DNA from: Candidatus Latescibacterota bacterium
Lineage (GTDB): Bacteria > Latescibacterota > UBA2968 > GCA-2709665
Reading direction: 5' to 3'
Assembly (NCBI GenBank): GCA_965205485.1
Contig: OZ242180.1
Coordinates: 2,048,001 to 2,112,000 of the forward strand
DNA length: 64,000 nt
Below are positions 1 through 64,000 of the stretch, piece by piece. The notes beneath the pieces were generated by a model. The model was given only the letters and a program-made list of their open reading frames with translations. It searched no databases and was not told the origin of the DNA. Numbering within the stretch: position 1 is the first letter of the stretch; every line of letters begins with the position of its first letter. A program made the position numbers and the translations under genes.

Positions 1-265
1 CCATTGACGTCTCCCTGTGTTTAATTGATCCGGCGCATTTTCGCGATGTCGTCACGTCGTATCCGGATACAGGAAACCCCTTGACATACGTGTCAAGGGG
101 TCTGCACAACTTCCCGTTACCAGTTCGGGCGCGGCCGCCGCGCGCAGGTTATCGCGGGCGGCGAAGACCTGTCCATGACGGCGGGCAGGTGTGCCGAGAT
201 TCCGTTACGCATGCGAAACTCCGGGTGCGGCTGCAAGGATAGTCCATTCATCTGACGAGTCCTCC

Positions 266-294
266 AATATACGGGATTGCCCAGGCTGTGTCAA
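266..294 (-). promoter_or_regulatory. sigma70-type promoter for a divergent gene that begins at the left window edge
   Basis: Minus strand TTGACA (294-289), N17, TATATT (271-266). An ATG with a GGGAG RBS sits at positions 4-2 on the minus strand. Confidence 0.6.
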
Positions 295-385
295 CCGGCA
301 TCTGGCGGGCATTTCGGCCCTTCCCTTCGTCTCGCCGCGTTTTCAATTCGTAACGGAATCGCAATAAACAGGTATGGATTTTGCC

Positions 386-414
386 TTGACATCCAATTTC
401 CTATTCGTTAGATT
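386..414 (+). promoter_or_regulatory. sigma70-type promoter of the TPR-ExbBD-TonB cluster
   Basis: TTGACA (386-391), N17, TAGATT (409-414), about 100 bp before the ATG at 515. Confidence 0.55.
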
Positions 415-514
415 TCTATGTTTCTAAGTGTTACATGTGTCTATGCGTCTTGGTACCAGCGATTTACGATGAATCGACGGTGCGGCGCGGCTGTATCGTC
501 GAGGAGTTGTTTTC

Positions 515-1717
515 ATGATATTCAGGCCTTCGGACGGCATCGTTATCATTCTCTGCGGTTTTCTGTTCCTGGGCCTGTTTTCGCCGGTCGAGGCCAGAAG
601 AAAGTCGAAAAAGGATGAACACAAGCCGCGCGAAGCGCCCGTGGACTCGGGGGCGATGTCAAGGAAGCATGTTTATTTCGGCAAGCGGTATCTGGATAAC
701 AAACAGTACGACGACGCCCAGGTGCAACTGTCGAAGTCATGGGACTTCAATTCGCGGAATGCCCAAACCGCGTACTATCTGGGCAAGTTGTACAATGAGA
801 CGGAAAAACCCGAGGACGCCATTACCTGGTTCAACAAAGCAATTGAACTGAATCCCGCGGGCCCCAACGCGCGAAACGCGCTCTACTACCTCGGCCAGCT
901 TTACGTACAGGAAGGGATGCTCAAGGAGGCCATCGAGGTATACGAAAAGCTTCTCACAATTGCGAAGAAACCCGAACAGCAGGTCCAGTACCTGCATCAG
1001 CTGGTCACGCTTTATATTGAAATCGAAGACTACGATTCAGCGCTGAAGCATACCCGACACTGGGGCCAGTTGGAACCTGACAATCCCGACGTCCAGGACG
1101 CGATCGCAAAGCTCACCCTGCATATGGGGGACGAAGACGAAGCCCTCAAGGAGATGGAGCGGCTGCTGGAAATAAACCCCGAAGATTATACGACGCTCGA
1201 CAATCTCGCCAGGTTGTACGTCCGCATGGGTATGGTCCAGAAGGCGTTCGACGCATATCTGAAGCTCCACGCGCACAGCCCGGAAGATTTCCTTTACCTG
1301 GATCAGCTGCTCAATCTCGGGAAACAGCTGAACAAATCCAGACGGTTTCAAATCGACATCCTTAGAAAGATGATCAGGCTCCAGCCCGACAACCTCAGCG
1401 TCGTCGAGCAACTGGCCGATATGACAGGCGATATCAGTCTGGTCGACAGAGGGCTCAGACTGGATCCGGGAAACGGAAAATTCAACTACATGAGGGGCGA
1501 GTTCCATTACAGGAAGTGGAAGAAATCCAATGCTGCGCGGGATTCCGTCAACGCGCTGAAATGGTTCGGGAGAGCCCGCAAGGATCCGCTCTGGGCCGGA
1601 AACGCCAAACGGATGATCGATGAAATCAACCCTCCCATGTCCGAGGAGGAGAAGAAGAGACTGGAATTCTTCAAAAAGAAGAAGGAGGAGGAGGTAGATA
1701 TCGAAGGGAAGAAATGA
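515..1717 (+). CDS. exported tetratricopeptide-repeat protein
   Basis: 400 aa; N-terminal hydrophobic signal ending VEA; repeated TPR patterns (AYYLGKLY..AITWFNKAIELNP, ALYYLGQLY..AIEVYEKLL); AGGAG RBS. Confidence 0.85.
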   Translation: MIFRPSDGIVIILCGFLFLGLFSPVEARRKSKKDEHKPREAPVDSGAMSRKHVYFGKRYLDNKQYDDAQVQLSKSWDFNSRNAQTAYYLGKLYNETEKPEDAITWFNKAIELNPAGPNARNALYYLGQLYVQEGMLKEAIEVYEKLLTIAKKPEQQVQYLHQLVTLYIEIEDYDSALKHTRHWGQLEPDNPDVQDAIAKLTLHMGDEDEALKEMERLLEINPEDYTTLDNLARLYVRMGMVQKAFDAYLKLHAHSPEDFLYLDQLLNLGKQLNKSRRFQIDILRKMIRLQPDNLSVVEQLADMTGDISLVDRGLRLDPGNGKFNYMRGEFHYRKWKKSNAARDSVNALKWFGRARKDPLWAGNAKRMIDEINPPMSEEEKKRLEFFKKKKEEEVDIEGKK

Positions 1718-1851
1718 GTCGTGGCGGTCTCCGGGGAAACGACGGGTTCTCCGTGCATTCGTCGTGGAAATCTTATGGTTTCCGGGGCTCGCCGGCAGTC
1801 CGCAATCCACAATTCAATCGTGGCCGATTGGCGACGGTCTGCGCTTCTCGC

Positions 1852-1886
1852 GCTCGGGAACTCACCGGTAATTTTAAAACAATTTC
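1852..1886 (-). mobile_element. one-ended remnant of MITE family B
   Basis: 1852-1880 is an exact reverse complement of gttttaaaattaccggtgagttcccgagc at the left end of the 26142 element; the other end is not recognisable. Confidence 0.7.
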
Positions 1887-1931
1887 GTATACATCCGTAG
1901 CGAACATTCACATCAACTGGGGGATTGAGGC

Positions 1932-2558
1932 ATGGTTGAACTTTATGTAAACGGCGGGCCCTTCATGCACCCGCTTCTGCTTATGCTGCTTTTCGGTATT
2001 GCGGTCAGTATTGAACGTTTCTGGTCGCTTTGGCGTTCTTCCATCGACACGCGTGAGTTTTTCACGGCGGTTCAGGAAGCGCTCAAGCAGCGGGGGCCGG
2101 AAGGCGTGGCCGAGGTCTGCGCAAGTCACAGGGGTCCGGTCGCCTCGGTTCTCCATGCCGGCCTTCTCCGCTTGGACCGTGGGCTTGAACACGTCGAGAA
2201 AGCGATAGAAGAATCCGGCGCCATCGAAATGGCGTTCCTGGAAAAAGGCATGGTCTGGCTGTCCACCGTAGCCAATATCGCCCCACTGCTCGGGTTCCTC
2301 GGGACGGTGAGCGGTATGATCAGCGCCTTCGACGCCATTGCGAAAGCCGGCGACGTCGAGCCAAGTATTGTGGCCGCCGGTATTTCCGAAGCGCTGATCA
2401 CCACCGCATCCGGACTGGTCATCGCCATTCCAATCCAGGCGTTGCACAACCTCTTCGTCTCAAAGATAGACAAGATCATCATCGATATGCAGGAGAGTTC
2501 CTCTCAGTTCATCGACGAACTGATCCAGGCTGGCTACGATACGCCCGCGGGAGAATAA
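1932..2558 (+). CDS. exbB: MotA/TolQ/ExbB proton channel family protein
   Basis: GGPFMHPLL N-terminus, APLLGFLGTVSGMI and GISEALITTASGLVIAIP motifs. Confidence 0.92.
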   Translation: MVELYVNGGPFMHPLLLMLLFGIAVSIERFWSLWRSSIDTREFFTAVQEALKQRGPEGVAEVCASHRGPVASVLHAGLLRLDRGLEHVEKAIEESGAIEMAFLEKGMVWLSTVANIAPLLGFLGTVSGMISAFDAIAKAGDVEPSIVAAGISEALITTASGLVIAIPIQALHNLFVSKIDKIIIDMQESSSQFIDELIQAGYDTPAGE

Positions 2559-2561
2559 GCC

Positions 2562-2978
2562 ATGGCGAACAAGCCACAGTTGGCAAGGCGGAACAAATCC
2601 AATCCCGAAATCCCGACTTCGTCGATGGCGGACATCGCCTTTCTGCTGATTGTCTTTTTCCTGGTGACCACCACAATGAACCAGGACAAGGGCATTGGCA
2701 TGCAGCTTCCGCCCGCCGGAGAAAACAAGAAAATCCAGAAAAAGAATATCTGCAACGTCTGGGTGAATGCCGCCGGTGACATCCTCATCAACCTGGAACA
2801 GGAAGTTCCCCTCGGGCAGCTGCGCGCCGACATCGAGCGGCGGCTGAGCGAAAACGACAAGCTGATCGTTTCCCTCAAGGCGGACGAGGAGACGCCCTAT
2901 AACGCATTCATAGACGTTCTGGATGAGATCAAGCTTTCGGGTGCAACGCGGATCTCTCTCGCATCTCCGGAAAAGTAG
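2562..2978 (+). CDS. exbD: ExbD/TolR family protein
   Basis: SMADIAFLLIVFFLVTT transmembrane motif with conserved Asp; LKADEETPY..IDVLDE periplasmic motif. Confidence 0.92.
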   Translation: MANKPQLARRNKSNPEIPTSSMADIAFLLIVFFLVTTTMNQDKGIGMQLPPAGENKKIQKKNICNVWVNAAGDILINLEQEVPLGQLRADIERRLSENDKLIVSLKADEETPYNAFIDVLDEIKLSGATRISLASPEK

Positions 2979-3005
2979 GTTCGTCCGGCAACAGGAGTTC
3001 TCAGC

Positions 3006-3416
3006 ATGGCGGATTTTTCAAAAAAATCAGGGGTACATACGTCCATTCCAACCGGTTCAATGGCGGATATCGCCTTTCTTCTCCTGATCTTTTTCATGGT
3101 CACGACGGTTTTCGTCCGCTACCGGGTCACGGGGATCGTATTGCCCAGGGCTGAAAAGGTCGAGGAAATCAAGACGCGCCGCCATATTTCCTACGTCTGG
3201 ATTTCCGCGGACCGGAAGGTCTACATAGACGACAAGATCGCCCAGGTCAACCAGGTTGCTCCCATCTTCTACGAACGCCGCGTGCAGAACCCGCGGCTGA
3301 TCGTCTCACTCAAGTGCGATACGCGGGCGCCCTACGGGCTGGTGTCCGAAGTGATCGAGGAACTGCGCAAAGCCGACGCCCTCCGCGTCAACTTTGCCAC
3401 CGATCGAGAGAGGTAA
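3006..3416 (+). CDS. exbD: second ExbD/TolR family protein
   Basis: SMADIAFLLLIFFMVTT motif; LKCDTRAPYG..VIEELR; AGGAG RBS. Confidence 0.92.
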   Translation: MADFSKKSGVHTSIPTGSMADIAFLLLIFFMVTTVFVRYRVTGIVLPRAEKVEEIKTRRHISYVWISADRKVYIDDKIAQVNQVAPIFYERRVQNPRLIVSLKCDTRAPYGLVSEVIEELRKADALRVNFATDRER

Positions 3417-3421
3417 CGCAT

Positions 3422-4093
3422 ATGGCCTATATCATAGGTAAGGATATCGTCCGGAGGAAGTACCCTGAACACGATCTCAGGCGGCGTTATCCAAAAGTCT
3501 TCTGGACGTCGGTCGGGATCTCCTGCGCCCTGCACCTGATCATGGCGATCCTTTTTCCCACGTTCGATATTCGGGCCTCGGCGGGGAAGAAAGACCAGAT
3601 CATCATCCAGATGGAGGAGATCCCGGAAACGCGCCAGATTCAGCGGCCGCCCCCGCCTCCACGGCCGGCCATGCCGGTTGAAACCGAAAGCGACGATGTA
3701 CCCGACGACGTGACCATCGAAACGACCGACCTCGACCTGGATCAGGCCCCCGTAGACCTGCCGCCCCCGCCTCCGGGCGCTACCGAAGCGCCGATGGAAG
3801 AAGAAGTGATGGAGTTCTGGAGCGTGGAGGAAAAACCGGAACTGACCAAGGGAGTCAGCCCCAAATATCCCGAGATCGCCCGCAAAGCGGGGTTGGAGGG
3901 CAATGTTTTCGTCAAGTTCATGGTGCGCAGAGACGGTCGGACGGACAAGGTTCAGGTGTTGAGGGGCCAGGAGATCTTCAGGCAGGCGGCCATCGACGCA
4001 GTCAGACAGTTCGTATTCAAGCCGGCCATACAGAATGACAAGCCCGTGAATGTCTGGATGACCCAGGCCATCAAATTCAAGCTGCACGATTGA
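3422..4093 (+). CDS. tonB: TonB family energy transducer
   Basis: Start moved to ATG 3422 (GAGG RBS). TM helix, proline-rich linker (RPPPPPRP, LPPPPPG), TonB_C (PKYPEIARKAGLEGNVFVKF..FKPA..KPV). Confidence 0.9.
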   Translation: MAYIIGKDIVRRKYPEHDLRRRYPKVFWTSVGISCALHLIMAILFPTFDIRASAGKKDQIIIQMEEIPETRQIQRPPPPPRPAMPVETESDDVPDDVTIETTDLDLDQAPVDLPPPPPGATEAPMEEEVMEFWSVEEKPELTKGVSPKYPEIARKAGLEGNVFVKFMVRRDGRTDKVQVLRGQEIFRQAAIDAVRQFVFKPAIQNDKPVNVWMTQAIKFKLHD

Positions 4094-4122
4094 GCCCGCA
4101 CACGGCAGTACGAACTCCACGG

Positions 4123-4153
4123 AGGCCATCACACAACCGGTGGTGGCCTTTCC
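4123..4153 (+). terminator. possible terminator hairpin after tonB
   Basis: aggccatcac-loop-gtggtggcct followed by a short, weak T tract. Confidence 0.4.
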
Positions 4154-4253
4154 ACATGTCCTGGGTGTTTGACAATATCCCGGGATTTGCCAATATTAAT
4201 CTTTCGAAAGACCACGTTTCCATCAACCTGTATTCTCGAGAGGATCACCTGAT

Positions 4254-5468
4254 ATGCGTTGTCGACAGTCTTTGCTTCTGGTCTTTTGCCTTCTATTCTG
4301 CCAGCCCGCGTGGGCTCAAGTCGCTCCCGAATCGGCGGAAAAATACAACGACGGTCAGGCCCTTTTCGAGAAAAGGCGTTATCAGCAGGCGCTCCAGGCG
4401 TTTGAAGACGCCGTTAAGCTGGATGGCAACAATGCCCAGGCCTATCGAGGTATGGCCAAGACCTACCAGAAGCTCAAGGATTCCGAGAAGGCCATCGCCA
4501 ATTTTCGAATGGCCACCACGGTAAAGGCGGATTACGTTGAAGCCCATTATGAACTTGGGAATCTATTCTTCAACCTGAAAAAGTACAAGGAGGCGCAGGC
4601 GGCGTTCCAGGCGGTGCTGAAGCTCGACGGCAATTTTCAGAACGGCAATGCACGGAATCTGCTGAAAGCGGCCTATTCACGGCAGGGCAGGGAACACCTG
4701 CTCAGGAAGAACTACAGGAAAGCGATCGAGGAATACGAAAACGCAACGCAACTCGATCCCACGGATGCCACCAATTACTACAATCTCGGTCTGTCAGCCA
4801 GAAACGCGCGCAAGATCAAGCAGGCCGAGACCGCCTTTACAACGGCCGTCGAGCTCAATCCCAAGTACGCCAAGGCCCATCGACAACTGGGTGACCTGTA
4901 TCGCCTTACCAAGAGAAACAGCAGGGCGATCCGGAGTTACAGCCGGGCGATCGATAGCGATCCCAATAACAAAGACAAAAAGAATATCAACGCGTACCGC
5001 AGCCTGGCCCTTGTGTACAATCAAACAAAACAACATTCCAAGGCCGTCGCTACCCTTAGAAAAGGCGTTGCGGTGGCGCCAACCAACAGAGACAAAGTCA
5101 GAATCTATACGGCCCTGGGATACTCGCATGCGTTGGGGAAGAACTACAGGAGCGCCGTGTCCGCGTATCAGCAGGCGCTCGCGTTGAACTCCAGGGACAG
5201 CGAAGCCCAGTACAGGGCGGCGGTCGCCTATTTCGAACTCAAACAATACCAGAACGCCCTCAACTACGCCAGAAGAGCCGCGCGGGACCGAAGGTACGGC
5301 GTACCGGCGTACGTCATCATGGGCGACGTATACGACGCGTGGCGGCCCCAGGGATGGAAGGAAAAAGCGATTCAAAACTACTCCAGGGGACTCAGGGACC
5401 GGAAATTCAAAAAGTACTGCGAGGACAAGATCGATCGCATCAAAAACCCCGTTGATACTGGAGAGTAA
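4254..5468 (+). CDS. exported tetratricopeptide-repeat protein
   Basis: 404 aa; signal peptide ending PAWA-Q; many TPR units (AHYELGNLFF, NYYNLGLSA, AHRQLGDLY). Confidence 0.9.
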   Translation: MRCRQSLLLVFCLLFCQPAWAQVAPESAEKYNDGQALFEKRRYQQALQAFEDAVKLDGNNAQAYRGMAKTYQKLKDSEKAIANFRMATTVKADYVEAHYELGNLFFNLKKYKEAQAAFQAVLKLDGNFQNGNARNLLKAAYSRQGREHLLRKNYRKAIEEYENATQLDPTDATNYYNLGLSARNARKIKQAETAFTTAVELNPKYAKAHRQLGDLYRLTKRNSRAIRSYSRAIDSDPNNKDKKNINAYRSLALVYNQTKQHSKAVATLRKGVAVAPTNRDKVRIYTALGYSHALGKNYRSAVSAYQQALALNSRDSEAQYRAAVAYFELKQYQNALNYARRAARDRRYGVPAYVIMGDVYDAWRPQGWKEKAIQNYSRGLRDRKFKKYCEDKIDRIKNPVDTGE

Positions 5469-5524
5469 CGACACGAAGCATAAAACCCGGCGTGTCATCC
5501 ACCCGCGCCGGCGCGCCTCCAGAA

Positions 5525-5690
5525 TAGCAGTCCGTTGATAAAGTCGCTCTGCAGGCGAGGCCGAGCCATTGTGGCCGAAGACAAGGCGCGCGACCGAGTC
5601 CCATCCAGCGATTCGGCGAGGGAGCGCAACGCAGTATTTCGACCGCAAGGGCCGGCCGTAGCCCGGATGGGCTTTTTCAACGGGCTGTTA
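5525..5690 (+). mobile_element. MITE family A, full-length copy (166 bp including flanking TA)
   Basis: Imperfect terminal inverted repeats TAgcagtccgttgataaag ... ctttttcaacgggctgtTA; 6 mismatches by hand alignment to the inverted copy at 46944-47109; no transposase. Confidence 0.85.
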
Positions 5691-5885
5691 GTAATAATCC
5701 CACGCCTTGAACATTCCGTTTCGCGTCAGAGTCGTTTGTCTCATGCAAACCGCAGGCCGTTTTGCGCCGGGGGCCCGGACGCTTGCGCGGGCGAAATCGC
5801 CAAAACGGTCATCCTCCTGCCAGCAAGCTGTCCACCGGTTCATGCATCCATATAGCGTTTAACCGCCCCCTGAAACGACCACGTC

Positions 5886-6323
5886 TTGACGCTCGAAAAC
5901 TTCACGTTTCTTCTTGCCTTTCTGGGCTATCTCGGGCTGTCGGCGAATCTGGTACTCACCGCCAGGGGTACGTGCAGCCGCCCGGCCATCGCCCTGGTTG
6001 CGCTGGTTGCCGTCGCCCACGTCTACCTGGTCTGGGCGTACCGGTACGACTGGCAGTTCGCCATGGCCGTCCGAAACGGCTACGCCGGCTTCTTCATCTT
6101 CCACTCGGCGCTCCTGTCTATCGTAACCGCCACGTTTGTACCGCCGGCGATCTGCAGGTCCCTTATCGCCCTTTCGTTTCTGATCGTTTCCGCAGGCGCC
6201 TCGGGAGCCGTGTTCAGATACGAAGTCGTCAGCATTTATCGCATTCCCGTGCTGCTCAACGCGGGTCTCGGTCTGGGATTCCTCGTCTACAATCAGTATC
6301 GCGGAATCAGGCCGGCCAGGTGA
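5886..6323 (+). CDS. hypothetical integral membrane protein
   Basis: 145 aa with about 5 hydrophobic segments; co-oriented with downstream genes; TTG start uncertain. Confidence 0.65.
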   Translation: MTLENFTFLLAFLGYLGLSANLVLTARGTCSRPAIALVALVAVAHVYLVWAYRYDWQFAMAVRNGYAGFFIFHSALLSIVTATFVPPAICRSLIALSFLIVSAGASGAVFRYEVVSIYRIPVLLNAGLGLGFLVYNQYRGIRPAR

Positions 6324-6374
6324 TCCACGACCAGATCGCGGGCAGCCGGAAATAGCCAGCCTGCCCGGACCGAC

Positions 6375-7004
6375 ATGACCTCGATTGCAGAGATCCGCCG
6401 GCATCTCGCCGGATATCACCCGCGTCTGGCATCCGGAGACCGGGCCCGCGCCGCCGTGGCATTGGTCCTGCATCAACAGCAGGAAGCGGTTCACCTGCTT
6501 TTTATCGAGCGTTCGCAGCGCGATGGCGATCCGTGGTCGGGCCACGTCGCGTTCCCGGGGGGCAGGGTGGAACCACGCGACGGGAACGCGCGCATGGCCG
6601 CGGAGCGCGAGACTCGGGAGGAAGTCGGCCTGGATCTCGGGACGGCTGAGTATCTCGGTCGACTGGATGACGTCACCGGTGCGACCCTTCCCATCCTCGT
6701 ATCGGGGTTCGTCTACAACGTCGAAATCAGAGATCGGCTGCGTCCAAACCACGAAGTCAAGGACGCTTTCTGGGTGCAATTGAACGTACTCGCCGACGCC
6801 GCATGCCATCGTGAGCGGAGCTTCAGGATCGACAACGCGGAGCGCCGCTTTTCCACGATCGATCTGCCGGGTCCGCGCCACCGCGTACTCTGGGGTATTT
6901 CATATCGCCTGGTCTCGCAGTTGCTGGCGCTCCTGGGCCACCCGTTCCGTTCATCGCTGCCGGCCCCGGCGCCGGGTCGTTCCAAACCCGGAGCGGAAGG
7001 ATGA
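6375..7004 (+). CDS. NUDIX hydrolase, CoA pyrophosphatase-like
   Basis: AAVALVL..LLFIERS..DPWSGHVAFPGG..AAERETREEVG NUDIX box; LWGISY C-terminal motif. Confidence 0.88.
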   Translation: MTSIAEIRRHLAGYHPRLASGDRARAAVALVLHQQQEAVHLLFIERSQRDGDPWSGHVAFPGGRVEPRDGNARMAAERETREEVGLDLGTAEYLGRLDDVTGATLPILVSGFVYNVEIRDRLRPNHEVKDAFWVQLNVLADAACHRERSFRIDNAERRFSTIDLPGPRHRVLWGISYRLVSQLLALLGHPFRSSLPAPAPGRSKPGAEG

Positions 7005-8419
7005 ATTCAGCCGATCTTTGCCGTCTCCCGGCGGTCGAGCTGCGAAACCTGTATCAAAAGCGGGAACTCTCGCCCGTCGAGGTTACGCGTGCGGTTCTGG
7101 ACCGGATTGAACGGTTGAACCACACCTTCAACCCCTTCGTCACGGTCACCCACGAACGCGCCGTGGAACAGGCAGTTCGTGCCGAACGCGCCTATATGAG
7201 AGGGGAGGCCGGAATTCTGGCCGGCGTCCCCGGTTCACTCAAGGATCTTACCCCAACAAAGGATATCCGCACCGCCCGGGGATCCCTGCTCTACAGGAAC
7301 TGGGTGCCCGATTACGACGCGCCGCTGGCGGAACGCCTGTCAAACGCCGGGATGGTCCTTCTCGGCAAGACAACCACCCCCGAACTCGGCTGGAAGGGTG
7401 ATTCGGGAAACCGGATCAACGGGCCGGTGCACAACCCCTGGATGTACGGCCGTACCGCCGGCGGATCCAGCGGAGGCGCCGCGGCCGCCGTTGGCCTGGG
7501 TATGGGACCGGTTGCCCAGGGAACGGACGGAGCCGGATCCATTCGCATCCCGTGCAGCTTCTGCGGACTGTACGGACTCAAGCCGTCCTGGGGTCGTGTT
7601 CCCCAGTACCCGGCAAGTGTGGTCGAGTTGCTCTCGCACGCCGGCCCCGTCACCCGCACCGTTCGGGATGCCGCGTTGATGCTCACGGCCATGGCCGGCG
7701 CGCACCCCATGGACCGCCTCTCTCTGCCCGATTCCACCGATTACCTCCTGGAAATGGAAGGCGACATCGCCGGCCTGCGCGTTGCCTGGTCTCCCGATCT
7801 CGGTTACGTCCGGAGCGACCCCGAAGTCCTGTCGATCGCGGCCGGTGCGGCTGTTCGATTTCAGGAGCTCGGCTGTCTCGTCGAAGAGGCACATCCCGGA
7901 CTGCCCGACCCCTGGGACATTGCCGACACGATCTGGTCCGCATCGTTCGCGGGCGTGTTCGAGGACAACCTGGACGACGTCAGGGATCTCCTGGACGCCG
8001 GCCTCGTCGCCGTGATTGAAAGGGGGAAATCCGTCTCCGGGGCCCAACTGGCAACCGCTTACGCGCGGCGCAATGACTACTACCACGGATGGCGTGAGTT
8101 CATGAGCGCCTACGACCTGTTTATCTGTCCCACGCTTCCGGTTACAGCCTTTGCCGCCGGCCGCGATCATCCGGGGGAGATCACGGGGCAACCAGCCAGC
8201 TACCTCGGCTGGACCGCCTTTACGTACCCGTTCAACATCACTGGGCAGCCTGCTGCCACGGTCCCGGCCGGCTTTACCGACGACGGTCTCCCGGTGGGAC
8301 TTCAGATTGCAGGCCGATGGCGCGACGACGCGGGCGTGCTGCGCGCCTCAGCGGCCTTCGAATCGCTCGCACCCTGGGATAAGAAACTCCCCGCCGCCGC
8401 GCATAAGGAAGGGGCGTGA
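7001..8419 (+). CDS. amidase signature family enzyme
   Basis: GSLKD, GKTTTPE, TAGGSSGG, GTDGAGSIRIP (Lys-Ser-Ser triad); ATGA overlap with the NUDIX gene. Confidence 0.92.
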   Translation: MNSADLCRLPAVELRNLYQKRELSPVEVTRAVLDRIERLNHTFNPFVTVTHERAVEQAVRAERAYMRGEAGILAGVPGSLKDLTPTKDIRTARGSLLYRNWVPDYDAPLAERLSNAGMVLLGKTTTPELGWKGDSGNRINGPVHNPWMYGRTAGGSSGGAAAAVGLGMGPVAQGTDGAGSIRIPCSFCGLYGLKPSWGRVPQYPASVVELLSHAGPVTRTVRDAALMLTAMAGAHPMDRLSLPDSTDYLLEMEGDIAGLRVAWSPDLGYVRSDPEVLSIAAGAAVRFQELGCLVEEAHPGLPDPWDIADTIWSASFAGVFEDNLDDVRDLLDAGLVAVIERGKSVSGAQLATAYARRNDYYHGWREFMSAYDLFICPTLPVTAFAAGRDHPGEITGQPASYLGWTAFTYPFNITGQPAATVPAGFTDDGLPVGLQIAGRWRDDAGVLRASAAFESLAPWDKKLPAAAHKEGA

Positions 8420-8542
8420 CGCCGCGTCATTTCCGTAACGGCGGCGAACGCGTGTTTTCGCGAAAGACGCAATCCACATAAAGACGGCAATCAGGAGAGG
8501 GGAACCCGGCAACCGGGCCCGATTCACGGAAAGGACGGTCCG

Positions 8543-9721
8543 ATGATCATCAAACCCAGAATCCGGGGATTCATCTGTACGACGGCGCACCCCCTCGGCT
8601 GCGCGCACAATGTACAGGAACAGATCGACTGGGTAAGGAACCAGCCATCGCTGAAAGGCATCCGGAATGTGCTGGTCGTCGGCGCCTCGACGGGCTACGG
8701 GCTGGCCTCTCGAATCGCGGCCTGCTTCGGCGCCGCCGCCGGGACCGTGGGCGTATTCTTTGAAAGGCCGGCTGTGAGGAATCGCACGGCATCGGCTGGA
8801 TGGTACAATTCGGTTGCCTTCGAAAGAGCCGCTAAAGACGCGGGCTATTACTCGAAAAGCATCAACGGCGACGCGTTTTCCGATGAAATCAAGGAAGAGA
8901 CTGTCTCGGCCATCAGGGAAGACCTGGGAACTGTCGATCTCGTGGTTTACAGCCTGGCGTCGCCGCGGCGCACCCATCCCCGGACCGGGGCGCAATACAC
9001 CTCGGTATTGAAAACCGTGGGCGAACCGTACACGGGAAAGACGGTCGATATCCACACGGGCGTCGTCTCGGAGGTCACCATCGAACCGGCCACTGGGGAC
9101 GAGATCGACAATACTGTCGCCGTCATGGGGGGAGAAGACTGGGACCTGTGGATTCAGGCTCTCGAAGCGGCAGACGTGCTTGCCGAGGGCGTCAGCACGG
9201 TCGCGTTTACCTATATCGGACCGGAGCTGACCCGGCCGGTCTACGGAGACGGCACCATCGGGAGAGCCAAGGTCCACCTCGAGTCCACGGCCCGGGATCT
9301 GGACGCGCGGCTGAGGAAGAGAAACGGACGCGCCTACATCTCCGCGAACAAGGCCGTGGTCACCCAGTCAAGTGCGGCCGTACCGGTGGTATCCCTTTAC
9401 ATTTCGCTGCTATACAAAGTCATGAAGGAGAAGAACGTCCACGAAGGCTGCATAGAACAGATGTACCGGCTTCTGAAGGATCGAGTCTGTGCCGGAACGC
9501 AGGTACCCACAGACGAGAGCGGGCGCATCCGCATCGATGACCTGGAATTGAGGGAGGACGTGCAGTCGCGTATCGAGTCTCTCTGGCAGTCCGTGACGAC
9601 CGAAAACCTGGAAGCGGTATCCGACGTGCAGGTTTTCCGCGCGGAATTCCTCAAGCTCTTCGGCTTCGGCCTCCCTGCGGTTGACTACGCGGCCGACGCA
9701 GACCCGGACCAGCCCCTTTAG
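8543..9721 (+). CDS. fabV: trans-2-enoyl-CoA/ACP reductase FabV
   Basis: MIIKPRIRGFICTTAHPLGC N-terminus, GASTGYGLASRI, Y-x8-K (YGDGTIGRAK), HEGCIEQM. Confidence 0.95.
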   Translation: MIIKPRIRGFICTTAHPLGCAHNVQEQIDWVRNQPSLKGIRNVLVVGASTGYGLASRIAACFGAAAGTVGVFFERPAVRNRTASAGWYNSVAFERAAKDAGYYSKSINGDAFSDEIKEETVSAIREDLGTVDLVVYSLASPRRTHPRTGAQYTSVLKTVGEPYTGKTVDIHTGVVSEVTIEPATGDEIDNTVAVMGGEDWDLWIQALEAADVLAEGVSTVAFTYIGPELTRPVYGDGTIGRAKVHLESTARDLDARLRKRNGRAYISANKAVVTQSSAAVPVVSLYISLLYKVMKEKNVHEGCIEQMYRLLKDRVCAGTQVPTDESGRIRIDDLELREDVQSRIESLWQSVTTENLEAVSDVQVFRAEFLKLFGFGLPAVDYAADADPDQPL

Positions 9722-9986
9722 TGGTCGGTCCGGACCCGCCAGCCCGATCGTCAGATCGTTCAGTCCGTTCGGCGAAATTTGAAAATCCCTTTCCCTCACT
9801 TCCCTTCTTCACACCTTCCGTCAGGCCCATCTCTTTTCCGGACAATAAGTTAGGTAATTCCGGTTCCTCTGGTACACCCTTTGCGTAATCAGAGGACGTC
9901 GGGATTCACCAACACCGGACTCCTAGCAGAACAGCACGCTTCCGTGGAGTTCAGTCGCGTATCTGACCGGCTCCAAGGAGGCCCGT

Positions 9987-11522
9987 ATGATGTCCCGAGT
10001 GCTGAGTTGCGCCACCCTGGGAATCGACGCCTATGTCGTGCGTATCGAGACCGATCTGGATTATCAGCTTCCCGCATTCTCGGTAGTCGGTCTGCCGGAC
10101 AACGCCGTCAAGGAAAGCCGGGATCGCGTAACCGCCGCAATAAAGAACTCCGGCAGGATCTTTCCGAACCGCCGCGTAACCGTCAATCTCGCGCCCGCCG
10201 ATATCCGAAAGGAAGGATCGGCCTTTGACCTGCCCATTGCCGTGGGCATCCTGGCCGCTTCCGGAGACATCTCGCCCGAGATCCTTTCGCAATACATCGT
10301 CCTCGGCGAGCTGGCACTCGACGGAGCCGTGCGGCCCGTCCGGGGCGTCCTGCCGATGGCCGTGGAGACCCGCCAGGCCGGTTACAAGGGCATGATTCTC
10401 CCACGCGAAAACGCCCGCGAGGCAGCCATCGCGGGTGGTATCGACGTGCATCCTGTGGGCGACCTGATGGAGACGCTGGACTTCCTTGAGGGTTACCGGG
10501 ACGTACCCTCGCTGGAGGTCGATATCGACCGGATCTTCAGCCAGGCCCTGAGCTACCGTATCGATTTCCGCGACGTCCGGGGTCAGGTTCACGCCAAGCG
10601 TGCGCTGGAGGTGGCCGCCAGCGGAGGCCACAACATCATCATGATCGGTCCGCCCGGCTCCGGAAAGACGATGCTCACCCGCCGCCTTCCCACGATCCTG
10701 CCCGACCTGACCCTGGACGAAGCCATCGAAGCCACCAAGATCCATTCCGTGGCCGGACTGTTGCCTCCGGATACCACACTGGTGGCGATCCGGCCCTTTC
10801 GTTCCCCTCACCACACCATCTCGGACGCCGGTCTGATCGGGGGCGGAACCCACCCGCGGCCGGGTGAGGTCTCTCTTGCGCACCATGGCGTTCTCTTTCT
10901 CGACGAGCTGCCCGAGTTCAAGAAGCACGTCCTGGAGGTCCTGCGCCAACCGCTCGAGGATGGCTTCGTCACCATCGCCCGGGCCATCGTCTCTCTGACC
11001 TATCCCGCACAGTTCATGCTCGCCTGCGCCCTGAATCCCTGCCCGTGCGGATACTTCGGCGACCCCAGAAACGAATGCACGTGTTCTCCGCCGATCATCC
11101 AGCGGTATATGTCCCGAATATCCGGTCCACTTCTGGATCGCATCGACATTCACATTGAAGTTCCGGGGGTCGACTACAATGAACTTACCGATGAACCCGG
11201 CGGAGAAACGTCCGATGCGATTCGTGAAGGCGTGAATGCGGCGCGCCAGGTGCAACTTCACCGCTTCAGAGAGAAACAACACCTGTTCTGCAATGCGCAT
11301 ATGGGGCCCGCGGAAATCCGTGATTACTGCAAGATCGACGGTAAAGGCGAGGAGCTTCTCAAAATGGCAATTACGAAACTCGGCCTGTCGGCGCGCGCCT
11401 ACGACCGCATCCTGAAAGTCAGCCGCACCATCGCCGATCTGGAAGAGGAACAGGAAATCAAACCTCAGCACGTCGGGGAGGCCATTCAGTACCGCAGCCT
11501 CGATCGGAATCTCTGGATGTAA
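9987..11522 (+). CDS. comM: YifB/ComM Mg-chelatase-like AAA ATPase
   Basis: [34 protein letters not shown], Walker [31 protein letters not shown]. Confidence 0.95.
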
Positions 11523-11787
11523 TCTCCGTAGAGGGCCGCGCCGATGTCCGCAAAATCCCCTTACTGAAAAACGTCATAGCTTGTTTGTCAGGATTACTGG
11601 CATTTCGTAAACGGGCGATCGTGCCATTGACAAGCCAATCCAGGCCGGCTATCCTCGAAAGACCGGTTGTTCCACCGCCCTTCGTTTCGCTAAAGGATGC
11701 CAGAAAACGCTTGACTTTACTTTTTCAAATCCATTTCATTTTTCGTGTACTTCCTATAGGCAACGCCAGCATGAATATGAAGAATCA

Positions 11788-12198
11788 ATGGAACGAGAGC
11801 CCATTTGGAGCGTAAGTGACCGCGCTCTTTTTGGGGCGTTGAATCTGCTCATTTTCCTGTTCACACTGACAGATCGATTTAGACCGCCTGAAAAAGACCT
11901 GGTCGAGAATCTGTATGAGGCGGGTATATTCTCCGTTACGCTATCCTTTCTCATCATAGAAGGAGTCGACTTCATGGGTGCAATGATGAAGCTTGCCGAT
12001 AAGTGGATCGCGGAGAGCGAGGCCAAAACGAGAGCAAGAGCAATAAAGGATCTAAGGGAATTGGAAGCTTCCAGCAGAAGGCGCGAAGAAAAAATGAGCG
12101 CGCTTATGGAGGAGTTGGAGAAGAATCGAAAGGAAGAAAGAGTCCGAAGGGAGAAGATAGCCGAAATGCTGCAAGACGCGGAAGGCGGACAGACGTGA
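11788..12198 (+). CDS. hypothetical protein, two hydrophobic segments and a charged coiled-coil tail
   Basis: 136 aa ORF in a locally AT-richer stretch; no family recognised. Confidence 0.55.
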   Translation: MEREPIWSVSDRALFGALNLLIFLFTLTDRFRPPEKDLVENLYEAGIFSVTLSFLIIEGVDFMGAMMKLADKWIAESEAKTRARAIKDLRELEASSRRREEKMSALMEELEKNRKEERVRREKIAEMLQDAEGGQT

Positions 12199-12510
12199 GA
12201 CGTCCTCCGCAATCATCGCAATTGCCCATCGGTGCCTCAGTCAAATGAACCCTGAAGAGCTGAGGCGTCATTCATACCAAAGGTAGTTCCTCTATCCGCT
12301 CGCGGGCAAAAGGGCCCTCTGCCCTGATACATCCCTTCCTCCGCATGCACCGAAAAACCCCTTTCCCATTGTCTTGACATCACCCAACCGCTATATTTGG
12401 GTCGAGTTGTCGACCAGTATCCATATCTCTCCTGAAATCCTGCGGCTGGAACGGGACGGGATGCATCGTCGGGAGAACGGTGAGTTTCTTTCGGGACAGG
12501 ACACGATGAT

Positions 12511-13425
12511 ATGAAGGAACCGATCGTCTATCTCAACGGAGATTTCGTGCCTGCTTCTCAGGCCGCAATCAGGATTTACGACCTGGGCATCATTCTGGGC
12601 GCCACGCTCACCGAAATGACCCGTACGTTTGCTCACGCGCCGTTTCGTCTGGACGATCACCTGGACCGCCTCTACAGGTCGTGCAAATACGCCGGGATTC
12701 ACCCGCCGCTCACTCGGAAGAAGGTGCGGGAGAAAACCCTCGAACTCATACGGGCGAACCGTGAGTTGATTGAACCCGGGGCCGACCTTGGCATCGTACA
12801 CTTCATCACGCCGGGAGAAAACGAGATCTACGCCGGCAGCGCCGCGGGAAGCGTCCGCCTGACGCCGACCGTCTGCATTCACTCCTTTCCGCTGCCCTTT
12901 CGCGTCTGGCGTCACCTCTTCGATCCGGGTGCGCACTGTGTCACGCCCGCCCTGCGCCACATCCCGCCCCAATGCCTGGATCCCAAATCAAAGAACCGGT
13001 CCCGCTTGCACTGGTGGCTGGCCGACCAGCAGACCCACGCGGTCGACCCCGAAGCGATTACGCTTCTTCTCGACCTGGACGGTAACGTCACGGAATGCGC
13101 GGGTTCCAATTTCGTCGTCGTTGAGGACCGCACCGTCTACTCCCCGACCACGCGCAACATACTCCAGGGCGTCAGCCTCCTCACAGTCAGGGAACTTGCC
13201 GCCGAGCGCGGTCTCGACTGGATTGAAAAAGACATTCAGCCATATGACGTCGCCAACGCCGACGAAGCGTGGCTGACTACGACGCCATATTGCATCGCCC
13301 CCTGTACCAGGTTCAACAACATACCGGTCGGAAGCGGTAAGCCCGGTCCGCTATTCAAGGAGCTGCTGACGGCGTGGAGCAGCCGCGTGGGGCTGGATAT
13401 TGAGAAACAGGTCCTCGGCGATTGA
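12511..13425 (+). CDS. class IV PLP-dependent aminotransferase (IlvE/PabC/DAT fold)
   Basis: VYLNGDFVP, FRLDDHLDRLYRS, PKSKNRSR (PLP Lys), ECAGSNF, ILQGVS, ADEAWLT. Confidence 0.9.
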   Translation: MKEPIVYLNGDFVPASQAAIRIYDLGIILGATLTEMTRTFAHAPFRLDDHLDRLYRSCKYAGIHPPLTRKKVREKTLELIRANRELIEPGADLGIVHFITPGENEIYAGSAAGSVRLTPTVCIHSFPLPFRVWRHLFDPGAHCVTPALRHIPPQCLDPKSKNRSRLHWWLADQQTHAVDPEAITLLLDLDGNVTECAGSNFVVVEDRTVYSPTTRNILQGVSLLTVRELAAERGLDWIEKDIQPYDVANADEAWLTTTPYCIAPCTRFNNIPVGSGKPGPLFKELLTAWSSRVGLDIEKQVLGD

Positions 13426-14783
13426 AGCGAACAGCCCGGATCGATATGGCAACGGTCGATATCAGCGGATTCATCGCGAACGCCCGATACGGCGATTTTC
13501 CGGAAGCCGTACGGGTGCAACTGAGCAAGAACCTCCTTGATCTCTTCGCCGCAACCATTGCAGGCCTGGCCACGCCCGCGGCGAATATTGTGGCGGACTA
13601 CGCCGCAACCGCATTCCCGGGTAACGAAGCTACGATCGCTGGAAGAGGAAGGATTGGCAGTGTACCGGGCGCCGCTCTCGCAAACGCCTGCGCAGCGAAC
13701 GCGCTGGACGTCGACGACGGGTTCCGTCAGGCGAAGGGCCACCCGGGCGCGGTCGTGGTTCCCGCGGCGCTCGCGATGGCGCAGGCCGAAAACGCTGCCG
13801 GTGCGGATTTCCTCGCGGCGGTGGTCGTCGGTTACGAAGTCGGGATGCGCGCCGGAACGATCTGGCACGACCATCCCCACCGGGGGCCCAGTTACCACGG
13901 TTCGGGTTCATGGGGCGGCCTCGGCGCCGCGGCCGCATGCGCCCGTCTGTCGGGACTCGGACCCCGGGAGGTGGAACACGCGCTCGCCATCGCCGAATAC
14001 CATGCACCCCTCGCGCCAATTATGGATTGCGTGCGTCATCCGGCCATGGTCAAAGACGGTATCCACTGGGGCGCGTTCGTGGGCGTCGTCGCCGCTCAGC
14101 TTGCGGCCCGCGGATTCACGGGCATGCCCGCGACACTATATGCGGACGAGTACCACGCGACGATGCAGACCCTGGGTACTGACTGGTGGATTGAACGGAT
14201 CTACTACAAATTCCATCCGTGCTGCCGGTGGGCCCAACCCGCCATCGCTGGCGCGTTGGAGCTGCGCAGGACCTGCAATCTGAGACGCCATGAAATCGTC
14301 TCGGTCAAGATCGAGACGTTCGAGGCGGCCACCCATCTGGGCACCCGCCGTCCGGCCAATACCGAAGAGGCACAATACAGCCTGCCCTATCCGGTGGCCT
14401 GCGCCCTTGCACGCGGACGGGTCGGGGTGCCTGAAATAGCCGGCGACGGTCTGAATGACGAAGCGGTGCTCGCCCTCTCGGACCGCATTGAAATGTCGGT
14501 CGACCCCGCCATTGAAGCCCGCTTCCCAGATGAAGCCCTGGCGCGGGTGACCGTCACCACGATCGACGGGCGGACGCATAAAACAGGACCGCAACCCGCC
14601 CCGGGAGACCCGAACACCGGCATCACCTTTGACGACCTCGTCTCCAAAGCCCATCGCCTCATCGAAAGGGACGCGGGCAGGACCCGTACGGAGCATCTGG
14701 TCGAGACCGTGTCGGGCTGTGCAGACCTGAAAACGGTCGAACCCCTGGCCGAGTGCCTCGTTCATTTCGGATGCGAGCCATGA
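13422..14783 (+). CDS. MmgE/PrpD family protein
   Basis: AALANA..ALDVDD..GHPG, VGYEV, KFHPCC, AQYSLPY motifs; start could be TTG 13422 or ATG 13446. Confidence 0.9.
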   Translation: MKRTARIDMATVDISGFIANARYGDFPEAVRVQLSKNLLDLFAATIAGLATPAANIVADYAATAFPGNEATIAGRGRIGSVPGAALANACAANALDVDDGFRQAKGHPGAVVVPAALAMAQAENAAGADFLAAVVVGYEVGMRAGTIWHDHPHRGPSYHGSGSWGGLGAAAACARLSGLGPREVEHALAIAEYHAPLAPIMDCVRHPAMVKDGIHWGAFVGVVAAQLAARGFTGMPATLYADEYHATMQTLGTDWWIERIYYKFHPCCRWAQPAIAGALELRRTCNLRRHEIVSVKIETFEAATHLGTRRPANTEEAQYSLPYPVACALARGRVGVPEIAGDGLNDEAVLALSDRIEMSVDPAIEARFPDEALARVTVTTIDGRTHKTGPQPAPGDPNTGITFDDLVSKAHRLIERDAGRTRTEHLVETVSGCADLKTVEPLAECLVHFGCEP

Positions 14784-15832
14784 GAATCGCCCTTCTGCTC
14801 TCTGGCGGCGTCGACAGCTCCGTGGCCCTCAACCTGCTATGCAGCGAAGGGCGCCACGAGATCACCGCCTTCTATCTCAAGGTCTGGCTGGAAGACGAGC
14901 TTGCCTTCCTGGGCGACTGCCCGTGGGAAGAAGACCTCAAGTATGCGCGCGCCGTCTGCGAACGGGCCGGGGTACCGCTCCGTATCATCCCTCTGCAGGC
15001 CGAATACCTGGACCGGGTGGTGTCGCACGCCGTGTCCGAACTCAGAGCCGGACGTACTCCCAGCCCGGACATTGTCTGCAACCGGCACATCAAGTTCGGC
15101 GAGTTCGCAGCCCGGATCGACGGCAGCTACCACAAAATCGCTTCGGGGCACTATGCGCGAATCGAAGAAACCAATGGTACATGCTACCTGAAGCGAGCGC
15201 CGGACCCCATCAAGGACCAGACCTACTTTCTTTCCGGACTCAGCCAGGATCAGCTCAAACGCGCGCGTTTCCCCGTCGGGCATCTCACCAAAAAACAGGT
15301 CCGGAGTTGCGCACGGGACTTCGGTCTGCCGAACCAGGACCGCAAAGACAGCCAGGGCATCTGTTTTCTGGGCAAGATAGGCTACCCCGATTTCGTCAGG
15401 GCGCACCTTGGAGAAAAGCCCGGGGACATCATTGAAATGGAGACCGGCGCCGGTCTCGGCCGTCACCGGGGCTACTGGTTCTACACCATCGGACAGCGCG
15501 AAGGGCTGGGCCTTGCCGCGGGACCCTGGTACGTGGTCAGGAAGGACACCCGCGGCAACATTATCTTCGTGTCCCACAAGAAGCACAGGGCCGAACGGGC
15601 CTTGAGCCGCTTCAGGGTTTCACGTCCGCACTGGATCTCGGGGATACCCGACCGTCACGACCTTCTTTGCAAAATCCGGCACGGCCCCCGGCTCGTCAGG
15701 TGCCGGATTGAATCCGACGGCAAGGCAGGTCTGGACGTTCAAATGGCGGAAGCCGACCCGGGTGTGGCGCCGGGACAGTCGGCCGTCTTCTACGACGGAG
15801 AGGTCTGTCTGGGAGGCGGTGTCATCGCGTAG
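14780..15832 (+). CDS. mnmA: tRNA 2-thiouridine(34) synthase MnmA
   Basis: LSGGVDSSV PP-loop, GRTPSPDIVCNRHIKFG, KDQTYFL, KDSQGICF, PGQSAVFY; ATG 14780 overlaps the upstream stop. Confidence 0.95.
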   Translation: MRIALLLSGGVDSSVALNLLCSEGRHEITAFYLKVWLEDELAFLGDCPWEEDLKYARAVCERAGVPLRIIPLQAEYLDRVVSHAVSELRAGRTPSPDIVCNRHIKFGEFAARIDGSYHKIASGHYARIEETNGTCYLKRAPDPIKDQTYFLSGLSQDQLKRARFPVGHLTKKQVRSCARDFGLPNQDRKDSQGICFLGKIGYPDFVRAHLGEKPGDIIEMETGAGLGRHRGYWFYTIGQREGLGLAAGPWYVVRKDTRGNIIFVSHKKHRAERALSRFRVSRPHWISGIPDRHDLLCKIRHGPRLVRCRIESDGKAGLDVQMAEADPGVAPGQSAVFYDGEVCLGGGVIA

Positions 15833-15890
15833 GCGCAAGTCACCGCGTATAGTTTCCACTCACAAAACGGACTGCTAACGTGGGTAATCA

Positions 15891-15931
15891 AAATAAAAGG
15901 AACAGGGGCGAGATCTTCTCGCCCCTGTTCC
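15891..15931 (-). terminator. intrinsic terminator-like hairpin oriented on the minus strand
   Basis: Perfect 15-bp stem ggaacaggggcgaga/tctcgcccctgttcc (15899-15931) with an A-rich run on its left, which reads as a U-rich tail on the minus strand. Confidence 0.6.
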
Positions 15932-15950
15932 GCAGGGTTTTTCCATTGCC

Positions 15951-16454
15951 ATGAACCGGAATGCTGATTACTGGATCTCACAACTGAATCTGAGAGAGCA
16001 CCCCGAAGGTGGATACTATCGGGAAATTTACCGCTCCGGGGAGACCGTGGGGGCACGGGCCCTCCCTGAGCGGTTCAGCGGTCCCCGGGCATTCTCAACG
16101 GCGATCTACTTCCTGCTCAGGGGTCGCGACTTTTCCGCCCTTCACCGCATTCAGTCCGATGAAATCTGGCACTTCTATACCGGATCTCCCATCACCATCC
16201 ATACGATCGATCAAAGCGGCGTATACGACCGCATACTGCTTGGCGACAACCCTGAAAACGACGAATCCCTGACCGCGGTCGTCAACGCCGGCTACTGGTA
16301 CGGCGCAACGCTGAATGAGCCCCATTCATTCGCCCTGATGGGCGGCACCGTCGCTCCCGGTTTTGAATTCGAAGACTTCGAGCTGGCGGATCCCGCAGAC
16401 CTTTTGCAGAACTTTCCCGAAAACCGTTCCGTCATAGAGCGGCTGACCCGCTGA
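15951..16454 (+). CDS. cupin superfamily protein (DUF985/Cupin_5-like)
   Basis: LREHPEGGYYRE, STAIYFLL, SALHRIQSDEIWHFY, VAPGFEFEDF. Confidence 0.92.
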   Translation: MNRNADYWISQLNLREHPEGGYYREIYRSGETVGARALPERFSGPRAFSTAIYFLLRGRDFSALHRIQSDEIWHFYTGSPITIHTIDQSGVYDRILLGDNPENDESLTAVVNAGYWYGATLNEPHSFALMGGTVAPGFEFEDFELADPADLLQNFPENRSVIERLTR

Positions 16455-16483
16455 AGCCGAACGTCGTCCGGCCGAGACAAGCT

Positions 16484-17593
16484 TCAATCCGGTTCGGGAG
16501 AGCGTTTCTGCATATACCGGATACCTTCCTCGATTTCCTTCTTCTTTACGGTGTCGCACGAGACCGCCCGGCCGATCGCCTCCGGAAGAACAAACCGGAT
16601 CACGCCATCCCGCGCTTTCTTGTCGCTCGCCATGCGCCCGATCAGTTTGCCCGGTTCAAGCGCGCGGGCGCCGGACGGGATCCCGAGTCTTTCGATCAGT
16701 GCGTTCTGGCGTTGCAGTTCGGCCGGTTTCCACATCCCCTTGATGACGCCGATTCTGCCCGCGGCCAGCATGCCGAGCATAACCGCCTCTCCGTGTTTGT
16801 AAACGGTGTAATCCGTCACCGCCTCTATGGCGTGTCCCACCGTGTGGCCATAGTTAAGGATTTCCCTCAATCCCGCCTCGTTCTCATCCGCCGCCACCAC
16901 GTCCGCCTTTATTCGGCAGTTTCGTGCAATCAAACCAACCAGCTGTCGGGGTTCAATTGCCAGATCCGCCACTTTCTCAATCTTGCTCTCGAGGAATTGC
17001 ACGAGCGCTTCGTCGCGGATCAATCCGTGTTTGATCACCTCGGCCATGCCGGCAACCACCTCCCGCCTGGGCAGGGTCATCAGCGTTTCGGTGTCAATAT
17101 ATACCAGCTTCGGCTGATAAAAAGCCCCGATCATATTCTTGCCGAGCGGGTGATCGACCCCGGTCTTGCCGCCCACGCTGGCGTCGACCTGCGCCTCCAG
17201 GGTGGTCGGGACCTGCACGAAATCGATACCTCGCAGGTAGGTGGCCGCCACAAATCCGGCCGTATCGCCCACGACACCGCCCCCCAGCGCGACGATGCAG
17301 CTGCGCCGGTCCAGGCCCGTCCGTATCAGTTCGCCATAGATCCGGCCCGCTGTCTCCAGCGTCTTGAATTCCTCTCCATCCGGGATCTCTACCACCGTTG
17401 ACGACACACCCTGCGCCTCGAAACCGGCCCTGACCGGATCCAGGTAGAGCGACGCAACCGTCGGATTGGTCACGATCGCCGCAACCGAACCCAGTTCCTT
17501 CGCCGCGTACGCCCTGCCGAAATCGGACAGGATCCCGTGTCCGATCAGGATCGGATAACTGCGGCTGTCCAGATCGACCCGAACGGTTTCCAT
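16484..17593 (-). CDS. aroB: 3-dehydroquinate synthase
   Basis: PDGEEFK, ALGGGVVGDTAGF, PTTLEAQVDASVGGKT, GKNMIGAFYQP, LNYGHTVGHAIE. Confidence 0.96.
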   Translation of the reverse strand: METVRVDLDSRSYPILIGHGILSDFGRAYAAKELGSVAAIVTNPTVASLYLDPVRAGFEAQGVSSTVVEIPDGEEFKTLETAGRIYGELIRTGLDRRSCIVALGGGVVGDTAGFVAATYLRGIDFVQVPTTLEAQVDASVGGKTGVDHPLGKNMIGAFYQPKLVYIDTETLMTLPRREVVAGMAEVIKHGLIRDEALVQFLESKIEKVADLAIEPRQLVGLIARNCRIKADVVAADENEAGLREILNYGHTVGHAIEAVTDYTVYKHGEAVMLGMLAAGRIGVIKGMWKPAELQRQNALIERLGIPSGARALEPGKLIGRMASDKKARDGVIRFVLPEAIGRAVSCDTVKKKEIEEGIRYMQKRSPEPD

Positions 17594-17642
17594 ACGCCTC
17601 AGTACGCCTTTCGATAATTAGGACACCGGCCTTCAAACGCCC

Positions 17643-18206
17643 TTATTTCAATACAACGCCCTTTAATGCCGTTACTGCCAGTTGAACGGTCTCGTCGGGC
17701 GTGCGGTACTCGGTTGACTCCACGAATGCGTCCGCCCGGTCGTAAAACGGCGCCCGGTCGGCAAGCATCGACCGGATCTTCGCCATCCGGTGTTCGTCGT
17801 TCAATCCGGCCATCAGCGGCCGTTCCCCGTCTGTCCTGCGCAGGCGCGTGAAGATCGTCTCCGCCGATGCCCGAAGACACAGGCAGACGCCGGATTTGCG
17901 AATCGTGTCCCAGTTGTCCTCCTGAGTCACGGCGCCGCCGCCCAATGCGATCACGGCATCGGGCATTCCGGCCGCCCTCGCCACGCAACCGCGCTCGATG
18001 CGACGGAATGCGGCCTCGCCGTCTTCCGCGAAGATCCTGGGGATCGACTTCCCGGCGGTCTCCACGATCAATTCGTCCGTATCCACAAATATCCTCTTCA
18101 GACGCCGCGCGAGAAGTGAGCCGATCTTGCTCTTTCCCGTTGCCATGAAACCGGCCAGGAAAACCTGTCTGCCCTGCAGCGGAGAAGAGTGCCCGGTCCG
18201 ACTCAC
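17643..18206 (-). CDS. aroK: shikimate kinase
   Basis: GFMATGKS P-loop, DTDELI, GEAAFRRIE, ALGGG, RPL. Confidence 0.95.
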   Translation of the reverse strand: MSRTGHSSPLQGRQVFLAGFMATGKSKIGSLLARRLKRIFVDTDELIVETAGKSIPRIFAEDGEAAFRRIERGCVARAAGMPDAVIALGGGAVTQEDNWDTIRKSGVCLCLRASAETIFTRLRRTDGERPLMAGLNDEHRMAKIRSMLADRAPFYDRADAFVESTEYRTPDETVQLAVTALKGVVLK

Positions 18207-19906
18207 ATTTCCTCCGGCGCCTTCAGGCCAAGCAGGTGGAGTCCCGTAGCCAGCACGGCGGTAATCGAATAAACGAGCGCGATTCGCGCGCGGGTGAGCG
18301 ACACGTCGTCCGAAATGACCCGGTGTGCGTTGTAAAACCGGTTTGCCTCGGTGCAGAGTTCGATCAGGAACCCGGCAATCAGAGACGGCTCACAGGTTTC
18401 GGCCGCGTTCCGGATTCGCTCGGGAAACCGTTCCATGCACTTGACCACGGCCACGGTCTCGGGTTCGGTCAACAGAGAAAGGTCCGCGTCTGACGGTGGC
18501 ACCGCGCCTCCGTACCTGCGCAACACACTGCAATACCGGGCGTGGGTATATTGTATGTAGGGGCCGGTCTCACCGTTGAAATTCAGGATCTCATCCCAGT
18601 CGAACACCACATCCCGCGTCCGGCGGGAATCCAGGTCCGCATAGACGACCGCACCGATGCCCACGTCCCGCGCGATCCCATCCCTTTCGGAAAGATCCGG
18701 ATTCTTGTCCTCCACAATGTCCCGTGTCAACTCAATGGCTCGGTTCAGCACGTCCTCCAGGAAAATTACGTTTCCCCGGCGGCTCGACATCCTTCCTTCC
18801 TTAAAGGAAATAATGCCGAACGGAACGTGTACGCAGTCTTTCGCCCATTCACAGCCCATCCGTTCCAGCACCTTGAAGAGCTGCCGGAAATGCAGGGACT
18901 GCCCGGCGTCGGTCGTATAAATCAACTTGTCGAAGTCGTAGGTCTTCTTCCGGTAAATCGCCGCTGCCAGGTCCCGCGTGAGATAGACGCTGGTATCGTG
19001 TCCGGTCTGGATGATGGCCGGAGGCATGTCATCTTCATCCAGCATGACGACAAGGGCGCCCTCACTCTCCACGGCAAGTCCCCTGGCCTTCAGTTCGTCT
19101 ATTACGGGTCCGACCTTGTCGTGGAAGAAACTCTCTCCTGTATATTCCGCAAACGTGACATCCAGCAGTTCGTAGATCCGCTTGAAGTCCTTGACCGTCT
19201 CGTCTCTGAACCACTTCCAAAGTCGAAGCGCTTCCGTGTCCCCCGCCTCCAGTTTCTTTGTCCAGTACTTTACGGCGTTTCCGAGAGACGGGTCCTTTTC
19301 CATCTCAGCGTTGTATTTTACGTAAAGATTGAAGAGCGCATAGGGCGGATTCTCACGAATCGCGTTATCGTCTCCCCAGCGCTTGTATGCGGCGATGCTC
19401 ATCCCGTGCTTGGCGCCCCAGTCCCCAAGGTGGTTGATGCCGATCACGTTCCATCCCGTGGCCTTGTACAGCCTGCAGAGCGAGTTCCCGATTGCAGTCG
19501 AACGGATGTGCGCGATCGTGAACGGTTTGGAGACATCCGGCGAGGAGAAGTCGATCACGACCGTCTTTCCCGAGCCCACGTCGCTTCGGCCGAATTGCCC
19601 GCGCCTGGCGAGGATTTCCGAAAGTGTCTCCCGCACGAATTCGGTCTGGCTCACGTAAAAATTGAGATACGGGCCCTCAGCCCGCACCCGGGCAATTCGG
19701 CCGCCGGTCCGAATGCTCACCCCAAGATCCCGGGCGATCTGATTCGGCGCTTTACGCAGTGTTTTTGCAAACCTGAAGCACGGAAGCGCGTAATCCCCCA
19801 TCTCGGGCTTTGGGGGGACCTCAACCAGCGACCGCACATCATCATGCGGCATGTCAGTTGCCGCAGACACCTGCGATACGATTTCTTCAACAAAAGGATT
19901 GACCAT
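18203..19906 (-). CDS. argS: arginine--tRNA ligase
   Basis: GDYALPCF, GPYLNF, DFSSP..AHIRSTAIG, NHLGDWG, RMSSRRG, GETGPYIQYTHAR. Confidence 0.95.
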   Translation of the reverse strand: MVNPFVEEIVSQVSAATDMPHDDVRSLVEVPPKPEMGDYALPCFRFAKTLRKAPNQIARDLGVSIRTGGRIARVRAEGPYLNFYVSQTEFVRETLSEILARRGQFGRSDVGSGKTVVIDFSSPDVSKPFTIAHIRSTAIGNSLCRLYKATGWNVIGINHLGDWGAKHGMSIAAYKRWGDDNAIRENPPYALFNLYVKYNAEMEKDPSLGNAVKYWTKKLEAGDTEALRLWKWFRDETVKDFKRIYELLDVTFAEYTGESFFHDKVGPVIDELKARGLAVESEGALVVMLDEDDMPPAIIQTGHDTSVYLTRDLAAAIYRKKTYDFDKLIYTTDAGQSLHFRQLFKVLERMGCEWAKDCVHVPFGIISFKEGRMSSRRGNVIFLEDVLNRAIELTRDIVEDKNPDLSERDGIARDVGIGAVVYADLDSRRTRDVVFDWDEILNFNGETGPYIQYTHARYCSVLRRYGGAVPPSDADLSLLTEPETVAVVKCMERFPERIRNAAETCEPSLIAGFLIELCTEANRFYNAHRVISDDVSLTRARIALVYSITAVLATGLHLLGLKAPEEM

Positions 19907-20024
19907 AAAGCAGGACCTCGCGCCCCAAGCCCAGTAAAGAAAACTGTCAGCCGTCAGCTAGAATCAAAAGCAAAAGACAAGATCAAAAGCAACCCCTCCG
20001 CCCTGCCCAGACCTCTCTCCCCGG

Positions 20025-20049
20025 CCCTCTCTCCCGCCGGGAGAGAGGG
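20025..20049. repeat. CCCTCTCTCCC-type REP-like palindrome
   Basis: ccctctctcccg-c-cgggagagaggg, preceded by a partial direct copy cctctctcccc. Confidence 0.65.
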
Positions 20050-20551
20050 AGACAAGTCGGGTTTCACTCTATCAATGCATTTCACAACCGGCGACGGGGG
20101 GTACGGGGGGTTTTTCCGTGCCAATCCGTCCAGCGCATTTGTACTGATACAGCTGAAGGGTTGGCAGGCCGGCCAATTCCCATTTATGCCTCTGAGGTGA
20201 TTCACGGAAAAACCGGCCCGCTGCCGAAGGGCGCGCTTCTTTTTGGTCCTTCTTCCCGTGGCGCATAAGAAAAAGGACGTAAAAGAAAGAAAATAAAGGC
20301 GGATTTATGAAAAAAACTGATACGCAAATGACATACCTGTAGTTTGCCTGTCAATACGAAATCATGCCTACGGCGTGTTCCTTAAAAGCGGGGAGACGGA
20401 AGACGTAGTGGGTAGAGATCACCTGCCTTGTCAGGTTGTCCTCTCGTGCCGGAGGCAACGAGGAATCAAACATCGGGCAAGGATTTCCTCTCCCGTCTAC
20501 CCGGTTTTATCGCCAGGTAGAGCGTCTCACGTCTACCCGATTTTATCGATT

Positions 20552-21301
20552 CTACGGTTTTGACGCCATGTAGAGTGTGGCGAGGGTCAGCCGGCGTTCC
20601 ACCGCATCCTGAAACCCCGCCTGCGTCAAACGCATTCGAAATGCTTCTCCCTCCGGAAATCCCATAACGGACTCATAGAGATACCGGTACGCCAGAGGGT
20701 TCCGTGAAACAAGCCGGCCGATTCCGGGAAGGATGATTCTGAAATAGAAGAGGTAAACCCTGCTCAACAGGAACGCTCTGGGACGGGAAAACTCCAGAAT
20801 CAACAGGAACGCTCTGGGACGGGAAAACTCCAGAATCGCCAGCCGGCCGCCCGGGCGCAGCACACGGAGTATCTCGAGAAGGCCGGCGTTCAGGTCCGAA
20901 AAGTTCCGAACTCCGAAACCGATCGTTACCGCGTGAAACCGTGCATCGGGAAACGGCAGCCGTTGCGCGTCTCCCCGAAGCAGGTACAGCCGGCCGGATC
21001 TTCTCTTTCGCTTTCTGTTCCCGATCCGAAGCATTGGCAGTGAAAGGTCGGCGCCCACAACCCGCACCCCCGGGTCGCGCGCAGCCGCTTCGAGTCCCAG
21101 GTCGGCCGTTCCGGTTGCCAGATCCAGGATCCACCAGCCCGTTTCCGGATCCAGTGCGTCGACCGTCCAGCGCCGCCAGAGAATATCCACGCCGGCGCTC
21201 AACAGGTGGTTCAGCAGATCGTACGTGCCGGCAATACCGTCGAACATCTGACGAACGAAGGTCCGCCTGGCATCGCGTTCCTGATGGTCGGAACCCGCCA
21301 C
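20552..21301 (-). CDS. ubiE: UbiE/MenG C-methyltransferase carrying an in-frame 12-aa tandem duplication
   Basis: MFDGIAGTYDLLNHLLSAG, LDLATGTAD, GDAQRLPF, FGVRN, LRPGG, YRYLYES. Confidence 0.9.
   Translation of the reverse strand: MAGSDHQERDARRTFVRQMFDGIAGTYDLLNHLLSAGVDILWRRWTVDALDPETGWWILDLATGTADLGLEAAARDPGVRVVGADLSLPMLRIGNRKRKRRSGRLYLLRGDAQRLPFPDARFHAVTIGFGVRNFSDLNAGLLEILRVLRPGGRLAILEFSRPRAFLLILEFSRPRAFLLSRVYLFYFRIILPGIGRLVSRNPLAYRYLYESVMGFPEGEAFRMRLTQAGFQDAVERRLTLATLYMASKP
20764..20835. repeat. perfect 36-bp tandem duplication inside ubiE
   Basis: tcaacaggaacgctctgggacgggaaaactccagaa twice (20764-20799, 20800-20835), giving ILEFSRPRAFLL twice. Confidence 0.95.
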
Positions 21302-21303
21302 CG

Positions 21304-22170
21304 CTACGCCCGAAACCGGCCGATTGTCGCCTGCTTCATCACGTCGACGGGCGGATCGATACCCGTCCAGATGGCAAACGAACGCGCGCCCTGGTGCACA
21401 AGCATATCCAGGCCTCCATACGCCGGCGCTCCGGCGGATCGGAACTGACGCATCAGGAGCGTATCCAGCGGATTGAAAACCGTGTCGTAGAGTACCAGCT
21501 GCGGGTGTATCGCGTCTGTATCCGCCAGGGGCGTCCGCTCCACGTCCGGAACCATCCCCAGCGACGTTCCGTTCACGACCAGGCCGGCATCGGCGAATCG
21601 ACTCATCTGCGTGTCTTTCTTCAGGTCACCCGCGTCGATTGCCTTACCCGTTATGCGTTGCATATCACGCGCGAGGGCCTCAGCCCGGGCAACGGTCCGG
21701 TTGAGAATGCTCACTCGCCTCACTTCTTTCCGCGAGGCCAGCGCGTAAACCGCCGCCCGCGCAACGCCACCCGCGCCCAGGATCACGCAATGCTCCGGGA
21801 GCTCGGCGAGACCCGCGGTGCGCTCCAGGGCGGTGACCAATCCGTACACGTCGGTATTCTGCCCGACCAGCTCGCCGTCCCTGAGAGAAATCGTGTTCAC
21901 CGCGCCCACGGCCAGCGCTTCTTCCGAAATCCGGTCCAGGTGCGGCATCACCGCGGATTTGTGGGGAAGGGTAACGTTTAATCCCCGGATCTGCAGTGCG
22001 CGCATACCGTCAAGCGCCGGTTCAATCCCGTCCGGCAATACGTGAAAGGCGACGTAACAGTAATCGATCTCAAGAACGTCTATGGCCGCATTGTGCATGT
22101 CCGGAGAAAACGAGTGGGTGATGGGGTCGCCCATCACGCCCAGCAATCGCGTGGTCGAGACAATACCCAA
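21304..22170 (-). CDS. aroE: shikimate dehydrogenase
   Basis: GDPITHSFSP, GLNVTLPHK, GAVNT, NTDVYG, GAGGVARA, NRT, GLDMLVHQG. Confidence 0.95.
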   Translation of the reverse strand: MGIVSTTRLLGVMGDPITHSFSPDMHNAAIDVLEIDYCYVAFHVLPDGIEPALDGMRALQIRGLNVTLPHKSAVMPHLDRISEEALAVGAVNTISLRDGELVGQNTDVYGLVTALERTAGLAELPEHCVILGAGGVARAAVYALASRKEVRRVSILNRTVARAEALARDMQRITGKAIDAGDLKKDTQMSRFADAGLVVNGTSLGMVPDVERTPLADTDAIHPQLVLYDTVFNPLDTLLMRQFRSAGAPAYGGLDMLVHQGARSFAIWTGIDPPVDVMKQATIGRFRA

Positions 22171-22261
22171 AACAGACTCCTCTGGCCTGGTGCTCTGTTC
22201 CGGTTATCGCGCATTGCCAGCCGGAGTTCCTCCAAACCGAAACCGGCAACGCGTTGCTCGT

Positions 22262-22318
22262 CAGCCCGTCGAAAAGGCCCAACCGGCCTCGCCTGCAGAG
22301 CGATTTTATCAACGGGTC
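22262..22318 (-). mobile_element. MITE family A, minimal internally deleted copy
   Basis: cagcccgtcgaaaaggcccaaccgg joined directly to cctcgcctgcagagcgattttatcaacggg, i.e. both ends of family A with the middle removed. Confidence 0.75.
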
Positions 22319-22449
22319 AGGTCCGACACAAACTGGTCGGCAATGGCGAAACTCTCTTTCCACGAACAGTTGTAGGTGTACCGAATGAAGACCACGCCTC
22401 CCAGGAACACCAGCAACGCCAGAAGGAATAACCTGACAACCAGTCTCAT
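22309..22449 (-). CDS. unannotated 46-aa single-pass membrane protein
   Basis: MRLVVRLFLLALLVFLGGVVFIRYTYNCSWKESFAIADQFVSDLTR; AGGAGAG RBS before the ATG; same strand as the operon; below the ORF-track size cutoff. Confidence 0.7.
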   Translation of the reverse strand: MRLVVRLFLLALLVFLGGVVFIRYTYNCSWKESFAIADQFVSDLTR

Positions 22450-22542
22450 AAGGCTCTCCTCGTATCGAAGATTGACTCACGCCGCCTGCAACGGCCGGCT
22501 GCCGCCGCAGCGCAAGGCGGGCATCTGAATGTTGCGCAGGAA

Positions 22543-23847
22543 CTACGCTTTCTGTACCGACGCCAGCCGGTCCATCATCCCCAGATCCAAGGGCCCGGGA
22601 TTCCTGACGAGCGTGTCCCCCTCGCTGGCCAGCGCTGCCAGCCGGAGCGCCATGGACACGCGGGCGTCGCCGGCGGCATCGAGCTCGTCGCCTTGAGGTT
22701 GCCCCCCCTTCACAACCAGCCCGTCCGGCATCTCTCCCACTTGAATGTCCATCTTCCTCAGGTTCTCCACGAGAACCGAAATACAGTCAACCGGTCCAGT
22801 CCTCAATGCCCCGGCATCCCGTATTATGGTTTCGCCCCGGGAAACGGCGCCCGCGACCGCCACGAGTGGGAGCACGTCCCGCATCAGTCGCGCGTTCGCA
22901 CCCGCGATCCTTATGCCGCGCAGGTCGGACCCCCTGATCCGTAAGTTCCGGGCAGGGAAACCGGAATCCGTCCGGAAATGGGTCACATCCATAGCCACGT
23001 TCATCCTGCGCAGTATGTCCACGATCCTGCGGCTTCTCGAGTCCATTCCGAAATGCCTCAACGTCAAATCGGACTGTTTCAGCATCGCCGCAGCCAGGGC
23101 GAGAAACAACCCGGCGTCCGGACTTCCCGGCAACTCATGGGTAGCGGCGCGGAGCCGCACGGGTCCTTCCATCAACAACCGATAACCTCCGTCCTCCTTG
23201 ATCCGCTTCTTCTTCAGATCGCATCCCGCGGCCCGGAGCAACACTTCCAGATCGTCGTCCCCGCCGGTGTCCTGAAGGAGTTCTATCGGCCCATCCACAC
23301 CCAAACCGGCCATCAGCACGCCGCATTTTACCGCCAGGTCGGGACGTCCGACGCGGTAGGATCCGCCGGTCAGCCCCGATCCACCAACTCCGGCCGATAT
23401 CCCGTCCCCAACAGAAGTATCCACGTGCGCGCCCAGCGATCGAAGCGCCTCGGCAACCCGGTACACGCCGTCATCGGTCTGAACCCCGGAGAGCCTCGTT
23501 ACAAAAGGGGCGCTGGACAACAATCCCGCCAGACAGGAAAACAGAATAAGGGAACCGTCCACATTCAGCACATCGTCCGTCGACCGGAACGGCGCGCCGG
23601 TTACCGCAGCGGTCTCACCATCCCGCGCAACCATAATCCCGAGTTGCGACAGCAACTCACCGGTTCGCTCGACGTCGCGTCTTCGCGAACACCTGCGGAC
23701 TTCGGAAATCCCGTCGGCCGTGGACGCAAGGGCGAGGGCGATTATCGAAAGTTCAGCATCGCCGGGGAGGTCGGTAACCCCCTTGAGCCCGGGCGATGGC
23801 TTGATGGTGTCTTCGGAGACTATCGGACCCGTGAGTTCCAAATCCAC
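22543..23847 (-). CDS. EPSP synthase (AroA)-fold protein with degenerate active site
   Basis: 434 aa with AroA layout (LKGVTDLPGD.., GETIIRDA..LR, LRKMDIQVGEMPDGLVVKGG, GDARVSMA); catalytic motifs are substituted (see findings). Confidence 0.8.
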   Translation of the reverse strand: MDLELTGPIVSEDTIKPSPGLKGVTDLPGDAELSIIALALASTADGISEVRRCSRRRDVERTGELLSQLGIMVARDGETAAVTGAPFRSTDDVLNVDGSLILFSCLAGLLSSAPFVTRLSGVQTDDGVYRVAEALRSLGAHVDTSVGDGISAGVGGSGLTGGSYRVGRPDLAVKCGVLMAGLGVDGPIELLQDTGGDDDLEVLLRAAGCDLKKKRIKEDGGYRLLMEGPVRLRAATHELPGSPDAGLFLALAAAMLKQSDLTLRHFGMDSRSRRIVDILRRMNVAMDVTHFRTDSGFPARNLRIRGSDLRGIRIAGANARLMRDVLPLVAVAGAVSRGETIIRDAGALRTGPVDCISVLVENLRKMDIQVGEMPDGLVVKGGQPQGDELDAAGDARVSMALRLAALASEGDTLVRNPGPLDLGMMDRLASVQKA

Positions 23848-23852
23848 TTCTG

Positions 23853-24965
23853 CTACCTCATCCTGACGCGGTAGCCCGCCTTCGCCAGTACGTCAACGGC
23901 CCGTTCCGCGCACGAACGTGAATCGAACCCCATCCGAATGGTGCCCCCTTCCCCCTCGCGCACGTTCAGCACCTCGATGTCGTTTATGTTGATATTCTCT
24001 GCGGACAATGTCCGGGCGACGTGGGCAATCACACCCGGTCTGTCTTCCGCCAGCAGAAGGATTTCGTACAGTGGATGCAGGAATCCCTTGGAGTCCTTCG
24101 GGATCTGTCCGCGTATTCGATTCGCATAGGCAAATGCCTGTTCCAGACGGGCGCGGTCCACGGCCGAGCGAATTGCCGAAAGCGACTCCATATAAAGATC
24201 GATCATCTCGCGGATCGGGGCCGCGTTGGTATGGCAGATGTCCCGCCACATTTCATATGGACTGGAAGCAATGCGCGTCAGGTCCCGAAACCCCCCCGCC
24301 GCCATTTGAATCGGCAGTCCTTCGTCTTCCGTCATCCTTCCGACCATGGACACCAGGCTTGTGGCCATCATCTGCGGCAGGTGGCTTACCGCCGCCGCCG
24401 CGCGGTCGTGTTCCCGGGGCGTCATCTTCATCGGTCTGGCCCCGAATGCCCTTACGAGACGCGCGAGCTTTTCAACCACGATATCGGGCGTGTCCGGCGA
24501 CGGCGTCAACACATAAATCGCATTCTGAAAAAGGAACGGGTCCGCCGCGCTCACCCCTCGATGCTCGGAACCGGCCATCGGGTGCCCGCCGACAAAATGC
24601 GCGTCATCCCTTGCGTGGGCCGTCGCCGTGGAGACAATCGCGTGCTTGGTGCTGCCGACATCGGTCACGAGCGCATCCTGTCGCGCCGCTCCCAGCACCT
24701 CAGGCAGCATGTCCAGAATACGGACGATGGGCGTACACAGGAAAACCAGCGCCGCATCGCGAATCCCGGATTCGAGGTCCTCATAGCGATAGCCCGCGTC
24801 GATAACATCCAGCTCGAAGGCCGCGTCCAGGGTCTCCTGCCGGCTGATACCGACGATATGACTTCCAATGCCCAGACCCTTGAGCGCCAGCCCGAGCGAA
24901 CCGCCGATCAGCCCCACCCCGACAACTGCAATCGCATCGCGCGCAAAAGGAGGATCGTTGGCCAT
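23853..24965 (-). CDS. tyrA: prephenate/arogenate dehydrogenase with C-terminal ACT domain
   Basis: GVGLIGGS, TDVGSTK, GGHPMAGSE, HD...AAVSHLP, GGFRDLTRIASS; ACT EDRPGVIA..NININDI; ATG 24965 preferred over TTG 25043. Confidence 0.93.
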   Translation of the reverse strand: MANDPPFARDAIAVVGVGLIGGSLGLALKGLGIGSHIVGISRQETLDAAFELDVIDAGYRYEDLESGIRDAALVFLCTPIVRILDMLPEVLGAARQDALVTDVGSTKHAIVSTATAHARDDAHFVGGHPMAGSEHRGVSAADPFLFQNAIYVLTPSPDTPDIVVEKLARLVRAFGARPMKMTPREHDRAAAAVSHLPQMMATSLVSMVGRMTEDEGLPIQMAAGGFRDLTRIASSPYEMWRDICHTNAAPIREMIDLYMESLSAIRSAVDRARLEQAFAYANRIRGQIPKDSKGFLHPLYEILLLAEDRPGVIAHVARTLSAENININDIEVLNVREGEGGTIRMGFDSRSCAERAVDVLAKAGYRVRMR

Positions 24966-25043
24966 GCGGTCATCCTCGGAGGTCGAGGAGAATGCGCCCT
25001 CGGGACGTTGGGGTCCGTTTCTGTCTTCCGGTCCCGTTCGCAA

Positions 25044-26072
25044 TCATATCCCCTCGGCCAGTTCCTTTACGAACGCCTCGGTGTCTTCCCACCCCAGGCA
25101 CGGATCGGTAATGGATTTGCCGTACACGCCGTCATTGACGTCTTGCGCCCCCTCAACCAGATAGCTCTCCACCATCAATCCGCGGATCATGTCGTTCAGG
25201 AACGGCGAATTCTGCCGGCTGCGTATCACTTCCAAACCGATCCGCGGCTGTTCGCTGAACTGCTTGCCCGAGTTATTGTGATTCGTATCCACGACGATCG
25301 CGGCGTTGGCAAGCGGCCGCTGCCGATACAGTTCCGCCGCGTACATGAGGTCCTCGAAATGGTAATTCGGGATGCTGCGCCCGGTTACGTCCACGGCGCC
25401 GCGAAGCACGGCGTGCGTCATGGGATTGCCGTCGGTGCGTACCTCCCAGCCGTTATAGATGAAGACGTGCGGGATCTGGGAGGCATGAATTGCGTTCAGC
25501 ATAACCGAAAGATCTCCTCCCGTCGGGTTTTTCATTCCCACGGGAACGTCAACGCCGCTGCAGGTCAATCGGTGCTGCTGGTTTTCTACCGACCGGGCGC
25601 CCACGGCTATATAGCTCAGCAGGTCCTCGACGTACGGCAAATTGCCCGGATAGAGCATCTCGTCGGCCGCCGTCAGGTGGGATTCACGGACCGCCCGGAT
25701 GTGCATCTGACGGACCGCGTAAATGCCCTCGGACATGTCCGGCGCCTTTCGCGGGTCCGGCTGATGTCCCATGCCCTTGTATCCCTCGCCGGTTGTGCGG
25801 GGTTTGTTGGTATAGAGCCGGGGCACCAGAATGAGCGTTTCCCGGACGGTCTCCTGCAGTTTCGCCAACCGGGAGACGTATTCACATACGGCGTCTTCAT
25901 TGTGCGCGGAGCAGGGGCCGATCACCAGGAGAAACTTCCGGCTCCTGCGCGCGAAGACGTCGCGGATTTCCGCATCCCGCTGCTCCTTTATACCCTTCAG
26001 GTTCTTCGGAAGCGGCATCTTGTCCAGCACGGCTTCCGGGGTGGGTATCTTCATGTTTTTCGTGAATGCCAT
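25044..26072 (-). CDS. 3-deoxy-7-phosphoheptulonate (DAHP) synthase, class I-alpha
   Basis: IGPCSAH, KPRTTGEGYKG, VGARSVENQQHR, GMKNP, LRG, GLMVES, GKSITDPCLGW; isozyme (aroF/G/H) not assignable. Confidence 0.95.
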   Translation of the reverse strand: MAFTKNMKIPTPEAVLDKMPLPKNLKGIKEQRDAEIRDVFARRSRKFLLVIGPCSAHNEDAVCEYVSRLAKLQETVRETLILVPRLYTNKPRTTGEGYKGMGHQPDPRKAPDMSEGIYAVRQMHIRAVRESHLTAADEMLYPGNLPYVEDLLSYIAVGARSVENQQHRLTCSGVDVPVGMKNPTGGDLSVMLNAIHASQIPHVFIYNGWEVRTDGNPMTHAVLRGAVDVTGRSIPNYHFEDLMYAAELYRQRPLANAAIVVDTNHNNSGKQFSEQPRIGLEVIRSRQNSPFLNDMIRGLMVESYLVEGAQDVNDGVYGKSITDPCLGWEDTEAFVKELAEGI

Positions 26073-26141
26073 GCGCTGCCGACTCCGTGACTAACCTCGT
26101 TCTTCAAACGTGACGAAACGTCCCGACCGATCTCGAGCTAA

Positions 26142-26353
26142 GAAGCTGTTTTAAAATTACCGGTGAGTTCCCGAGCACGAGCGAAAAAGCGGCGGTTATG
26201 AGGCGCGAGGGGCGCGCAGCGCCGACGGGAGAATTCGCCCATATTTAATGTATCGTGGCTGCGCGCCCCTCGTCACTCTTGGGTGGATTTGCCCAACGCC
26301 GACCGGCGCTTTTGCAGCCGTGCGAAGACCGCTGGGAATTTTAAGACAGCTTC
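26142..26353 (+). mobile_element. MITE family B, 212-bp copy with 3-bp TAA target duplication
   Basis: TIRs gaagctgttttaaaatt / aattttaagacagcttc (1 mismatch), TAA on both flanks; internal 15-bp inverted repeat at 26206-26220 and 26258-26272. Confidence 0.85.
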
Positions 26354-26379
26354 TAAGGTTTAGAAAGGTTCGCCCCTGA

Positions 26380-26649
26380 TTAACTTTCCTGATTCTTCTG
26401 CATGAGGCGCCTGGACTCATCGATGATCTGCTGAAAGATACGTCGCACCGCCTCGTCGTCCGTGGGCCCCTCGTTCAGTTCAAGTATCCGGTTCAGGATC
26501 GACTTCTCACGTTCCGGCACGAAGATCGGTTGTTCGATAGCCTGCTTGATCCTGCCGATTTCCATGGCGCATTCGGCTCGTCGATTCAGAAGCTCCAGCA
26601 GCTTCTGGTCCAGGATGTCGATTTCCCTACGCCAGTCTTCAAGGTCCAT
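26380..26649 (-). CDS. monofunctional chorismate mutase (AroQ/CM_2 type)
   Basis: LEDWRREIDILDQKLLELLNRRA..IGRIK..PEREK..IF..II..SR..Q. Confidence 0.93.
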   Translation of the reverse strand: MDLEDWRREIDILDQKLLELLNRRAECAMEIGRIKQAIEQPIFVPEREKSILNRILELNEGPTDDEAVRRIFQQIIDESRRLMQKNQES

Positions 26650-27451
26650 CGGATGCTCCCTTCAGCGGTTGCACCAGTTCTTGGACGAATTCCCCGATGT
26701 GCGAAACGAGGTCCGGGTCGGTCTGCCGCTGTGCGATCCGCCGTACGATTGCGCTGCCAACCACGACCGCATCCGCGTATCCTGCAACCTCTCCGGACTG
26801 TTCGGGCGTTGAAATCCCGAATCCGACAGCTACCGGTTGCGAGGTGTGTCGCCGGATTGCCGCCACCCTTTCGCCCAGTGTTTCCTCCAGGCGGTCCCGC
26901 TCCCCGGTCACACCCGTGCGGGACACGTAATACACGAATCCGCTGGTGTGAGACGCGATCCGTCGAATGCGGTCCTCGCGGCTGGTGGGCGCGATGAGAA
27001 AAATCGTATCCAATCCCCGTTTCTCCATCAGACCCTTGTACTCCCCCGCCTCTTCCGGTGGAAGATCCAGCGCCAGAATGCCGTCCACCCCCGCTTCGGC
27101 CGCTCTGTCGACAAGCCGTTCGAGACCGAAACGGTGCATCGGATTGAAATACGTAAACAGGACAATGGGTATCTCGGACTCCAGGCGCAGTTCCGCCACC
27201 AGGTCCATGACGTCGCCGATGGAAACGCGATGCCTCAGCGCCCGCTGCGAGGCTGCCTGGATCTCAGGTCCGTCCGCCAGCGGATCGGAGAACGGTACGC
27301 CCAGCTCAAGTATGTCCACCCCGCGCCGTTCCAGCTCCGGTACGAGTTTCCGGGTGGTTGCCATATCCGGGTCTCCGGCCGTGATATAGGCGACAAACCC
27401 GGTCTTTCCCGCACTCTTCAACGCTTCGAACCGTCTCCCGATCCTCGTCAT
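26639..27451 (-). CDS. trpA: tryptophan synthase alpha chain
   Basis: YITAGDP, ELGVPFSDPLADGPEIQ, YYVSRTGVTG, VGFGIS, VVVGSA. Confidence 0.97.
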   Translation of the reverse strand: MTRIGRRFEALKSAGKTGFVAYITAGDPDMATTRKLVPELERRGVDILELGVPFSDPLADGPEIQAASQRALRHRVSIGDVMDLVAELRLESEIPIVLFTYFNPMHRFGLERLVDRAAEAGVDGILALDLPPEEAGEYKGLMEKRGLDTIFLIAPTSREDRIRRIASHTSGFVYYVSRTGVTGERDRLEETLGERVAAIRRHTSQPVAVGFGISTPEQSGEVAGYADAVVVGSAIVRRIAQRQTDPDLVSHIGEFVQELVQPLKGASDGP

Positions 27452-27473
27452 CAGGGCAACTCCATGTAACGAG

Positions 27474-28679
27474 CTAGTCCAGGTACTTCGCCGCCTGCTG
27501 TACGTCCTTGTCGCCGCGGCCTGAGAGATTCGCCACGATTATAGCATCCCTGTCCATTGCCGGCGCCGCTTTCGACACGTGCGCGATCGCGTGCGCGCTT
27601 TCCAGTGCTGGAATGATACCCTCCGTGCGACTCAACAGTTGAAACCCCTTCAGGGCTTCGTCGTCGGTTGCATACGCATACTCGATCCGGCCCTCATCCC
27701 GCAGGAGACAGTGCTCGGGGCCCACGCCGGAATAGTCCAGGCCTGCCGATACCGAATGGGTCAGTGCGATCTGCCCGTCCTCGTCCTGCAGGAGGTAGAT
27801 CCTCGCCCCGTGCAACACGCCGAGATCTCCTCCCTGAAACCGGGCGGCGTGGTCGCCGGAGGCAATGCCATGGCCTCCCGCTTCGACGCCGATCATGCGC
27901 ACGTCCGCATCGTCCAGAAACGCGTGAAACAGCCCCATCGAATTGCTGCCGCCGCCGACACATGCGATCAGACAGTCCGGCAACCGGCCTTCGGCCCGCA
28001 GGATCTGCGCGCGGGTCTCCACTCCGATCACCCGTTGAAAATCCCGTACGATCATAGGATACGGGTGAGGTCCCAGGACGGATCCGAAAATATAGAACGT
28101 ATCGTCCACGTTCGTCACCCAGTCCCGGATTGCCTCGTTGATCGCATCCTTGAGCGTCCTGCTTCCCGATTCCACGCCGGTTACTTTGGCGCCCAGGAGC
28201 CGCATCCGGAACACATTCAACGCCTGCCGGTCCATGTCCTCGGTGCCCATGTAAATCTCGCACTTCAGTCCGAACATCGCAGCTACGGTTGCCGTCGCCA
28301 CACCGTGCTGCCCGGCGCCCGTTTCGGCGATGATCCGTGTTTTTCCCATGCGCCTGGCAAGCAGAATCTGCCCCATCGTGTTGTTTATCTTGTGCGCGCC
28401 GGTGTGGGCGAGGTCCTCCCGTTTCAGATAGATTCTGGCCCCGCCCAGTTCTTCGGTCAGTCGCTGTGCGAAATAGAGTGACGTGGGCCTTCCGACAAAT
28501 TCCCTGAGATAACGGTCCAGTTCCTCGCGGAAATCCGGACGGTCCCTCGCGTCGCGGTAGGCTGATTCCAGGTCCTCGAGCAACGGCATCAACGTCTCCG
28601 GCACATAGCGCCCGCCGTAGGGTCCGAAGTGTCCCCTGGCATCGGGCCACGTCCGTGCGGCTTCATCTCTGTTGAGCAC
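27474..28679 (-). CDS. trpB: tryptophan synthase beta chain
   Basis: [62 protein letters not shown] start at 28679 overlaps the upstream TAG. Confidence 0.97.
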
Positions 28680-29656
28680 TAGATATCCCTCATCACCTGA
28701 TCGTAGAACGCCAGATAGCGGTCGCGGTCGTCCCCGTCCAGAAGCGCCATCGCCGAGCGGGGATGCTGGTTGTGCTGTCCCGTGATGTTGTACGGCACCA
28801 GGGGCCCCCACGTCAATTGCTCGCGCAATCCGACAAAGTGGGCTTCCAGCAGCTTGTAGACGGGTCGAATCTTGAATTTCGGATTGCGAAGGAAGCCGAG
28901 CAGCAGTTCGAGCGGGCAATTCCCGGCGCCGCGGCCAAGTCCGTCCACCGTGGCATCAACGCGGTTGGCGCCCAGGATAAGCGCTTCGATGGTATTGGCG
29001 AATGCCAGTTGCTGGTTGTTGTGCGCGTGAATGCCCACTTCCTTTCCCATTCCTTCGACGGCATCCATATACTTCCGGATGAGCATATCCACCTGCTCGC
29101 GGTACAATGCGCCGAAGCTGTCGACGACACAAATTGTACCCACCGGCGTTTCGACAAGGACCTCCAGCGCCTGATCGATCTCCACTTCCTGCACGGTCGA
29201 AATGGCCATGATGTTGCAGCTGGTTTCATATCCTTTCTCGTGGGCGTCGCAGAGCATTTCAACGGTCTCGGGAATCTGCTCGACGTAGCAGGCCACCCGT
29301 ACCATGCTGACCACGCTTTCGCTGGCCGGCAGGATATCTTCCGCCCAGTCGCTTTTGCCGGCATCGGCCATGATGGCAAGCTTCAGGCCGGTTGCTTCAG
29401 GGTCGTGGTCCCCCGTGATCCTGCGGATATCTTCTTCGTCGCTGTGCCGGAAGGCTCCGAATTGCTTTTTCGGAAACATCTCTTTGGAGTTCCGGTACCC
29501 GATTTCCATATAGTCGACGCCCGCGTCGACGCAGGTCTCATAAACTGCCTTTACGAAATCATTGGAAAACTGGTGGTCGTTCATCAATCCGCCGTCTCGA
29601 ATCGTACAGTCCAATACCTTGAGTTCCGGCCGATAGGTGATCCAGGGTGCTTTCAT
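28679..29656 (-). CDS. DRE-TIM metallolyase (HMGL-like / 4-hydroxy-2-oxovalerate aldolase-like), function unknown
   Basis: [38 protein letters not shown]. Confidence 0.88.
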
Positions 29657-29750
29657 TGAAAGGTTCCTCTCCTGATGACATTCACGATGGGTTTCGGCTG
29701 TTAATCATCTGCACCGCTCTTCGATACGCATCCGCGGCCGCGCGTCCTCA

Positions 29751-29834
29751 GAAGCTGTTTTAAAATTACCGGTGAGTTCCCGACCGCCGCTTTTGCAGCC
29801 GCGCGAAGACCGCTGGGAATTTTAAGACAGCTTC
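29751..29834 (+). mobile_element. MITE family B, 84-bp internally deleted copy with TCA target duplication
   Basis: Same TIRs as the 26142 element, TCA on both flanks, 128 bp missing at a ccga microhomology. Confidence 0.85.
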
Positions 29835-29839
29835 TCAGG

Positions 29840-31102
29840 TCAGAGATTCCAGCGCACGAGAAAGTAGCGGCGTTTGCCCCGGCGCACGACCACGTATCTG
29901 CCGGCGATTCTGTCCGAGGGTTCAAGCATCATGCCCGTATCGGCGCAACGCCGGCCATTGACGTATATCGCGCCGGACCGGATATCTTCCCGCGCCTGGC
30001 GCATGGAAGATGAAATGCCGACGTTGACCAGCAGATCCATCAGTCCCACGCCTGAAACGCCATTGAGCGCCTGAGACGGCACGTCGCTGAACCCTTCCTC
30101 GATCTCTCGCGCACTCAGGTCTCTCAGTTCCCCGTAGAACAACGCGTCGGAAATCCGCCGCGCCCTTTCGGTGGCGGATCTGTCATGTACGAGCGTGGTG
30201 ACCTCCTCGGCCAGCACCCGCTGTGCCTCTCGCTTTTCGGGATGTTCTGTCACTTCCGTTTCCAGATTCCTGATTTCATTCCCGGAAAGAAAGGTAAACA
30301 GCTTCAGAAACGACACGACGTCCCGGTCGTCCGTATTGATCCAATGCTGGTAAAACTGGTAGGGCGTCGTTTTTCCAGCGTCGAGCCAGACGGTGCCGGA
30401 TGCCGTCTTTCCGAACTTGGAGCCGTCTGCCTTCTCAAGCAGTGGAAACGTCAGGCCGTGCGCCTGTCCGCCCAGCCGGCGCCGGATCAGCTCGATTCCC
30501 GCTGTAATATTGCCCCATTGATCGCTCCCGCCAATCTGGAGCTCGCATCCGTGCGCCTGAAACAACTCCATGAAATCATAGGCCTGAATGACCATATAGC
30601 TGAACTCGGTGAATGAGATTCCTGTTTCCAGCCGGGAAGCCACGGACTCTTTCGCCAGCATATAGCCCATGGAGAAGTGCTTGCCCGTGTCCCTCAGGAA
30701 GTCGATCGCCTTCAGTTCGGAGAGCCATCCCAGATTGCTGACCACCCGGGCGGGATTGGCTCCGGTCTCAAAATCGAGAAACCGGGCGAGTTGCTCTGTG
30801 AGTCTTCCGGTATATTCCGCGATCAACTCGGGCGGGTTCAACGGACGTTCTTCCTTACTGCCGCTCGGATCACCTATCAGACCCGTGCCTCCCCCGATAA
30901 GCCCAATCGCATGATGCCCGGCCAGCTGAAACCGCCGCAATCCGAGAATGGGTATCAGGTTGCCCACGTGCAAGCTGTCGGCCGTGGGGTCGAACCCTGA
31001 ATAAAGCGTTATGGGCCCATCGGCCAGCCGCGCTTCGAGTCCGTCGGGATCGGTTACCTGAAAGAGGTACCCCCGAAAATTTAGATCTTTCAAGATGTCC
31101 AC
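29840..31102 (-). CDS. tyrS: tyrosine--tRNA ligase
   Basis: YSGFDPTADSLHVGN, GLIGDPSG, QIGGSDQWGNI, KFGKT, S4-like C-terminus. Confidence 0.97.
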   Translation of the reverse strand: MDILKDLNFRGYLFQVTDPDGLEARLADGPITLYSGFDPTADSLHVGNLIPILGLRRFQLAGHHAIGLIGGGTGLIGDPSGSKEERPLNPPELIAEYTGRLTEQLARFLDFETGANPARVVSNLGWLSELKAIDFLRDTGKHFSMGYMLAKESVASRLETGISFTEFSYMVIQAYDFMELFQAHGCELQIGGSDQWGNITAGIELIRRRLGGQAHGLTFPLLEKADGSKFGKTASGTVWLDAGKTTPYQFYQHWINTDDRDVVSFLKLFTFLSGNEIRNLETEVTEHPEKREAQRVLAEEVTTLVHDRSATERARRISDALFYGELRDLSAREIEEGFSDVPSQALNGVSGVGLMDLLVNVGISSSMRQAREDIRSGAIYVNGRRCADTGMMLEPSDRIAGRYVVVRRGKRRYFLVRWNL

Positions 31103-31125
31103 CGTATTGGGCTCCGATAGTGGGT

Positions 31126-31770
31126 TCAGACATGCTGTTGGCGGCGATTCGCAAAGCGGAGCGCCCTCAAAAACTCGCGGATTCTGGCGTGGTCCTTCCG
31201 GCCGGGCGCGGCTTCAACGCCGCTGCCGCAGTCTACGGCGTACGGTTTCACCGTTCGGACAGCATCGGCCACGTTCGAAGGATCCATTCCCCCCGAGAGG
31301 ATGATCCGCCCGTGTGCGGTCGCTGCCCTTGCGAACCGCCAGTCAAAGGTCTCTCCGGTGCCGCCGTACCATCCCTTTTTGTCCGTATCCAGCAGAAACG
31401 TGTTTACCGGATAGTCGCTCAGGGAAGCAGGATCGAATCCGTCGCCGACCCGCAATGCCCGGATGACCGGAATCGGATAATCCAGACAGTCGGCCGGTGT
31501 CTCGTCGCCGTGCAACTGGACCGCCCGAATCCCGGTGGACCGCACGGTTTCCACGATCTCCTCCCTGGCCTTGTTCACGAAAACCCCTACGGGCGTCACG
31601 AACGGCGGTAACGCCGAGACAATATTGCTCACGCGTTCCGGGTGTACGTATCGCGGACTGGGCTTGTAGAAGATGAAACCGAGCGCGTCCACGCCGTGTG
31701 CGACAGAAAAGAGCGCATCTTCCGGATTTGTAATCCCGCAAATCTTCACGCGAACCATGAGTCGGGTCAA
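31126..31770 (-). CDS. trpF: phosphoribosylanthranilate isomerase
   Basis: VKICGIT, GFIFY..SPR, VGVFVN, VQLHGDE, GGTGETFDW, SGVE..PG.KD; start TTG 31770 or ATG 31758. Confidence 0.95.
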   Translation of the reverse strand: MTRLMVRVKICGITNPEDALFSVAHGVDALGFIFYKPSPRYVHPERVSNIVSALPPFVTPVGVFVNKAREEIVETVRSTGIRAVQLHGDETPADCLDYPIPVIRALRVGDGFDPASLSDYPVNTFLLDTDKKGWYGGTGETFDWRFARAATAHGRIILSGGMDPSNVADAVRTVKPYAVDCGSGVEAAPGRKDHARIREFLRALRFANRRQQHV

Positions 31771-32558
31771 CCGCCTTCCCTGCCCAGCAGCGTTCGAAGC
31801 TTCCGGCCGACGTCGGGATGGCGCATCAGATGCTCCCCAACAAGCACCCCATCCACGCCGGCATCCCCCAACCGGACGACGTCGTCCCTGGTCTCGATCC
31901 CGCTCTCGCTTACAATGACCGGACCTCCCTGAAGATGTTCAATCAGTTCGAACGTGGTTCGCAAATCGGTTTCAAACGTCTTCAGGTTGCGGTTATTCAC
32001 CCCGACAAGGTCTGCGCCCGCGTCCAGCGCAATACTCGCTTCCTCCCTGGTGTGTACTTCCACCAGGGCGTCCAGGTCCGACTCCCTGCAGACTGTGAGC
32101 ATCTCCGGAAGTTCACGTTTCGAGAGCGCTGAGACAATCAGCAGAACCGCGGCCGCACCGATTGTCCTGGCTTCGTGGATCTGATACGGATCGATCACAA
32201 AATCCTTGCGGAGCACCGGCAGTTGTACGGCTTCGCTTACGGCGCTCAGACTCGCGTCGGAGCCCTGGAAATACTTTTCGTCCGTAAGCACGGAAATTGC
32301 CGCCGCGCCGTTCTTCTCGTAGGCCCGGCCGATTGCAACCGGATCGAAATCTTCCCTGATTACCCCTTTCGATGGAGATGCCTTTTTTATTTCCGCTATG
32401 AGCGCGATATCCTCCGCGTCGGTCAGGCTTTTCGTCAGGGAGCCCGGCGCCCGCGTCTGGCCCGCCCTTTCCCACAAAACCCCGGGCGAGACCCGTTGTT
32501 TTGCCTCGGCCACAACGCGCCGCTTGTATGCGATGATCTCATCCAGGATGGTAGCCAT
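31767..32558 (-). CDS. trpC: indole-3-glycerol phosphate synthase
   Basis: IAEIKKASPSKG, ISVLTD..FQGS, LRKDF, GVNNRNL, SESGI; ATG 32558. Confidence 0.97.
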   Translation of the reverse strand: MATILDEIIAYKRRVVAEAKQRVSPGVLWERAGQTRAPGSLTKSLTDAEDIALIAEIKKASPSKGVIREDFDPVAIGRAYEKNGAAAISVLTDEKYFQGSDASLSAVSEAVQLPVLRKDFVIDPYQIHEARTIGAAAVLLIVSALSKRELPEMLTVCRESDLDALVEVHTREEASIALDAGADLVGVNNRNLKTFETDLRTTFELIEHLQGGPVIVSESGIETRDDVVRLGDAGVDGVLVGEHLMRHPDVGRKLRTLLGREGG

Positions 32559-32559
32559 T

Positions 32560-33573
32560 TTATCCGTTCGAAACCAGTTTGAGTTCTTCCAGTTTATCCA
32601 TTGCTCGCCCGGAATCCACGGCCTCTCTGGCCAGTTCCATAGCCGCTGGCAGATCATCCGCCGCGCCGCCCGCTGCAATCGCGGCTGCCGCGTTCAACAG
32701 AACGATGTCAAGCCGCGGACCGGGCTCGCCGTGCAGCACCCTGCGCAGGATCGCCGCATTGGTCTCGGCGCTTCCTCCCGCCAGGTCGCCTGGCGACGCC
32801 CTCGGGATGCCCAGCTCCTCGGGCGTGATTTCGTACGTGGAAACCGTCCCGTCGTTCAGCTCGCTCACCTGCGTCGGTCCGGTCGTGGTGATCTCATCAA
32901 GTCCGTCCAGCCCGTGTACCACAAACGCACGTTCCGAATCCAGTGTTCGCAATACCTCCGCCAGCGTGTCGGTCAGAGACCGGCTGTATACCCCGATCAG
33001 GTGCCGGGTGGCGCCTGCCGGATTGGTCAGCGGCCCAAGGGCATTGAAGACCGTGCGCGCGCCAAGCTCGCGTCTGGGTCCGATCGCATACTTCATGGCG
33101 CCGTGCAAAGCCGGAGCAAACAGAAACCCGATGCCCGTCTCGTCCAGACACCGCCCCATCGTCTCCGGCGACGCTTCGATGTTCACCCCCAGTTCCTTCA
33201 GAACGTCGGCGCTTCCACAGAGGCTGGATGCGGCGCGGTTTCCGTGTTTGGCGACGCACAATCCGGCGCCGGCCACGACAAACGCCGCCGCCGTGGAGAT
33301 ATTGAACGTTCCGGAACCGTCTCCACCGGTACCGCATGTATCGACCACCGTCGCGTGCCGCGTGCCGACCCGCGAGGCCTTTTCCCTCATTACCTCGGCG
33401 GCGCCGGCGATCTCCTCCACTGTCTCGCCCTTGACCCGGAGAGCCACAAGGAAAGCGCCAATCTGCGCGTCCGTGGCCCCACCCGACATGATCTGGTTCA
33501 TCGCCCCGATCATCCGGTCGCGCGTCAGGTTCTCACCCTCAATCAGTTTCGCGATCGCATCCTTAATCGACAT
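32560..33573 (-). CDS. trpD: anthranilate phosphoribosyltransferase
   Basis: DTCGTGGDG..TFNIST, KHGNR..SS..GSADVL, RTVFNALGPLTNP, GLDE; ATG 33573. Confidence 0.97.
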   Translation of the reverse strand: MSIKDAIAKLIEGENLTRDRMIGAMNQIMSGGATDAQIGAFLVALRVKGETVEEIAGAAEVMREKASRVGTRHATVVDTCGTGGDGSGTFNISTAAAFVVAGAGLCVAKHGNRAASSLCGSADVLKELGVNIEASPETMGRCLDETGIGFLFAPALHGAMKYAIGPRRELGARTVFNALGPLTNPAGATRHLIGVYSRSLTDTLAEVLRTLDSERAFVVHGLDGLDEITTTGPTQVSELNDGTVSTYEITPEELGIPRASPGDLAGGSAETNAAILRRVLHGEPGPRLDIVLLNAAAAIAAGGAADDLPAAMELAREAVDSGRAMDKLEELKLVSNG

Positions 33574-33628
33574 AGCCGTCTCCCCATCATGCAAGCTGAG
33601 AATGGGACGGGTTTTCAATCCCTGGAGT

Positions 33629-34192
33629 TCAGCCTTCCAGAAAATTCCTCAACAACACTTTACCCTCGGCCGTCAATATGGACTCGGGATGAAACTGAAC
33701 GCCTTCAACCGGGTAATTCCTGTGCCGCAGACCCATGATTATACCATCGTCTGTCTGCGCGGACACTTCGAGGCAGTCCGGAAGGCTCCCCCTTTCGACC
33801 ATCAGCGAATGGTATCGCGTTGCGATGAAGGGATGGGACATATCACGGAAAATCGTACGTCCGTCGTGATGAATCTCGGACACCTTACCGTGAAGAATTG
33901 CCGGCGCCCTCACAACCTTGCCGCCAAAGGCCTGTCCGATGCACTGGTGCCCGAGACAGACACCCAGCATTGGAATCCGCCCGCTGAATCGCCGGATAAG
34001 ATCCACGGAGACACCCGCCTCGTTCGGTGTGCAGGGACCGGGCGAAATCACCACCTTCTCCGGCTGAGTTGCGTCGATCCGGTCAAGTTCGATCTGATCG
34101 TTCCGAAACACGTCCATCCGTGCGCCCAACTCGCCCAGATACTGGACCAGATTGTACGTGAACGAATCGTAATTGTCGATTACCAGGATCAT
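33629..34192 (-). CDS. trpG: anthranilate synthase component II (glutamine amidotransferase)
   Basis: [36 protein letters not shown]; located between trpE and trpD. Confidence 0.93.
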
Positions 34193-34241
34193 GAGTCAAC
34201 CCGACAAAGTAGTTAAGAGTGGCAACGTACAATGCTGACGC

Positions 34242-34346
34242 TAACAGTCCGTTGAGAAAGTCGCTCTGCAGGCGAGGCCGAGCAACGCAGTATTTCGACC
34301 GCAAGGGCCGGCCGTAGCCCGGTTGGGCTTTTTCAACGGGCTGCTA
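34242..34346 (+). mobile_element. MITE family A, 105-bp internally deleted copy overlapping the trpE stop codon
   Basis: TAacagtccgttgagaaag ... ctttttcaacgggctgcTA; 61 bp missing relative to the 5525 copy; the terminal CTA is the trpE TAG. Confidence 0.85.
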
Positions 34347-35834
34347 GACCGCACCCTCCGCCAGTTCCACCGCCCTGAACAGCGCCTTCGCCTTGTTTAC
34401 GGTTTCCTGGTGCTCGTTTTCCGGTACGGAATCGAACACAATCCCACCGCCGGCCTGGACGTACGCTTTCCGTCCCTGCAGCACCATCGTACGTATGGCG
34501 ATGCACGTATCCATATTGCCCGAAAAATCTATATAACCCACGGCCCCCGAGTACGGCCCGCGGCGGGTCGGCTCCAGTTCGTCGATAATTTCCATCGCCC
34601 GAATCTTGGGCGCGCCGGAAACCGTACCTGCCGGATAACAGGCATACAGCGCATCCAGTGCATCCACGCCGTCCCTGAGGCGACCCCGAACGTTCGAGAC
34701 GATATGCATCACGTGAGAATAACGCTCAATTGCCATCTGTTCGGTCACACGTACGGTATCGTATCTGGATACCCGACCGACGTCGTTCCGGCCCAGGTCC
34801 AGCAGCATTATATGCTCCGCACGTTCCTTTTCGTCCGCCAGCAGGTCCGCCGCGAGGGTGGAATCCTCCTCCTCCGTAGCCCCTCTCCAGCGTGTGCCCG
34901 CAATGGGACGCACCTGCACGACGCCGTTCTCGACACGCACCAGCAGTTCCGGCGAGGCGCCTACGAGTTGCACGTCCATGAGGTCCAGATGAAACATGTA
35001 CGGCGACGGATTCACCGTGCGCAGCGCACGGTATATGTCCAGAGATCCCACGCTGATCTCGGTCTCGAAGCGCTGTGAGAGTACAACCTGGAAAATATCG
35101 CCCGCGACGATATATTCCTTGCAACGACGCACCTTGTCCAGAAAAACCGACCGTTCCGTGTTCGACCGGATTTCACTCGCCCGGTTGCCGGATGTTACCG
35201 CCGGGACGCCGTTGGCGGGAATCGGCCCCCGCAATGCCGTTTCCAGCGCATCGATTCGCGCTTCCGCCTCCCGGTAATTCTGCTCGATATCTCCCGAGGT
35301 ATGCACATTGGATATCAGATGGATCTTCTGCCTGACGTTGTCGAAGCCAAGTAGCGTATCGTAGAAGAGTAATACGACGTCCGGCAGACCGTGGTCGTCG
35401 CGCGTCCGGTCGGGGATGTTCTCAACCAGCCGGATCGCATCGTAGGCCACGTAACCCACGGCTCCGCCGGTAAACCGGGGCAGTCCCTCCAACTGCGCCG
35501 AACGGAATTTCCCCAGCAGACGCCTGAGCTCGGCGATGGGCGATCCCTCAAACGCCCTCACGCCGCCCCGCTTCAGATCCTCTATCTCAATCCGGGTTTT
35601 CCACGACCGAAAGGCAAGGAACGGCTCCACGCCCAGGAAGGAATAACGGCCGATCTTTTCGCCTCCTTCCACGCTTTCGAAAAGAAAGCTGTAGGGACTC
35701 CCGGACCGCACCTTCAAATAGGCGGAAACCGGGGTTTCGGTATCCCCCAGGATTTCGCGGGAGATTGGGACGATTCCCTGGCCCATGGCCAACGTTTTTG
35801 TCGTCTCCAAATCGGGTGTGTTCACGAATTTCAC
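34344..35834 (-). CDS. trpE: anthranilate synthase component I
   Basis: DTETPVSAY, LFESVEGGEKIGRYSF, GGAVGY, GDIFQVVLSQRF, NPSPYMF, RPIAGT, KERAEH, GTVSGAPK; start placed at GTG 35834 (or 35825) because the ORF-track start lies inside the attenuator hairpin. Confidence 0.95.
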   Translation of the reverse strand: MKFVNTPDLETTKTLAMGQGIVPISREILGDTETPVSAYLKVRSGSPYSFLFESVEGGEKIGRYSFLGVEPFLAFRSWKTRIEIEDLKRGGVRAFEGSPIAELRRLLGKFRSAQLEGLPRFTGGAVGYVAYDAIRLVENIPDRTRDDHGLPDVVLLFYDTLLGFDNVRQKIHLISNVHTSGDIEQNYREAEARIDALETALRGPIPANGVPAVTSGNRASEIRSNTERSVFLDKVRRCKEYIVAGDIFQVVLSQRFETEISVGSLDIYRALRTVNPSPYMFHLDLMDVQLVGASPELLVRVENGVVQVRPIAGTRWRGATEEEDSTLAADLLADEKERAEHIMLLDLGRNDVGRVSRYDTVRVTEQMAIERYSHVMHIVSNVRGRLRDGVDALDALYACYPAGTVSGAPKIRAMEIIDELEPTRRGPYSGAVGYIDFSGNMDTCIAIRTMVLQGRKAYVQAGGGIVFDSVPENEHQETVNKAKALFRAVELAEGAV

Positions 35835-35894
35835 CAGGCAGTTGGCCGCTTGTGCCGCTATTTCGCGGTAATGGCGCCCTGAGTCGGCCGAATC

Positions 35895-35924
35895 AAAAAA
35901 AAACCGTGAGCAGATGCCCACGGC
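35895..35924 (-). terminator. attenuator terminator upstream of trpE
   Basis: Minus strand CCGUGGGC-AUCU-GCUCACGG followed by U9. Confidence 0.9.
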
Positions 35925-35948
35925 CCGGTTTACGTCTTTTTCAGCAGT

Positions 35949-36056
35949 TTACTCGCGTGGGCAGACACAACGATCCGAGGCCTCCCGGTAATACCACCGG
36001 TAGGAGCGATAAAAATATCCACGCAAGGAAAACCCGTCTTGACCACGATCCGTCAC
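35949..36056 (-). CDS. aromatic-rich leader peptide (35 aa) of the trp/aro operon
   Basis: GGAGG (36068-36064), 7-nt spacer, GTG; MTDRGQDGFSLRGYFYRSYRWYYREASDRCVCPRE; stop codon about 25 nt before the terminator. Confidence 0.85.
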   Translation of the reverse strand: MTDRGQDGFSLRGYFYRSYRWYYREASDRCVCPRE

Positions 36057-36135
36057 GATCAATCCTCCACAATCCAGTGTCCTGCCGGTTTCGAACCGGG
36101 CGACGGCAAGCAGCCGCTCCGACAGGAACGGTCTA

Positions 36136-36164
36136 ACGTTAAACAATCACATCGAGAGTGTCAA
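36136..36164 (-). promoter_or_regulatory. sigma70-type promoter of the leader/trpE operon
   Basis: Minus strand TTGACA (36164-36159), N17, TAACGT (36141-36136). Confidence 0.7.
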
Positions 36165-36223
36165 GGAAATTCCATAAACCCGGTCGCGGATCCTCGTCGT
36201 CTTCGAGACATTTCGGTCGTCAT

Positions 36224-36955
36224 TCAACCTCTACCGACATACAGCTGTCCGACGGGCAACACGATCGCCTCCAGCATATTCACGTGGAGCGGCAGCGTCG
36301 CCATGGTTACCGCGGCCTGAGCCAATTCATCCACTGTCATCATCGGTTCGTCGTCCGTGGGCGCGTCCGATTCCTCGCGGCGTTCCACCAGCGTGTTGCC
36401 GGGGTGCAGGCAGGAGCAGACAATCCCGAAGTCCCGTCCGTCCAGCGCGGTAGCATGCGTAAGGCCGGTAATCCCGAATTTGCTGGTGCTGTAGGGAGCG
36501 GAATTCGGGCGGACGCGCTGTGCGGAAATGCTGCCGATGTTGATGATCCGGCCTCCGCCCTGTGCCTTCATAATGCGGAAAGCCGCCCGCGTGCAGAGAA
36601 AGGGTCCGCGCAGGTTCACTGCCATCGCCCAGTCCCATTCTGACAGGGAGAGTTCGTCGATTCGTCCCCCGTCAAAGGCCGCAGCGTTGTTCACCAGCAC
36701 ATCCACCCTCCCGAATCGATCCATCGTCTTCGCGAACACCGCCTGCACCTGCGATTCGTCGGTAACGTCTGCGGGGGCGGCGATCGCCTCCACGCCCTCC
36801 GCCCTTATTTCTTCGGCAGCCGATTCGAGTTTTCCGACCGTTCTGGCCGTCAACACCAGATTCGCGCCGTCTTTGGCCAGCGCGCGCGCAATTCCCTTCC
36901 CGATGCCCTGGTTCCCACCTGTTACCACCGCGACTTTCCCTTCGAGCTTCGACAT
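36224..36955 (-). CDS. short-chain dehydrogenase/reductase
   Basis: TGGNQGIG, VLVNNAA, GSIS, YSTSK; ATG 36955. Confidence 0.93.
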   Translation of the reverse strand: MSKLEGKVAVVTGGNQGIGKGIARALAKDGANLVLTARTVGKLESAAEEIRAEGVEAIAAPADVTDESQVQAVFAKTMDRFGRVDVLVNNAAAFDGGRIDELSLSEWDWAMAVNLRGPFLCTRAAFRIMKAQGGGRIINIGSISAQRVRPNSAPYSTSKFGITGLTHATALDGRDFGIVCSCLHPGNTLVERREESDAPTDDEPMMTVDELAQAAVTMATLPLHVNMLEAIVLPVGQLYVGRG

Positions 36956-37260
36956 ATCTAAAGCCTCCCGGCAACCCGACCCGGGTAAATGAACGGAGAT
37001 TGGCCGCCTGTCCCGGGTTTGTGTTCCTGTGTTACATCGGCCCAAGAATGGAGAGGAATTTATGGGACGGAACACCATAATGTCAAGTTGGGTTTGCGCG
37101 GGGTTGATTCAGCCGGAGCATTGGGTATATTCTGTGTGTCCCGCGGTTCAGGCACTGACGGCGTCAGGAGGCGCCGGATCACGCCGGGCGGGGCAGGGCG
37201 GGCGAGGACTGATTCCACACGCCGCCGCCGATCGCGGTCTCATTCATTGAGGGTAAAGGG

Positions 37261-38265
37261 ATGGATACCCCGACACACGGCCTGGTTGGCCGTCTGGTTG
37301 CGCGGTCCGTGTGGCCGCGGAACCGGGGGTTTGTGAATCTGGTTACCGTTACCAGCGTATTGCCGGACCTGGATGTGTTCCTGCCCGGTGACGCACTCGA
37401 AAGCCTGCAGACGCACCGTGGGATGACACATTCGTTTTTCGGCGCCGCAATTGGCGCCGTCGCCGTGGCGGGGGTCGTCCGGCGATTCATACTCAGGGAC
37501 GTCCCGTTTACAAAGCTATATGCGGTCGCCCTTTCCGGGTTGTTGCTGCACATTCTGTTCGACCTGGTGACCTCGTACGGGACGATGGTCTTCATGCCGT
37601 TTTCCAGGTACCGGGCGTTGTTCGACGTGCTGTTCGTTATCGACCCGTACCTGGATCTGATTCTTATCAGCGGACTGGTTCTCGGCTGGAAGGTCTGGCG
37701 GCCGGATGGGTACCGCCTGGGTGTGGCGGCGCTTGTGGCGTACATGACGTTCAATGTCGCCGTTTCGGGTATAACCTACCTGTACCTGGATCGCTGGGCA
37801 TCGGAACGGGGATTGACGCCTGCAGCGGCGGTTCCTGTGCCTTTTTCACCTCTGCATCGGCGTGGAATCGCGGTCGGGGAGGAAGAATGGTACGAGGTGC
37901 CCGTGTCGTTGTATCAAGGGGTTGCAGACTCGCCCAATACCTACCGCTCGGCCCTTGCCGAACCCGGTCTTGAACGCCTGTGGGAACGGCGGGACGGTCG
38001 GATCTATCGCTGGTTCGCGCGTTTCCCCGCACTGGAGAAGTCCGGGGACGACGGGCGGGGGTTTCTGATTCACGATCTGCGGTTCGGGATTCGGTCCGAC
38101 GCGCTGGGATGGCTGGGTTCGCTGGCCTTGCAAACGGCGCTCGATCACAATCCTCAATTCCTGAACCGGCGGGCGTTTACCCTTCGTGTTCAACTTGACG
38201 AACAAAATCGATTGAAGGAAGTGATCTATTCAGGTGGGGCGGTTAATCGCAATCAAAGGGATTGA
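37261..38265 (+). CDS. membrane-bound metal-dependent hydrolase (YdjM-like)
   Basis: MDTPTHG, LPDLD, HRGMTHS, HILFDLVTSYG, FVIDP; several TM segments. Confidence 0.88.
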   Translation: MDTPTHGLVGRLVARSVWPRNRGFVNLVTVTSVLPDLDVFLPGDALESLQTHRGMTHSFFGAAIGAVAVAGVVRRFILRDVPFTKLYAVALSGLLLHILFDLVTSYGTMVFMPFSRYRALFDVLFVIDPYLDLILISGLVLGWKVWRPDGYRLGVAALVAYMTFNVAVSGITYLYLDRWASERGLTPAAAVPVPFSPLHRRGIAVGEEEWYEVPVSLYQGVADSPNTYRSALAEPGLERLWERRDGRIYRWFARFPALEKSGDDGRGFLIHDLRFGIRSDALGWLGSLALQTALDHNPQFLNRRAFTLRVQLDEQNRLKEVIYSGGAVNRNQRD

Positions 38266-38278
38266 GGTACGGAGTCGT

Positions 38279-39085
38279 TCAGGGTGATTCCGGCGAAGGC
38301 AGATTCTCGATTCGTGATACGGGCCGTGCTTCGAGCAGATTGTCCACAATTCGAAAACGGATGGGACGGGTCATCCAGACCGCGACGGGCTTGTCGTTCT
38401 GGAGAGCGGGCTTGAACACAAACTGGTAGACGGCCCCCAGTGCGGAAGCATGAAAGATCCGGGGGCCCTTCTGAACGGAGGCCTCTTTGACTCGCCCGTC
38501 CGTGCCGACCGCGAATTTGACGAACACAACCCCTTCCAGGCCTAAATCGTGGGCGTCCCTGGGATAGATGGGCAGGACCTCGTGCACCAGTACGGGTTCC
38601 TTCGACACGGCCCAGAAATCGACGGCATCCTCGTAGAGCGTCCGGTCCAAATCCCCAAGCGTGTCATCGATTTGAAGATTGGCAAGAAAGTCGATTTCGG
38701 ATGCCTCGTCTTCCACGGTGTCAAGGACGGCTACGCCATCCAGGTCGCCTGCGCCCAGGATTACCTCTTCGGTTTCAGGCAGAGTCGCCTGCCAGGTTTC
38801 GGGAATGTCTTCGAGCGAGATAATCACCGGCGTGGTGTAGGATGGATAGCTGCGAGATTCGAATCCTGGAAAGAGAATGCAGACTAAGGTGAGGAGTATT
38901 GAGGAGAGGACAACCGAAACGCCGAAATTCTTCGGATAGTCGCGTTTCAGGTCCGCTGCGGGGTATTTGAAGCGGACCACGGTGGGGAGGATCCAGGGCG
39001 GCGCAAAAGGGGCCGGATAATGGATACGTGCCCCTAGATGACCGATTCTCGACCGGCGCCTGGATATCGAGGACGCAGTCGCCAT
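38279..39085 (-). CDS. second TonB family protein
   Basis: TM helix and TonB_C (PIYPRDA..GLEGVVFVKF..FKPALQNDKPV); true start may be downstream of 39085. Confidence 0.82.
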   Translation of the reverse strand: MATASSISRRRSRIGHLGARIHYPAPFAPPWILPTVVRFKYPAADLKRDYPKNFGVSVVLSSILLTLVCILFPGFESRSYPSYTTPVIISLEDIPETWQATLPETEEVILGAGDLDGVAVLDTVEDEASEIDFLANLQIDDTLGDLDRTLYEDAVDFWAVSKEPVLVHEVLPIYPRDAHDLGLEGVVFVKFAVGTDGRVKEASVQKGPRIFHASALGAVYQFVFKPALQNDKPVAVWMTRPIRFRIVDNLLEARPVSRIENLPSPESP

Positions 39086-39233
39086 ACCGATTTCTCAAGA
39101 GAATTAATCCCGGCATGTTCAAATGCGGAACACGGCCGGGATTTTCCCGTCGGCCGTGTTTCCACGGCCCGTCCCGCCTGGGACGTATTGCAACATTCGA
39201 TCCGATAAAATAACGCGTATTTCCAGACGTGCG

Positions 39234-40451
39234 TCAAGGTTTCTCCGGATAACGCCGCACCGTGTCCGGAGGGCGCCTGGCGGGCTCCTCACCGGTGAAG
39301 GGTTGCCCGATATAGGCGTCGGCTTCTTCGTGGACGCCCCAGACGTTTTCATATTTGCGCACGCGGCGGTAATGGCGGACTGCACGTTCGCGGTCGTTGC
39401 GCAGGTCGGCCAGTTTGCCCAGAATCAGATGCGCGGGGCCAAGCAGCCAGCTCTTCTTTGCTGCTTCCTCGGTATAGATTTCCAGACGTTTGATTGCCGC
39501 GTCCGCGTTGCCGGTGAGATAGAGCCCAAAGCCTTCGATAAAGTCCAGCTTGGTACGCGACCAGCGGTTCAGGTTCCAGTTTCGTTCTTCAGTCAGGATA
39601 CGGATCGATCGCGCGGAGTCGATCAGGGCCTGGCGAAAGTCCTTCCTGCCCCGGATAGTGAGCCCGAAGAGCGCATCCAGGTAACGGATGCGGTAATCCA
39701 GGCTGTGGGGATAGCGCTGGTGCAGGTGTGCAAAACGACGCCGCGCGTCGTCATAGTCCTTCTCGTAATAGAGGGCAATGTAGGCACGGCTGGAAACGGC
39801 GTGCCGCTGGGTAAGGATGCCCTCTCTGGCAACGCGCTCCAGGCGTTCGAGACCGCGTTTCCGGTCGCCGTCGGGAAGCGAAAGGAGCCGGCCGACCATC
39901 CTGAGGAAACGGGGCTGGCGGGCGGCCACGTACTCCGCCAGGCCAAGTCCGAAATGGGCGTCAGCGAGGTCTGGGTTCAATCGTATGGTTTCCTCGAGGA
40001 AGTCCCGGCATTTCAGGCCGTGGAGTACGCCGTCCAGGGGACTGCCGTGGATGAGCGCCAGGCCCGCGCGCAGGCCGTAGGCCTTTCCAAGAAGGAAGAC
40101 CATCTCCGCGTCGTTGTTGTCGTTCTTGAGAGCGCGTTCGGAAAGACTGATAGCCCGTCCGGTCAGGCGGTCGACAGAGTCGACAAAGCGTTCGCCGTCC
40201 GCGAGAAGCATGCTTTCGTTCCAGTAAGAAAGCGCCTTGCCCAGATAGCCCTCGGGTCTTTCAGGCTCAACGGAGATGAGTGAATCGAAAACGGCGTGGG
40301 AGCGGGCATAGCGTTCGTCGAGCATGTAGTCGATCCCCTGTCGGACGGCATGCTGCCTGGGGGTATGCGCGCGGGAAGCGTGGACGATGCCGCAGAGATT
40401 GAGAAATAGCATCGTCCATTTCAGAACTCTGAAGACCGGACGCGGAGACAT
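39234..40451 (-). CDS. exported TPR-containing protein
   Basis: ATG 40451 just after the amidase stop; signal-like N-terminus; TPR patterns (FLLGKAYG, NPDLADAHFGLG, AHLILGKLAD). Confidence 0.8.
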   Translation of the reverse strand: MSPRPVFRVLKWTMLFLNLCGIVHASRAHTPRQHAVRQGIDYMLDERYARSHAVFDSLISVEPERPEGYLGKALSYWNESMLLADGERFVDSVDRLTGRAISLSERALKNDNNDAEMVFLLGKAYGLRAGLALIHGSPLDGVLHGLKCRDFLEETIRLNPDLADAHFGLGLAEYVAARQPRFLRMVGRLLSLPDGDRKRGLERLERVAREGILTQRHAVSSRAYIALYYEKDYDDARRRFAHLHQRYPHSLDYRIRYLDALFGLTIRGRKDFRQALIDSARSIRILTEERNWNLNRWSRTKLDFIEGFGLYLTGNADAAIKRLEIYTEEAAKKSWLLGPAHLILGKLADLRNDRERAVRHYRRVRKYENVWGVHEEADAYIGQPFTGEEPARRPPDTVRRYPEKP

Positions 40452-40455
40452 AGCG

Positions 40456-41808
40456 CTAATCGGCGGAGAGAATCGACGGGGTGAGGTTCCATTCGAGACG
40501 GGATTCGCACCAGGCTGAGATGGAGAGCAGCCGGCTCTCGGCGAAGGGGCGAGCGACGAGCTGGATGCCGGCGGGCAGTCCGTCGGACGAACAGACGGCC
40601 GGCAGGACGATCGTGGGAAGGCCGGCGTAGCTCCAGGGACTGTTGAAGGCGGGGTTGCCGGTGGATGCCAGTCCCGAAGGCGCCGGCGTTGGCGTTGCAG
40701 GGGTGAGGAGCAGGTCCACGCCTTCGAATGCAGCGAGGATCTCCGACTTGAACGCAATCTGGTGGCGTCGCGCCATGGCGTAGTCGACCGCGCCCGCGGC
40801 ACGCCCCCTCTCCATGATCTCCCGAAGGCCGGTGGGGAAGGCGTCCGGCTGGGCGTCATATCGTTCCCGGTGGACGCTTGCCGCGCCGACGGCGAGCAGC
40901 AGCGCGTGATCGTCGTGTACATCAGCAAAGGATCCGGGCATATGCACGTCGGTGAATTGAGCGCCCGCTGAGGCGAGGCGCTCAATGGCGTCGCCGGTTG
41001 CCTCACGCATGGTTGCGTCGGCTTTATCCGGAAAGTACGTGCGAATGACGCCGACGCGGGGGGGACGCGCCAGGGGTTCGATCCGGCAGGTATCGACAGG
41101 AACGTCGGCGCTTAGCGGGTCCAGCGGGTCTCGTCCCGCCAGGCACTGGAGTATGACGGCAGCATCGGCGACTGAACGTGTGAACGGACCCGGATGGTCC
41201 AGTTCGTAGCTGACGGGCAGGATCCCGCGCAGGCTGATCCTGCCGAATGTGGGCTTGAGTCCCACCAGGCCGCAATACGCGGCGGGCCTGCTGATGGATC
41301 CGCCTGTCTGGGACCCCAGGGCCGCGGGACACATCCTCGCCGCGACGGCGGCGGCCGAACCGCTGCTGGAACCACCGGGCGTATGGTCGGGGTTCCAGGG
41401 GTTCCTGGTTTCCGCCGGATCGAAACACGCAAACGGCGTGGTGACCGTTTTGCCGGGGATGACCGCGCCGGACCTCCGCAGCCGGGCGACCACCGCTGCA
41501 TCTTCATCCGGTACCCGGTTGTAGAGATGGCTTGCTCCAGCGGCCGTGGGCAGGCCCTTCACGTCGATGATGTCCTTTATCCCAACCGGGATTCCGTGCA
41601 GGGGGCCGCGGTATAATCCGCGGGCGAGTTCCTCCTGAAGACCCCGGGCGGAACGCTCGGCGCCTTCCCTGTCTACCTGGACCCAGGCGTGCAGGCTGCT
41701 GTCCAGGGCTTCGATCTGCGAAAAACAGGCGTGAAGAAGATCCACGGGAGAGAGACGGCCGGACCGGATCAGTTCCGCCGCCTGGGTTATGGTAAGCGTA
41801 TGCGGCAT
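40456..41808 (-). CDS. amidase signature family enzyme
   Basis: GPLHGIPVGIKD, GKTVT, TPGGSSSGS, GSQTGGSISRPA. Confidence 0.92.
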   Translation of the reverse strand: MPHTLTITQAAELIRSGRLSPVDLLHACFSQIEALDSSLHAWVQVDREGAERSARGLQEELARGLYRGPLHGIPVGIKDIIDVKGLPTAAGASHLYNRVPDEDAAVVARLRRSGAVIPGKTVTTPFACFDPAETRNPWNPDHTPGGSSSGSAAAVAARMCPAALGSQTGGSISRPAAYCGLVGLKPTFGRISLRGILPVSYELDHPGPFTRSVADAAVILQCLAGRDPLDPLSADVPVDTCRIEPLARPPRVGVIRTYFPDKADATMREATGDAIERLASAGAQFTDVHMPGSFADVHDDHALLLAVGAASVHRERYDAQPDAFPTGLREIMERGRAAGAVDYAMARRHQIAFKSEILAAFEGVDLLLTPATPTPAPSGLASTGNPAFNSPWSYAGLPTIVLPAVCSSDGLPAGIQLVARPFAESRLLSISAWCESRLEWNLTPSILSAD

Positions 41809-41994
41809 GGGTCGACACCGTTGGAAAAAGCAAAACCGCGCGCGGCGAATGGCAGAAGATGCGGATTCCGATGGATCGTCTCACGTAAATCTATATGATG
41901 TATAACATCACCGATGGACCACAAGATAATGTAAAACAGTATATTAGAGCAAACTTCCCCTTGACTATAAAAAAACATTGGCTTATCTTTCAAT

Positions 41995-42240
41995 TGCTCT
42001 CAACTGGCATGCGATTGAGACATCCCTTCTTTCGGAACCCCGTGGCCGATACCCCTCCGGCCGTTCTCCGGGGTTGCCGGATCCGGAAATCCTCCGTTCC
42101 CCCGAAACTGCATTTCCTGACAGTTCGGTCCGCATTTAATGAGCCCGGAAACAGGAGACGTGCCCGGCAGCCGGATTCCAGTGGCGGAATCAACTCTCCA
42201 CGGCTGTCGTGTGAACCTGTTTTCCGGGCTCTTTCTTCCG
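41995..42240 (+). ncRNA. candidate structured non-coding RNA of unknown family
   Basis: TTGACT-N16-TATCTT at 41961-41988 faces a region with no credible ORF, several stems, and a final long hairpin (42141-42231) followed by TTTCTT. Confidence 0.4.
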
Positions 42241-42306
42241 CGGAGTCGCCGGATAAGCGCGCCTTCGGGATTTGCCAGGGTGTTGCGTGACCGGGTGCGG
42301 CAGCGT

Positions 42307-42777
42307 TTACCTGTGATACGGCTCACGTCGCATGATGGTAAACGCTCTGTAGATCTGCTCCAGGAGAACCAGACGCGCGATCTCGTGCGGAAAAGTGAAG
42401 GAAGAGAGCGAAAGACGCCAGTCGGCGCGCCGGATGACCCGGGTGGACAGACCGGATGGACCGCCAACGACGAACGCGATTCGGCCAATGCCTTCCAGGC
42501 CGATTTTCAGGATGCGCCTTGCGAGGCCATCCGAACTGCAGGACTCTCCGTTCGGATCCAGGACGACCATAAATGCGTTTTGCGGAAGGCGCCGGAGGAT
42601 GCGTTCGCCTTCCCTGCAAAGGCTATCGGCAGCGGCGCCCTTACGTGGCGCGGGTTCCTCTCTGACTTCGATATGCTCCAGGCTGGCGTATCTCCGGATG
42701 CGATCGATGTAGTCCGACACCCCTTCCCTCAGGTACGGCTTTCGGCATTTGCCAACCGCCAGCAGCGTGATTTGCAT
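42307..42777 (-). CDS. rlmH: 23S rRNA pseudouridine-1915 N3-methyltransferase
   Basis: MQITLLAVGK, REGERI, FVVGGPSG, LSLSSFTFPHEIARLVLLEQIYRA, PYH; ATG 42777. Confidence 0.95.
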   Translation of the reverse strand: MQITLLAVGKCRKPYLREGVSDYIDRIRRYASLEHIEVREEPAPRKGAAADSLCREGERILRRLPQNAFMVVLDPNGESCSSDGLARRILKIGLEGIGRIAFVVGGPSGLSTRVIRRADWRLSLSSFTFPHEIARLVLLEQIYRAFTIMRREPYHR

Positions 42778-42817
42778 TGGATAATGATAAGGACAAGTTC
42801 GGATTTGCACAAGGGGC

Positions 42818-42846
42818 TTGTTCCAACCTGCGAAAACGGGTATAAT
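42818..42846 (+). promoter_or_regulatory. sigma70-type promoter upstream of the S55 peptidase gene
   Basis: TTGTTC-N17-TATAAT. Confidence 0.55.
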
Positions 42847-42978
42847 ATCCGGGTAGATAAAGCAAGGTCTGATATTGATTTGCAAGTACTTAGAACGTTG
42901 CAGAACTTGACTTTTCCGAGGTCGCGCCGTAGATTTCGTGGCTCCCGTACCGATCGAGGAGAAAGGGTCTGTGTCGTG

Positions 42979-44784
42979 ATGCGTCTGCTGAAAATCTCAC
43001 TGACCGCTCTGTTGTGGTGCACAGTTGCCGGCAATGCCAGGGCGACCGTGGAGACAATGCCCGTCGAGGAACTCCGGAGAGGGATGCGGGGCATCGGCCG
43101 GACGGTCTTCCAGGGTACGCGAATCGATACGTTTCACGTTGAAATCCTGGGCGTACTGCACAACGCGATCGGTCCAGGGAGCGACCTGATTCTGGCCAGG
43201 CTGTCCGGCGGTCCCCTGTCCAGGACTGGAGTGATTTCGGGGATGAGCGGAAGTCCGGTCTATGTCGATGGTAAGCTGATCGGCGCCGTATCGTATCGCA
43301 TTGGCGCTTTTGCCAAGGAACCCATCGCCGGAATTACGCCAATTGCGGCAATGGTTGATCTCTTCAATCGGCCGCCGGCGACGGAAGGCGTCAGTTCGGC
43401 GGCCCGTCTGACGCAAGCCGGCGCACGCCGTCTGATCGATCTCACGGGGATGGATGCGGCTGAGTTGCAGCCGATCAGCCTGCCGATCGTGATTTCCGGT
43501 TTTGCGCCGCAGGCGGTCGCTGATTTCCGACAGGCGTTTTCGAATACAGGTTGGACGCCGGTCCAGGGCGGTGGTGGCGAGGACCCGGGCCTGCCTGCCG
43601 GTACGTTCGAACCGGGCGCCGCGCTTGGCGTGCAGCTGGTACGTGGCGACCTCAGCGTTACGGGAATCGGAACGCTCACCCATCGCGATGGGGACCGGGT
43701 GGTCGGGTTCGGACATTCCATGATTTTTGGCGGTGCTACCGCGCTGCCAATGACGGGAGCCTACATTCACGAGATCTTGCCAAGTCAATTTGCGTCGTTC
43801 AAGCTGGGTGTCGCCGGGCAGACCGTGGGCGCCATCGTTCAGGACCGCGCCCCCGGCATTGCCGGCACCATCGGTCTCGACGTTGACATGATGCCGGTGA
43901 GTATCAACCTGCGTTCTCCGGGGAAGGAGGCGCACTTCGGTATGGAGGTCCTGCGAGACCGCGACCTCAGCCCGACGCTCTTGCGAATCGCGGTTTTCAG
44001 CGCGATGATTTCGTCCGAGAAACTGACGGGAGAGGTAACGGTGAAGTCCCGAGTGAGAATCGACCTGAACGGACGTCCCTCGGTGGAAGCGGAAAACGTC
44101 TATGCCGGCGCGCTTGGGCTGGGCAATGCGGTACTGGGTGTCACCACGCCGTTTGCGAGCCTGATCCGGAATCCGTTCCAGCCAATCAGGATCGAGAAGG
44201 TCACCTTCGACCTGGACGTGGAAGCCGAACGGGCGCATACCGCCCACATCAAGTCCATCGGCTTACAGAAGACTTCGTTTCAGCCTGGCGATACGGTTCG
44301 CGTCACGGTTTCATTAAGGACCTACCGGGGTGGACTGCGGCAGGTGGATGAGGCAATGGTCATACCAAATCAAACGCCGGGCGGCCGGCTGATTCTCCGG
44401 GTTTCCAGCGCATCCGACCACGTGAAGCAGGAGGCCAAGCGGGCGCCGGGTGAATACAACGCCAGAGATCTGGATCATCTCATTCACCTGTTGGGGCGCG
44501 CCGGCCGGAACAACGAAATGGTTGTTGAATTGCTGTCCGGCGCCCCGGGCGTGACAATTGAGGGACGGGAGGTGTCAAGGCTGCCGTCGTCGGTGCTTTC
44601 GGCGCTTCAGTATTCCCGCTCGTCGGATGCGGTAAAACAGGTTCGGCAGACCGTCGTTCAGAGGGCGCGTATTCCGACGGACTTTGTGCTGTCTGGAAGT
44701 CAGATCGTTGTACTGAATGTGAACCGGAAACGGAACGGCGTTATATTCGCCGAGGGTGGGGGCGCAGGCGGAAAGGGGAAGTAG
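42979..44784 (+). CDS. exported SpoIVB-like peptidase S55 domain protein
   Basis: ATG 42979 after AGGAG; signal peptide; GVISGMSGSPVYVDGKLIGAVS, GTLT..VVGFGH, QDR..GI motifs. Confidence 0.88.
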   Translation: MRLLKISLTALLWCTVAGNARATVETMPVEELRRGMRGIGRTVFQGTRIDTFHVEILGVLHNAIGPGSDLILARLSGGPLSRTGVISGMSGSPVYVDGKLIGAVSYRIGAFAKEPIAGITPIAAMVDLFNRPPATEGVSSAARLTQAGARRLIDLTGMDAAELQPISLPIVISGFAPQAVADFRQAFSNTGWTPVQGGGGEDPGLPAGTFEPGAALGVQLVRGDLSVTGIGTLTHRDGDRVVGFGHSMIFGGATALPMTGAYIHEILPSQFASFKLGVAGQTVGAIVQDRAPGIAGTIGLDVDMMPVSINLRSPGKEAHFGMEVLRDRDLSPTLLRIAVFSAMISSEKLTGEVTVKSRVRIDLNGRPSVEAENVYAGALGLGNAVLGVTTPFASLIRNPFQPIRIEKVTFDLDVEAERAHTAHIKSIGLQKTSFQPGDTVRVTVSLRTYRGGLRQVDEAMVIPNQTPGGRLILRVSSASDHVKQEAKRAPGEYNARDLDHLIHLLGRAGRNNEMVVELLSGAPGVTIEGREVSRLPSSVLSALQYSRSSDAVKQVRQTVVQRARIPTDFVLSGSQIVVLNVNRKRNGVIFAEGGGAGGKGK

Positions 44785-44876
44785 GCCACCCCAGGCAACG
44801 CCGTCTTCGGACTCCCGGGCGATGGGAATACGTCGTGGAGACGGCGGACGTTCCGAAAGAATAGGAGATCGGGCTG

Positions 44877-46946
44877 TTGGATCGAGAAAACCGACATGCC
44901 GTCTATCGTATATTGCTGATGAGCCTGTGCTTTCTGCTCAACTGCCTTCTGATTCCAGCGGACGGCGTTGAGCCTGTCGTATGGCGCGACCACACGCAGA
45001 AAGCCTTCGCCAGGGGCGAAGCCGACGGTGTCTCAATAACCAGAGACGGCGCCGTGTTGCTGGCGCCCGAGTTGCAGACCTTGGCGAATACGGGAGAAGA
45101 ATTCGTCTGGGCACTCGCGGAGGGACGAGGCGGTCGATTGTATATTGCTACGGGCAATGGCGGAAAGATCTTTGACTTTGATGGCTCGGGAAAGCCGACG
45201 CTCCTCTTCGATTCTCCCGAAGTGGCCATTTTCAGTCTCGCCGTGGGAACGGACGAGACACTCTATGCCGGCTCCTCCCCGGACGGCATTGTATACCGGA
45301 TCGTTCAGGGCAAAGAACCCGAGACGTTTTGTCGAACCGGAGACGAACACGTCTGGGCGCTGGTTGCGGATGGACACGGAGGCCTGTACGCGGCCACCGG
45401 TGGAAGACACGGACGAATCCTGCGTATCTCCGCGGCGGGAGAGGTCGTCGAGATATATAAGAGCGAAGATCAGAATGTGGTATCCCTGATCAGGGACGCC
45501 GGCGGCAGAGTGTATGCCGGCACGGACCAGAGCGGACTTGTCTACCGTGTCAACGCAGCGGGAGGAGTGGAAGTATTGTACGACGCCGCGGAAGATGAAA
45601 TCCACGCTCTGGCGATGGGACCGGACGGAACCCTGTTCGCGGGCGCAATGTCCAAACGTTCTAAGGGGAGCGGAAAGGGCGGATCTCAACAATCCGCCAA
45701 GGGCCAGGGATCCGCTTCCTCCCGGCAGGTTTCCGTGCTGTATGCGGTCCGCCCTTCGGGTGCGGCGGTTCGTCTATGGACGGTCGACGAGCCGATGCTT
45801 CTGGCATTGCATGCGGACGATCGGGAGATTACGGTGCTGACTGGAGACAGGGGGAGCATTTATCGCGTGAACCTGTCTGGCAGGGCGACGCTGCTGACCC
45901 GGCTGAAAGACGTTCAACCATGGGCGTTCTGCCGGTCAAACTCAGGGGACTTCTGGCTGGGAACCGCTGGAGCCGGAAAAGTGTATCGGTTGGGACAGGC
46001 GTTCGCGCGCGAAGGCAGGCTGGAATCCAGGGTCAGAGATTTCCACCTCGTGTCCAGATGGGGTAAAATCAGGTGGAATGCCGAACCTGCCCCGGATGCG
46101 TCCGTTCAATTCCAGACCCGTTCGGGAAACAGCGAGAAACCGGACAACACCTGGAGTGAATGGTCTTCGGTCTCCCAGGGAGGACAGATTTCCAGTCCGC
46201 CGGCGAGATTCCTTCAGTATCGGGCCGAGTTGAGATCCGTGGCGGGTACGACCACACCGACGATTCGCGAAGTGAGTCTGGTGGGACTCCAGGAGAATCT
46301 GGGCCCGCGCATCCTCGCACTCGTCGTCTCGCCCATCGAGGCGCAGGGCAACGGCGCTGCGCCTAAGGACCCCGGAAAGGGCCGAAAGGCGCCAGGTATC
46401 CAGAGGGGTGTCTGGCGGATCTCATGGAAAGCGGAAGACGCGAATAACGACGGGCTGGTGTACGCGTTGTACTATCGGGGTCTGTCCGAGAAGAGATGGA
46501 AACTCCTGGAAGAAAACCTGCGTTCGAATTCCTTCGATTGGCATACGGAGTCCGCGCCCGAGGGTACGATGCTGGTCCGGTTGGTGGCGTCGGACAGGTT
46601 GACCAATCCGGAGGAAACCGCGCTGGCAGGCGAGATGGTCAGCCGGCCGTTCGATCTTGACCACACACCACCCTCCGTCGCGCTGCAGATACGACAGGTT
46701 GCGGGCGGGGTTCGTATCGAGGGATCGCTGAACGACGCCGCGAGCCCGATCTGGAAAGCGGCCTATGCGGTGAATTCAGGAGAGTGGAAGGTGGTCTTTC
46801 CAGTCGATCGTATTTTCGACTCCAGAACGGAATCCTTGCGTTTCGAAATTCAGGATCTTGCGGCGGGGGAATACACGGTCGTCGTCCGTGCGACCGATGC
46901 GCTGGGCAACGTGGGGGTAGGCACAGCGACGGTCGACCTCAATTAA
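44877..46946 (+). CDS. exported beta-propeller repeat protein with beta-sandwich C-terminus
   Basis: Repeated [VI]W/H-AL..G.LYA[GA]T..G.[VI]YR blades; QTRSGN..PD.TWSEWS; C-terminal Ig/FN3-like strands. Confidence 0.8.
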   Translation: MDRENRHAVYRILLMSLCFLLNCLLIPADGVEPVVWRDHTQKAFARGEADGVSITRDGAVLLAPELQTLANTGEEFVWALAEGRGGRLYIATGNGGKIFDFDGSGKPTLLFDSPEVAIFSLAVGTDETLYAGSSPDGIVYRIVQGKEPETFCRTGDEHVWALVADGHGGLYAATGGRHGRILRISAAGEVVEIYKSEDQNVVSLIRDAGGRVYAGTDQSGLVYRVNAAGGVEVLYDAAEDEIHALAMGPDGTLFAGAMSKRSKGSGKGGSQQSAKGQGSASSRQVSVLYAVRPSGAAVRLWTVDEPMLLALHADDREITVLTGDRGSIYRVNLSGRATLLTRLKDVQPWAFCRSNSGDFWLGTAGAGKVYRLGQAFAREGRLESRVRDFHLVSRWGKIRWNAEPAPDASVQFQTRSGNSEKPDNTWSEWSSVSQGGQISSPPARFLQYRAELRSVAGTTTPTIREVSLVGLQENLGPRILALVVSPIEAQGNGAAPKDPGKGRKAPGIQRGVWRISWKAEDANNDGLVYALYYRGLSEKRWKLLEENLRSNSFDWHTESAPEGTMLVRLVASDRLTNPEETALAGEMVSRPFDLDHTPPSVALQIRQVAGGVRIEGSLNDAASPIWKAAYAVNSGEWKVVFPVDRIFDSRTESLRFEIQDLAAGEYTVVVRATDALGNVGVGTATVDLN

Positions 46947-47109
46947 CAGCCCGTTGATAAGGCCCATCCGGGCTACGGCCGGCCCTTGCGGTCGAAATAC
47001 TGCGTTGCGCACCCTCGCCGAATCGCAGGATGGGACTCGGTCGCGCGCCTTGTCTTCGACCACAATGGCTCGGCCTCGCCTGCAGAGCGACTTTTTCAAC
47101 GGACTGCTA
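46944..47109 (-). mobile_element. MITE family A, full-length inverted copy starting at the upstream TAA stop
   Basis: Reverse complement of 5525-5690 with 6 mismatches; TA on both flanks. Confidence 0.88.
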
Positions 47110-47159
47110 AGCCTCGTCCACGCCTGGCCATTCATCTTCCCGGCGATACAGGGCGGTTT

Positions 47160-48260
47160 ATGACGGATGCGGATTATATGCGGCTGGCGTTGTCGCTGGC
47201 CGAGAAGGGACGCGGTCGGGTACGGGACGGTGCGCTTGTGGGTGCGGTGGCGGTTCGGGAGGGCCAGATTATCGGAAAAGGTTACTACCCTGAATCCGGA
47301 ATGCCGCACGCGGAGGTTTACGCGCTTGAAGGAATGGCCGACGGAACCCCAGGCGTAACATTGTACGTGACCCTCGAACCATGCGCACATACCGGCCGTA
47401 CGCCGCCGTGTGTGGATTTGTTGATCAAGAAAGGGGTTGCGCGGGTCGTTTGCGGCATGACGGACCCGGACAGACGGGTTTCCGGTAGAGGCATCGACCG
47501 GTTGCGGGAGGCAGGTGTGCGGGTGGAGGTTGGCGTACTCGAGGAAGAGGCGCGTCGACTGAACGAAATATTCGTAAAACACCGGACCACGGGCCTTCCT
47601 TTCGTCACCCTGAAGCTGGCGCAGACCCTCGACGGCCGCATTGCGACGGCTTCGGGCGAGTCGAGATGGATTTCCTCCCACGCCTCCAGGGTTAAGGCGC
47701 ATGGGCTGCGTGCTGAAGCGTCCGCGGTCATGGTCGGAAGGGGGACTGTAGACGCGGACGATCCGGCGCTGACAGTGCGGCATCTGGACGGTCCGGATCC
47801 GGCCAAGATCGTGCTGGACAGTCGCCTCGAGATATCACGGGACGCAAAGGTATTCAACGGGGCGGCGTTGATTCTCGCCGCAGCGCAAGGCGTCTCAAAA
47901 AAAAAAGTCGAAGCGATGGAGACGCGCGGCGCCCGCGTATGGGTCAGTCCGCCAAAGGATGGAAGGCCCATGCTCCGGGACGTGCTTTTCCGTGCCGGCG
48001 CAGAGGGATTTACCCATGTGTTGATCGAAGGCGGAGGTGCAGTGGCTGCTTCCGCGATGCGCGAGCGGTTGATCGACCGGCTCGCGGTGTTTATCGCGCC
48101 GGCGATTCTGGGAAGAGGGGTTGATTCGGTTGGCGACCTGGGAATTACAAGAATGGCCGATGCGATTCACCTGAATCAGGTCGACGTGGATTGGACCGGC
48201 CCCGACTTGTTCTACACGGCGCGGATGAAGGACGCGGCAGTTCCTGAACGGAAGGCGTGA
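47160..48260 (+). CDS. ribD: riboflavin biosynthesis deaminase/reductase
   Basis: PHAEV, YVTLEPCAHTGRTPPC, KLAQTLDGRIA..SRWIS, DDPALTVR, IEGG; ATG 47160. Confidence 0.93.
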   Translation: MTDADYMRLALSLAEKGRGRVRDGALVGAVAVREGQIIGKGYYPESGMPHAEVYALEGMADGTPGVTLYVTLEPCAHTGRTPPCVDLLIKKGVARVVCGMTDPDRRVSGRGIDRLREAGVRVEVGVLEEEARRLNEIFVKHRTTGLPFVTLKLAQTLDGRIATASGESRWISSHASRVKAHGLRAEASAVMVGRGTVDADDPALTVRHLDGPDPAKIVLDSRLEISRDAKVFNGAALILAAAQGVSKKKVEAMETRGARVWVSPPKDGRPMLRDVLFRAGAEGFTHVLIEGGGAVAASAMRERLIDRLAVFIAPAILGRGVDSVGDLGITRMADAIHLNQVDVDWTGPDLFYTARMKDAAVPERKA

Positions 48261-48325
48261 ACCCGGGACCGGGACGGCGGGTCTCTGATTCTGCATACCG
48301 CGGGGCCCGCGAAAGGATATGCACG

Positions 48326-48982
48326 ATGTTTACGGGGATTGTCGAGGAAGTGGGGCGGGTGCGTGCGATTCAGAGGCGGACGGGGTATCAGCGCACGACG
48401 GTTGAAGCGAAGCGCGTGCTGGAGGATGTCTCTGTTGGTGACAGCATATCTATCGACGGCGCCTGCCACACCGTTGTCGAAGCGGAGCGTCATGCGTTCT
48501 CGTTCGAATCCGTCTCGGAGACCCTTGAACGAACCACCCTTGGGAGACTTGAAACGGGACACAGGGTAAACCTGGAACGTTCGCTGAAGCTGTCGGACCG
48601 CCTTGGCGGCCATCTGGTGGCCGGTCACGTGGATGGGATGGGCAGGGTGATGGAACGCAGGCGATGGGCCGACAACATGACATTCCGGATTGGAATGCCT
48701 GAGGAACTGTCCGCGTATCTGGCCGCCAAGGGATCGATCGCCGTGGACGGGATCAGCCTGACGGTTGTGGCAGCGAGCGCACGAGACTTTACAGTGACGG
48801 TCATTCCGCATACGGCGGAAGCCACGACGATCGGTGAACGCAGGGTCGGCGACGCGGTCAACCTGGAGGTCGACCTGGTGGCGCGGTACCTGGAAAGGCT
48901 GACCGGCGGATGTACGGATAACGGAAATCCGGGGACGTTGCGAAACGTCGGTATTGGAAGTGAAAGAGAAGGGGTTTCGTGA
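48326..48982 (+). CDS. ribE: riboflavin synthase
   Basis: MFTGIV N-terminus, [42 protein letters not shown]. Confidence 0.95.
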
Positions 48983-49042
48983 GAATCGCGCAAGCCGCGA
49001 TCAGTTCGTTTCAACCCTCCACTTTGCCGGGAGCGGCATCTC

Positions 49043-50317
49043 ATGTCTGAAGTCGACGACGGGCTCCATATCGCGTCCATCGAGGAAGCGCTGAACGACA
49101 TCCGTGCGGGCAAGCTTGTGATCGTCGTGGACGATGAGGATCGGGAAAACGAGGGAGACCTGATCACGGCGGCGGAAAAAGTCACGCCTGAGATCATCAA
49201 CTTCATGGCCCTTCACGGGCGCGGGCTGGTCTGCCTGCCGGCAATGCCGGAACGGTTGCAGGAGTTGGAACTGGAAATGATGGTGGGCAAGAATACCGCG
49301 TTGCATGGAACCCCCTTCACGGTCAGCATCGACGCGGTTGAGGGCACAACAACCGGAATCTCGGCGCAGGATCGTGCGGTTACAATTCAGCGATTTGCGG
49401 ATCCGGACGCCCGCCCCCCCGATTTTGCCAGACCCGGCCACGTCTTTCCTTTATCCGCTCGTCCGGGAGGCGTGTTGCGGCGGGCGGGGCATACGGAGGC
49501 GACAGTGGACCTGGCGCGGCTTGCGGGCCTCTATCCCGCAGGCGTCCTGTGCGAAATCCTGAATCCCGACGGGACGATGGCGCGGCTCCCGCAACTCATG
49601 GAAATGGCCAGGAAGTTCAGTCTGAGGATCATTACGATCCGCGATCTGATCGCGTACCGGCGGCGATCGGAAAAGCTGGTCGAGTGTCTGGAGACGGTCC
49701 GCCTCCCCACCCGGTTCGGGGAGTTCAAGCTTCATCTCTACGACAGCGAAGTCGACAGGCGGGATCACGTGGCGCTGACCAAGGGAGACCTCACGGCCGG
49801 CGATCCGGTGTTGGTGCGAATGCACTCCGAGTGTCTCACGGGCGACGCATTCGGGTCTCTGAGGTGCGACTGCTGCACCAATCTGCATTCGGCGATCGAG
49901 ATGATCGAGCGGGAAGGCCGCGGCGCCGTTGTCTACATGCGGCAGGAGGGCCGCGGCATCGGCTTGCGCGCAAAGATCAACGCCTACCAGCTTCAGGAAG
50001 AAGGCTACGATACGGTAGAGGCGAATCTGAAGCTCGGTTTCAAGATGGACGAGCGGGATTACGGCATCGGCGCGCAGATTCTGTTGGACCTTGGCGTCAG
50101 AAAAGCCCGGCTGATCACCAACAACCCCGCCAAGCGCGTGGGGCTGGAGGCGTACGGAATCGAAATTGTGGAGCGGGTACCCGTCAAGATTGTACCCACG
50201 CCGTGGAATCTCCGGTATCTGCGTACCAAACAAAAGAAGATGGGACACATTTTCGACGATGAAGATCTGAAGCTGGTGGATGGCTCCCCGGAGGAGACGT
50301 ATGGCCAGAGTGATTGA
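49043..50317 (+). CDS. ribBA: bifunctional DHBP synthase / GTP cyclohydrolase II
   Basis: [57 protein letters not shown]. Confidence 0.97.
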
Positions 50318-50780
50318 AGGTGGACTGCGCGCGGAAGGAAAACGCTTCGGTATCGTGGTAAGTCGATTCAACAGTCCGGTCAGCAAGCAGTTGCTTGATG
50401 GCGCCGAGGATTGCCTGAAACGACATGGAGGCGAACCGGAAGACGTCGATGTGGCCTGGGTTCCGGGTTCGTTCGAGATTCCACTGGTGGCCGATAAGAT
50501 GGCGCGCAGCGGACGTTACGACGCGGTGATCTGCCTGGGGGCCGTGATTCGCGGAAGTACGCCCCACTTCGACTATGTGGCCAACGAAGTCTCCAAGGGG
50601 ATTGCATCGGTCGGACTTGAGTCGGGCGTGCCGTGCCTGTTTGGCGTATTGACAACCGATACGATCGAACAGGCGTTCGAAAGGGCGGGAACCAAGGCCG
50701 GAAACAAGGGATGGGAGGTCGCCCTTGCCGCGGTCGAGATGGTGAATCTGGTGGCATTCCTGGACGCGGAAGAGGCATGA
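50301..50780 (+). CDS. ribH: 6,7-dimethyl-8-ribityllumazine synthase
   Basis: [43 protein letters not shown] 50301 after GGAGG. Confidence 0.96.
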
Positions 50781-51205
50781 CGGGTTCGCGACGAAAAGCC
50801 CGCGAAGTTGCGCTTCAGGCGCTGTATTGGAGCGAGAGTTCGGGAGACCCCGTACAGCAGACGCTCCATGCCATGGCGCTTCGCGCCGGTTTGACGGATG
50901 AAGCCGCGGAATTCGCCCACGCGCTTGGTCGGGAAACCTGGACGCGCAAAGACGAACTGGACGGTCTGGTAGAAGGGATTTCACGGAATTGGGCGCTGGA
51001 ACGGATCTCGAGGATCGACCGGATCCTGCTCCGGATGGCGCTTACGGAAATGCTCGCATTCGACAATATTCCGGTCAAGGTATCGATGAACGAAGCGATC
51101 GAGCTCGCCAGGCGGTACAGCGTGGAGAAGGCGCCGACGTTCATCAACGGAATCCTGGATGCGCTGGTCAGACAGAAGGGAATCCTTGCGGAAGCCGCGG
51201 ATTGA
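50777..51205 (+). CDS. nusB: transcription antitermination factor NusB
   Basis: [46 protein letters not shown] 50777. Confidence 0.95.
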
Positions 51206-51278
51206 CAATGGGTTGAGAGAGCCGATCCGGGACGGGACACTGCCTCGCCGGCAGATCCGCATTGTCAACGGACTGTTA
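51203..51278 (-). mobile_element. MITE family A, old degenerate copy at the nusB stop
   Basis: gcctcgccggcagatccgcattgtcaacggactgtta resembles one family A end; tgacaatgggttgagagagccgatccggg matches the other end at about 20/29. Confidence 0.55.
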
Positions 51279-51310
51279 AGGTTTCGGCGATAATCGGTGG
51301 ATACGCGCTT

Positions 51311-54300
51311 ATGATGGGTGTGATCAAGAAAGTATTCGGGACCAAATACGATCGGGATCTGAAGAAACTCTGGCCGACGGTCGAAAGAATAAACGGGCTA
51401 TGCGAGTCGTTAGCGTCGCTTTCCGAAGCGGACCTTCGCGGCAAGACGGCCGAATTCAGGCAGAGGTTGCGGGACGCGACAGCCGAATACACGGAACAGC
51501 TCGATGAGATGCGGGAGGCGCTGAAGAGCGAGGAGGAAATGGACCGCTCCTCGCTGCTGGACGAAATCACGGAACTGGAGGGCGAGGTCAGGGAGGTCGA
51601 GGCGGAGGCTCTGGAGGAGATTCTGCCCGAGGCATACGCGGTCTACAAGGAGACTTGCCGCCGGTTCAAAGCGGAAGGGAAGCAGTGGGAGCGCGCCGGT
51701 GAATCCATCGTGTGGGATATGGTTCCCTACGACGTGCAGTTGCTCGGCGGCATCGTCTTACACCAGGGAAAAATCGCCGAGATGGCCACCGGCGAGGGCA
51801 AGACGCTGGTGGCGGGAATGCCGCTCTATCTGAATGGACTGACGGGACGGGGTGTTCACCTTGTCACGGTGAACTCCTATCTCGCAAAGCGGGACGCCAT
51901 GTGGTTGGGCCCCGTCTATCTCTTTCTCGGGATGAGCGTCGGCATCATCCAGGACCGGTCCATGGAGGCGGAGGCATATCTCCTGGAGGAAGACCGGGAG
52001 GGCGTGTACCGTTTGCGGGAGTGCGATCATCAGGAGGCATACAGGGCCGACGTCGTCTATGGCACGAAGGACCAGTTCGGGTTCGATTATCTCTACGACA
52101 ATATGGCGGTCCGTCCGGACGACCTCATGCAGCGCGAACACTATTTTGCGATCATCGACGAAGCAGACAGCATACTGATCGACGAGGCGAGAACGCCCCT
52201 GATCATTTCCGGCGCGGTGGCGGAAGCCGACAATCAGAGGTACGACGAAATGCGGCCGCTGGTGGAGCGGTTGGTCAGGGCGCAAACCCGGGTGGTCACC
52301 GGGACTTTGAACGAAGCGGAGGATCTCCTCGAAGAGGACGAATACGTGGCGGGTATCCGGCTGCTCCAGGTTCAGCGGGGGATGCCCAAGAACCGCCGGT
52401 TCATGAAATTGCTTCAGGAAGAGGGGACCAAACGTCTGATCGGCCGGGTTGAAGCCGATTACCTGCGCGACAAACGAATGGCCGAGATCGACGAAGACCT
52501 CTACTTCAGCGTGGACGAGAAGAGCCATGTTATCGACCTGACCGACAAGGGGAGGGTTGAGATCAGCCGGAGGCCGGACGATTTCGTGCTGCAGGACCTG
52601 GATGAAGTTCTGCACGAAATCGAAGCGGACGATGCGCTGGCGCCGGACGAAAAGGCCAGGGCCCAGGACGACGCGTACCAGGACTACGCCCGCAAGAGCG
52701 AGGCGATTCACAGCGTGCAACAGCTTCTGGTTGCCCATACACTTTATGAGAAGGACGTAAGGTATATCGTGGACGGCGGCCAGGTGATTATCGTCGACGA
52801 ATTCACGGGGCGTCCCCAGCCGGGTCGGCGATTTGCGGACGGCCTGCACCAGGCTCTGGAAGCAAAAGAGCGCGTCAAGGTGGAACGGGACACCCAGACG
52901 ATTGCCACGATTACGCTGCAGAACTACTTCCGATTATATCACAAGCTGGCGGGGATGACGGGAACCGCCGAAACCGAGGCGGCGGAACTGTTTCAGATCT
53001 ACAAGCTGGACGTTGTCGTAATGCCTACGAACGAACCCGTGCGGCGGGTCGATTCGGAGGATCTGATCTTCAGGACCAAGCGGGAGAAGTACAACGCCAT
53101 CGTGGACGAGATAGAACGGTTGAACGACAGGGGTCTGCCGGTTCTCGTGGGTACCATCAGCGTCGAAGTGTCGGAGTTGCTATCCCGAATGCTGAAGCGG
53201 AAGGGAATTAAACACGCGGTGCTCAACGCGCGTCACAACCAGCAGGAAGCCCAGATCGTTGCCAGGGCCGGACAACCGGGCGCCGTGACCATCGCCACCA
53301 ATATGGCGGGTCGTGGTACGGATATCAAGCTGGGGGACGGGGTTGTCAAAGCGCCGCAGGACCATCAATGCGCGCTGATACCCGGCGCCGACGGCGGTCG
53401 CCCCCAGTGCCCGCACCTGGAGGAATACCGTTGCGAGGAAGAGGTGCCTTGCGGATTGCATATCATCGGTACCGAGCGGCACGAGGCAAGGCGGATAGAC
53501 CGGCAGCTTCGCGGACGGGCCGGCCGGCAGGGCGACCCGGGGAATTCCCGGTTTTTCATCTCACTGGAAGACGATCTCATGCGGCTCTTCGGCTCCGAAA
53601 GGATTGCCCGGATCATGGATCGTCTGGGCGCCGAAGAGGGTGAGGTGATCGAACACCGGATGGTTACCCGATCCATCGAACGGGCCCAGAAACGCGTGGA
53701 AGCCCGGAATTTCGAGGTTCGGAAGCATCTGCTTGAATACGACGACGTGATGAACCAGCAGCGGGAAGTCGTATACGACCGGCGGCGCCACGCGCTGGAA
53801 CAGCACAATATCTACGAGCAGATCGAAGAAGAGATGGAGGAGGTGGTGAACGCTTCGTTCCAGAGCCACCTTCCCGAAGAAGGCACCCAGGAGGACTGGA
53901 ACCTGGACGGACTCTACCGCGACCTGCGACAGATCTTCCTCCAGGTTCCGGAAGTGCCCCCCGAGTCGCTGCCCGAACTGAAAGAGGACGGATTCCGGGA
54001 TGAGTTGTTCGATGGAATCCGGTCAGCCTACAGACGCCGGGAAAGCCTGATTGGCGCGGGAAGGATGCGGGACATCGAGCGAATGGTCTATCTGGGGGTG
54101 ACCGACGAGAAGTGGAAGGATCACCTCAGGGAGATGGACGACCTCAAGGAGGGCATCGGCCTGCGGGGATATGGACAAAAGGACCCGCTGATCGAATACA
54201 AGCGCGAAGGATTTCAGATGTTCGTCGACCTGCTCGACGAGATCAACCGCGAAACATTGAAGACCCTTTTTCGCATTCCTGTGGAAGAGGACCTTTCCGG

Positions 54301-54541
54301 CCCGAGAGGCCGGCAGCCTCAGCGGGTCTCGCTCACGCACCAGGATGCCACCGGCATGGGGTTCGCCCCCGGCGTCGAGGCGTCGCCGACGTCGGAACCG
54401 GTCGCAGCCACTTCGGAAGGTGGGCCGCCCCGGCAGCGCCCGATTCGGGTACAGAAGGTGGGCAGAAACGACCCGTGTCCGTGCGGCAGCGGAAAAAAGT
54501 ACAAGAAATGCCATGGTCTTGCGGGCCGGGTGCCGGCGTGA
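51311..54541 (+). CDS. secA: preprotein translocase ATPase SecA (long form)
   Basis: [78 protein letters not shown]. Confidence 0.98.
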
Positions 54542-54604
54542 ACAACCACGCCGGTCGACTCAACGCGAAACCCGGCCAACGCGACGAAAAGGAGTTCCGG
54601 ATTG

Positions 54605-55081
54605 ATGAAATCCCGAGATGACCTCTTGAGTGAGGCCCGCATGGAGATACCGGAGATGAGCGTGCAGGAGGTGCACGATCATCTGGAATGCGGTGCGAGC
54701 CCGGTCCTTTTGGATGTGCGCGAACAGGAAGAATGGGAATCGGGACATCTTCGGGGAGCGGTTCACGTTCCACGCGGCCGCCTCGAAGCTGAGGCTGAAT
54801 CCCGCATTCCGGACAAGTCCCGGGAAGTGGTGGTGTATTGCGCCGGGGGGGTTCGTTCGCTGCTGGCTGCCGACTCATTGAAGGAATTGGGATATGAGCG
54901 GGTGATTTCGATGGCCGGCGGGTACGAAGACTGGGCGGACGCGGACCTGCCTTCGGAACAGCCGCCGCCTCCGGAGGAATCCGACGACCTGGATCGTCCT
55001 GAGCTGTTGGAAGCCGAAATAGAGCACCTGGAGAGTCGGATCACGCGGAAGAAACAGCAATTGAAGCGTTCGAAACAATAG
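54605..55081 (+). CDS. rhodanese-like domain protein with short C-terminal coiled coil
   Basis: LLDVRE.EEW..GHL.GA.HVP, active-site loop CAGGVRS, MAGGY..W. Confidence 0.88.
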   Translation: MKSRDDLLSEARMEIPEMSVQEVHDHLECGASPVLLDVREQEEWESGHLRGAVHVPRGRLEAEAESRIPDKSREVVVYCAGGVRSLLAADSLKELGYERVISMAGGYEDWADADLPSEQPPPPEESDDLDRPELLEAEIEHLESRITRKKQQLKRSKQ

Positions 55082-55130
55082 CCAATAGTCGCGGACGGAA
55101 CACGGGTCGACGCGGTTTATATAGCCGGAG

Positions 55131-55159
55131 GCGCATTACGATTCGTAATGCGCTTTTTT
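55131..55159 (+). terminator. intrinsic terminator
   Basis: gcgcattacg-att-cgtaatgcgc followed by T6. Confidence 0.85.
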
Positions 55160-55180
55160 GTCGGATGCCGGAATTTATCC

Positions 55181-55209
55181 TTGCGCCTGGAAGCCAAAGC
55201 TTTTATATT
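55181..55209 (+). promoter_or_regulatory. sigma70-type groESL promoter
   Basis: TTGCGC-N17-TATATT directly upstream of CIRCE. Confidence 0.7.
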
Positions 55210-55216
55210 GGTCCCG

Positions 55217-55243
55217 TTAGCACTCGATTACAACGAGTGCTAA
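55217..55243. promoter_or_regulatory. CIRCE operator (HrcA binding site)
   Basis: Exact TTAGCACTC-N9-GAGTGCTAA upstream of groES. Confidence 0.97.
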
Positions 55244-55309
55244 TTGTCAGATAAAATGTTTATTATTTAACGGGTTAACGTAGAATCCATTCTTTCGAAG
55301 GAGGGGCTT

Positions 55310-55600
55310 ATGACGGTGAAGCCTCTGGCCGACCGGGTTCTTCTCCGGCGGATTGAAGCCGACGATCAGGTCCATGGCGGCATCATCATTCCCGATACCG
55401 CTAAAGAAAAACCTCTGGAAGCCGAAGTCATCGCGGTGGGGCCCGGGAAAGTCAACGACAAGACGGGCGATCCCGTACCGGTGTCTGTAAACGCGGGCAA
55501 CCGCGTTCTGATCGGCCAGTATGCAGGTACAGAGGTCGAGGTCGATGGAGACGAACTGGTGATCGCTTCTGAAGACGACATTCTGGGTATTCTCGAATAA
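55310..55600 (+). CDS. groES: co-chaperonin GroES
   Basis: [38 protein letters not shown]. Confidence 0.97.
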
Positions 55601-55728
55601 GAGATACTGTACAGTTGGAAGTCGCGATTCAATCCCGTTTCAGGGATGGGCGAAAGCGAACCGGAAACATCGCCCGTGGATCCGGTTCCAACGGGTTTTC
55701 TTTCACTGGGGTTTACAGGAGGACAATT

Positions 55729-57357
55729 ATGCCAGCCAAGCAATTGAGCTACGGGATAGACGCCCGGTCAAAGGTTCTGGACGGCGTGGACATTCTGAGC
55801 AAGGCAGTCAAGGCGACACTGGGACCGCGCGGGCGAAATGTCGTTCTGGGCAAGAAATGGGGTTCGCCCACGGTAACCAAAGACGGGGTAACGGTGGCCA
55901 AAGAGATCGAGCTGCCCGATCCGTACGAGAATATGGGCGCTCAGATGGTGAAGGAGGTCGCCTCCAAGACCTCCGACGTGGCGGGCGACGGCACGACCAC
56001 CGCAACGGTGCTGGCGGAGGCCATCTACCGCGAGGGTCTGAAGAATGTGACCGCCGGCGCCAATCCCATGGATATCAAGCGGGGCATCGATCAGGGTGTG
56101 TCCGCCGTGACCGCGGCTCTGAAGAATCAGTCACAGGAGGTCACGGGCCGCAAGGAGATCGCACAGGTTGCGTCAATCTCGGCCAACAACGACAGCGGGA
56201 TTGGCGATATAATCGCAGATTCCATGGAAAAGGTGGGTAAGGACGGCACCATTACGGTCGAGGAGGCCAAGTCGATCGAGACGACGCTCGACGTTGTGGA
56301 AGGCATGCAGTTCGACCGGGGATATATTTCACCGTACTTCGTGACCGACCAGGACGAAATGGAAGCGAATCTGGAAGATGCCTACCTCCTCATCCACGAG
56401 AAAAAACTGTCCAACATGAAGGATCTGCTCCCCTTGCTGGAGAAAACGGCGCAGACGGGAAAGGCGCTGTTGGTGATCGCCGAAGACGTTGAGGGTGAGG
56501 CGCTGGCGACCTTTGTCGTAAACAAGGTCCGGGGGACCATTAAAGCGGCGGCGGTGAAAGCTCCCGGATACGGAGACCGCCGGAAGGAGATGCTTGAGGA
56601 TATCGCCATTCTCACCGGGGGCAGGGTGATTTCGGAAGATCTGGGCATCAAGCTGGAAAATATCCAGCTCGACGACCTCGGACAGGCCAAGCGGATCGTC
56701 ATCGACAAGGACAATACCACAATCGTGGAAGGCGCCGGCTCTACCGATGACATACAGGGACGCGTCAGCCAGATTCGCATGCAGATCGAGGAAACGACCT
56801 CGGACTACGACAGGGAGAAACTCCAGGAGCGGCTCGCCAAGCTGGCCGGCGGCGTGGCAGTGGTGAACGTCGGCGCCGCAACCGAAACAGAGATGAAGGA
56901 GAAGAAGGCGAGGGTGGAGGACGCCCTGCACGCGACCCGCGCGGCGGTGGAGGAAGGCATCGTCCCTGGCGGCGGCGTGGCCCTCGTGCGGTGTATGGCG
57001 TCGCTGGACACGGTGCGCAGCAGGGTTCGCGGAGATCAGAAGACCGGCGTGGACCTCTTGAACAAGGCACTGGAGGCGCCGCTGAGGAAGATCGCCGACA
57101 ACGCGGGTCACGAAGGCAGCCTGGTCGTTCAGCGGGTGAAAGATGGAGACGGCGCCTTCGGTTTCAACGCGCTTACCGAAACCTACGAAGACCTGATCGA
57201 ATCCGGTGTGGCGGATCCCACGAAGGTCGTGCGTTCCGCAGTTGAAAATGCGGCCAGCATTGCCGGGCTCTTGCTGACAACGGAGACGCTGGTAACGGAA
57301 GTTCCGGAAGAGGAAAAAGAGCCACAGGGTCACGGCCACGGTCACGACCACTATTAG
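55729..57357 (+). CDS. groEL: chaperonin GroEL with His-rich C-terminus
   Basis: [53 protein letters not shown] 55729 after AGGAGG. Confidence 0.98.
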
Positions 57358-57382
57358 TGTCCGAAACATCGGCCGGGAGTAC

Positions 57383-57413
57383 AAAGGTCGGCCTTTACTG
57401 GCCGGCCTTTTTT
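57383..57413 (+). terminator. intrinsic terminator after groEL
   Basis: aaaggtcggcc-tttact-ggccggcc followed by T6. Confidence 0.8.
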
Positions 57414-57544
57414 CGTCTGGTAAATCGTCATCACATTTGCTTATATTAGTGCGTCGTCTTGAAGTTTTCGGACAGGTTCAATGTTGAAACAGGTTGGAGG
57501 CGAAACGACCGTTCGTGTTTCGTCTGCGGCTCGAAGGGAGGTAT

Positions 57545-58585
57545 ATGGACGTTATTCTGGATTCCCCATCCGAGGAGAACGATCAACCCGTCTCCGATGC
57601 CCCGGGCGGGGAGAAGAAGGAAGAAGCAAATGACTCCGAAAGGCGCGTGGTGTCGCGGCGGCCCGCCAGGCGTACCCGGACCGGCAGTAAGAAACCGGCA
57701 GGGACAACTCGAAGCCGGGCTGCATCGGCGGATGAAAAGACGGAGACGCCCGAAGCCGACGCCCCGGAAGATGCAGGTGAGCCAACCGGTAAGACAGCGG
57801 AGGTTCCGGAGAAGCGCGTGGTATCGCGGCGGCCCGCGAAACGGTCACGGGTATCTGCAAAGCCCGGGACGCGCTCGACACGCGCCAAAGCCGGAGACGA
57901 GCAGCAGAATCAGGCCGGGAATGGGGCTGAAAAACCCGCGGATCCGCCAACGACTGCAACAGTAGCGCCCGAGCCGGCGAACGCCGGTGAATCCGCTACG
58001 GAGCCGGTTGCGGAAACCACGGAGGCCGCAAAGGCTTCATCACCCGATACTTCCGCAGGCGCGTCACCGGAAGCAGCGACTGAAAGGACGCAGGGGGCTC
58101 CCGCGAGGGGCACTTCACAGGACCAACGCCGAAATAGACGGCGCCGGCAGCCCCGCCGCCAGAACGACGGCGGGGGTTCGGCCGATAATCGGAATAGGGC
58201 CGACCAGATCCCGCATTCCATTGCGGAAATCCTCTCAGACTCCTGGACCGAAGAAAAAGCCCGTAAATACCTCAGCGAAGGATTCCTTGCGACGCTATCC
58301 ACGCGACTGGTCAGCCGGGGAAAGGTCGAGGAGATAGACGAAGAGGCGCTGAGTGAACGCCTGAAGGTGGTCCGGCGCGTTCTGGCGGACGAGTGTATGG
58401 TGGAGGACGATGCGTCGGATCTCATCCTGCTCGATATGGTTATGAACGCGCTGGCGGACAGGCTTGAAGTCTATCGGTTAACCTCCAGGGGCGCGAGTCC
58501 CGAGAAACTCGTTCAGATTCTCGAACTCCGATACAATGCGGACCGGCGTCTGATCGAGGCTGTGACGGCATTGAAAAATGCCTAG
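57545..58585 (+). CDS. hypothetical protein, long low-complexity N-terminus and helical C-terminal domain
   Basis: ATG 57545 after GGGAGG; Ala/Pro/Glu/Arg-rich first ~220 aa; coding-like composition. Confidence 0.75.
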   Translation: MDVILDSPSEENDQPVSDAPGGEKKEEANDSERRVVSRRPARRTRTGSKKPAGTTRSRAASADEKTETPEADAPEDAGEPTGKTAEVPEKRVVSRRPAKRSRVSAKPGTRSTRAKAGDEQQNQAGNGAEKPADPPTTATVAPEPANAGESATEPVAETTEAAKASSPDTSAGASPEAATERTQGAPARGTSQDQRRNRRRRQPRRQNDGGGSADNRNRADQIPHSIAEILSDSWTEEKARKYLSEGFLATLSTRLVSRGKVEEIDEEALSERLKVVRRVLADECMVEDDASDLILLDMVMNALADRLEVYRLTSRGASPEKLVQILELRYNADRRLIEAVTALKNA

Positions 58586-59283
58586 TCAGTCCGGGATGAC
58601 GTCCAGTCGATGTCGATCTCGTAAGCCAGAGGATCGACGGCGCGATTGGCGCGAAAGGCGTTGATACGTTCCACGCAGGCGTCGCAGCGGCCGCAGGCGG
58701 GGCGTTTGCCCGCATAGCAGGTGTGGGTCTCGGCGTACGGCACCCCAAGGTTCAGGCCCAGCCTCACGATTTCGTCTTTCCACTTTTCCACGAACGGGGT
58801 GTGGATACGGTAGTCGTTGGGCCGTGTGGCGCCCAGGCACAGGGCCTTCTCCAGCATGTCGTAAAACTCGCGGCGGCAGTCCCGGTAGATCTGAAAGTCG
58901 TCCCGTACAGGCGAGAGAAAGAGATCGCTGCAACCCCTCGCCTCCGCCCAGGCGGCTGCCAGCGTGACGAAGAGCATGTTTCGGAAAGGCACAACGGTCA
59001 GCGCCTGGCGGTCCTGTTCCGCCACCGGAACGGGGTGCGCGATGTCCGTGAGCGGATTCCCGCCGATCTGCCGGAGATCGACTTTGAGGCAGCGGTGGGA
59101 GTCAGCGCCCGCCAGCCGGGAGAGGCGTGAGCTGGATTCGAGTTCAACCGCGTGGCGCTGGCCATAGTCGATCGAAACGGTGTGGATCTCTGAAAGTTCA
59201 CGGTCTCGCATCCACCAGAGCAGCGTGGTGGAATCCATCCCTCCGGAGAGCAGGAGTACGGATTTCCGGGGCGGCGCGGTCAT
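58582..59283 (-). CDS. queC: 7-cyano-7-deazaguanine synthase
   Basis: LLSGGMDS, DYGQRH..EL, VPFRN, YRDCR, TCY..CGRCDAC..R zinc motif. Confidence 0.93.
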   Translation of the reverse strand: MTAPPRKSVLLLSGGMDSTTLLWWMRDRELSEIHTVSIDYGQRHAVELESSSRLSRLAGADSHRCLKVDLRQIGGNPLTDIAHPVPVAEQDRQALTVVPFRNMLFVTLAAAWAEARGCSDLFLSPVRDDFQIYRDCRREFYDMLEKALCLGATRPNDYRIHTPFVEKWKDEIVRLGLNLGVPYAETHTCYAGKRPACGRCDACVERINAFRANRAVDPLAYEIDIDWTSSRTD

Positions 59284-59308
59284 ATTCAGGGCGGGACCTT
59301 TCTATACA

Positions 59309-59346
59309 AAAGTCAAGAGGGAGCCGCTAGGCTCCCTCTTGACTTT
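59309..59346 (-). terminator. intrinsic terminator after acs
   Basis: Perfect 17-bp inverted repeat aaagtcaagagggagcc-gcta-ggctccctcttgacttt between acs and queC. Confidence 0.75.
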
Positions 59347-59365
59347 ACGCAATCGAGTCTGAATT

Positions 59366-61366
<2,001 letters not shown>

Positions 61367-61650
61367 TGAAAACCCCTTCTTTCGGAATTCACCTCAATTC
61401 GAAATAAAACAACCGCTGAATTTACCACAAAAAGCACAAAAGTCACGGAAGGTGTCGGTGCGAAACCGGGCATTGAGGTCGTTCGAATGGATGAAATTTC
61501 CCTTCACGTCCAGTGACCTCAAGTATCCGGGACGCTTGACGCCAATTCGCCCTTGTTCTTCAGTATATATTCGATATTCATGTCCCCGGATAATTGCGAA
61601 TCGAGGTTAAACGGTTGAAAAGGTACGTTCGATGCCGGTAAAAGCCGGTC

Positions 61651-61705
61651 TTGCAATTCCTGGATGGAGCGGCTATAATTATACCACATCAAAAGCGGAT
61701 GTCAA
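61651..61705. promoter_or_regulatory. overlapping divergent sigma70 promoters sharing a TATAATTATA palindrome
   Basis: Plus strand TTGCAA (61651)-N17-TATAAT (61674-61679); minus strand TTGACA (61705-61700)-N16-TATAAT (61683-61678). Confidence 0.7.
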
Positions 61706-61758
61706 GCGGAGAAACCGGATCGAAAGCGTGGATACTGGTGCTGATTTTTCGCTTTTCG

Positions 61759-61786
61759 GGAACTTTACTAAGACCAGAGGGTTTAA
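61759..61786 (+). promoter_or_regulatory. putative autoregulatory ECF (sigmaE-like) promoter
   Basis: GGAACTT-N16-TTTAA about 80 bp upstream of the ECF sigma ATG. Confidence 0.55.
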
Positions 61787-61867
61787 TTGGCGTTAGGAGG
61801 TTGTCCGGATTGCGGGTTTCGTATGCCCCATTCCCGAGGATGTAGCAGGTGAAAGGGGGGAAAGACC

Positions 61868-62473
61868 ATGCTCATGGTGAACACGGAAAACGGAGCAGCG
61901 TCGGATGTCGATATTTTGACTGATGTTGCCAACGGCGACATCGAAGCGTATGGAAAGATTGTAAATCGTTACAGAGGAAGGCTTTACAACTTTGTATTTC
62001 GGTTTGTCGGAGACAGGGAAACGGCCGAGGATATCGTTCAGGAGGCTTTTCTCAGGGCGTACAGAAAGCGGAATGAATATCGCGCCATCGCGAATTTTTC
62101 CACCTGGCTGTTTACAATTGCCGGCAACCTGGCGAAAAGTGAGTTAAGACGTCGTAAACGCTGGCGGCTGTTTCCGCTTCACCGGGATGAAGAGAGCGAT
62201 ACGGGGCTGGAATTGCCGGACGAGTCCTACCGGCCCGATAGAATCACGGAATCTGCTATCGCGGATGTACAGATTCATCAGGCGATCATGTCGCTTTCGG
62301 AAAACTACCGGCAGGTCATCCTGCTTCGAGACGTTGAAGGGCTTTCCTACCAGGAAATTGCAGAGATCAGCCGGTGTCCGGTGGGTACGGTCAAGTCTCG
62401 CGTGAACAGGGCCCGCCTGAAACTGCAGCAGAAGCTGAAGAATGAGGGACGAGACGTGGGGCTGGCGATCTGA
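61868..62473 (+). CDS. ECF RNA polymerase sigma factor (RpoE/SigW-like)
   Basis: AEDIVQEAFLRAY, FSTWLFTIA.N, LRDVEGLSYQEIAEI..PVGTVKSRVNRAR. Confidence 0.95.
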   Translation: MLMVNTENGAASDVDILTDVANGDIEAYGKIVNRYRGRLYNFVFRFVGDRETAEDIVQEAFLRAYRKRNEYRAIANFSTWLFTIAGNLAKSELRRRKRWRLFPLHRDEESDTGLELPDESYRPDRITESAIADVQIHQAIMSLSENYRQVILLRDVEGLSYQEIAEISRCPVGTVKSRVNRARLKLQQKLKNEGRDVGLAI

Positions 62474-62540
62474 CAGCGTTACGCCGTCTTGAGGACCACA
62501 CGGGAATTCGCAATTGAAATGGGACCAACGGAGGAGATTC

Positions 62541-63143
62541 ATGGGTAAGGGTCACATAACTTGCGGTGAGTTTGCGGCCCGATTATCGGCCTATCTCGAA
62601 GACGAGGTGGGAGGCGCAAAGAAGGCGCAGATGGATCGCCACATGGAAGAATGCTCCACCTGCGCCAATTCGCTGGAAGGGGTCAGAGGCCTTACGGGGC
62701 GGCTCGCGCGGATGTCGCGTGTACGGCCGTCCGCCGGGTTCGATTTTGCGCTTCGCAGCCGCCTGATGATGGAAGCGGCGCGAAAGACCTCGTTCTGGAA
62801 CAGGCTGCCGGACGTGTTTATCCCGACTCTGCCGAGAGCGTTGGCAACGTGTGCGGCAGTCGTGCTGATCGCGCTGGGCATGACCACGGGGCTGGACGAG
62901 GCGTCTTCAACACGGGCGGTCAACATGGACCGCGTACACCAGATGACGCTCGTTGCGCCGGCGTCTTCGACGTTTCCGGCCGCGGACCTGCGCGGGGCGC
63001 TGAAAATGCTGCCCCGGAATACGTCCTATCCGGTTTCGCACCAGGTCCATCGGGCCGGCCGGGCGGATTCCGCAAAGGCCGCGTCGATGGTTCGCATGCG
63101 CCCGGGCAGGCGCATGGCCAACGTACGCCGGGTGTCCTTTTAG
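62541..63143 (+). CDS. zinc-binding (zf-HC2) transmembrane anti-sigma factor
   Basis: C..LSAYLE..HMEECSTC (HxxxCxxC), then a TM segment; ATG 62541 after GGAGGAG. Confidence 0.9.
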   Translation: MGKGHITCGEFAARLSAYLEDEVGGAKKAQMDRHMEECSTCANSLEGVRGLTGRLARMSRVRPSAGFDFALRSRLMMEAARKTSFWNRLPDVFIPTLPRALATCAAVVLIALGMTTGLDEASSTRAVNMDRVHQMTLVAPASSTFPAADLRGALKMLPRNTSYPVSHQVHRAGRADSAKAASMVRMRPGRRMANVRRVSF

Positions 63144-63176
63144 TGAATGTAGCGGGAGAGAAAGCCTACGAGAACA

Positions 63177-64000
63177 ATGAGAGCAAAACGGTTTAAAATG
63201 CTGTGGACGCTTCCCATAGCAATGGGGATACTGTTGTCAGTTCCGGGTGCGGCGCATTGTCGTCCAGGGAGCGTACTCAAGGGAATCGAAGAAGAAAGAG
63301 CCGAGATTCTGGAAAAGAACCGGGCCGGCGTTGTCCGCATTCATGCCAGCTATACCCAGACAGGGGCCGTGGATGGGCTTCAGTACGGCAAGGGATTCAT
63401 GCACGGCACCGGATTTGTCCTGGATGACCGGGGCACCATTGTTACCGTCCATCGTGCCGTAAAAGATGCCGAGGAAATCTGGGTAACCCTGCATACGGGA
63501 CATCGTCTCCCTGCCCGTTTCGTCGCTTCGGATCCGGTGTCCGAGGTGGCGGTTATCCGCGTTGAGGCAGAGGGGCTGGAACCGATTGCAATCGGCGATT
63601 CCGACAGGGTTCGCATGGGTCACTATGCGTTTATCCTGGGCAACAGTTTCGGAAACCTGACCCCTTCGTTTGGTGTTGTTTACAAGGTCGACCGCGCCCA
63701 GGACCTGATACACGTTGCGGCCCCTGTGCATCTCAGTTTTGGCGGCGCACCGGTATTCTGCAGTACTGGTAAGATACTTGGCCTGGTCTGGGCGCTGCTC
63801 GATCCATTGTCCGGTATTCTGCCCGAAGGGACTCCGGACACCCGAATGATGCAGGAGACAAACTTCGTATTCGTTGTACCTGTCAACCGCGCAATTCGTG
63901 TTGCCCAACGCCTTCTGGACGGTTCACAGACGGTATACGGATGGCTGGGCGTAACCGGAGAATACGATGCCGATTATCACGGCGTCCGCGTCGATAGCAT
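63177..64000 (+). CDS. HtrA/DegP-like trypsin-fold protein lacking the catalytic triad; truncated by the window end
   Basis: Translated by hand (absent from the ORF track): signal peptide, GTGFVLDDRGTIVT, DPVSEVAVIR, IGDSDRVR.G..LGN.FG, FVVPVN, YGWLGV leading into a PDZ start. Confidence 0.85.
   Translation, partial: MRAKRFKMLWTLPIAMGILLSVPGAAHCRPGSVLKGIEEERAEILEKNRAGVVRIHASYTQTGAVDGLQYGKGFMHGTGFVLDDRGTIVTVHRAVKDAEEIWVTLHTGHRLPARFVASDPVSEVAVIRVEAEGLEPIAIGDSDRVRMGHYAFILGNSFGNLTPSFGVVYKVDRAQDLIHVAAPVHLSFGGAPVFCSTGKILGLVWALLDPLSGILPEGTPDTRMMQETNFVFVVPVNRAIRVAQRLLDGSQTVYGWLGVTGEYDADYHGVRVDS

What the first reader, a model, noticed from the sequence alone, without database searches (positions are those of the whole stretch)
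35895..36164. Complete attenuator whose leader peptide (YFYRSYRWYY) may sense Tyr, Phe and Trp together
Seen on the minus strand: promoter TTGACA-N17-TAACGT, GGAGG RBS, and a 35-aa ORF (36056-35949) with 5 Tyr, 1 Phe and 1 Trp within 10 codons plus one more Phe upstream. Three mutually exclusive pairings follow. Protector: CUUGCGUGG (36027-36019, just before the control codons) with CCACGCGAG (35960-35952). Antiterminator: UGCCCACG (35963-35956) with CGUGGGCA (35922-35915). Terminator: 8-bp stem plus U9. Established: this is the layout of the trpL/pheL/hisL attenuators, and trpL leaders use Trp codons. Inference: this leader is Tyr-dominated and mixed, which fits an operon holding trp genes, tyrS, chorismate mutase, tyrA and shared shikimate-pathway genes. 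I do not know of a described case in this kind of organism but cannot search.
Basis: partly seen in the sequence, partly recalled or inferred. Interest (0 to 1): 0.9.

Follow-up and report, generated by a model that had tools for sequence, protein, structure and literature searches.

The report
Tyrosine-rich leader-peptide attenuator before trpE
A 35-codon mini-gene rich in tyrosine, phenylalanine and tryptophan codons, followed by a switchable transcription terminator, very probably lets a stalled ribosome switch on a long aromatic amino-acid operon; it is a textbook mechanism in an unusual mixed-codon form that has not been tested at the bench.

Summary
In detail: promoter, ribosome site, 35-codon frame, three exclusive helices and U9 tract lie where stated, ahead of an 18-gene trp/tyrS/aro cluster in a Latescibacterota-like genome. 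A leader plus terminator precedes trpE in 75 of 90 phylum loci; 70 of 75 leaders hold Tyr, Phe and Trp together. The terminator covaries (0 of 500 shuffles), and antiterminator and protector partners track their own genus (5 and 1 of 20,000 swaps). A ribosome on the aromatic codons leaves the antiterminator free; one at the stop codon blocks it (24 of 24 loci, partly by construction). Codon make-up follows operon content: Tyr-rich with tyrS, Trp-rich with trpS. The same RNA core with Tyr/Phe leaders precedes aro genes in Desulfobacterota and Acidobacteriota. So: a classical ribosome-mediated attenuator (about 0.93), probably multi-aromatic (0.7). Nothing is shown experimentally, no RNA run was listed, and the Phe-Tyr-Phe aroR leader of Corynebacterium is a precedent whose Tyr response is disputed between two secondary sources. 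This scan reported the same element earlier in at least six other genomes.

The parts
36136..36164 (-). sigma-70-type promoter (TTGACA-N17-TAACGT)
   Evidence: motif upstream of 61 of 69 leaders vs 23 of 3450 shuffles; fails the consensus scan's -10 threshold
36064..36068 (-). Shine-Dalgarno GGAGG, 7 nt before the GTG start
   Evidence: anti-SD duplex -9.3 kcal/mol
35949..36056 (-). leader peptide ORF, 35 aa
   Evidence: start codon, length and stop kept in 12 equal-length leaders of the genus; no Pfam match
35988..36017 (-). control codons Tyr14-Phe15-Tyr16-Arg-Ser-Tyr19-Arg-Trp21-Tyr22-Tyr23
   Evidence: synonymous TAT/TAC changes and Tyr-Phe, Trp-Tyr swaps in the genus
36019..36027 (-). segment 1 (protector 5' strand)
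   Evidence: duplex -15.6; swap test across 20 genera 1 of 20,000
35981..36004 (-). internal hairpin over codons 19-25 inside the 1:2 loop (possible pause hairpin, inferred)
   Evidence: minimum-energy folds
35952..35963 (-). segment 2 (pairs with segment 1 or segment 3), in the last four codons of the leader
35915..35923 (-). segment 3 (antiterminator 3' strand and terminator 5' arm)
35895..35911 (-). segment 4 (terminator 3' arm 35911-35904) and U9 tract (35903-35895)
34344..35825 (-). trpE, anthranilate synthase component I, first regulated gene
   Evidence: TIGR00564 593.6 bits over cut-off 517.7; start
31126..34192 (-). trpG, trpD, trpC, trpF
29840..31102 (-). tyrS, tyrosine-tRNA ligase
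   Evidence: TIGR00234 389.6 bits
26380..29656 (-). HMGL-like aldolase/synthase, trpB, trpA, chorismate mutase (26649-26380)
   Evidence: PF00682, PF01817
20552..26072 (-). DAHP synthase (AroFGH type), tyrA, aroA-like, aroE, ubiE/menG
   Evidence: tyrA and aroA score under the curated cut-offs
16484..19906 (-). argS, aroK, aroB
   Evidence: argS; aroK under the cut-offs; aroB by a recalled motif and ORF

Best explanation
A classical ribosome-mediated transcription attenuator that reads more than one aromatic aminoacyl-tRNA. Transcription starts near 36129; a ribosome loads at GGAGG/GTG and follows the polymerase. With charged tRNA-Tyr, -Phe and -Trp plentiful it reaches the stop at 35951, covers segment 2, the terminator (3:4) forms and the transcript ends at the U9 tract, 70 nt before trpE. 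If one of these tRNAs is uncharged, the ribosome pauses in codons 14-23, covers or opens segment 1, leaves segment 2 free, 2:3 forms first and the polymerase reads into trpEGDCF-tyrS-trpBA-CM and probably the aro/tyrA genes. Untranslated RNA can fold 1:2 and 3:4 (termination). Here Tyr (5 codons) should give the strongest signal, Phe (2) and Trp (1) weaker ones. Shown: sequence, conservation, covariation, geometry, codon/operon correlation. Inferred: translation, termination, each amino-acid response, and co-transcription of the whole cluster. That it is an attenuator of this kind at all: about 0.93.
For: Leader plus terminator before trpE in 75 of 90 loci (69 by script; 6 by eye); of the 15 others 2 are cut short and 13 have trpE close behind a co-oriented long frame. 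70 of 75 leaders have Tyr, Phe and Trp in their best 16-residue window; all 14 of the genus keep at least one Trp, at codon 11 or 21. Terminator on 40 sequences: 97.5% paired, 5 of 9 pairs with double changes, 29 such cells, 0 of 500 shuffles. Antiterminator swap test, 20 genera: 5 of 20,000; protector swap test 1 of 20,000 although segment 1 differs between genera. Masked folding, 24 chosen loci: terminator arm paired upstream 0.85 on aromatic codons, 0.03 at the stop. Codons follow genes: 11 tyrS-operon genera mean Tyr 3.96, Phe 2.77, Trp 1.45; 6 trpS-operon genera 1.37, 1.37, 2.56; 5 genera where only trp genes were seen 0.8, 1.5, 2.5. The same genome's trpS leader is WWW-centred. Outside the phylum, 31 of 32 leaders before aroK carry a Trp codon against 1 of 13 before chorismate mutase (counted; the query selected Tyr/Phe runs, not Trp).
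Against: No expression, ribosome or reporter data. At equilibrium the full transcript always favours the terminator (0.78-1.00), and with only a footprint masked the antiterminator is near 0 in this genome; with all 5' RNA masked the named helix is only 0.02-0.33 at codons 9-16 and 19-21, so the switch must be kinetic. The contrast is partly built in, since the mask covers segment 2 at the stop; without a ribosome the mean is 0.53 and only 12 of 24 loci differ from the stalled state. Per-locus shuffle tests of the antiterminator are weak, and its swap signal is mostly a family-block effect (within f1-f3 281 of 20,000; within f4 none). Genera are kin, so the codon/operon correlation rests on few independent changes. 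Leaders where only trp genes were seen, and the trpS leader, also carry Tyr and Phe codons. One review says C. glutamicum aroR (Phe-Tyr-Phe) answers to Phe but not Tyr. The cluster has gaps of 307, 372 and 645 nt here, so the leader may not control the distal genes.
Confidence: 0.7

Rival explanations
1. A true attenuator that in practice senses one amino acid (Tyr here; Trp in the trpS-type relatives); the other aromatic codons are passengers kept by RNA structure or by being one mutation from Tyr codons.
For: aroR precedent as told in PMC11802643; only one Trp codon here; codon 11 (Trp in the genus) is part of the protector helix; Tyr and Phe codons also occur in leaders where only trp genes were seen and in the trpS leader; prephenate dehydratase and pheS are outside the cluster.
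Against: All 14 genus leaders keep a Trp at one of two positions, and 70 of 75 keep all three residues; Trp present before aroK (31 of 32) and absent before chorismate mutase (12 of 13); every aromatic codon lies in the zone where a pause frees segment 2; PMC7356990 describes aroR as controlled by Phe and Tyr.
Confidence: 0.2
2. The leader gauges something wider or different: general translation speed including Arg supply (7 Arg codons; argS lies in the cluster), or a nascent-peptide arrest triggered by a free aromatic ligand as in TnaC (recalled).
For: Arg12, 17, 20 and 24 are invariant in the genus; argS is in the cluster in families f1-f4; any pause before about codon 27 would free segment 2.
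Against: Arg counts do not track argS well; peptide sequence, length and order of residues vary freely across families, and the C-terminal 'CP' only reflects segment 2, which lies past the stop in 2 of 3 f2g10 loci; a ligand-induced stall would switch biosynthesis on when product is present, the wrong sign.
Confidence: 0.06
3. No regulation: a constitutive terminator ending a small RNA or small-protein gene, with trpE driven from its own promoter.
For: A second promoter-like motif between terminator and trpE in 4 of 69 loci; whole-leader folding energy is ordinary.
Against: No such motif in this genome or in the other 13 of its genus; conserved, covarying antiterminator and protector; the peptide has no family and only its aromatic content is kept; position before aromatic genes in several phyla.
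Confidence: 0.04

Closest known systems
E. coli trpL-trpE, pheL-pheA and pheST leader-peptide attenuators (passage of PMC11802643; segment model recalled)
   Same: Promoter, short ORF with cognate codons, exclusive 1:2, 2:3, 3:4 helices, U-tract terminator before the first gene; control of a synthetase gene as in pheST.
   Different: Mixed Tyr/Phe/Trp codons, Tyr-dominated; segment 2 lies inside the end of the ORF; heads a trp-tyrS-aro cluster; no Rfam match.
Corynebacterium glutamicum aroR-aroF attenuator (Neshat et al. 2014; paper not read; passages of PMC11802643 and PMC7356990)
   Same: Mixed aromatic codons (Phe-Tyr-Phe) before aromatic-pathway genes; ribosome stalling model.
   Different: Three control codons and no Trp; controls DAHP synthase only; Tyr response denied in one source and stated in the other. 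Sequence relationship not tested.
Multivalent thrL (Thr+Ile) and ilvL (Leu+Ile+Val) attenuators of enterobacteria (recalled)
   Same: One leader integrates several end products of a branched pathway.
   Different: Other amino-acid family and lineage.
tyrS T-box of Firmicutes (PMC1262725 passage lists tyrosine as T-box regulated)
   Same: Antitermination of tyrS when tRNA-Tyr is uncharged.
   Different: A T-box binds the tRNA directly; here there is a translated ORF and no Rfam T-box match.

Membership tests
Classical ribosome-mediated transcription attenuator | Short ORF with ribosome site and clustered cognate codons before the operon | tested here: met
Classical ribosome-mediated transcription attenuator | Intrinsic terminator between leader and first gene | tested here: met
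   70 nt before the trpE start
Classical ribosome-mediated transcription attenuator | Antiterminator exclusive with the terminator, conserved by pairing | tested here: met
   signal mainly between families
Classical ribosome-mediated transcription attenuator | Protector/pause helix exclusive with the antiterminator | tested here: met
   swap test 1 of 20,000; not dominant at equilibrium in half of 24 loci
Classical ribosome-mediated transcription attenuator | Ribosome position decides the fold | tested here: inconclusive
   geometry fits in 24 of 24 but is partly built in; equilibrium folds of the full RNA favour the terminator
Classical ribosome-mediated transcription attenuator | Leader is translated; transcript ends at the U tract; read-through rises on cognate starvation | not testable with these tools
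   needs Term-seq, Ribo-seq and reporters
Rfam Trp leader / Phe leader / T-box families | Match to the family model | tested here: not met
   no match at gathering score in the window; none relevant at E up to 10 in 35800-36250
Multivalent attenuator | Control codons of several amino acids conserved | tested here: met
   70 of 75 leaders
Multivalent attenuator | Measured response to each amino acid | not testable with these tools
   bench test needed

The most novel reading that the evidence does not exclude
One portable attenuator core (segments GCCCA / GUGGGC / GCUCAC) is shared by Latescibacterota, Desulfobacterota and Acidobacteriota and is retuned by rewriting its codons as genes join the operon: Tyr-rich with tyrS, Trp-rich with trpS or trpE, all three before common-pathway genes, no Trp before chorismate mutase. 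The element here would then be a tyrosine-sensing classical attenuator of tyrS that also weighs Phe and Trp (and, less likely, Arg for argS), a three-input gauge for which I found no tested example.
Probability: 0.4. Interest if true: 0.65.

Novelty: new variant of a known kind. Interest (0 to 1): 0.5.

Why it matters
It extends leader-peptide attenuation to an uncultured phylum and offers a clean case of one leader integrating all three aromatic amino acids, with tyrosine as the main input. The natural series of leaders, whose codons change with operon content, makes a simple question testable in a laboratory strain: does codon number and position set the weight of each input? It also gives an uncatalogued RNA motif for annotation. 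The mechanism itself is textbook.

Tried and rejected
Rfam: no match. Whole-leader folding energy: uninformative. First terminator pattern over genome contigs was too loose and looked like chance hits; its 120 loci were not analysed. No RNA holder listed, so no reads were laid. Equilibrium folding with a footprint-only mask gave no antiterminator, because the 5' UTR pairs long-range. Per-locus shuffle tests of 2:3 are underpowered. The MAFFT alignment A1 shifts segment 2 of family f4, so antiterminator pairs were tested by swap tests, not column counts. Motif regexes for other amino-acid genes were too unspecific. The pheA query was truncated to 21 residues, so pheA was not tested in the relatives' clusters. 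T-box, riboswitch, translational sequestration (the terminator does not cover the trpE ribosome site) and a functional C-terminal peptide motif were considered and rejected. Ten paper searches returned no description of a Tyr/Phe/Trp leader before trpE or of attenuation in Latescibacterota; the library lacks most subscription journals, and Lopatovskaya et al. 2010 (PMID 20198868) was not held.

Full report
Observation. Rfam has no match, Pfam none for the peptide, and the leader as a whole folds no better than shuffles. In this genome 14 places in six frames reach 7 aromatic residues in 10; among 99 short-ORF-plus-terminator candidates this one scores highest for aromatic residues.

Context. 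Downstream on the same strand lie trpE, G, D, C, F, tyrS, an HMGL-like enzyme, trpB, trpA, chorismate mutase, DAHP synthase, tyrA, aroA, aroE, ubiE, argS, aroK and aroB; tyrA, aroA and aroK score under the curated cut-offs and aroB rests on a recalled motif. Prephenate dehydratase and pheS are elsewhere in the genome; no leader was evident upstream of the dehydratase by eye. Records carrying the same leader are titled Candidatus Latescibacterota, a few Gemmatimonadota; I use this at lineage level only. Gaps of 307 (CM-DAHP), 372 (aroA-aroE, from estimated starts) and 645 nt (ubiE-argS) occur here, but the first is under 75 nt in 10 of the 14 other clusters with that junction, so one long transcript is plausible, not shown.

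Conservation. trpE was found in 41 of 41 relatives and in 96 of 153 phylum genomes at E up to 1e-60. I examined the upstream DNA of 90 loci: 69 have a leader and terminator by script and 6 more by eye; 2 are cut short and 13 (families f9, f10, f12) have a long co-oriented frame ending 19-233 nt before trpE. In the best 16-residue window 70 of 75 leaders hold Tyr, Phe and Trp. In the genus, control positions change synonymously or between aromatic residues; codon 11 is Trp in 11 of 12 equal-length leaders but Leu here, codon 21 is Trp in 7 of 12, and all 14 keep at least one Trp. The promoter motif is upstream in 61 of 69 against 23 of 3450 shuffles.

RNA structure. On 40 chosen sequences the terminator is 97.5% paired with 29 double-change cells (0 of 500 shuffles; slid controls 36-43%); the tool warns that kinship inflates such counts. 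Segment 2 changes with segment 3: UGCCCAC/GUGGGCA in f1, GUUUGUCC/GGGCAAAC in f2g6, GAUGCGUCC/GGACGCAUC in f4g21. With one locus per genus (20), each upstream region pairs better with its own terminator arm than with others (5 of 20,000 permutations), mainly as a block effect (f1-f3 alone 281 of 20,000; f4 alone nothing). Segment 1 differs between genera yet complements its own segment 2 (1 of 20,000). Masked folding of 24 chosen loci gives the terminator arm paired upstream at 0.85 with a ribosome on aromatic codons and 0.03 at the stop, but 0.53 with no ribosome; the stop contrast is partly built in. In this genome the full transcript always favours the terminator and the named antiterminator is low at several control codons, so the switch must depend on order of folding, as expected for such elements but not demonstrated here.

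Which amino acids. I mapped 40 clusters. Families f1, f2 and genus f3g13 carry tyrS, and their 11 genera average Tyr 3.96, Phe 2.77, Trp 1.45. Family f4 carries trpS at that place, and its 6 genera average 1.37, 1.37, 2.56. Five genera where only trp genes were seen (some on short contigs) average 0.8, 1.5, 2.5. Operon class was assigned per family from these representatives. The same genome has a second leader, centred on WWW, before trpS. A pattern of four Tyr/Phe codons plus the terminator core gave 105 hits in GTDB genomes; 83 pass as leader plus terminator, mostly Desulfobacterota and Acidobacteriota/Aminicenantes among the 80 titles shown; the first recognised downstream gene is aroK in 32, chorismate mutase in 13, DAHP synthase in 2, aroC in 1 and unassigned in 35. 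Trp, which the query did not select, is in 31 of 32 aroK leaders and 1 of 13 chorismate-mutase leaders (my count). These are kin, so the number of independent events is small, but three separate contrasts point the same way.

Mechanism. Most likely a multivalent classical attenuator: a ribosome at the stop covers segment 2 and allows termination; a pause on any aromatic codon frees segment 2 and allows read-through. Tyr should dominate here. I put an attenuator of this kind at about 0.93 and a multi-aromatic response at 0.7; a single effective input 0.2; wider or peptide-based sensing 0.06; no regulation 0.04. Translation, termination and each response are inferred. Arg is a side possibility (7 codons, four invariant in the genus, argS in the cluster) with weak comparative support.

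What is known. PMC11802643 (passages) describes trpL, pheL, pheST and C. glutamicum aroR, a Phe-Tyr-Phe leader said to respond to Phe but not Tyr; PMC7356990 (passages) says Phe and Tyr; the primary paper was not read. PMC1262725 (passages) lists tyrosine under T-box control and reports trpS attenuators in Streptomyces. PMC2965389 (passages) and PMC4833913 (passages) showed no aromatic mixed leader in their main text; their supplements, which list many candidates, were not opened and may bear on novelty. PMC3082878, PMC11703503 and PMC11878033 were seen as listings only. Lopatovskaya 2010 was not held; I recall that it predicts non-standard attenuators and cannot exclude that it covers delta-proteobacterial cases. 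Ten searches found no account of this element. thrL, ilvL and TnaC are recalled. This scan noted the same kind of leader before trpE in at least six other genomes, and mixed aromatic leaders in archaea and Clostridia; these are unchecked notes, not support.

Verdict. Real, well conserved, works like trpL/pheL, meets every testable feature of a classical attenuator, is not a member of any Rfam family, and is best filed as a new variant of a known kind. Interest 0.5.

Noticed in passing
G000:C1:1326570-1326720 (+), outside the window: Second candidate attenuator: leader MAARGGSSGSWWWYDFNCTGRLTAC with promoter-like TTGACA, terminator and U tract before a trpS-like gene.
   Followed up: partly
L157, L229 (Desulfacinum and Desulfosoma MAGs): Leaders with FYFYYGWY before an AroF-type DAHP synthase carry two tandem copies of the hairpin core, a longer cascade than here.
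   Followed up: partly
L379-L483: 83 of 105 hits are Tyr/Phe leaders with the same terminator core in Desulfobacterota and Acidobacteriota/Aminicenantes, before aroK, chorismate mutase or DAHP synthase; 35 precede genes I did not identify.
   Followed up: partly
L205, L176, L256: The same terminator core with a Leu-run leader (SAR324) and an Ile-rich leader (Spirochaetota) before LeuA-like genes, and a WWW leader before a trpE-like gene; gene names by eye from N-termini.
   Followed up: no
L016, L017, L278, L279: A second promoter-like motif between terminator and trpE in 4 of 69 loci, which would bypass the attenuator.
   Followed up: partly
family f4 clusters L346-L352, L366, L367: trpS stands where tyrS stands in f1-f3, and trpF, trpB, trpA and DAHP synthase were not found in the fetched stretch; 53 of 69 f4 genomes had no trpE match at E up to 1e-60.
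   Followed up: partly
window 28679-29656: An HMGL-like enzyme of unknown role sits between tyrS and trpB here and in 4 of the other 11 f1/f2 clusters mapped.
   Followed up: no
window 26195-26270: A 14-bp inverted repeat with a U-rich stretch behind it lies in the 307-nt gap between chorismate mutase and DAHP synthase; possible repeat element or internal terminator (by eye).
   Followed up: no
window 22543-23847: aroA scores far under the TIGR01356 cut-off (131 vs 287 bits), a divergent EPSP-synthase-like protein.
   Followed up: no
G000:C1:3091150-3091560 (-): Val/Ser-rich short frame and terminator before an IlvB-like gene; no clear start site, doubtful as an attenuator.
   Followed up: partly
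L155, L163, L179, L180, L186, L214, L219, L230 (Chloroflexota): The terminator core recurs before ABC-ATPase-like genes with short upstream frames, possibly ribosome-sensing leaders of another kind; gene type by eye.
   Followed up: no
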